A stretch of DNA of 32,000 nucleotides, from contig JAVYNJ010000001.1 of assembly GCA_038735675.1 (NCBI GenBank), forward strand, positions 16,408-48,407. The letters are read 5' to 3'. The position numbers and the translations under genes were made by a program. Below the pieces are notes generated by a model that saw only the letters and a program-made list of their open reading frames with translations, was not told the origin of the DNA and searched no databases. This DNA is from Nanopusillaceae archaeon (lineage in GTDB: Archaea; Nanobdellota; Nanobdellia; Nanobdellales; Nanobdellaceae). Below are positions 1 to 32,000 of this stretch, piece by piece. Within the stretch, counting starts at the first letter, position 1. Each line of letters begins with the position of its first letter.

Positions 1-18
1 AAATTAAAAATTGTTGAA

Positions 19-92
19 TGGGGCCGCCGGGATTTGAACCCGGGACCACCGGCACCCCAAACCGGCATCCTTCCAAGCTGGACGACGGCCCC
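19..92 (-). tRNA. tRNA-Pro, anticodon GGG
   Basis: The reverse complement reads GGGGCCG-TC-GTCC-AGCTTGGAA-GGAT-G-CCGGT-TTGGGGT-GCCGG-TGGTC-CCGGG-TTCAAAT-CCCGG-CGGCCCC-A. This folds into a full cloverleaf. The 7-nt anticodon loop is TTGGGGT, so the anticodon is GGG with G37. CCA is not encoded. The gene is strongly GC-rich in an AT-rich background. Confidence 0.85.
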
Positions 93-101
93 TTTAAATA
101 A

Positions 102-174
102 AGCCGCGGCCGGGATTTGAACCCGGGGCCTTTGCCTTACCAGGGCAACGCTCTACCAGCTGAGCTACCGCGGC
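102..174 (-). tRNA. tRNA-Thr, anticodon GGU
   Basis: The reverse complement reads GCCGCGG-TA-GCTC-AGCTGGT-AGAGC-G-TTGCC-CTGGTAA-GGCAA-AGGCC-CCGGG-TTCAAAT-CCCGG-CCGCGGC-T. This is a canonical cloverleaf. The anticodon loop is CTGGTAA, so the anticodon is GGT. CCA is not encoded. Confidence 0.85.
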
Positions 175-176
175 AC

Positions 177-1826
177 TTATTTAAGATATTCTTCAATTTT
201 ATTCCAACTTATTTTTAAGTTTTTTAATAATTCAACAAAAGTAGAAAGTGACCATAATTGAGAAATTGCTCCAGAGATATCTCTATTTTTGGCAGAAGAT
301 AATTCTGGAAGAGTTCCTATATCTTTTAGGTATTCAATAGAAGAGTTTAATATTTTGTTTATGTAATACTTGTACTTTTCACTATTTAGATCGTTCATAC
401 AAATTGCAGCAATGTGATTCAGATATATCCATGAATCTCCTCTATGCATAGATTTTTTACTATCTATAAAATTGGCATCTCCATTATTTTCTTCAATAAA
501 TTCGTAATCAAGTTTTGATAAAGATGAAAGGCCCCCCCATTCCAACCATAAATGATTTAATGAATAATCAAAAATTTTTTCCCATTTTTCTTTTGATAGA
601 ACATCTTTTTTTATATAGTAACATAAAAATACGTTTGGTCTTATTCTATATTCTTCAAAAGTATCAACTAAACTATTATCTTTTAAATATCGTTTTTCCA
701 CATTATCTTTTAAATCTAAATATAAATCTCTATATCTTTCGTCTCTTTTTATTCTATAAAGATTTTCATAAATATTCATAACTAAAAATTGAAGTTCTAT
801 TGGATATTTTCTATTTAAAGTATCCATCCAGCTTTCATTTGGAAAAGAAACAAATAATTTTGTTTTTGGATCATAATGAGTTTCTGTGAATTTAGGTAAA
901 TTATCTTCTACTATATTTACTAATTTTAAGAACTCTTCTTTTGAAAATATATATTCAAAATCAAAAATTCTTTTAGCATACAATCCGAAGCTGTCAGAAT
1001 TCCCATTTAATCCATCAAAAATTAGATTTTTCATTTTTCCATTTGGCAAAATATATTTAGAATATTCTATTAATTTTTCTTTTACAAAAGATTTGCCAAG
1101 AATATAGTAAAGCCCTTTTAGAGATATTAGAACATCTCTAGACCACTCTTGATAATACCAGGGATAACCTACAGATATCCAATCATGAATGAAAGATTTT
1201 ATTCTTTCTTCAATTAGATTTTTTGATTCTTTTTTATAATAATCTTTAATTTTTGGATTTCTTATTAAAGATATAATTAATTTCTTTCCTTTAATGGTAA
1301 AAGGACAGTATAAATATCTTTTAAATGGTGGAGAATTTCTTTTTTCATCAAAGTCATAATAAATCTCTACCCACTTATCTTTATTTTCGAAAATACTTGA
1401 AAATCCAGTTAAATATACCCTAACAAAAAGATCATTCTTTTTAAACTCTATATTTGCCATATTAGAAGTTATTTGATAATTATATATTCTTCCCCACTCT
1501 TCTGTATCGTATATATCTTTTATATCAAAGAATATCTGAATTTTTGAAATTTTTTTAGTTTCATAAAGTAATCCAAACTTAAACAATTTGTAAATTTCGT
1601 AATTATCTTTATAAAATATTTTTAATGTGTCAGAGCCATCTAATATTATTTTTTCTGGTTTTTCTACTATATTTAAATTTTTTAAATGATCTAAGATTTT
1701 TATATATCTTTTATTGTATGGAAAAAATAAGCCAAAAAATCTACTGTATCTTTTTAGTGACAAAATAAAGAAACTACCGTTTTTTGATAAAAATGCAAAA
1801 TCTCTATTTCTTAATTCAAGTTCCAT
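177..1826 (-). CDS. Glycogen debranching enzyme, amylo-alpha-1,6-glucosidase (GDE C-terminal domain) type
   Basis: 549-aa ORF. Motifs GYPWYYQEWSRDVLISLKGL, HRGDSWIYLNH and GAISQLWSLSTFVELL match the (alpha/alpha)6-barrel signature of archaeal/eukaryotic GDE_C proteins. It sits in a glycogen gene cluster. Confidence 0.65.
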   Translation of the reverse strand: MELELRNRDFAFLSKNGSFFILSLKRYSRFFGLFFPYNKRYIKILDHLKNLNIVEKPEKIILDGSDTLKIFYKDNYEIYKLFKFGLLYETKKISKIQIFFDIKDIYDTEEWGRIYNYQITSNMANIEFKKNDLFVRVYLTGFSSIFENKDKWVEIYYDFDEKRNSPPFKRYLYCPFTIKGKKLIISLIRNPKIKDYYKKESKNLIEERIKSFIHDWISVGYPWYYQEWSRDVLISLKGLYYILGKSFVKEKLIEYSKYILPNGKMKNLIFDGLNGNSDSFGLYAKRIFDFEYIFSKEEFLKLVNIVEDNLPKFTETHYDPKTKLFVSFPNESWMDTLNRKYPIELQFLVMNIYENLYRIKRDERYRDLYLDLKDNVEKRYLKDNSLVDTFEEYRIRPNVFLCYYIKKDVLSKEKWEKIFDYSLNHLWLEWGGLSSLSKLDYEFIEENNGDANFIDSKKSMHRGDSWIYLNHIAAICMNDLNSEKYKYYINKILNSSIEYLKDIGTLPELSSAKNRDISGAISQLWSLSTFVELLKNLKISWNKIEEYLK

Positions 1827-1878
1827 AATATTCTAATTTCGAAAAATTGTTAAAAAAGATTATATACAAAAATATAAG

Positions 1879-3096
1879 ATGAGAATATTATTTTTAAGTT
1901 GGGGGGTCTTACCACAAAAAACTGGAGGTTTGGAAAAAGCAACATACTATTATTTAAAATACTTTGATCAATTTAATCACAATGTTTATCTTATTATTCC
2001 AAACATAAATGATGACATAAAAAATTTTTGGCAAAATAAACTAAAAAATTCTAAAATTATTGGTTTGAATATTGATATAAGTAAAATTTCATCTTATTTT
2101 AATTTATTTACTATTATAAGACAAAGTAAGAGTATATTTTCTAAAATAAAAACTATAATCGATTATAAAAGAGCTGTTTTTGAATATAGAGATAAACTAA
2201 TTAAGTTTTTGGAAAACGAAAAGCTAGAATTTGACGTTATCTATTCTTACGATTGGTTAACAATTCCTGCAGCAATAGAGATAAAAAACAGATATAAAAA
2301 ACCTCTAGTCTGGCATGTTCACCAAACAGCTTATGATAGAGTCGGCGGAAATATAGAACATTTGAAATATCTTTTAGATCATGATTATGGAATAGAATTA
2401 GAAGCTTGTAAATTAGCAGATAAAATTATAGCTGTTAGTAATAGAGTAAGAGATATTTTGATAAAATATTACAATTGTGATCCAAAAAAAGTAGAAGTTG
2501 TTTATAATGCTCCAGATGATAATTTTCAAATTAAAAAGAAAAATTGGTATAAAATTAAACAAAAATACAAAATTGTATTATATCTTGGAAGAATGACAAT
2601 GCATAAAGGTCCAGATTGGTTATTAAAAGCAGCTAAAAGGGTTTTGGATATCAGAAAAGATGTTTTATTCATATTTGCTGGTCATGGAGAGATGTTAGAA
2701 CAACTTATAAAAATGTCAGCTGAAATGGGAATCGGAAGAAACGTAATTTTTACAGGATGGGTAGATGACGAGTTAGCAGAGTTTTTGTATGATATTGCTG
2801 ATGTTTTTGTTTTGCCATCAGTTTCAGAGCCTTTTGGTCTTACTCCTTTTGAGGCTTTACAGAGAGAAAATGCAATTATAATTACAAAACAATGTGGTGT
2901 TTCAGAAATCCTAAAAGATGCAGCAATAGTGGATTTTTGGGATACTTATAAAATGGCTGATTATATTTTAGCTTTTCTAGAATATCCAAAGCTTAGAAAT
3001 TTTGAAATAATGAATTGTTTAAGAAATTTAAATAATCTTTCTTGGTTAGATTCTTCTAAAAAAGTAGAGGAGATATTAAGAAAGGCCATATTCTAA
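1879..3096 (+). CDS. GT-B glycosyltransferase resembling archaeal (Pyrococcus-type, GT5/GT4) glycogen synthase
   Basis: 405 aa. The N-terminus MRILFLSWGVLPQKTGGLEKA matches the MKVLLLGFEFLPVKVGGLAEA pattern. It also has YDWLTIPAA...VWHVHQT and a C-terminal VLPSVSEPFGLTPFEALQ motif (E-x7-E region). The collinear resemblance to archaeal GlgA is judged from memory. Confidence 0.6.
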   Translation: MRILFLSWGVLPQKTGGLEKATYYYLKYFDQFNHNVYLIIPNINDDIKNFWQNKLKNSKIIGLNIDISKISSYFNLFTIIRQSKSIFSKIKTIIDYKRAVFEYRDKLIKFLENEKLEFDVIYSYDWLTIPAAIEIKNRYKKPLVWHVHQTAYDRVGGNIEHLKYLLDHDYGIELEACKLADKIIAVSNRVRDILIKYYNCDPKKVEVVYNAPDDNFQIKKKNWYKIKQKYKIVLYLGRMTMHKGPDWLLKAAKRVLDIRKDVLFIFAGHGEMLEQLIKMSAEMGIGRNVIFTGWVDDELAEFLYDIADVFVLPSVSEPFGLTPFEALQRENAIIITKQCGVSEILKDAAIVDFWDTYKMADYILAFLEYPKLRNFEIMNCLRNLNNLSWLDSSKKVEEILRKAIF

Positions 3097-4281
3097 TTGC
3101 TCTCTTTTTTCTGTCGATAATTTTGATTCTATATCCTTTAAAATATTCATAAATGATATATAAGCATCGTAAGGTGTTTCAAAAGCCTCTTCTCTAAAAT
3201 ATTTATGCACATCTCCATCAGCATTGTATTTTAAGCTCATATAATACAAATTATCAGATGTAGATAGATATCTTAAAACTCTTAATGCTTCTTTGTTATT
3301 CTGCCTTTTTGCAATTTCAAAAAGATCTTTCAAATAAGAAAGAGCTTCACTTTGTATAGAATCTCCTAACCAAGCCGATAAATCTCTCTCTATATCAGCC
3401 CAGGATATAATTTCTGGTATGTCTAGTTCTCCAACGGGTGCGAATTTATAAGATGCTTCTGAAACTGTGTAAGTTTCGAAATAATCACTTTCTCCAATTA
3501 ATTCAAATAATCTATTAAAAAATTCGAATATTCCGGATTCTGGCCAAAGATGTTCTCCAATAGTTTCAAAATCCATAAATATATTTATAATATCTCCAGG
3601 GGTTTGTAATAACCAATTAAAATATTTATCAGCATTTAAAGGATAATGTTCCCAATTTGGGTTTCCAAACCTAAAAGCTATATCGTCAGATAGTCTATAA
3701 TTTCGTGGTAGCAATCTTAAATTAACTCTTTTTGCTTTATAAACATAATTAGGGCTTCTCCATTTTAGAACTTTTTCAGTACCTTCTATTAAGGCTGTAT
3801 GAAATCCTAAAGAGTATGCAATTTCTCCTATTTCGTTATTATAAGCTAATTCAAAATTTCTAAAGGCTTTTGGAGAATATCCAAATACCTCTCTTATTTT
3901 GTTTATATGTAGCTTTACTTGTTCTTTAAATTCTTCTTTATCAATTAAATAAGAAACGGAATGATAATAAGTTTCTCCAAGAATTTCAACATTTCCAGTA
4001 TCTACTAGTTCTTTCCATAGATCTAAAATTTCTGGATGCCAAGATTCTAATTGTTCGATTAAAGTACCTGTAATTGAAAAAGAAAACTTTAGATTATACT
4101 CATAAATAGCATTTAGTATCATTTGAAGAGCTGGTTTGTAACATTTATTTACTACTCTATCTAATATTCTCTTATTTACCTCGTCATTGAAATAGTTGCT
4201 TTCCTTTAACATATCGAAAAATGAAAAATATCTTATCCTTCTAGGCTGATGAGCATGAAAGTAGAAAACCAATCCGGTCAT
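3076..4281 (-). CDS. Glycoside hydrolase family 57 protein (alpha-amylase-like subgroup)
   Basis: 401 aa. The N-terminus is FYFHAHQPRRIRYF (GH57 region 1, HQP). Other regions present are GTLIEQLE, FRNFELAYNNE (candidate nucleophile Glu), FMDFETIGEHLW (region 4) and STSDNLYYM (region 5-like). Confidence 0.75.
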   Translation of the reverse strand: MTGLVFYFHAHQPRRIRYFSFFDMLKESNYFNDEVNKRILDRVVNKCYKPALQMILNAIYEYNLKFSFSITGTLIEQLESWHPEILDLWKELVDTGNVEILGETYYHSVSYLIDKEEFKEQVKLHINKIREVFGYSPKAFRNFELAYNNEIGEIAYSLGFHTALIEGTEKVLKWRSPNYVYKAKRVNLRLLPRNYRLSDDIAFRFGNPNWEHYPLNADKYFNWLLQTPGDIINIFMDFETIGEHLWPESGIFEFFNRLFELIGESDYFETYTVSEASYKFAPVGELDIPEIISWADIERDLSAWLGDSIQSEALSYLKDLFEIAKRQNNKEALRVLRYLSTSDNLYYMSLKYNADGDVHKYFREEAFETPYDAYISFMNILKDIESKLSTEKREQLEYGLS

Positions 4282-4316
4282 AAAATCTTAATAAGATAAA
4301 AAATTATAAAGTTAAT

Positions 4317-4610
4317 ATGAAATATTTTGTTAAAAGAGAAGAAGAAGCTTTTATTACCGTTGATGGACAAAAACTCTATACTATTCAAGATTTAATATTA
4401 TGGTTAATAGGTTGTTCTGAGGCTAGCTTCAGATATCATGTAAATGAAAAAGCAAATCATTTTTTTGATTGGATAAAAAATTCTATAGGTTCGGAAGCTC
4501 TAGCAAATAGAATAAAAAATATAAAGAATAAGGAAGAAATGATTAGAATATTGGAAAATTTTATTTATAAGACAGAGGCCGATAAAAGAACTATTATACA
4601 AGAAATATGA
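4317..4610 (+). CDS. Small hypothetical protein (97 aa), first gene of the ParA/GT3 operon
   Basis: The ORF's stop overlaps the next gene's start (ATGA at 4607-4610). The protein is soluble. Its motif FRYHVNEKANHFFDWIKNSIGSEALANRI is vaguely reminiscent of an uncharacterised family seen next to GH57/glycosyltransferase genes, but I cannot confirm the family. Confidence 0.4.
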   Translation: MKYFVKREEEAFITVDGQKLYTIQDLILWLIGCSEASFRYHVNEKANHFFDWIKNSIGSEALANRIKNIKNKEEMIRILENFIYKTEADKRTIIQEI

Positions 4611-5287
4611 TAATAAATGTTATTTCTTTAAAAGGTGGTGTGGGAAAAACTACTATTTCAATAAATTTAGCAGCATATTTAAGAAAGGAATACAACAAAA
4701 GAATTCTTTTGGTAGATTCTAATTTTAATAATTACTCAACTAAATTATTTTCTAAATTTAAGCTTAAAGAATATGGAGAAAGATTGTATAACGGTATATA
4801 TCCTCTAAAATACTTCCATTTAAAGATTTTGAGATCAATACCAAAAGAAATAGAAAAAGATCTGGAATTATTAAAAAGATATTATGATTATATAATATTC
4901 GACTTACCTAATGATCTAGAAATAATATTAAATTTTGAAAAAGTATCTAATTTAAATTTACTAATACTAAATTCAGATATATTTTCTTTATTTTCTAATT
5001 ATTATCTATTTCAACTTTTAGATAAAAATAAAACAAAGCTGATATTAAACAAGTATGATGGAAATAAAGAGATTATAAAGTTTATTGAGAGAAAATTTGG
5101 AAAAAATGTTTCTACAGTTATTTCTTTTGACAAAGAAATAGAAAAAATTAATTATAATAGAATTCCAATAATCTATTCAAAAAGCAAAAGAAAAATAATA
5201 AAAGAATTTGATGAATTAGCTAGTTTAATAACTGGAAAAAGGAAAAAATTCTCTATTTTTGAAAGAATACTTTCTTTATTCCTATGA
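4607..5287 (+). CDS. ParA/MinD-family P-loop ATPase (deviant Walker A)
   Basis: 226 aa. The N-terminus IINVISLKGGVGKTTISINLA carries KGGxGKT with the signature lysine. LLVDSN serves as Walker A', and YDYIIFDLPN as Walker B. It overlaps both neighbouring genes by 4 nt. Confidence 0.7.
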   Translation: MIINVISLKGGVGKTTISINLAAYLRKEYNKRILLVDSNFNNYSTKLFSKFKLKEYGERLYNGIYPLKYFHLKILRSIPKEIEKDLELLKRYYDYIIFDLPNDLEIILNFEKVSNLNLLILNSDIFSLFSNYYLFQLLDKNKTKLILNKYDGNKEIIKFIERKFGKNVSTVISFDKEIEKINYNRIPIIYSKSKRKIIKEFDELASLITGKRKKFSIFERILSLFL

Positions 5288-6966
5288 AAATTTTTGAAGA
5301 GTCTTGGGAAGTATGTAACAAAGTTGGTGGAATATATACTGTATTAAATTCGAAAGCACAATACTTAAAAGAAAAATATTCAGAAAATTATGTTCTAATT
5401 GGTCCATATCAAAAAAATTTGATAGAATTTGTAGAAGATAATATACCTGCAGAGCTTGAAGGAATATATAAAAATTTATTGAGTAGGGGAATTGTATTAC
5501 ATTATGGATATTGGGATATTAAAGGAAAACCAAAAGTTTTTTTAATAGATTTTCATGATTTCTTTAGAAGAGAAATCAATTATTGGAAGTATAAATATTG
5601 GGAATGGTATCAAATAGATTCTCTTAACTCCGATTACACTTATGATGAGCCCTTTGCATGGTCAGTGGCTGTAGGAATCTTTTTAGAAGAATTAGACAAA
5701 ATCTACAACTTTAAAAAAATATTACATGCACATGAATGGTTATCTGGAGGAACAATACTTTATGTAAAAGCGAAAAATCTAAATTACAAAACAATATTTA
5801 CGACGCATGGAACTGTCATAGGTAGAACTATCTCTTCTAGAAATCTAGATATTGTGAAACTAATCGATAAAATTGAAGCAGATAAAGAAGCGTATAGTTT
5901 AAAAGTTCATTATAAACATCAAATGGAAAAAAATTCAGCAAAATATAGTGATATATTTACAACGGTATCTGAAATATTGTCTATGGAAGCTGAAAAGTTT
6001 TTAGGAAGAAAACCAGATAAAATAATTTACAATTCTATTTCTATAGAGGAAAAAGATATAAAAAAAGAGTATCTTACGTCTAGAAGATGGTTAGAAGAAT
6101 TCGTTTTATGGTATTTTATGCCATACTATGAAATAGATTTGAAAAAAACAATTTTTATATATACTATTGGCAGATACGAGTTTTATAATAAGGGAATAGA
6201 TTTAATAATTGATTTAATGAAATATCTTAATCACTCGAACATAGATAAAAATATAATTCTATTTTTATTTATTCCTACCGGAATTTCGGGAGTTTCTAAA
6301 AATGTTTTGAGATTATATAATAATTATCAATTCTTAAAAGAATTTTTTGAACTAGAAAAAATAGAAATAATTAAATTTTTAATGAGAAAAGATTATGAAA
6401 AAATAAAATATATTTTTGAAGAATATTTACCAAAAGTTTCTAAAAGTAGTAAGCCAAGTATAGTAACTCATGATTTGTATGATAAATCGGATCTAATTTT
6501 GAATAAATTGATAGAATCTGGATTGGACAATGAAGAAAAGGACAAAGTGAAAGTCGTATATGCTCCAGTTTATATAGGCCAAGATATAATATTCAATTTA
6601 CCTAAAGAAAAAATTTTAAGTGGATTCGATATTGGTATTTTTCTGTCAAGATACGAGCCTTTTGGTTATACAGCTTTAGAAAATATATATTACGGAATTC
6701 CAACAATTATTTCTGATAAAACCGGATTTTCTTTATCTCTAAAAAACAAAGGAATAGAGAGTAAAAATATACTTTTAGTAGATATAAATAATTTTAATGA
6801 AGAAATGGAAAAGATAAAAGATTTTATTTTTTATATATCAAATTTGGAATTTGAAAAATATTTGGAAGTCAAAAAGGAAATTTTTAATATTTCTAAGTTT
6901 TACGATTGGAAAAAAGAGATAAATAATTATATAGATATTTATGAAGCATTAAATAATTTACAATAA
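5284..6966 (+). CDS. Glycogen(starch) synthase, GT3 (eukaryote-type) family
   Basis: 560 aa, collinear with yeast/animal glycogen synthase blocks. Matching pairs are:
- FEESWEVCNKVGGIYTVLNSKA with FEVATEVANRVGGIYSVLKSKA.
- HAHEWLSGG...IFTTHGTVIGR with HFHEWLAG...IFTTHATLLGR.
- SDIFTTVSEI...AEKFLGRKPD.
- GRYEFYNKGIDL.
- PSIVTHDLYDKSDLILNKL.
- SRYEPFGYTALE with SYYEPWGYTPAE. Confidence 0.88.
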   Translation: MKIFEESWEVCNKVGGIYTVLNSKAQYLKEKYSENYVLIGPYQKNLIEFVEDNIPAELEGIYKNLLSRGIVLHYGYWDIKGKPKVFLIDFHDFFRREINYWKYKYWEWYQIDSLNSDYTYDEPFAWSVAVGIFLEELDKIYNFKKILHAHEWLSGGTILYVKAKNLNYKTIFTTHGTVIGRTISSRNLDIVKLIDKIEADKEAYSLKVHYKHQMEKNSAKYSDIFTTVSEILSMEAEKFLGRKPDKIIYNSISIEEKDIKKEYLTSRRWLEEFVLWYFMPYYEIDLKKTIFIYTIGRYEFYNKGIDLIIDLMKYLNHSNIDKNIILFLFIPTGISGVSKNVLRLYNNYQFLKEFFELEKIEIIKFLMRKDYEKIKYIFEEYLPKVSKSSKPSIVTHDLYDKSDLILNKLIESGLDNEEKDKVKVVYAPVYIGQDIIFNLPKEKILSGFDIGIFLSRYEPFGYTALENIYYGIPTIISDKTGFSLSLKNKGIESKNILLVDINNFNEEMEKIKDFIFYISNLEFEKYLEVKKEIFNISKFYDWKKEINNYIDIYEALNNLQ

Positions 6967-6980
6967 ATTATAAATATAAT

Positions 6981-7559
6981 ATGGTAACATTCTCGGAATT
7001 TATGATTAATCTTTTTCAAAAACTTGGAATATATTATATATTCTCAATTATATTTATAGCGCTTGTAGTTTACGTATTATCTTTAAACTTGCTAAAAAAG
7101 TTTTCTAAAGACTTTTTAGATGATAAGAAAATAAATGTTATATCTATTTTAATTTCAATATCTGTAGCAATTCTAGCATCTTCTTTATATAGAATATCCC
7201 ATATGTTTTCTTATTTTTTAGCTCTTGTATCTTCTATGACAGTTGTTTTATTATTTACTTATGCTATACTTATATTTTTTGTTGATAAAAAACCTACAGT
7301 TTCAGAAACGGGAGTTAGAAATATATTTATAGTAATTTTGTTATTGATAACATCTTTTATTTTTATAAGTTTTTATTTTGCTTTTCAGGATGTTTTATAT
7401 CCTCTAATTTATAGCGGTAGTTCTCAGGAAGGTTTAGGAGGACAATACGATATTTTTTCACATATTTTTAGAGCAGAAATATTGATAATTCCATTTTTAT
7501 TTGTAATTATGGGTTTAGCAATAATGGTTTTAGGAGCCGGACAAGATAAAAATAAGTGA
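6981..7559 (+). CDS. Hypothetical multi-pass membrane protein
   Basis: 192 aa with about 5 hydrophobic segments. It begins 14 nt after the GT3 synthase on the same strand. I recognise no family. Confidence 0.4.
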   Translation: MVTFSEFMINLFQKLGIYYIFSIIFIALVVYVLSLNLLKKFSKDFLDDKKINVISILISISVAILASSLYRISHMFSYFLALVSSMTVVLLFTYAILIFFVDKKPTVSETGVRNIFIVILLLITSFIFISFYFAFQDVLYPLIYSGSSQEGLGGQYDIFSHIFRAEILIIPFLFVIMGLAIMVLGAGQDKNK

Positions 7560-7561
7560 GT

Positions 7562-8242
7562 TTATTTTTTCATTTCAATAATTTCTGCTTCACCTTCAGA
7601 TAATTTTGAAATTTCTGATAAAAACTCAGAATAAAGTGCTGCAGGTATTTCAAACGTACCAATCCAACATTCTTCATATTTTTCTTCAATAATTCCGTAT
7701 TTCTTTTTTATAATACCTAAAATTTTTACTTTATTTATTGGAATTTTTACAATTACTCTTTTTATTTCTATTTTAATAGGATATTTTTTCTTTAGTTCCT
7801 TTATTATTTCTTCTGCTTGCTTTTCTACGGGTTTAAAAGGATCAAAATTGTATTTAATATTTTTTATCATCTCTTCTATTCTTTGATACGTGAATGGGGC
7901 ATTAGTTCTAGGATCTATAGAAATTCTTCTTATATATTCAATTATTTGCTTTCTTTTTTCCTCAACAAGTTTTTTTCTATATTCTGTTGTTATTTGTATT
8001 TCACCATTAAGAATTATTTCTTTCGAAATTTCTAATATTTCATCTTTTCCAAAAACTTTTTTTAGAATCTCTGAAGATACTCTTTCTCCTTTTTTAGCAT
8101 CTTTAAAAATTTCTTGTAGCTTCAGAACTTCTTCGATATTTTTTATTTTTCCTTCTTTAAACATTAATGCTTTTTCTAAATCTACGTATATTTCAAAATT
8201 GTATCCCCCTTTACTATAACGCGCTATTACAGTGGAACTCAT
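7562..8242 (-). CDS. SBDS/Sdo1-family ribosome maturation protein
   Basis: 226 aa. The N-terminal FYSH-domain pattern is present: VIARYSKGGYNFEIYVDLEKALMFKEGK...IFKDAKKGERVS...GEIQITTEYRKK. It lies directly downstream of psmA, as in the archaeal exosome/proteasome superoperon. Confidence 0.85.
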   Translation of the reverse strand: MSSTVIARYSKGGYNFEIYVDLEKALMFKEGKIKNIEEVLKLQEIFKDAKKGERVSSEILKKVFGKDEILEISKEIILNGEIQITTEYRKKLVEEKRKQIIEYIRRISIDPRTNAPFTYQRIEEMIKNIKYNFDPFKPVEKQAEEIIKELKKKYPIKIEIKRVIVKIPINKVKILGIIKKKYGIIEEKYEECWIGTFEIPAALYSEFLSEISKLSEGEAEIIEMKK

Positions 8243-8967
8243 AATAATTCCTTTACTTTTTCACCTTCAATAATTACTGGTTTTTGACCAATTTTTATAT
8301 AGCTAACAACAATTCTTTCAAAAGTGAAATTATCTTTTAGATGATTTTTTAATATATTTATTCCTAATTTTATTGCCTTCTCAACTGTAATATTTTCTTC
8401 ATACTCTTTTTCCAAAATCTGCATTATTTTGTCTTCTCCCTCTCCAATAACTATAGCATAATATTGATAATATATTCCTGAAGGATCCATAGAAAATATT
8501 TTTGGCATATCATCGTTATCAATTCCAGCAATAATTATTGAAACTCCAAAAGGTCTTACTCCGCTGTATCTGGTATAATATTGCATTATATTTCCTATTT
8601 CTCTAACTAAAGATAATAGATCTATTTTGCTTCCGAAGTTAATTTTATGATTTTGTGCTATTTCTCTGGCAGTATCTAATAAAACTCTTCCATCTGGAAT
8701 AAATCCAGCAAAAGAAGATATAATATGATCATCAATTATAACTACTTTTTCTATAGAATCACCAACGATTAATTTATTAGGAACTTTTTTATCAGCAACT
8801 ATTACAATACCGTCCTTAGCTCTAATTCCTATAGCTGTAGATCCAGACCTAGCTGCTTGTTTTGCATATTCTACCTGCAATATTCTTCCTTCTGGAGAAA
8901 ATATAGTGATTGCTCTGTCATAACCAGCTGCAGGATATGGTACTTCAAATTCCATGAAAAAATACAA
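8239..8967 (-). CDS. psmA: Proteasome subunit alpha
   Basis: It carries the signature YDRAITIFSPEGRILQVEYA followed by an Ntn-hydrolase fold pattern. The true start may be the internal MEFEV Met, four codons in. Confidence 0.9.
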   Translation of the reverse strand: MYFFMEFEVPYPAAGYDRAITIFSPEGRILQVEYAKQAARSGSTAIGIRAKDGIVIVADKKVPNKLIVGDSIEKVVIIDDHIISSFAGFIPDGRVLLDTAREIAQNHKINFGSKIDLLSLVREIGNIMQYYTRYSGVRPFGVSIIIAGIDNDDMPKIFSMDPSGIYYQYYAIVIGEGEDKIMQILEKEYEENITVEKAIKLGINILKNHLKDNFTFERIVVSYIKIGQKPVIIEGEKVKELL

Positions 8968-8978
8968 TATTAAAAATT

Positions 8979-9260
8979 TTAAAAAGATACATTATATTCT
9001 TTTTTAAATTCCTTAATGGTTTTGTAAATTTTTAATACTCTAGCTTTTATTAAATATAGAACAAAAATTAATTTATACAAACACTTTCTGTTTATTGAAA
9101 TTAGGTCAAATTTATCATTGCTAAATATTATTTTTATTTTTGCTTTAGAAAAGTTAAAAAATCCAAAAAAATAGATGTATTTTTCTTTTATCTTCTCTTC
9201 TATATTTGGAATATGTTCTAATAATATATATCTTCTTTTAATTCTATAACTTGGTATCAA
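8979..9260 (-). CDS. Probable RNase P protein component 2 (Pop5/Rpp14 family), minimal 93-aa form
   Basis: Three blocks are collinear with the Pyrococcus Pop5 pattern as I recall it:
- N-terminus IPSYRIKRRYILLE against LPPTLRDKKRYIAFKV.
- Central FSKAKIKIIFSNDKFDLISINRKCLYKLIFVLYLI.
- C-terminal KTIKEFKKEY.
The position upstream of psmA matches the archaeal superoperon. Confidence 0.5.
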   Translation of the reverse strand: MIPSYRIKRRYILLEHIPNIEEKIKEKYIYFFGFFNFSKAKIKIIFSNDKFDLISINRKCLYKLIFVLYLIKARVLKIYKTIKEFKKEYNVSF

Positions 9261-9262
9261 TT

Positions 9263-10192
9263 CTACTCTTCTTCTTCTCTGTGCAATTTCTCTTCTATAT
9301 CTTTTAGTTCTAATTTATCTATTAGTTCTTTATATCTATTTCTAATCGTTACTTCTGTTATTCCTGCTACTTCTGCAATTTCTTTTTGAGTTTTTGAAAT
9401 TCCATGTTTTACACATGCAATGTAGATTGCAGCAGCAGCTATTCCTGAAGGACCTCTTCCTGCTGTTATATCTAAGTTTTTAGCCTTGTCTACTAGCTCT
9501 ACTGCCGTTGCAGTAACTTCAGGGGGAAGATTTAATATTGAAGAAAATCTATGAACGTATTCGACAACGTCTATTGGCATTATTTTTATTTTTAATGCAT
9601 GAATCAAGTGTTTGTAAGTTCTTCCTAATTCCTTTTTATGGATTCCTGAAGCTTTTACAATTTCATCCATTGTTCTAGCTACATCATGCATTCTACATGC
9701 TATATAAACACAAGCTGCGATTACAGCTTCTATAGATCTTCCTCTAATTAATCCTTTTTCTACTGCAGTTAAATATAGCTTTAGAGCTGTTTCCTCGGCT
9801 TGTCTAGGTAATTGTAAGAAAGAGGACAATCTTTTTAATTCTTGTTGTGCTAATTTTAAGTTTCTTTCATAAGAGCTAGTAGATCTTTGCTGCCATTTTT
9901 TTAATTTTCTAGATAATATTCTTTCTTCTATATTTTTGCTTTCCGATTCTCCTATCTCTGTTATTAGAGAGCTAGCTATGTTAGAATATCTTATCGCACT
10001 TCCCGTTCTTGATCTTTCAGAATCCTCTCTCTCTTCCATAGTTCTCCATTCTTTTCCTAAATATAGTACAGTATCTAATACATATCCACACTTTGTGCAC
10101 ACTAATTCAGATGTTTTTGGATTGTATATAAATTCTGTATTTCCGCATATAGGACATACTTTTTTTTCATCTTTAACGAGCTTTTGAGCCAT
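9263..10192 (-). CDS. tfb: Transcription initiation factor B (TFB/TFIIB)
   Basis: 309 aa. It has an N-terminal Zn ribbon (CPICGNTEFIYNPKTSELVCTKCGYVL), a B-finger/linker, and two cyclin-fold repeats (RGRSIEAVIAACVYIACR and GRGPSGIAAAAIYIAC). Confidence 0.95.
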   Translation of the reverse strand: MAQKLVKDEKKVCPICGNTEFIYNPKTSELVCTKCGYVLDTVLYLGKEWRTMEEREDSERSRTGSAIRYSNIASSLITEIGESESKNIEERILSRKLKKWQQRSTSSYERNLKLAQQELKRLSSFLQLPRQAEETALKLYLTAVEKGLIRGRSIEAVIAACVYIACRMHDVARTMDEIVKASGIHKKELGRTYKHLIHALKIKIMPIDVVEYVHRFSSILNLPPEVTATAVELVDKAKNLDITAGRGPSGIAAAAIYIACVKHGISKTQKEIAEVAGITEVTIRNRYKELIDKLELKDIEEKLHREEEE

Positions 10193-10213
10193 CTAAAATT
10201 TATAAATTTAATT

Positions 10214-10225
10214 CTTATAAACTTT
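10214..10225 (-). promoter_or_regulatory. Candidate BRE/TATA for tfb (AAAG-TTTATAAG)
   Basis: On the minus strand, AAAGTTTATAAG places the TATA box at about -29 to -22 from the tfb ATG. That spacing implies a leaderless or near-leaderless mRNA. The AT-rich background makes chance matches likely. Confidence 0.35.
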
Positions 10226-10323
10226 AATTTTTAAAGTATTAATTAAAAATAAATTACTTAAAGGTAAAAAAAGCCATTGTAAATATTAATAAAATTTTAT
10301 CTGACAGATACATATACAAAAGC

Positions 10324-10587
10324 TCAAAATAGAGTTAATAAGGATTTTGCTAACAGATATGAAGCAAAGACAAGTACCAATATTTTAATATTCAAAAATA
10401 GAACTATGATTGATAAAAGATCCAAAATATTTAAAAAATTTACTATGCTAAAAAAATTTTTTAAAGATAATATTAAAAATACAATTGTTTTTATAGAAAA
10501 TATGTATACTATAGGAAAAATTATTTGAATTTTCCAGAAACAATAGATGGAAAAAATAAAGTCGATTAAATTTAATAGTTTATACAT
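10324..10587 (-). CDS. Questionable small hydrophobic ORF (87 aa)
   Basis: The only evidence is an open frame with hydrophobic, low-complexity I/L/F composition. It lies 14 nt downstream of the 262-aa membrane ORF on the same strand. Confidence 0.2.
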   Translation of the reverse strand: MYKLLNLIDFIFSIYCFWKIQIIFPIVYIFSIKTIVFLILSLKNFFSIVNFLNILDLLSIIVLFLNIKILVLVFASYLLAKSLLTLF

Positions 10588-10601
10588 GAAGAATAAATAT
10601 T

Positions 10602-11390
10602 TTATATTGTTTCAGCATATTTTCTTAGCCAGACCACACCATATATTATTATTGAAGCCAATAATAAAAGAATTGGATGAATTATTAAAGAAAATATAGA
10701 TAAGAATAAAAGTGTTATTGTTGAAGCTACTAAAAAGGGTTTTTTGGTCATTAAATAGATATCTCCTATAGATATTCTTAGATACTTATAACCCATTTTA
10801 GAGGATATTAGTGGGGTTAAAATTAAACAGAAGGGTATTATAGAAGATACAGTATAGTAAAATAAGAATTTATACGTGTAATATGCAAATCCTACAAAAA
10901 TGGTTCCGAAGAAAGATAAGTATTTTAATATTGAAAATATGATCCAGACAAATATAGTGCTTAAGAATATTATTTTTGCTTTTTCTGAATAGGTAACTTC
11001 GAGATTTTTAGATTTTCCTAATCTCTTGCTTTCAATTACTAAAAAATCTAAAGAGAATAGAATAGGTATTAAAAATCCGGCAGAGAGAAAGCTAAATATC
11101 AAAGTTAAAACGTAACTAAGATTTATCCTTTTTTTCTTTTCAACAATTTCTTTTTTTATATGATTGTATGTCTTTATAGATTTTTCTATTTCTAATAGCT
11201 TAAAATCTACAAATAAACCATAGTAGGAAGAAACTAAGCTATAAACCAATTTTAATATTGTAAAAGCTACTATTGTATAAACTAGAGAAAATATAAAGTT
11301 AGAAATTCCTATAAATATACTATCCCATTTATCAAAGGAAAGAAAGAAGGCAATTATAGCTAGATATAAAATAATTTTTTTGTCTAACAT
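10602..11390 (-). CDS. Hypothetical multi-pass membrane protein
   Basis: 262 aa with several hydrophobic helices. No catalytic motif such as HExxH is recognised. Confidence 0.4.
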   Translation of the reverse strand: MLDKKIILYLAIIAFFLSFDKWDSIFIGISNFIFSLVYTIVAFTILKLVYSLVSSYYGLFVDFKLLEIEKSIKTYNHIKKEIVEKKKRINLSYVLTLIFSFLSAGFLIPILFSLDFLVIESKRLGKSKNLEVTYSEKAKIIFLSTIFVWIIFSILKYLSFFGTIFVGFAYYTYKFLFYYTVSSIIPFCLILTPLISSKMGYKYLRISIGDIYLMTKKPFLVASTITLLFLSIFSLIIHPILLLLASIIIYGVVWLRKYAETI

Positions 11391-11442
11391 AAATATTTTC
11401 TTAAGTTTTTATTTTTATACTTTTATATTGTAAATCAAGAAT

Positions 11443-13278
11443 ATGAATATGGACCTAACAGAGATATTAAAATTTAATACTACAGAAGAAATAAAAGTTC
11501 CTGATAAAATAATCGATCAAATTATCGGTCAGGATCATGTTTTAGATATAATAAAAAAGGCAGCTAACCAAAGAAGACATTTATTGCTTATTGGAGATCC
11601 AGGAACTGGAAAATCTATGGTAGCACAAGCTTTAGCAGAATTAATATCTGAAAATAAGGACTTTGTGAAGAATTTGCAAGATTTTCTAGTTTATCCAAAT
11701 CCAAAGGATGAATATCAGCCCATTATAGTTACAACACCTGCGGGATATGGTAAGAAAATAGTTGAGGAGATTAGAAAGAGAGAGGAAGAAAAAATAAGAG
11801 CATATCAAATATATTATTATATAATTCTAATTATTGCAATTTTAACGCCATGGTATTTTTACAGTATTGGAAATATGATAATGGCAGCAGCTACCTTTAT
11901 AGGATCTATGATTCTTTTTGCAGGATTGTCTTTTTCTTTTCAAGCTATTCAAAAGCAAATCTATAGAAAAATACCAAAACTATTGATAGATAATTCTGAT
12001 AAAAAATCTGTTCCCTTTATAGATGCTACAGGGGCTCATGAAGGAATGTTATTTGGAGATGTATTGCACGATCCCTTTCAATCTGGTGGTCTTGAAACTC
12101 CAGCTCATCAGAGAGTTATAGCTGGAGCAATACATAAAGCTCATGGAGGTGTTTTGTTTGTAGATGAAATAGGTACATGGAGACCGGAAGTTCAAATAGA
12201 ATTATTAACAGTACTTCAAGAAAAGAAGTATCCAATATATGGAAGATCAGAAAGAAGTGCCGGATCTATGGTTAGAACAACTCCTGCACCATCTGATTTT
12301 GTTCTAGTTGCTGCAGGAAATATAGAAACAATAAAACATCTACATCCAGCTTTAAGATCTAGAATAAGAGGATATGGATATGAAATATTGATGAACTCCG
12401 AAATAGAATTTAATGAAGAAAATATTAAAAAATTTGCTCAATTTGTAGCTCAGGAAGTTGGTAAAGATGGAAAAATACCCCATTTTACGAGAGATGCTGT
12501 TATAGAAATAATTAAAGAAGCTCAAAGAAGAGCGGGAAGCAAAAGATATCTATCTCTTAGATTAAGAGATTTGGGAGGATTAATAAGATTGGCTGGAGAT
12601 ATAGCAAAAGCAAAGAATAAGAAATATGTGGAAGCAGAGGATGTTTTAGAAGCTAAAAGGGCTGCAGCAACTTTAGAAGAAAAAATAGTTAAGGATTATA
12701 TCAAAAAAAGAAAAGAATATGAAATAATAAAGATTAGAGGGCATGAAGTTGGAAGAGTTAACGGTTTGGCAGTAATTGGATCTAGATTATTCTATTCAGG
12801 TGTAGTTTTACCCTTAGAAGCTGAAGTTGTTCCAGGAAAGGGTAGGGGAAAGATATTTGCCACTGGAAATCTAGGAAAAATAGCTAAAGAAGCTATATTG
12901 AATGTTTCTACAGTCGTTAAGAAGTTATATAAGGAAGATCTCAAAAAGTATGATGTTCATGTTCAGTTTTTACAAACTTATGAGGGAGTAGAAGGAGATT
13001 CTGCATCTATAGCTGTAGCAACAGCAATAATATCTGCATTAAAAGGATGGAAAATAAGGCAAGATTTAGCAATGACCGGATCTTTATCTATTAGAGGTGA
13101 AGTTTTGCCAGTTGGAGGGATTATAGCTAAAGTTGAAGCTGCTGTTGAAGCTGGATTAAATGAAGTTATAATTCCAGAATCGAATAAGGAAGATGTTCCA
13201 GACTATTTAATAGATAAAATAAAGATATCTCCAGTAAAAAATATAGAAGAAGTTATAGATATTGCAATAGCCAAATAG
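11443..13278 (+). CDS. lon: Archaeal membrane-anchored Lon protease (LonB)
   Basis: It has Walker A (GDPGTGKS) and Walker B (LFVDEIG). Two TM helices are inserted in the AAA+ module ([14 protein letters not shown]...MILFAGLSF). The protease domain carries the catalytic Ser ([16 protein letters not shown]) and the Lys region ([10 protein letters not shown]). Confidence 0.9.
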
Positions 13279-13281
13279 GAA

Positions 13282-15309
13282 TTATAAATTGTTAGGCTTT
13301 TTTGATAGATACTTTGTAGAATATAGAGGTCTATAGGGATATTTCTTAGTCTTATCTTTTATTTCTTCTATTAAATCATCAATTTTTATTTCTTTCTTTT
13401 CTCCGTTTCTTTTTCTTACATTTATTGTTTTATTCGTATATTCTTTTTCTCCTATAACTATAATGTAAGGAATCCATAATTTTTCAGCATCCAAAATTTT
13501 TCTTCCTAAAGTTAAATCTCTATCATCGATTTCTACTCTGATATTGTTTTCTTCAAGAATCTTAGAAATCTCTTCAGCATATTCTAAATATTTTTCTGAA
13601 ATAGGTAAAATTCTAACTTGTACTGGTGAAAGCCATAAAGGCAACTCAGGTTTTTCTTTTTTTAAAGCACCATTAAATACAGCATAAAGATATCTTTCTA
13701 TGGAACCCAAAATTGCATTATGAATTATTATAACATAATTTTCATTGTTTTTTTCATCTATATATTTTATTCCAAATCTCTTTCCATTTCCAATATCTAT
13801 TTGTGTTGTTCCAATTTCTCTAACTCTCCTAAGAATATCTATTATATTATATTCTATGTTTACTACCCAGTATCTTTCTTCTGCAGGAGGATATATACAT
13901 ACTAAAACAGGTTTATTTACATCAATAACAATATCTTTTATTAACCATTTGTAATTTTCATAAAATTCTGGTGATCCGAAGTTAATTAATAGCTCATAAT
14001 CGTTATTTATTTTTTTAATTTCTTCCATTATTTTTTTATGCATGTAGAAGAAAAGATTTTTTGCTTCTTCTATGTTTTTACAAAATATATGAAGATCTGG
14101 CATAGTGAATTTTCTTAATCTGAATCCTAAAAGAAGTTCTCCTGGCTTTTCGAATCTATAAGAATCTGCTATCTCTAGCATACCAAATGGAAGATTTTTC
14201 TGAGAGAGTATTACATCTTTAGCTATAGAAAATTGTTGAAAACATGCAGCATATCTTAGAACAAAGTTAGATTTATCTGTTTCAACTTCATACATCCTTT
14301 CTCCAAATAATTTTGCATGTTTAGAAACTGGTCCCTCTTTTAAATCAAACATATTTGTTCCTTTAACTATATATATTGGAATATCCAAATTTTTAGATAT
14401 TTCAATGGCGTAATCTGCTACTAAATCTGTTAATAGAGCGGCATATGGCTTATATCTCATATGTCCATAATCAGAATAAGGTTCCCACTCGAATCCAAAC
14501 TTTTCTAAAGATTCTCTTATAATATTTTCATGAGATTCTAAATATTCTTTTCCTAATGCTTCTTTTTCTATTAATATTTTGAAATCTTCGCTAAAGCTAT
14601 TTTTATCTATTTTTAAATTTCCGTTTATGTCTTTTGAACATATATCATTAATATTTTGTAAATTGGATATAGCATCAGGCCATTTCATTATTTCTAATTT
14701 GTCATCTAAGTCTTTTGTTATAAGATATTCTCTACCATCTGGATATACTATTAGAAATCTCTTTTTTAGCTTTTTTTCTTCAATTTCCTTCTTTTTTTCT
14801 TCTTTAATCTTAATTACAACATAATCATTCTCTCTCTGAACCACATATGTGCTATCTAAAAATTTTAAAATATCTAAGAGATATTCTGAAACATCTATAT
14901 CTTTATAAAGTTGTCTAGATAATTCTGAAAGGGGATGACCCTTTATTTTTATTTCGAAAGATTTATACCATCCAAATGGTATTCTATAAACATCGTAGCC
15001 TTTTTCTTTTAATTTTTCTTCTAAATTTCTTAATAGTTTTAAACTTTCTTCAGGATTTTTTGGAAATGCTGTTAAGTGAACATAAGGATATAAAACAATT
15101 TTATTGACCTTTAATTTTTTTGAAACATTAACTATCTCATCAACAGATTTTGCAGTAGTGTTTAGATTATCGTATTTTTCTATAGAGATAAAGCAAACAA
15201 GGCAGTCTTCTATATTTATTTCTTTATCTACTATTTCCTCGGCTTCCTCAATTGCTTTTTTATTTATATAAACTTTTATATAGTCAGAGTGAAGAAAAAG
15301 TATTTTCAT
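13282..15309 (-). CDS. thrS: Threonyl-tRNA synthetase, archaeal type with N-terminal editing domain
   Basis: 675 aa. The N-terminus MKILFLHSDYIKV... resembles the archaeal ThrRS editing domain. Class II core motifs are present (FRLRKFTMPDLHIF, GSIERYLY), followed by a C-terminal anticodon-binding domain pattern (PVQVRILPISEKYLEYAEEI). Confidence 0.88.
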   Translation of the reverse strand: MKILFLHSDYIKVYINKKAIEEAEEIVDKEINIEDCLVCFISIEKYDNLNTTAKSVDEIVNVSKKLKVNKIVLYPYVHLTAFPKNPEESLKLLRNLEEKLKEKGYDVYRIPFGWYKSFEIKIKGHPLSELSRQLYKDIDVSEYLLDILKFLDSTYVVQRENDYVVIKIKEEKKKEIEEKKLKKRFLIVYPDGREYLITKDLDDKLEIMKWPDAISNLQNINDICSKDINGNLKIDKNSFSEDFKILIEKEALGKEYLESHENIIRESLEKFGFEWEPYSDYGHMRYKPYAALLTDLVADYAIEISKNLDIPIYIVKGTNMFDLKEGPVSKHAKLFGERMYEVETDKSNFVLRYAACFQQFSIAKDVILSQKNLPFGMLEIADSYRFEKPGELLLGFRLRKFTMPDLHIFCKNIEEAKNLFFYMHKKIMEEIKKINNDYELLINFGSPEFYENYKWLIKDIVIDVNKPVLVCIYPPAEERYWVVNIEYNIIDILRRVREIGTTQIDIGNGKRFGIKYIDEKNNENYVIIIHNAILGSIERYLYAVFNGALKKEKPELPLWLSPVQVRILPISEKYLEYAEEISKILEENNIRVEIDDRDLTLGRKILDAEKLWIPYIIVIGEKEYTNKTINVRKRNGEKKEIKIDDLIEEIKDKTKKYPYRPLYSTKYLSKKPNNL

Positions 15310-15325
15310 TAATAAGGATTTTAGG

Positions 15326-15340
15326 AAAGTTTATATAAAA
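15326..15340. promoter_or_regulatory. Candidate BRE/TATA element AAAGTTTATATAAAA in the thrS/rps24e divergent spacer
   Basis: The TATA core at 15330-15337 lies about -28 to -21 from the thrS ATG (minus strand) and about -49 to -42 from the rps24e ATG (plus strand). The purine-rich GAAAG upstream on the plus strand favours plus orientation. Direction is unresolved. Confidence 0.3.
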
Positions 15341-15378
15341 TTAACATTTAAAATTCTTTTTTAATTTATAATGGATCT

Positions 15379-15663
15379 ATGGAAATAAAAATAATTGAAA
15401 GAAATGAAAATAAAATTCTAGATAGAGATGAAATATATGCTATAATAGAACACAAAAATGAGGCTACTCCGAAAAGAGAAGATATAAAGAAGAAGATAGC
15501 GGCAATGATTGGAGCGGATGAAAATCTCGTGGTTATAAAAAAAATATTGAGTTTTTATAACCAACAAAAATCTAGAGTTTGGGTAAATGTTTATAGAGAT
15601 AGAAATTCTATGATAAAGCTTGAGCCAAAATATATTTTAAAAAGAAACAAATTAATTGAATAA
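15379..15663 (+). CDS. rps24e: Ribosomal protein S24e (eS24)
   Basis: 94 aa. The pattern MEIKIIERNENKILDRDEIYAIIEHKNEATPKREDIKKKIAAMIGADENLVVIKKI matches archaeal S24e. Confidence 0.85.
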   Translation: MEIKIIERNENKILDRDEIYAIIEHKNEATPKREDIKKKIAAMIGADENLVVIKKILSFYNQQKSRVWVNVYRDRNSMIKLEPKYILKRNKLIE

Positions 15664-15830
15664 TGGCAAAAAAGCAGGAAAAAGCATATGTAACAAAATA
15701 TTATAAAATAGACGAAAATAAAGTAATAAAATTGAAAAAAATATGTCCAAATTGCTCTGTATACATGGCAGAACATAAAGATAGATACCACTGTGGAAAT
15801 TGCGGATACACAGAATTTAAAGCAAAATAA
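15663..15830 (+). CDS. rps27ae: Ribosomal protein S27ae (eS31), 55 aa, not in the supplied ORF track
   Basis: Hand translation gives MAKKQEKAYVTKYYKIDENKVIKLKKICPNCSVYMAEHKDRYHCGNCGYTEFKAK. This has the C4 zinc-ribbon pattern CPNC...CGNC and the YYK motif. Its start overlaps the S24e stop (TAATG), and S24e-S27ae is the conserved archaeal pair. Confidence 0.8.
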   Translation: MAKKQEKAYVTKYYKIDENKVIKLKKICPNCSVYMAEHKDRYHCGNCGYTEFKAK

Positions 15831-16134
15831 GATAAAAGTACTAAAAGGTTTTAGAGCTTATATTGGTGTAATGTTTAAATTTTTAAAGGAGGGAGAGATT
15901 TATGTTTTAGATACAGGAAGAGAAATAGAAGATATAATACATACGTTTTTTTGTTTTAATAAAATAGATATATTTTTATTAAATGAAAAATTAGAGATAA
16001 TAGATTATTACAAAAATGTTCCACCTTTTAGAATAATAATTCCCAAGAGAAAATTTAGATATGTTGTTGAGGGATTAAATTTAAATGAAAAAATAATCAG
16101 GGAGGAGGTGCGATCATCATTAGTCAGATCTTAA
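15793..16134 (+). CDS. DUF192-like small protein (start uncertain: GTG 15793 or ATG 15871)
   Basis: The pattern GFRAYIGVMF...IIHTFFCFNKIDIFLLNEKLEIIDYYKNVPPF...YVVEG resembles the DUF192 (COG1430) consensus. The GTG start would overlap rps27ae by 38 nt. Confidence 0.4.
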   Translation: MEIADTQNLKQNKIKVLKGFRAYIGVMFKFLKEGEIYVLDTGREIEDIIHTFFCFNKIDIFLLNEKLEIIDYYKNVPPFRIIIPKRKFRYVVEGLNLNEKIIREEVRSSLVRS

Positions 16135-16769
16135 TTTTTCTTCATATTAAAATAATCTAATATTGTCTGTTTTTTAGTTTTTGTATCCTTTTTTATTATA
16201 TCTCTAATTTTTTCAAAATCGCTTTCAAACAATGATTTCCAATTAGCATGATAAAGAACCGCTGCAGGATGTAAAGTAGGTATTATGTAAGTATCTTTAT
16301 TCCATTTATTTATTACATATATTTTTCCCCTTTCTTTCATTATATTTGTAAAATTTAAACCGAAATACTCCATAATAAATTTTGTTGAATGTCTTCCTAA
16401 AGTTACTATTAAATTTGGCTTAATTTCTTCAATTTGTTTGATTAGCCATTCTGAACAATTTTTTATTTCTTCTTCTTTGGGATCTCTATTTTTTGGTGGT
16501 CTACATTTTATTAAATTTGTTATATATATTTCTTCTCTTTTTATACCTAGAATTTTCTCTATTTGTTCTGTTAAATATTTTCCAGCTTTTCCGACGAATG
16601 GCCTACCCTGTTTATCTTCTTCTGATCCTGGAGCTTCTCCAATAAAAATTATCTTATTTTCTGGATTTCCTTCTCCAGGAACGTAATTTATTTTTGAAAG
16701 ATGTAAAGGACATTTTTTACAGCTCTTTATTTGATTTGCAATCTCTTCAATTTTTTCTTTTATGTGCAT
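16131..16769 (-). CDS. udg: Uracil-DNA glycosylase, family 4 (thermophilic, Fe-S type)
   Basis: It has CKKCPLH...VPGEGNPENKIIFIGEAPGSEEDKQGRPFVGKAGKYL, a further Cys in LIKCRPP, and the HPAAVLY motif near the C-terminus. Confidence 0.9.
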   Translation of the reverse strand: MHIKEKIEEIANQIKSCKKCPLHLSKINYVPGEGNPENKIIFIGEAPGSEEDKQGRPFVGKAGKYLTEQIEKILGIKREEIYITNLIKCRPPKNRDPKEEEIKNCSEWLIKQIEEIKPNLIVTLGRHSTKFIMEYFGLNFTNIMKERGKIYVINKWNKDTYIIPTLHPAAVLYHANWKSLFESDFEKIRDIIKKDTKTKKQTILDYFNMKKN

Positions 16770-16798
16770 TTAAATATATTACCTAAAATAATAATTTA

Positions 16799-17632
16799 AT
16801 GTTTGCCCATGCTGAAGGAAATTTTGAGAAATCTAAATGGGTTATTGTTGGTATTCCATCTGAGATTGGAAGTTTGTCTCCAATGAAAGATTATTTAAAA
16901 GCCCCTGATGCAATTAGAGAAGCTTCTTATCGAATTTTTTCGACAATTTTTGGTAATATAAATACTAAAGAAATTTTTGATTACGGAGATCTTGATTTAG
17001 AAGATATAAAAGATTTAGAAGAAGTATATAAAAAAATATACCAAGAATTAGATAAAATATATTCAAAAGAAAAGAAATATGTCTTTTTAGGTGGGGATCA
17101 TTCTATAACATATCCTATACTAAAATTAATAAGAAAAAATTGGGATGAATTTTATTTATTATTTTTTGATGCACATCCCGATATACATCCAGATCCATAT
17201 GTAAATTATCAAAGTTTCATATATTATCTAATAAAAGAAGAATATATTAAGCCAGAAAACATAATAATGGTCGGTATATCAAATCTTTCTTTTGAAGAAA
17301 AAGAAATTTTAAAAAATTGGAATATAAAATATTATAGTCCTTTTGATTTGTGGGATAATATTAATCAAGTATCCAGAGAAATTGCAGATTCATTGAAAAA
17401 TAAGAACTTATATATATCTTTAGATTTAGATGTTTTTGATTGTGGATGTGGACATTGGGTTGAACCTTTTGGAATAAGACCATATCATTATTTCAAAATA
17501 ATAAAAAATCTAGATTCAAATGTAATAGGATTTGATATTGTAGAATTATATTCGAATGAATTTTGCGAAAATTTGTCAGCTAAAATTATTTTAGAAACTA
17601 TTTCTATTATCAATAGCAAAAAAAATTTATAA
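16799..17632 (+). CDS. speB: Agmatinase / ureohydrolase-family enzyme
   Basis: All Mn-ligand motifs of the arginase fold are present: GGDHSITYP, FDAHPDIHPD and ISLDLDVFD. The N-terminus VIVGIPSEIGS is typical. The exact substrate is inferred. Confidence 0.7.
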   Translation: MFAHAEGNFEKSKWVIVGIPSEIGSLSPMKDYLKAPDAIREASYRIFSTIFGNINTKEIFDYGDLDLEDIKDLEEVYKKIYQELDKIYSKEKKYVFLGGDHSITYPILKLIRKNWDEFYLLFFDAHPDIHPDPYVNYQSFIYYLIKEEYIKPENIIMVGISNLSFEEKEILKNWNIKYYSPFDLWDNINQVSREIADSLKNKNLYISLDLDVFDCGCGHWVEPFGIRPYHYFKIIKNLDSNVIGFDIVELYSNEFCENLSAKIILETISIINSKKNL

Positions 17633-17656
17633 AATTTATTTTTTAGTTTAATTTGA

Positions 17657-18676
17657 ATGATAATGTTTTATACTCACATTTTTCTAGTTAGCATAGGTTA
17701 TATAATTTCTTTTATTTTGGCAAGTTTTATAGGACCTAAGATTGCAAATAGGTTATCTGGAAAAATATCTTTATACTTTTCGATGATTTTACTTCCTATA
17801 GTAATTTTATCTACGTTTTCTTTATCTATATCTTTAGCTTTTTACTTTTTAGGAATTGATTTGCTATATATATTTCCTTTAATTTTAATTTATTCTTTAT
17901 TTGTTAATATTCTAATTTACATTATATCTCCTTTGATTATAGATAGATCTTTTTCTGCTAGAAAAGACGAAAATTTACAGAGAATAGTTGATAGAGTAAA
18001 GGAAAAATTAGGATATAAAGGAAAAATAAATGCGGTAGTTGTAAAAGGTCCTCCAAATGCATTTGCATATGGAAACATATTTTTTGGTAAGCGTGTAGCT
18101 GTTACAGAATCTTTAATGAGAATCTTAGATGAAAATGAGTTAGAAGCTGTAATAGGTCATGAAATAGGACATCATAAACACAAAGATTCCTTATTAATGA
18201 TGTTATTTAATCTTTTACCAACTATAATTTATTATTTGGGAGTAATAATGATTAGATCTTCTATATTTAGCAGATACGAAAAAAATAGAAAATTTTTATT
18301 TGTTATTTTTGGAATATTCTTAGTAGTTATTTCATTCTTGGTTCAAATATTAATTTTTGCTTTTAGTAGATTAAGAGAGTATTTTGCTGATTATATTGGG
18401 AGTAGAGCATCTTCAAAACTAAGTATGCAAAAAGCATTAGTTAAGATTTACATGTATTACAACCAATATAAAGGTGACAATATTGTTAAAATTAGAGATA
18501 GTCCAATGAGAATTCTGTTTATATATGCTTTAGCAAATCCCTTTATAAACGTAAGTGAAGAAGACATCGAAAGAATAAAACAAAATAAAGAATCTGCTCC
18601 TTTTGAAATCTTTCAAACTCATCCTCCAATACCAAAAAGATTGAAATTTTTGGATACAATTAAACAAATTTTTTAA
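17657..18676 (+). CDS. htpX: HtpX-like M48 zinc metalloprotease, membrane-bound
   Basis: It has multiple TM helices, the zinc site HEIGHHKH (HExxH), a downstream SRLREYFADYIGS motif, and a C-terminal THPPIPKRL. Confidence 0.7.
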   Translation: MIMFYTHIFLVSIGYIISFILASFIGPKIANRLSGKISLYFSMILLPIVILSTFSLSISLAFYFLGIDLLYIFPLILIYSLFVNILIYIISPLIIDRSFSARKDENLQRIVDRVKEKLGYKGKINAVVVKGPPNAFAYGNIFFGKRVAVTESLMRILDENELEAVIGHEIGHHKHKDSLLMMLFNLLPTIIYYLGVIMIRSSIFSRYEKNRKFLFVIFGIFLVVISFLVQILIFAFSRLREYFADYIGSRASSKLSMQKALVKIYMYYNQYKGDNIVKIRDSPMRILFIYALANPFINVSEEDIERIKQNKESAPFEIFQTHPPIPKRLKFLDTIKQIF

Positions 18677-19073
18677 AAATAATTTTTATTTCTTTTTCTA
18701 ATTTTAATTGTTCTATTATTCTTCTATCAATATCTTTAGCGGCCTTATCAGCATTTATAGCTACAGTTCTATTATCTATATAGTTGCTTTTTCTTATTAC
18801 AAAAGATTTATCATCTTTAAAAGTTAAATTTTTTGATCCCTTAGCAATAATTCTATCTTTCAAATTTTCGCATTCTATTTCTATAATTACTTTATTTTCA
18901 TTCTTTAAATATTCTTTTAACCACTCGGGAAATTCAGATGCAGAAAAATTTGAACTTATTCCAATAATACAATCTCCCCTATCTGTTAAATAATTCTCTT
19001 TTGTTACTTCTAGAGTAGATCTATGCTTTGCAGAGATTAATCTATGACCTCTAGCAATTACTGTGAATATCAT
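18660..19073 (-). CDS. DUF371-family protein
   Basis: 137 aa. ARGHRLISAKHRSTLEVTKENYLTDRGDCIIGI matches the DUF371 (COG2090) signature H-x-T-x-E-x-T...RGDCI. Confidence 0.55.
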   Translation of the reverse strand: MIFTVIARGHRLISAKHRSTLEVTKENYLTDRGDCIIGISSNFSASEFPEWLKEYLKNENKVIIEIECENLKDRIIAKGSKNLTFKDDKSFVIRKSNYIDNRTVAINADKAAKDIDRRIIEQLKLEKEIKIIFKKFV

Positions 19074-19890
19074 TTAAATATTCTAAAATAGCTTTGGCTA
19101 TATTTTTCTTTGTATATTTTTCAAAACCCTCAAATCTAAATATAACATGCAAATCTACAATATATTTAAAGTTATTTTTGATTAGAACATCAAAAGCAAA
19201 AATTTCCATATCAAATATTTTAGATAACTTTTTTGATATATCTAAAATCTCATTATCAAGTTTATATTCTACTCCATATCCTCCCTGAGCTATATTTGCT
19301 TTGAAAGAATTAGGATTTATTCTTTCCATTCCGCCTATTGGTTTACCTACAGTTATAATTCTTATATCTTTTTCATATGGTATAAATTCTTGAAATACTA
19401 TATATTTTAACTTTCTTTTATTATTTTTTACGAATTTTTCTAGTTGTTCTTTATTTTCTATTAAATAAACACCCAATCCTCTATGTATAAAATCAAATTT
19501 AGCAAGCATGGGAAATTCTAAGCTTAATAATTCTTCAATCTGATTTTCATCATAAATTTTCATAATTTTTGGAGTTCTTATTTTATTTTTAATTAAATAA
19601 TAATAAAACATCGTTTTTCTCATTAATCTATAGTTCTTAAAGATTTTATTTACTATTCTAACTCCATGAACTTCTAAAAAATCTATTAACATCTCTATAT
19701 TAGCAATGCCAGCTTTTCCTATGCTTCTATAGAAATAAAAAACTTTAGTATCTTTAAAATCTTCTAATTTTGGTGGATAAGTCAATTTTAGAGCATTCTT
19801 AATTTCTAGGTTATCAAAATTTTTTGCTTCTTCTAATAGTCTTTTATTTTCATATTCATTTTCATTTCCAGCATAAAGTACGGTTATCAT
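19051..19890 (-). CDS. ATP-grasp ligase, RimK-like
   Basis: 279 aa. IVFQEFIPYEKDIRIITVGKPIGGMERINPNSFKANIAQGGYGVEYKL...IFAFDVL matches the RimK/ATP-grasp core. The substrate is unknown. Confidence 0.6.
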   Translation of the reverse strand: MITVLYAGNENEYENKRLLEEAKNFDNLEIKNALKLTYPPKLEDFKDTKVFYFYRSIGKAGIANIEMLIDFLEVHGVRIVNKIFKNYRLMRKTMFYYYLIKNKIRTPKIMKIYDENQIEELLSLEFPMLAKFDFIHRGLGVYLIENKEQLEKFVKNNKRKLKYIVFQEFIPYEKDIRIITVGKPIGGMERINPNSFKANIAQGGYGVEYKLDNEILDISKKLSKIFDMEIFAFDVLIKNNFKYIVDLHVIFRFEGFEKYTKKNIAKAILEYLNDIHSNC

Positions 19891-19941
19891 ATTTTAACAA
19901 TCCCTAGAAATATTAATAAGTTTTTTTTAATTAAAATTTAA

Positions 19942-20241
19942 ATGTCTAAGAAGAAAACTTCTAAAAAAGCAAAAATTTCTAAAGAAAAAAAGTTTAGAAG
20001 TTTAGAAGAAATAGATATAACGCAGCATGAGTTGGTACCTAAACATGAAATTTTATCTGAAGAAGAAAAAAAACAACTTTTAGAAAAATATCAAATAAAA
20101 TTAGAAGATTTGCCAAGAATAAATATAAGAGATCCGGCAATAGCTAAATTAAAAGCAAAGCCAGGAGATGTGGTAAGAATAATAAGAAAAGATCCAATAT
20201 CTGGAGAAACTATCTATTATCGTGTTGTTGTTGAAGAATAG
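19942..20241 (+). CDS. rpoH: DNA-directed RNA polymerase subunit H (Rpo5)
   Basis: The core HELVPKHEILSEEEKKQLLEKYQIKLEDLPRINIRDPAIAKLKAKPGDVVRIIR...YYRVVV is present. It is preceded by a roughly 25-aa Lys-rich N-terminal extension. Confidence 0.9.
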   Translation: MSKKKTSKKAKISKEKKFRSLEEIDITQHELVPKHEILSEEEKKQLLEKYQIKLEDLPRINIRDPAIAKLKAKPGDVVRIIRKDPISGETIYYRVVVEE

Positions 20242-20271
20242 CTTTTAAGTATTACTCAAATATATTAAAAA

Positions 20272-21762
20272 ATGTCCATATCTGATAAGTATCTTCTTAT
20301 ATACAAATATTACGAGGAAAGTAACATACTTGAAACTTTAATAAAATCTTTCAATTATTTTGCCGATGTAGAAATGACTAAAATTGTTAGGGAAATAGGA
20401 GAAGTTTCTCCAAGAATTACGCAACCAGGTATAACAGAAATAAGATTTAAGTTCGAAAGAGCATGGCTAGGAAAGGCAGATTACGTAGAAAAAGAAGGGA
20501 TAGCCAGAATTATATATCCAAATGAAGCTAGAATAAGAAATATAACTTATTCTGGTCCCGTATATGTAGAATTTGAAGTTTATGAAGATAAATCTTCGAG
20601 AGGAAGATATACAGTAAATATTGGTAGACTTCCAATAATGGTTAAATCAAAGTATTGCAATACCTATGGTTTATCTGAAGAAGAATTAATAAAAGTTGGA
20701 GAGGATCCGAAAGATTTTGGTGGATATTTTATAATAAATGGAACTGAAAGAGTTTTAGTTTTATCAGAAGAGCTATCAACAAATAGATTTTATGTTCAAT
20801 TAGAATCTTTGCCTTTAAAAGCTAGAGGATTCTTGCTTTCAGAATCTATAACTGCCCAATATCCACATATTATAGAATTAACCAAAGATGGAATTTTGTA
20901 TTTAAACTTTGAGAGATATAGAAAAGTTCCTCTTATATTGATTATAAAAGCATTAGGTTTGGAAAAAGATGCAGAAATTGCAAAGTTTATAAATGAGGAA
21001 GATGATTTTGAAGAAACCTATATAAATTTGTTGGAATTTTCAGATGTAAAAAGTTCTAGAGATGCTTTATTAAGGCTTGCAACATTCCTTAGATTGACTG
21101 GATCAGACGAAATAAAAATTGAAAAAATGAAAGGAATATTAAATACTAAACTTCTTCCTAATGTAGGAATAGATCAATCTTATAATATTCTAAAAGCCTA
21201 TAATCTATGTAAAATGGCTAGGAAAATTTTGCTCTTAGTTCACGGAAAAATAGAAGAAGATGTTAAAGATCATTTTATGAACAAAATTGTAAGAACCCCT
21301 GGCGAACTTTTGAGAGAATTATTTAGAGTTGTAATAAGAACAGTTATAAATGATGCTTTGTATCAATATGATAGATTAGTTAGAAGAGGAAAAATACCTT
21401 CATATGTATCTATATTTAGATCTAAAATATTTACGGAAAGATTTGAATCTGCAATGGGAACCGGTGTATGGACAAGAGAAAGAGTTGGAGTTTCTCAAGC
21501 TTTAGATAGAGTAAATAAATTAGCTGTTTTATCTCATCTAACTAGAGTTTGGTCTTCCATAGAAGAAGAAGCAGAACTTTTAGAAGCTAGAATGGTTCAT
21601 GGAACTCATTGGGGAAGATTAGATCCAATTGAAACTCCAGAATCAAAAACTACAGGTCTAAGGAAAAATCTAACTTTATTGTCAAAGATAAGTTTTGAAG
21701 AATTGGATAGAGATGAGTTAGTTGAAGCTTTAAAAAGGATTGGTCTAAAATCTGTTAAATAA
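20272..21762 (+). CDS. rpoB2: DNA-directed RNA polymerase subunit B'' (N-terminal half of Rpo2)
   Basis: 496 aa. It carries the Rpb2 protrusion/lobe/fork motifs RNITYSGPVYVE, IGRLPIMVKS, GGYFIINGTERVLV and HGTHWGRLDPIETPES. Confidence 0.95.
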   Translation: MSISDKYLLIYKYYEESNILETLIKSFNYFADVEMTKIVREIGEVSPRITQPGITEIRFKFERAWLGKADYVEKEGIARIIYPNEARIRNITYSGPVYVEFEVYEDKSSRGRYTVNIGRLPIMVKSKYCNTYGLSEEELIKVGEDPKDFGGYFIINGTERVLVLSEELSTNRFYVQLESLPLKARGFLLSESITAQYPHIIELTKDGILYLNFERYRKVPLILIIKALGLEKDAEIAKFINEEDDFEETYINLLEFSDVKSSRDALLRLATFLRLTGSDEIKIEKMKGILNTKLLPNVGIDQSYNILKAYNLCKMARKILLLVHGKIEEDVKDHFMNKIVRTPGELLRELFRVVIRTVINDALYQYDRLVRRGKIPSYVSIFRSKIFTERFESAMGTGVWTRERVGVSQALDRVNKLAVLSHLTRVWSSIEEEAELLEARMVHGTHWGRLDPIETPESKTTGLRKNLTLLSKISFEELDRDELVEALKRIGLKSVK

Positions 21763-21763
21763 A

Positions 21764-23572
21764 ATGGTCGTAGAGGTATACATAGATTCCGTATTTGTTG
21801 GATATGTAGATGATCCTGAAGATTTTGTAAGTAGATTCAAAGAGCTAAGAGCAAAAGGACAAATACCAAAATTTGCAAATATCTATTATGACGACGAAAA
21901 GAATATAATTGAAATAAATACTAGGAAAGGAAGAATACTCAGACCTTTAATAGTTGTAAAAAATGGAAAGCCGCTTTTAACAGAAGAACACATAGAAAAA
22001 CTCAAGAAAGGAGAAATAAAATGGTCTGATCTGGAAAAAGAAGGAATTATAGAGTGGGTAGATTCGGCAGAAGAAGAAAATATATATGTAGCGTTAAGAC
22101 CGGAGGAAGTAACTGAAAAACATACGCATCTTGAAATTTCTCCATTGGTAATATTTGGAGTTTTAACTTCTCTGGCTCCATATTCAAATCATAATCAATC
22201 CGCAAGACTTAATAGAGGTATAAGAACTCAAAAACAAGCCCATTCTGTTTATTTGGTTAACTTTTGGCAAAGATATGACACAGATTTATCTGTGGCTTAC
22301 TATCCACAACAACCTATTGTTAGAACATTTTCGCATGAAATCTTTAAAGACGCAAATATCATTGGACAGAATGTTGTAATAGCTATCATGACTCAAGAAG
22401 GTTATAACATGGATGATGCTATAATATTTAACAGAGCTTCAATAGAGAGAGGACTATATAGATCATCATATTTTAGAACTTATGAAATAGAAAGATTGAG
22501 ATATCCTGGTGGACTCCAAGATGAAATTACAATTCCAGATCCAGATACGTACTTATATAAAGGTAGAGAAAAATATAAACTGCTAGAAGAAGATGGAATT
22601 GTTTATTTAGAAGCTTTTGCAGATGAATATGATGTTTTGGTTGGTAAGGTTTCTCCTCCAAAATTCTTAAGTTTATCATCAGAATTTTCAGCTCCGACTA
22701 TGGTAAAAAAAGATACATCTTTGATGGTAAGATTTGAAGAAAAAGGATATGTAGATAGTATAGTTGTAACAGAAGCTCCTTCAGGAAACATGTTAATAAA
22801 AATAAGATTAAGAGATATTAGAATTCCTGAACTAGGCGATAAATTTTCTGTTAGACATGGACAAAAAGGAGTTATTGGTATGATAGTTGACGAATCGGAT
22901 ATGCCTTGGACTTCTTCCGGATTAAAGCCAGATATTATATTTTCTCCTTTCGGTATTCCTGCGAGAATGACTATTGGTTTATTGTTAGAATTGTTAGCAG
23001 GTAAAGTTGGTGCTTTATCCGGAAGATATGTAGATGGAACTCCATGGTATGGAGAAAAAGAAGAGGATTTGAGAAAAGCTCTTTTAGAATTAGGTTTCAT
23101 GGAAAGTGGGGAAGAAACAATGTATAATCCTTTAACAGGAGAAGAATTCAAAGTAAAAATATACATAGGTTCTGTTTATTATCTAAGATTAAAGTTTATG
23201 GCAGCAAATAAATTACATGCAAGAGCATTAGGACCAGTTACATTGTTAACAAGACAACCGACAGAAGGTAAATCAAAAGAAGGTGGATTAAGATATGGAG
23301 AAATGGAAAGTGAAGTTCTAGCAGCACATGGAGCTGCTTTATTATTGAGAGAAGCAATGTCTTCAGATGATACTACAGTACCTATATGTGAAACATGCGG
23401 CTCAATTGCTGTGGAAGATGATATTAAACATAGATTGTATTGTCCTCTTTGTGGTGAAACAGAAAAAATATCTAAAATTAAAATTTCTTATGCTTTTCTC
23501 TTATTAATGAGGCAATTAATTAGTATTGGAATATGGCCAAGGTTTAAGCTAAAATATAAATTTGAAAAATGA
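21764..23572 (+). CDS. rpoB1: DNA-directed RNA polymerase subunit B' (C-terminal half of Rpo2)
   Basis: 602 aa. It has SARLNRG, GYNMDDAIIFN, GDKFSVRHGQKGV and GGLRYGEMESE, plus a C-terminal Zn ribbon (CETCG...CPLCG). It starts 1 nt after the B'' stop. Confidence 0.95.
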   Translation: MVVEVYIDSVFVGYVDDPEDFVSRFKELRAKGQIPKFANIYYDDEKNIIEINTRKGRILRPLIVVKNGKPLLTEEHIEKLKKGEIKWSDLEKEGIIEWVDSAEEENIYVALRPEEVTEKHTHLEISPLVIFGVLTSLAPYSNHNQSARLNRGIRTQKQAHSVYLVNFWQRYDTDLSVAYYPQQPIVRTFSHEIFKDANIIGQNVVIAIMTQEGYNMDDAIIFNRASIERGLYRSSYFRTYEIERLRYPGGLQDEITIPDPDTYLYKGREKYKLLEEDGIVYLEAFADEYDVLVGKVSPPKFLSLSSEFSAPTMVKKDTSLMVRFEEKGYVDSIVVTEAPSGNMLIKIRLRDIRIPELGDKFSVRHGQKGVIGMIVDESDMPWTSSGLKPDIIFSPFGIPARMTIGLLLELLAGKVGALSGRYVDGTPWYGEKEEDLRKALLELGFMESGEETMYNPLTGEEFKVKIYIGSVYYLRLKFMAANKLHARALGPVTLLTRQPTEGKSKEGGLRYGEMESEVLAAHGAALLLREAMSSDDTTVPICETCGSIAVEDDIKHRLYCPLCGETEKISKIKISYAFLLLMRQLISIGIWPRFKLKYKFEK

Positions 23573-26259
23573 CGGAGATACATCTTAAAAAATTACATTC
23601 AATATTTTATTCACTTTTAAGTCCAGATATGATAAGAAAAATTGCTACAGTTAAGATAATAGTCCCAGAGTTATATGATGAAGATGGAACTTTAGTAAGA
23701 GGAGGCCTAATGGATCTAAGAATGGGAGTAATAGAGCCAGGATTAGTATGTGAGACGTGTGGAAAAACAGCTGGAAAATGTCCAGGACATTTTGGTTACA
23801 TAGAGTTAGCTAAACCTGTATTTCACATTCTTTTTATACCTATGATAAAAGAACTCTTATCTGCTGTATGTATCAATTGCGGAAGAGTAAAATTGACGAA
23901 TGAAGAAACAGAAAAGATAAAGGTAAGAATAGAAAGATTAAGAAAACAAAAGAGATGGACAAGACTATATAAACTTATTAAGAGATATGTCTATTCTAAA
24001 GCTAAAAAGAGAAATACTTGTCCTCATTGTAAATATAATAATCCTAAAATAGAATTTAAAAAACCATACTTCTTTTATGTTGAGGAAGGAGAAACAAAAA
24101 GAATTATGTATCCTTCCGAAGTTAGATCTATATTTGAGAAAATACCGGATGAAGATCTACCGCTTTTAGGTTTTCATCCTACTTATGCCAGACCAGAATG
24201 GATGATATTAACTGTTTTGCCAGTTCCTCCAGTTACAATTAGACCTTCTATTGTTTTGGAAGGGGGAGAAAGAGCAGAAGATGATTTGACACATAAATTA
24301 GTAGATATTGTAAGAATAAATCAAAGATTGAAAGAAGCAATAACTACCGGATCTCTACAAATGATAATAGATTATCATTATAATTTGTTACAATATCATG
24401 TTGCTACATACATAAATAATAATGTTGCTGGCTTGCCAAAAGCAATGCATAGGTCAGGTAAACCAATAAAATCTATAGTAGAGAGAATTGTTGGAAAATA
24501 TGGTATAATTAGATATAATCTATTAGGAAAAAGAATCAATTATAGTGCTAGAGCAGTAATTTCTCCGGATCCAAAAATTAAAATGAATGAAGTTGGAGTA
24601 CCTTATGAAGTTGCTAAAGTTTTAACTATACCTGAAAGAGTTACAGAATATAATGTTGAATGGTTGAAAAAATTAGTTTTGAATGGTCCTAATAAGTATC
24701 CGGGTGCCAATTATGTAAGAAATCCGGAGGGAAAGAAAATATCTATAACTGAGGAAAATAAAGAAACTTTAGCTTCTATGTTAGAACCTGGCTGGATTGT
24801 TGAAAGACATCTTTTAGATGGAGATATTGCTGTGTTTGGAAGATATCCATCTTTACATAGAATCTCTTGGCAAGGACATTATATAAAGGTTATTGATGGA
24901 AAAACGTTTAGATTACATCCAGGAGTCTGTACACCATATAATGCTGATTTTGACGGAGATGAAATGAATATCTTTATTCCACAGGGAGAAGAAGCTAGAG
25001 CCGAAGCAGAATTACTTTTAGAACTTTCTAATCATGTTGTAACTCCAAGATATGGAGAATTTATAATAGGTGGCGTCCAAGAAGTAATAACTGGAATATA
25101 TTTATTAACCTCAGATGATACAAAATTACCTTTTGGTCTTGCAGGACAGCTTATTTACATGTCTGGTGCAGATGAAAATGATATTAAGAGATACGAAGAA
25201 TTCTTGGAGAGAGCTAAGAAGGAAAAAAGAGATTATTTAACTGGAAAAGAAATATTTTCAGTATTTTTACCAAAAGATTTATTCTTAAAAATAAAAGATG
25301 TTTCAATAATTGATGGAGAATTGAAATCTGGAATAATATCTTCAGATTTAATAAAATCTGGAAGCGGAAAATTATTCTTATATATTCATAATAACTATGG
25401 AAAAGAATTAGCCTTGAAAATTATGGAAAAGATATTTATGTTAGGAGTTTATTATCAGTATTTTTATGGTATTACTTCTGGAATCGCAGATTATGATATT
25501 CCAAAAGAAGCTAGGAAAGAGATTCAAGAAATAATACAGAAAACAAAAGAAAAAATAGATGAATTATATGAAAAATATAAGAGGGGAGAATTAGAGAGAA
25601 TTGTTGGAAAAACTTTAAGAGATGTTTATATTGACTTAGCTCAAAAAGAAATTGCTGATAGCTTAACAACCATGAGTTCGGTTTTAAGAAAATACATTAG
25701 AAAAGATACGGGAACTTATATGATGGCGGCTACTGGTGCTAGAGGAAAGCAAACTGATGTTGTCAATATTTTAGGTTCTCTTGGTACACAAGCATTTAGA
25801 GGAAGATTAATAGAATTTGGATATAGAGGAAGAAACTTCTCAATATTTGAAAGAGATTATGATCATCCAATTGTAAAAGGATGGGTTATATCTAGTTATT
25901 CTAAGGGTTTAGAACCATGGGAAATGGTTTTCCATGCAATTCCAGGAAGAGATGCTCTTATGGATATGTCAATTAGAACAGCAAAATCAGGATATTTGTA
26001 TAGAAGGTTAGCTCATAGCTTGTATGAATTGGTTGTTTGGGATGATTATACAGTTAGAGATTCATCTGGAAGAATAATTCAGTTTGTTTATGGTGGTGAT
26101 GGAATGTTTCCACAAAAAACAGAATCTGGAACTATAGATTTACACTTTATATTGAATGAAGCGATAAAAAAACAAAATTTAAAAGGCCAAAATGAAAATA
26201 ATAAAAATGAAAATGGATCTTCCAAAAAGAATAAAAGAAGAAGCAGAAAAAATAAGTAA
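23569..26259 (+). CDS. rpoA1: DNA-directed RNA polymerase subunit A' (Rpo1N)
   Basis: 896 aa. It has the zinc motifs [20 protein letters not shown] and CINCG, the catalytic [10 protein letters not shown], and an ATGA overlap with rpoB1. It ends in a low-complexity basic tail. Confidence 0.95.
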
Positions 26260-27319
26260 AGATTTACCTCAAGAATTAAAAGAAAAATTTTTTGAAGAAT
26301 TAAAAGAAGTATATTTAAAAAAATTAGTAGATGTTGGTGAACCGGTAGGTTTGGTAGCAGCACAGTCAATTTCTGAACCAACAACACAGTTGATTTTAAG
26401 ATCTTTCCACTATGTAGGTATGAGAGAATTTCAAATAGCTTTAGGATTACCTAGATTGCTAGAAATAATGGATGCTAGAAAAAGAATAAAAAATAAATAT
26501 ATGAAAATACACCTTTTAGACAAATACAAAAATGATTTAGAAACAGCAAAGAAAGTTGTTAAAAAAATAATTGAAATAAAGGTCGAGGATGTAATTGACA
26601 ATTTAGAATTTTATATATTAAATAATAAGATAGTCATTCATTTGGATAAAGAGGTTCTAAAAGAATATGATCTAGATTTCCAAACAGTTTTTAATATTTT
26701 AAAAAAGAGATTAAAAAAGTATAATGTAGAAAAAAGAGGAGAATATAGTATTGAAATTACGGCTTCAGGATTAAAACCTAGAGAATTATATGTTTTAAAA
26801 GAAAATATAAAGAAAATACACCTTTCCGGAATAAAAGGAATAAAAGAAGCAATAGCTAAAAAGGAAGGAGACGAATATGTTATATATGCAATGGGATCTA
26901 ATTTTTTGGAAGTTATGAAGCTTCCAGAAGTTGATTATAGGAGAGTATATACAAACGACATACATGAAATAGTAAAGATTTTAGGTATTGAAGCTGCTAG
27001 AAAGTTAATTTTCGATGAGATGGTCAAGATATTCGAAAACTATGGTCTTAGAGTGGATTATAGACATTTTTCTTTGGTAGCAGACATTTTAACTTGGTAT
27101 GGAGAATTTTTGGGAATAACAAGATATGGAATTACTGCAGAAAAAGCCAGTACTTTATCTAAAGCAGCTTTTGAAATACCAATACAAAATTTCATGATAG
27201 CAGCAACTCTTGGAGTAGAAGATAAGATTTCATCTTCTGTAGATAATTTGTTAACAAACCAAATAATAACCTTAGGTACAGGATTATTTGAAGTATACTA
27301 TAGAAAGAAAGAAAAATAA
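26192..27319 (+). CDS. rpoA2: DNA-directed RNA polymerase subunit A'' (Rpo1C)
   Basis: It has the trigger-loop/cleft motif [18 protein letters not shown] and a C-terminal LSKAAFE...[12 protein letters not shown]. The true start may be Met6 or Met8 (26207 or 26213). Any of these starts overlaps the rpoA1 3' end. Confidence 0.9.
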
Positions 27320-27343
27320 ACTTAACCCTAATATTTTAAATAA

Positions 27344-27604
27344 ATGAATATAGTCGATGAATTAAGAAGTTATGATAAAAGTAAGTTAATATTGGGTGCT
27401 AAGAGGACATTAAAGTATATAAAGCTGAATAAAGTTTCTAAAGTCTATATAGCAAGTAATACCCCTGAAGAAATAGTATCGGATATAGAATATTATTCAA
27501 AATTATCTAATACCGAAATAAAAAAATTAGATTTAACAAACGAAGAACTAAGAGTTATTTTAAAAAAGCCATTTAAAATTTCTGTTGTAAGTATATTAAA
27601 ATAA
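27344..27604 (+). CDS. rpl30e: Ribosomal protein L30e (eL30)
   Basis: 86 aa. [54 protein letters not shown] is collinear with archaeal L30e. It occupies the conserved position after rpoA2. Confidence 0.8.
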
Positions 27605-28032
27605 TGGCTAATGGTTTATTTGCTGCAAAAAAATTAAGAATTAAAAGAAAAAAGTTTAGATGGAGTAAGAAGGAATGGAAAAAGAGAATGCTTAGATTAA
27701 AAGAAAAATACGATCCTTTAGAAGGTGCTCCAATGGCGTCAGGAATTGTATTAGAGAAGGTACAAATAGAAAAAAGACAGCCCTATTCCGGTATGATAAA
27801 ATGTGTAAAAGTTCAATTAAAGAAAAATGGAAAAATAGTTACGGCATTTGCTCCGAGAGATAAAGCTATAAAATATATTGATGAGCATGACGAAGTTTTA
27901 ATAGTTGGAATTGGAGGTCCAAAAGGAAGAACAATAGGTTCTATACCAGGAGTAAGATACAAGGTAGTTCTTGTTAATAATCAGCCGTTAGAATTATTAA
28001 GATTAGGTAAAATAGAAAAAGCTAGAAGGTAA
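27604..28032 (+). CDS. rps12: Ribosomal protein S12 (uS12), divergent in the PNSA loop
   Basis: 142 aa. [13 protein letters not shown]...[21 protein letters not shown]...[14 protein letters not shown]...IPGVRYKVV is collinear with archaeal/eukaryotic uS12. A TAATG overlap joins it to rpl30e. Confidence 0.9.
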
Positions 28033-28036
28033 CCCC

Positions 28037-28048
28037 TTTTTTATTTTT
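28037..28048 (+). terminator. Oligo-T tract (TTTTTTATTTTT) after rps12, candidate archaeal terminator
   Basis: Two T-runs start 5 nt after the rps12 stop and are preceded by CCCC. Archaeal RNAP terminates at oligo-T. The AT-rich background lowers specificity. Confidence 0.3.
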
Positions 28049-28107
28049 ACCTACTTATAGTAAAGAATATACATAGAAAATAAAAACTTTATTTTAATTA
28101 ATATTTA

Positions 28108-28875
28108 ATGGAGGAAGTAGAACTATTCAGTATTTCTCTTTTACGGTCTTTTGCAGAGTTTGCAATTTTGATAGCAATAGGAGCAATAGTAGCTTTTTTG
28201 ATTGGAAGATTAGTGAATTTAATCTTTGATAGAACAATAGAAAAAGCTATAGATAAAACAGGTTTGGGAAAGGAATTAAGAGCAATAGGATTAGATTTTT
28301 CAGATGTAATGGGCATTTTTGTTGGAGCAATAATATTTCTGTTATTCTTGCAATTAGGATTGTTTAAATTGCCGACACTGGGTGGATTATGGCAATTATT
28401 ATTACTAGGTGTTGGATATGCAATAAATATTGTAATAGCATTAGCATTTATAACAGCAGGTTTATTATTCGTCGTGTGGTTTATTGAATATGTAGAAAAA
28501 TTCGTGAAAAGGTATAGAGAGGATATTTCTATTTTGGTAAAAATGGTATTGGGAGTAGGTTTATTATGGAGTGTAATAGCTTTTGCTCTACAAATTTTAG
28601 GATTACAATATACAGTATTTCAAGATTTGTTATTAGGTTTTGTTATAATGTCTTTTGGAACTATTGTAATTGATTTGATATTTTCCAAGATAGAAGAAGC
28701 AGAAAATCTAAAGCCATATATGATGTACTTCCTATATTCAATATTTGTATTAATTGCTATTAGTGCAATATTCAGAGTTTACATAACAGAAAGCATATTA
28801 AATATCTTTGCTTATGGTTTTGTAGCCTTATTTATATTGGCACTGTTACCATCAGTAATCAAGGCAGTAAAATAG
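28108..28875 (+). CDS. Hypothetical multi-pass membrane protein inserted between rps12 and rps7
   Basis: 255 aa with about 6-7 TM helices. The N-terminal segment IAIGAIVAFLIGRLVNLIFDRTIEKAIDKTGLGKELRAIGLD is reminiscent of the conserved-TM-helix repeat found at MscS-like N-termini. The family is not established. Confidence 0.5.
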   Translation: MEEVELFSISLLRSFAEFAILIAIGAIVAFLIGRLVNLIFDRTIEKAIDKTGLGKELRAIGLDFSDVMGIFVGAIIFLLFLQLGLFKLPTLGGLWQLLLLGVGYAINIVIALAFITAGLLFVVWFIEYVEKFVKRYREDISILVKMVLGVGLLWSVIAFALQILGLQYTVFQDLLLGFVIMSFGTIVIDLIFSKIEEAENLKPYMMYFLYSIFVLIAISAIFRVYITESILNIFAYGFVALFILALLPSVIKAVK

Positions 28876-28916
28876 GCTCACTAATTTTTAAATTTTTTAT
28901 AAATAAATTTTTCTAG

Positions 28917-29519
28917 ATGATAGACCTAAAAGATATTATGTTTTTTGGAAGATGGAAGTATGATATTGAAATAGAAGATGAAAGTTTAAAGCAAGCAATG
29001 AATTTGAAACCATATATAATTCCAAAGACTAATGGTAGGCATCAAAAAAAGAGATTTGGAGTTTTTAATATACCAATAATTGAAAGATTAATAGGAAGAT
29101 TGATGACACCTGGCCATATGGGAAAGAAGCATAAATTTACATCCTATAGAGCATCCGGAAAATATTATAAATGTCTAAAAATTGTTTTAAGAGCTTTTGA
29201 AATTATAGAAAAAGAAACTAAACAAAATCCGATAAAAGTTTTGGTTAAAGCTATAGAAAATGCTGCTCCAAGAGAAGAAATAACAACCATAGAAATGGGT
29301 GGTGCTAGATATCCTAAAGCTGTGGATATTTCTCCTAAAAGAAGAGTAGATTTAGCAATAAGATTTATTGTTCAAGGAGCATATCATAGATCTAGAAATA
29401 AAGGCAAAATGTATGAAGCTTTAGCTAAAGAAATAATTGCTGCATATAAAAATTCAGTAGAATCTTTTGCAATAAATAAAAAATTAGAATTAGAAAGATT
29501 AGCTTCTTCTTCTAGATGA
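28917..29519 (+). CDS. rps7: Ribosomal protein S7 (uS7)
   Basis: 200 aa. NPIKVLVKAIENAAPREEITTIEMGGARYPKAVDISPKRRVDLAIRFIVQGA matches the archaeal uS7 core. Confidence 0.9.
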   Translation: MIDLKDIMFFGRWKYDIEIEDESLKQAMNLKPYIIPKTNGRHQKKRFGVFNIPIIERLIGRLMTPGHMGKKHKFTSYRASGKYYKCLKIVLRAFEIIEKETKQNPIKVLVKAIENAAPREEITTIEMGGARYPKAVDISPKRRVDLAIRFIVQGAYHRSRNKGKMYEALAKEIIAAYKNSVESFAINKKLELERLASSSR

Positions 29520-30388
29520 TAAGAAAAGCTATAGCAAAGGGTTTTTATTTTTTTAAAAAAGATTTTTTGGAAAAAGATATAGAGAATTGTTTTTTAGATC
29601 CTTTTGGACCGAGATACATTCCTAAAAATATAAAGAAAAGTAAAAATTTAGTTGCTGGAATAGTACCTCATGCTGGATATGTCTATTCTGGCCCCGCAGC
29701 CGCATTTTTATATAAAGAATTATATGAAAATTGGGATTTTGATACAATAGTTATAATAGGAACAAATCATACGGGTTATGGTAGTGAATATTCATCTTTG
29801 GTTAGTATGGATTGGGAAACTCCCTTAGGAATTGTTAAAACGGATAAAGAATTTGGTAAAGAACTTATAAATACTTTTGATGTTTTTGAAGATGAATTAG
29901 CCCATTTATACGAACATTCTATAGAAGTTCAATTACCTTTTTTGCAATATTTTTTTAAGGATAATTTTAAAATAGTCCCAATAGTTGTTAGGGATGAAAA
30001 TTTAGATAGAATAAGAAAATTTGTTAAAGTTTTAGATGATATAGCTAAAAAACTTAATAGAAAAATATTTGTTTTAATATCTTCAGATTTTACGCATCAT
30101 GGTAAGTACTATGATTACTATATTTTTGAGGAAAATATTTCTGAAAATGTTAGAAAGCTAGATATGAAATATATAGAAAAAATTCTTTCTCTGGATTCAG
30201 AAGGATTTTTAAAGACAATTTATGAAAATAAAGGTACAGTTTGTGGATATTCACCAATACTTATATTTATAGAATATACTAAACTTAAAAATGGTAAAGT
30301 AGAGCTTTTGAAATATTATAATTCTGGAGAAAAAACTGGAGAAGAAGATTTTGTAGTTGGTTACGCTTCTATAATATCTTATTTATAA
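29516..30388 (+). CDS. MEMO1-family protein (AmmeMemoRadiSam system protein B)
   Basis: 290 aa. It has VPHAGYVYSGPAAA, GTNHTG, EHSIEVQLPFLQY, SSDFTHHG and GTVCGYSPI, the Memo metal-site pattern. An ATGA overlap joins it to rps7. Confidence 0.8.
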   Translation: MIRKAIAKGFYFFKKDFLEKDIENCFLDPFGPRYIPKNIKKSKNLVAGIVPHAGYVYSGPAAAFLYKELYENWDFDTIVIIGTNHTGYGSEYSSLVSMDWETPLGIVKTDKEFGKELINTFDVFEDELAHLYEHSIEVQLPFLQYFFKDNFKIVPIVVRDENLDRIRKFVKVLDDIAKKLNRKIFVLISSDFTHHGKYYDYYIFEENISENVRKLDMKYIEKILSLDSEGFLKTIYENKGTVCGYSPILIFIEYTKLKNGKVELLKYYNSGEKTGEEDFVVGYASIISYL

Positions 30389-30979
30389 TATTACTTCTTC
30401 TATTTCTCCTTCTGGAGATTTTTCCTTAAATATTTGTGAAGTAAATTTGTATATTTTTACTGGCATAGTTAGCCAAGCATTTGGAGGTAAACCAGCTTTT
30501 ATACAAGTATAATTAAGGAATTCAATTTCATTCCATTTTTCTTCAACTGGAACTTCCGGCAATAATAATCCACTAAACATTCCATATTTAACTATTAATC
30601 CATCTCTTCCAATTTTTATATTTTTTACATAATCTTCAGGATTATCTACTTTAATTAATTCAGGTTCACTTAAAATGTTAATTTCTATTATTACTTCTTT
30701 TAATTCTTCTAATTTTAGAGGTTCAAATCTTGGATCTTCTGTAGCTGCAGAAATAGCAGATAAAACTAAAGCTTTCCATAAAGGATATATAGGATAAGGG
30801 AAACCGATACATCCTCTCAGTTCATTATTTTTATATTTTTTTATAGTAGTAAATATGCCTCTTTTTTCACTATATTTTTTTATTTCTTCTGGAAATATAG
30901 TTTTTCCAGTTTTTAAATAATTTTCGATTACTTTTCTAGCAGTTTTAACAAATATTTTTCCATCTTCTAAACTATACAT
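30383..30979 (-). CDS. AMMECR1-domain protein (AmmeMemoRadiSam system protein A)
   Basis: 198 aa. It has the signature LRGCIGFPYPIYPLWKALVLSAISAATEDPRFEPL and a later GLLLPEVPVE. Confidence 0.85.
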   Translation of the reverse strand: MYSLEDGKIFVKTARKVIENYLKTGKTIFPEEIKKYSEKRGIFTTIKKYKNNELRGCIGFPYPIYPLWKALVLSAISAATEDPRFEPLKLEELKEVIIEINILSEPELIKVDNPEDYVKNIKIGRDGLIVKYGMFSGLLLPEVPVEEKWNEIEFLNYTCIKAGLPPNAWLTMPVKIYKFTSQIFKEKSPEGEIEEVIL

Positions 30980-31010
30980 ACTTTTTAAATGTAAAAATTA
31001 TTTATAAAGT

Positions 31011-31466
31011 ATGGTTTGGTTTGTTGGAAGAAAAAGAAGAAGATGGGATATAGACGATATATTTGATTATATAGATATGCAAATATTTAGGATGTTTGAT
31101 ATATTTAGAAAAGGATTCAAAGATTTTTGGTATGAGGGATATCCAGAATTTTTAGGAGAATATAATTTAATTGAAGATGAAGATAGATATATAATAGAAA
31201 TTGGATTGCCAGGTGTTGATAAAAAGGATATAGATATAGAAGTAAGAGATAGCCATTTAATAATATCTGTCAGAAAAAAGGCTAAAGAAGAAAGAAAAGA
31301 AGAAGGATTTTATATTAGCAAGAGATATTATTCTGGTTTTAGAAAAGTAATTCCGCTTCCTCCGGATGCAGATACAGATAAAATTAAAGCAAAGTACGAA
31401 AACGGAATATTAAGGATTGAAATAGAAAGAATTCCGTCTGGAGGAAAGAAAATAAATTTGGATTAA
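31011..31466 (+). CDS. Small heat-shock protein, Hsp20/alpha-crystallin family
   Basis: The alpha-crystallin domain is present: YIIEIGLPGVDKKDIDIEVRDSHLIISVRKK...FRKVIPLPPDADTDKIKAKYENGILRIEIER. The start could instead be Met23 (31077). Confidence 0.85.
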   Translation: MVWFVGRKRRRWDIDDIFDYIDMQIFRMFDIFRKGFKDFWYEGYPEFLGEYNLIEDEDRYIIEIGLPGVDKKDIDIEVRDSHLIISVRKKAKEERKEEGFYISKRYYSGFRKVIPLPPDADTDKIKAKYENGILRIEIERIPSGGKKINLD

Positions 31467-31482
31467 TTTTTTTTATTTTTTT

Positions 31483-32000
31483 ATGATTATAGATGATATC
31501 TTAAATGGAGCAATAAATCGTATCAAAAAAATAAAAGATAAAAATTATAAAATTCAATCTTTAAGGAGGTATGATTCTTTAAGAGATTATTTAGATTATA
31601 AAATTTTAGAGTTAATTAATCTATTTCCGAAAAAAAATACAAATAAATTTTATTTAGAGCTTTTAGATCTATATATTCCTATTGAAAAAGTTTTTGAGAC
31701 AAAAAGAAGATTAATTTTCATAAGAAAAAAAATTAATGAATTTTATAGAGATTACAAGTTAAAAGTAAAAGTATATAAAAATAAAGAAGACATTAAAAAA
31801 GTAAATAAAGAATTTTATGGAAGAGTATTTAGTTTATTAAAAAGAAACAAAAAATATTTCAATATTGTAGAAGCAATTAAAGAATTTTATAGAAACATGC
31901 CAAGAATAAAAGATTTGCCAACAGTTGTTATTACTGGATTACCAAATGTTGGAAAAAGTACTCTATTAAAAAAATTAACTGGTTCTGAGCCAGAAATAAG
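31483..32000 (+). CDS. NOG1-type (COG1084) GTP-binding protein, 5' partial (runs off the window)
   Basis: Hand translation from the ATG at 31483 is open to the window edge. It gives an N-terminal helical region followed by the P-loop PTVVITGLPNVGKSTLLKKLTGSEPEI, typical of archaeal NOG1/Obg-like GTPases. The ORF is absent from the supplied track because it is open-ended. Confidence 0.7.
   Translation, partial: MIIDDILNGAINRIKKIKDKNYKIQSLRRYDSLRDYLDYKILELINLFPKKNTNKFYLELLDLYIPIEKVFETKRRLIFIRKKINEFYRDYKLKVKVYKNKEDIKKVNKEFYGRVFSLLKRNKKYFNIVEAIKEFYRNMPRIKDLPTVVITGLPNVGKSTLLKKLTGSEPEI

What the first reader, a model, noticed from the sequence alone, without database searches (positions are those of the whole stretch)
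4317..5287. Small unknown protein plus ParA/MinD ATPase, translationally coupled to the GT3 glycogen synthase: a candidate positioning or regulatory module
The three ORFs at 4317-4610, 4607-5287 and 5284-6966 are chained by ATGA stop/start overlaps. They are therefore expressed stoichiometrically as one unit.

The middle gene is a deviant-Walker-A ATPase (KGGVGKTT). Members of this family, paired with a small adaptor, position cargo such as plasmids, carboxysomes (McdA/McdB), chemoreceptor arrays and other organelle-like bodies.

A two-gene ParA + small-partner cassette wedged between a GH57 hydrolase and a glycogen synthase has, to my knowledge, no described function. It could partition or space glycogen granules or synthase assemblies in a very small cell. 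Alternatively it could act as a nucleotide-dependent regulator of the synthase. The 97-aa protein has no recognisable DNA-binding (ParB-like) features.
Basis: inference. Interest (0 to 1): 0.7.

Follow-up and report, generated by a model that had tools for sequence, protein, structure and literature searches.

The report
Glycogen operon with DUF5752 partner and MinD-like ATPase
In a tiny parasitic archaeon, the glycogen synthase gene is preceded by a small protein that accompanies this type of synthase in many DPANN archaea and some CPR bacteria, and by a MinD/ParA-type ATPase that two separate lineages have inserted at the same spot, which points to an undescribed way of controlling where or when glycogen is made.

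Summary
Three ORFs (4317-4610, 4607-5287, 5284-6966) are chained by ATGA overlaps in a Nanopusillaceae (DPANN) archaeon, inside a glycogen cluster (GDE, GT4, GH57, small protein, ATPase, GT3 synthase, 5-TM protein).

The interpretation needs revising. The 97-aa protein is not a ParA-specific adaptor. It is a single-repeat member of the uncharacterised DUF5752/OrfY superfamily. That domain sits between GH57 and GT3 in 28 of 80 GT3 loci from Woesearchaeota, other DPANN and some CPR bacteria, usually with no ATPase. In three loci it is fused to GH57.

The ATPase is a highly diverged ParA/MinD-family protein. It has no cysteine and carries a conserved basic, amphipathic C-terminal tail like a MinD membrane anchor. 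It is under purifying selection (dN/dS 0.09) and is one of two paralogs in N. acidilobi. A separate Woesearchaeal clade has an ordinary archaeal MinD in the same slot, apparently recruited independently.

Best reading: a nucleotide-dependent localisation or assembly switch for the synthase, analogous to BcsR-BcsQ-BcsA. The claim of stoichiometric expression is unsupported: N. acidilobi proteomics detected the synthase but not the small protein or the ATPase. I rate this a new variant of a known kind, of moderate to high interest.

The parts
4317..4610 (+). 97-aa single-repeat DUF5752/OrfY-like protein, the accessory protein of the GT3/GH57 glycogen cluster
   Evidence: ORF. Pfam DUF5752 matches 4 of 6 orthologs, best E=3e-5. 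The ortholog profile finds 3085 relatives. hhalign against GT3-linked two-repeat DUF5752 proteins gives 99.4%, E=3e-21. AF2 pLDDT 89.5. Best PDB fold match is OrfY 4CSO, prob 0.97. dN/dS 0.26.
4607..5287 (+). 226-aa diverged ParA/MinD-family ATPase: K9/K14 deviant Walker A, D37-S-N39 switch, D99 Walker B
   Evidence: Pfam CbiA/AAA_31/ParA/BcsQ. NCBIfam minD_arch and ParA_partition are the best matches but far below cutoff. AF2 pLDDT 88.7. Foldseek top matches are MinD. About 80 Nanopusillaceae orthologs. dN/dS 0.086.
5231..5284 (+). Region encoding the conserved basic, amphipathic C-terminal tail (TGKRKKFSIFERILSLFL), a putative MinD-type membrane-targeting helix
   Evidence: Conserved in all orthologs, net charge +2 to +5, hydrophobic moment 0.45-0.64. 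Predicted helix 217-225 after a low-confidence linker. Similar tails occur in DPANN MinD homologs and in the L042 MinD.
5284..6966 (+). GT3-family glycogen synthase (560 aa)
   Evidence: Pfam Glycogen_syn E=3.5e-88 over residues 6-550. 598 relatives in the genome collection. The ortholog Nps_00385 was detected in the N. acidilobi proteome.
6981..7559 (+). 192-aa polytopic (about 5 TM) membrane protein, probably the fourth gene of the operon; specific to Nanopusillaceae
   Evidence: Same strand, 2-33 nt downstream of GT3 in every Nanopusillaceae locus. 26-47% identity. No Pfam family. Annotated with 5 TM in N. acidilobi. Absent after GT3 in the Woesearchaeal clusters.
4282..4316 (.). 35-bp divergent intergenic region between GH57 and the small-protein gene, the only non-coding DNA next to the cassette
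   Evidence: Sequence. No room for a centromere-like array, and no iterons found.
3076..4281 (-). GH57 alpha-glucan enzyme (401 aa), divergent neighbour; in other lineages it is fused to the DUF5752-like domain
   Evidence: Pfam Glyco_hydro_57 E=5.5e-78. GH57::DUF5752 fusion read directly in L049; same-ORF HMM hits in L051 and L059.
1879..3096 (+). GT4 glycosyltransferase (405 aa) of the conserved GT4-GH57-GT3 set
   Evidence: Pfam Glycos_transf_1/Glyco_transf_4. Co-located with GH57 and GT3 in DPANN, CPR and Bacteroidota loci.
177..1826 (-). Amylo-alpha-1,6-glucosidase (GDE_C/GH133-type) debranching enzyme (549 aa)
   Evidence: Pfam GDE_C E=5.9e-19. Conserved in the cluster.

Best explanation
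This is a DPANN-type glycogen (alpha-glucan) synthesis operon. The GT3 synthase is accompanied by its widespread accessory protein, a DUF5752/OrfY-like domain that partners GT3 and GH57 in many DPANN archaea and some CPR bacteria. In Nanopusillaceae a dedicated, highly diverged ParA/MinD-family ATPase has been inserted between the two, and a small polytopic membrane protein follows.

Proposed mechanism (inferred):
1. The ATP-bound ATPase dimer docks on the cytoplasmic membrane through its basic, amphipathic C-terminal helices.
2. Through the DUF5752 protein as adaptor, it recruits, stabilises or releases the GT3 synthase, and possibly GH57.
3. Glycogen synthesis is thereby switched or localised in a nucleotide-dependent way, as BcsR-BcsQ does for cellulose synthase BcsA, or as MinD4/FlhG do for motility machinery.

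Shown here: gene order and coupling, family assignments, the DUF5752-GT3/GH57 linkage, the conserved tail, purifying selection, the second paralog, and a second, apparently independent recruitment of a MinD into the same slot.

Inferred: physical contacts, membrane binding, and any effect on synthase activity or location.
For: (1) Coupling is conserved. ATGA/TAATG overlaps occur at both junctions across five genera whose proteins are only 41-51% identical. The ATPase is under purifying selection as strong as the synthase (dN/dS 0.086 vs 0.10).

(2) The small protein is a DUF5752/OrfY domain. This domain lies between GH57 and GT3 in 28 of 80 GT3 loci. It lies directly downstream of GT3 next to two OrfY-sized DUF5752 proteins that I chose by profile score alone. 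It is fused to the GH57 C-terminus in L049, read directly, with same-ORF HMM hits in L051 and L059.

(3) A Woesearchaeal clade (L042, L097, L098, L099, L101; ATPase 70-96% identical to L042's) has an ordinary archaeal MinD (minD_arch E=3e-50) in the same slot. In L042 it overlaps the upstream DUF5752 gene by 4 bp and sits in the middle of a nine-gene glycogen cluster. In a rough NJ tree the two ATPase groups never form an exclusive clade (0 of 100 bootstraps), which suggests convergent recruitment.

(4) The basic, amphipathic C-terminal tail is conserved. Such a tail is the MinD/FlhG/MinD4 membrane-targeting device.

(5) N. acidilobi has a second arCOG00589 paralog elsewhere, so the cluster copy need not carry out housekeeping.

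(6) Among 74 longer homologs the DUF5752-like domain is repeatedly fused to other P-loop ATPases: KaiC in 5, HerA in 6. It therefore often works alongside NTPases.

(7) There is a precedent. BcsR (7 kDa) plus the MinD-like BcsQ form an ATP-bound complex that controls the synthase BcsA.
Against: - No interaction was tested or predicted; a multimer predictor was not available.
- Within Nanopusillaceae the whole region (SBDS, proteasome alpha, TFB, LonB) is syntenic, so conservation there is partly inherited.
- Most DUF5752-GT3 clusters (24 of 28) have no ATPase, so the ATPase is dispensable for the core function.
- In the N. acidilobi proteome the synthase was detected but the small protein, the ATPase and the membrane protein were not.
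- The two generic DPANN MinD loci I sampled have no DUF5752 or glycogen neighbours.
- The tree is a rough NJ tree with long branches.
- GT3 synthases are soluble enzymes, and no membrane step is known for glycogen synthesis.
- The Woesearchaeal clusters lack the membrane protein.
Confidence: 0.45

Rival explanations
1. Glycogen-granule positioning or partitioning, as the first reader proposed (McdA/McdB-like). The ATPase forms a gradient on a surface, the DUF5752 protein marks the granule or synthase as cargo, and granules are spaced or shared between daughter cells.
For: The ATPase belongs to the ParA/MinD family and has a small partner gene. The DUF5752 protein is tied to glycogen enzymes. 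Both catalytic lysines and the Walker B Asp are retained. Archaeal MinD4 positions cellular machinery.
Against: Cells are 100-300 nm across, which leaves little need or room for spacing. The small protein lacks an N-terminal basic ATPase-stimulating peptide and McdB-like features. The amphipathic tail suggests membrane rather than nucleoid binding. Most DUF5752-GT3 clusters have no ATPase. The ATPase was not detected in the proteome.
Confidence: 0.15
2. Hitchhiker. The ATPase does a general MinD-type job (cell polarity, archaellum or host-contact-site positioning) and sits in the glycogen operon only through genome compaction and inherited synteny. The DUF5752 protein works with GT3/GH57 alone.
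For: The whole region is syntenic in Nanopusillaceae. 24 of 28 DUF5752-GT3 clusters lack an ATPase. Generic DPANN MinDs occur in unrelated contexts. In the proteome the ATPase and the synthase behave differently.
Against: A second, phylogenetically separate MinD sits in exactly the same slot in a Woesearchaeal glycogen cluster and overlaps the DUF5752 gene by 4 bp. The overlaps on both sides are conserved across 41-51% protein identity. A second paralog is available for housekeeping.
Confidence: 0.2
3. Local transcriptional regulation. The DUF5752/OrfY-like protein is a DNA-binding regulator of the glycogen genes (the depositors named PDB 4CSO 'OrfY protein, transcription factor'), and the ATPase modulates it.
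For: The PDB molecule name. The gene sits at a divergent promoter region. The fold is small and helical.
Against: The domain is fused to the C-terminus of the GH57 enzyme and to KaiC/HerA ATPases, and often occurs as two or three copies per cluster. The window protein has equal numbers of acidic and basic residues by my count of the translation. Foldseek found no HTH, RHH or winged-helix match.
Confidence: 0.1
4. Chromosome or plasmid partition module (type Ib ParA or SegAB-like) that happens to lie next to glycogen genes.
For: The best PDB sequence match is S. solfataricus SegA (7dut, E=1.8e-8; identified). Its size (220-226 aa) resembles small ParAs. ParA_partition is the second-best NCBIfam model.
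Against: The partner is not a known centromere-binding fold and belongs to a glycogen-linked family. There are no centromere-like repeats and only 35 bp of non-coding DNA. All partition models score far below cutoff (43 vs 180 bits). The tail is MinD-like. The context is chromosomal and conserved, with no mobile-element genes.
Confidence: 0.04

Closest known systems
BcsR-BcsQ-BcsA (enterobacterial cellulose secretion; PMC7840130)
   Same: The operon logic matches: a small protein, then a MinD-like SIMIBI ATPase, then the polysaccharide synthase. The ATPase acts as a nucleotide-bound dimer scaffold controlling the synthase rather than as a partition motor. Pfam CBP_BcsQ matches above its cutoff (30.5 vs 21.3 bits), and BcsQ structures are among the top fold matches.
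   Different: The NCBIfam BcsQ equivalog is far below cutoff (29 vs 158 bits). The Walker A lysine K14 is retained, whereas BcsQ has Thr15. The small partner is a DUF5752 domain, not BcsR. The synthase is a soluble GT3 alpha-glucan synthase, not a membrane GT2 cellulose synthase. There is no c-di-GMP module. The organism is an archaeon.
Archaeal MinD (TIGR01969; e.g. Haloferax MinD4, Pyrococcus MinD)
   Same: It is the best NCBIfam model for all 10 orthologs and the best structural matches are MinDs. A C-terminal amphipathic tail like the MinD4 membrane-targeting sequence is present. The Woesearchaeal counterpart in the same slot is a near-canonical archaeal MinD.
   Different: It scores 46 bits against a cutoff of 201.75. 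It is 30-40 residues shorter. The switch motif is D-S-N instead of D-x-D. It is embedded in a glycogen operon. No MinD cargo of this kind has been described.
OrfY of Thermoproteus tenax (PDB 4CSO) / Pfam DUF5752
   Same: The small protein shares the fold (Foldseek prob 0.97). The sequence link runs through GT3-linked DUF5752 proteins. From memory (Kouril et al. 2008, not verified here), orfY lies between two glycosyltransferase genes of a trehalose operon.
   Different: It has one repeat where OrfY has two. The window protein alone is below the Pfam cutoff (18.4 vs 23 bits). The function of OrfY/DUF5752 is itself unknown.
McdA-McdB (carboxysome positioning) and other ParA-adaptor cargo systems
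   Same: A ParA/MinD-family ATPase is paired with a small, fast-evolving partner encoded next to the cargo genes.
   Different: There are no McdB-like features and no sign of nucleoid binding. The partner also occurs widely without any ATPase. The presumed cargo is an enzyme or polysaccharide rather than a protein shell.
SegA-SegB (crenarchaeal chromosome segregation)
   Same: Similar ATPase size. SegA is the best PDB sequence match. The hosts of these nanoarchaea are Crenarchaeota.
   Different: The match is weak and confined to the N-terminal half. The gene order is reversed, with the partner upstream. The partner family is unrelated to SegB and there is no centromere.

Membership tests
ParA/MinD (deviant Walker A, SIMIBI) superfamily | Deviant Walker A KGGxGK[ST] with a signature lysine and a P-loop lysine | tested here: met
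   SLKGGVGKTT: K9 and K14 are invariant in all orthologs.
ParA/MinD (deviant Walker A, SIMIBI) superfamily | Alpha/beta SIMIBI fold with a Walker B aspartate | tested here: met
   AF2 pLDDT 88.7. 287 PDB matches at E<=1e-3, led by MinD, ParA, FlhG and BcsQ. D99 is invariant.
MinD proper (TIGR01969 minD_arch / TIGR01968 minD_bact) | Score at or above the curated family cutoff | tested here: not met
   46.3 bits vs 201.75; 39 vs 212.9.
MinD proper (TIGR01969 minD_arch / TIGR01968 minD_bact) | C-terminal amphipathic membrane-targeting helix | tested here: inconclusive
   A conserved basic, amphipathic tail and a predicted terminal helix are present. Membrane binding itself cannot be tested here.
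MinD proper (TIGR01969 minD_arch / TIGR01968 minD_bact) | D-x-D switch I motif (MinD D38/D40) | tested here: not met
   D37-S-N39. D-x-N is shared by the DPANN MinD-like homologs and L042. The MinD residue numbering is from PMC7840130 and my own knowledge.
ParABS / type I DNA partition (NF041546 ParA_partition; SegAB) | Score at or above the curated cutoff | tested here: not met
   43 bits vs 180.
ParABS / type I DNA partition (NF041546 ParA_partition; SegAB) | Adjacent centromere-binding protein (ParB, RHH or SegB type) and centromere repeats | tested here: not met
   The partner is a DUF5752/OrfY fold. No iterons were found and only 35 bp of non-coding DNA is adjacent.
Mrp/NBP35/ApbC Fe-S carrier | Conserved CxxC cluster-binding cysteines | tested here: not met
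   Orthologs contain 0 or 1 Cys. The models score 17-23 bits against cutoffs of 348-450.
BcsQ (TIGR03371 / PF06564) | Family-level sequence match | tested here: inconclusive
   Pfam CBP_BcsQ scores 30.5 bits, above its 21.3 cutoff, but in two partial stretches. The NCBIfam equivalog scores 29 vs 157.85.
BcsQ (TIGR03371 / PF06564) | Operon order: small partner, then ATPase, then polysaccharide synthase | tested here: met
   Small protein, ATPase, GT3 synthase with overlapping stop and start codons. The bcsRQA description is from PMC7840130.
DUF5752 / OrfY superfamily (small protein) | Pfam PF19027 gathering score | tested here: not met
   18.4 bits vs 23 for the window protein. 4 of 6 orthologs match at E<=1, best E=3e-5.
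DUF5752 / OrfY superfamily (small protein) | Profile-level homology and shared fold with OrfY (4CSO) | tested here: met
   hhalign 99.4%, E=3e-21, to GT3-linked DUF5752 proteins. Those proteins match 4CSO at E=6.5e-6. Foldseek model vs 4CSO: prob 0.97, TMq 0.5.
GT3 glycogen synthase (PF05693) | Full-length match above the cutoff | tested here: met
   297 bits vs 27, covering residues 6-550.
McdA/McdB-type cargo positioning | Adaptor with a basic or disordered N-terminus that stimulates the ATPase; ATPase binds the nucleoid | tested here: not met
   The N-terminus is short, structured and not conserved as basic. Nucleoid binding cannot be tested here.

The most novel reading that the evidence does not exclude
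DUF5752/OrfY-like proteins are the missing dedicated subunit of prokaryotic GT3 glycogen synthases. They would act as a targeting, priming or regulatory partner, filling the role that glycogenin or glycogen-targeting subunits play for eukaryotic GT3 enzymes. In two DPANN lineages a ParA/MinD ATPase has then been wired to this subunit, making glycogen synthase (or nascent granules) a new class of ParA/MinD cargo organised at the membrane.
Probability: 0.2. Interest if true: 0.8.

Novelty: new variant of a known kind. Interest (0 to 1): 0.6.

Why it matters
Archaeal and DPANN GT3 glycogen synthases have not been characterised. How they start a glucan chain without glycogenin, and what the neighbouring GT4 and GH57 enzymes do, are stated as open questions in a 2024 review (PMC11046441).

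This locus identifies an uncharacterised domain (DUF5752; the held literature has no paper mentioning it) as a recurrent partner of GT3 and GH57. That yields a concrete and cheap set of biochemical tests.

It would also add a cytosolic storage-polymer synthase to the list of things ParA/MinD ATPases control. The apparently independent recruitment in two lineages is the kind of signal that usually marks a real functional link.

For ultra-small ectosymbionts that lack an ATP synthase, control of glycogen is plausibly central to surviving off the host.

Tried and rejected
I rebuilt the alignment from permitted proteins.
- The profile of the small protein did not find OrfY in the PDB by sequence. 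The link needed an intermediate profile.
- Literature searches for DUF5752 and OrfY found nothing, and Kouril 2008 is not held. The orfY operon context therefore rests on memory.
- A search for glycogen granules plus ParA/MinD returned only irrelevant papers.
- Mrp/NBP35 was rejected (no Cys motif). DNA partition was rejected (partner family, no repeats).
- The Soj-type ParAs about 2.6 kb upstream of GT3 in Aenigmatarchaeota (L052, L068, L077, L083) were judged unrelated neighbours. In L052 a GDE gene lies between the ParA and GT3 and the ParA is an ordinary partition type.
- A glycogenin-like Tyr acceptor role for Tyr21 is weakened because that position is not conserved across the wider family: no consensus residue in A7, and mostly Lys in A4 by my reading of the consensus.
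- The generic DPANN MinD loci L092 and L093 showed no DUF5752 or glycogen neighbours.
- Foldseek could not separate MinD, ParA, FlhG, BcsQ and SegA as nearest neighbour; all fall between 1e-11 and 1e-9.
Full report
**Observation.** The window comes from a Nanopusillaceae (DPANN, Nanoarchaeota) archaeon with about 26% GC. ORFs at 4317-4610 (97 aa), 4607-5287 (226 aa) and 5284-6966 (560 aa) are as described, and both junctions read ATGA. Pfam assigns the third ORF to GT3 glycogen synthase (E=3.5e-88) and the second to the CbiA/AAA_31/ParA/BcsQ group. The neighbours are GH57 (divergent, 35 bp away), a GT4 glycosyltransferase and a GDE_C debranching enzyme. A 192-aa membrane protein follows 14 nt after the synthase.

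**Conservation of the trio.** The same order (small protein, ATPase, GT3, membrane protein) is found in:
- N. acidilobi (L001) and N. massiliensis (L003)
- two unnamed relatives (L004, L006/L007)
- Nanoclepta (L008), Nanobdella (L009) and a further contig (L010)
- strain YN1 (L012), Nanobsidianus (L013) and another Nanopusillus (L029)

The stop/start overlaps are kept at both junctions although the proteins are only 41-51% identical. For the closest pair, dN/dS is 0.26, 0.086 and 0.10 for the small protein, ATPase and synthase. The caveat is that SBDS, proteasome alpha, TFB and LonB downstream are also syntenic in these genomes. Conservation inside the family is therefore partly inherited, and evidence from outside was needed.

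**What the small protein is.** Four of six orthologs hit Pfam DUF5752 weakly, with a best E-value of 3e-5. A profile of 21 orthologs, searched exhaustively against 1.84 billion representatives, found 3085 relatives at E<=1e-3. Many carry two copies of the domain or belong to larger proteins. The AlphaFold model is confident (pLDDT 89.5), and its only meaningful PDB match is OrfY of Thermoproteus tenax (4CSO, prob 0.97). At sequence level the ortholog profile matches GT3-linked two-repeat DUF5752 proteins (hhalign 99.4%, E=3e-21), and those match 4CSO at E=6.5e-6. The 97-aa protein is therefore a single-repeat member of the DUF5752/OrfY superfamily, whose function is unknown. No paper in the held library mentions DUF5752.

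**What that domain associates with.** I fetched 80 GT3 synthase loci from one genome per species and scanned them with HMMs built from this locus.
- 28 loci have one to three DUF5752-like ORFs beside GH57 and GT3. These are Woesearchaeota, other DPANN, a Jacksonbacteria (CPR) contig and unclassified bacterial bins.
- In L049, L051 and L059 the domain lies in the same ORF as GH57. I read the L049 fusion directly.
- Two OrfY-sized DUF5752 proteins, picked only by profile score, both lie immediately downstream of a GT3 synthase and next to GH57.
- Bacteroidota and similar loci have GT4-GH57-GT3 with a long GT3 ORF and no DUF5752.
- Among 74 longer homologs there are no glycosyltransferase or hydrolase fusions, but there are recurrent fusions to KaiC-type (5) and HerA-type (6) ATPases.

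The small protein's primary, widespread partner is thus the GT3/GH57 glycogen machinery, not a ParA. The domain also has a habit of working beside P-loop NTPases.

**The ATPase.**
- It keeps the signature and P-loop lysines (K9, K14) and the Walker B aspartate (D99).
- The window protein has no cysteine and no ortholog has a CxxC motif, which excludes Mrp/NBP35.
- NCBIfam models for archaeal MinD and for partition ParA are the best hits for all ten orthologs, but at about 46 and 43 bits against cutoffs of 202 and 180. This is an orphan, shortened clade.
- The model (pLDDT 88.7) resembles MinD structures best, but ParA, FlhG, BcsQ and SegA are nearly as close.
- All orthologs end in a basic cluster followed by an amphipathic stretch (GKRKKFSIFERILSLFL), predicted as a terminal helix after a flexible linker. 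This is the device that MinD, FlhG and Haloferax MinD4 use to bind membranes.
- The switch motif reads D-S-N where MinD has D-x-D. The DPANN MinD-like homologs share D-x-N. I draw no firm conclusion from this.
- N. acidilobi encodes exactly two arCOG00589 ATPases: this one (Nps_00380) and Nps_03280 elsewhere. The cluster copy is therefore a dedicated paralog.

**A second lineage.** In Woesearchaeote L042 the order is GT4, GH57, two DUF5752-like genes, a MinD (minD_arch E=3e-50) overlapping the second DUF5752 gene by 4 bp, GT3, a GalT-like uridylyltransferase, phosphoglucomutase and GDE. Metagenomic relatives whose ATPase is 96%, 76%, 70% and 75% identical keep the arrangement as far as their contigs reach. 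MinDs at about 30% identity have no glycogen neighbours. The L042 MinD aligns end to end with the window ATPase at 26% identity, tail included. In a rough NJ tree it nests among generic DPANN MinDs, while the Nanopusillaceae ATPases form a separate long branch. An exclusive joint clade appears in 0 of 100 bootstraps. Two generic DPANN MinD loci have no DUF5752 or glycogen genes. The simplest reading is that a ParA/MinD ATPase was recruited twice into the same slot between DUF5752 and GT3. This is the strongest argument that the adjacency is functional.

**Mechanism.** The closest described system is BcsR-BcsQ-BcsA. There a 7-kDa protein and a MinD-like ATPase, encoded just upstream of the synthase, form an ATP-bound R2Q2 complex that is essential for, and contacts, the synthase. 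By analogy I propose three steps:
1. The ATP-bound ATPase dimer sits on the membrane through its C-terminal helices.
2. It uses the DUF5752 protein as adaptor.
3. It thereby recruits, stabilises or releases the GT3 synthase (and perhaps GH57), making glycogen synthesis dependent on nucleotide state or place.

All contacts, membrane binding and effects on the enzyme are inferred. The downstream membrane protein is conserved in position in Nanopusillaceae but absent in the Woesearchaeal clade, so it is not a general part of the system.

ATGA overlaps allow translational coupling but do not prove 1:1 stoichiometry. In the N. acidilobi proteome the synthase, GT4 and GDE were detected, but the small protein, ATPase and membrane protein were not. 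Small proteins are often missed, so this evidence is weak, but it does not support stoichiometric expression. A partition function for DNA is unlikely: there are no repeats, only 35 bp of non-coding DNA, and the partner belongs to the wrong family. Granule spacing in cells of 100-300 nm remains possible but is less economical than a localisation or assembly switch.

**Novelty and significance.** I found no description of a ParA/MinD ATPase linked to glycogen synthesis or of DUF5752 at all. The 2024 review of alpha-glucan enzymes states that archaeal GT3 synthases are uncharacterised, that the priming question (glycogenin) is open in DPANN, and that the role of GT4 needs clarification. A 2026 preprint reports glycogen synthase in 55% of complete Woesearchaeales genomes. 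The locus is best filed as a new variant of a known kind: a SIMIBI ATPase plus small partner controlling a polysaccharide synthase. The more general and possibly more important by-product is the DUF5752-GT3/GH57 linkage.

**Limits.**
- No multimer prediction, structure coordinates or experiments were available.
- The OrfY operon context is from memory.
- The tree is approximate.
- Only the best 80 of at least 599 GT3 loci were examined.

Noticed in passing
window 6981-7559 (+): A conserved membrane protein of about 5 TM helices with no Pfam family. It always lies 2-33 nt downstream of the GT3 synthase in Nanopusillaceae (26-47% identity) and is probably the fourth gene of the operon. It is absent from the Woesearchaeal glycogen clusters.
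   Followed up: partly
L049 4128-5636; also L051 and L059: GH57 enzymes carrying a C-terminal DUF5752-like domain, a Rosetta-stone fusion linking the small-protein family to GH57. The fusion was read directly in L049; L051 and L059 rest on same-ORF HMM hits.
   Followed up: yes
P0146, P0161 (KaiC fusions); P0148, P0188 (HerA fusions with CarboxypepD_reg repeats): The DUF5752-like domain is fused to KaiC-type and HerA-type P-loop ATPases in large proteins up to 1970 aa long. Their genomic contexts are unknown.
   Followed up: partly
L064-L066, L072, L075, L076, L079-L091: Bacteroidota, Lentimicrobium, Omnitrophica and similar loci encode GT3 within an open frame of about 1400 codons. Where the upstream flank is present it is often preceded by GT4 and GH57. 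None has a DUF5752 or an ATPase.
   Followed up: no
L042 7722-10166; L098 7719-10096: In the Woesearchaeal MinD-containing clusters, GT3 is followed by a GalT-like (HxHxQ) nucleotidyltransferase and a phosphoglucomutase, and then (seen in L042; partly in L098) GDE. Together they form a nearly complete glycogen pathway in one cluster.
   Followed up: partly
P0083-P0111, L042 4930-5706, window 4715-4723: DPANN MinD-like ATPases share a D-x-N switch motif (for example DANFSAPN) where canonical MinD has D-x-D. The consequence for ATP hydrolysis is unknown.
   Followed up: partly
L003 (N. massiliensis OV100765.1): The locus has the same synteny and nearly the same genome coordinates as N. acidilobi CP010514.1, but almost every gene is broken into fragments. 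This suggests an error-rich assembly of a very close relative.
   Followed up: no
window 11443-13278 vs L004 13300-end and L009 14022-end: The LonB protease is 611-620 aa here and in N. acidilobi, but the called product is 1070-1094 aa in two relatives. An intein is possible.
   Followed up: no
L052, L068, L077, L083 at about 2540-3390: Aenigmatarchaeota-type loci carry an ordinary Soj-type ParA about 2.6 kb upstream of GT3. In L052, the only one examined in detail, a GDE gene lies between the ParA and GT3. Probably a coincidental neighbour.
   Followed up: partly
window 19-92 and 102-174 (-): tRNA-Pro(GGG) and tRNA-Thr(GGT) lie immediately beside the GDE gene.
   Followed up: yes
N. acidilobi Nps_03275/Nps_03280 (not in the window): The second arCOG00589 ParA/MinD paralog is also preceded by an uncharacterised protein. 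Whether that protein is another small partner was not examined.
   Followed up: no
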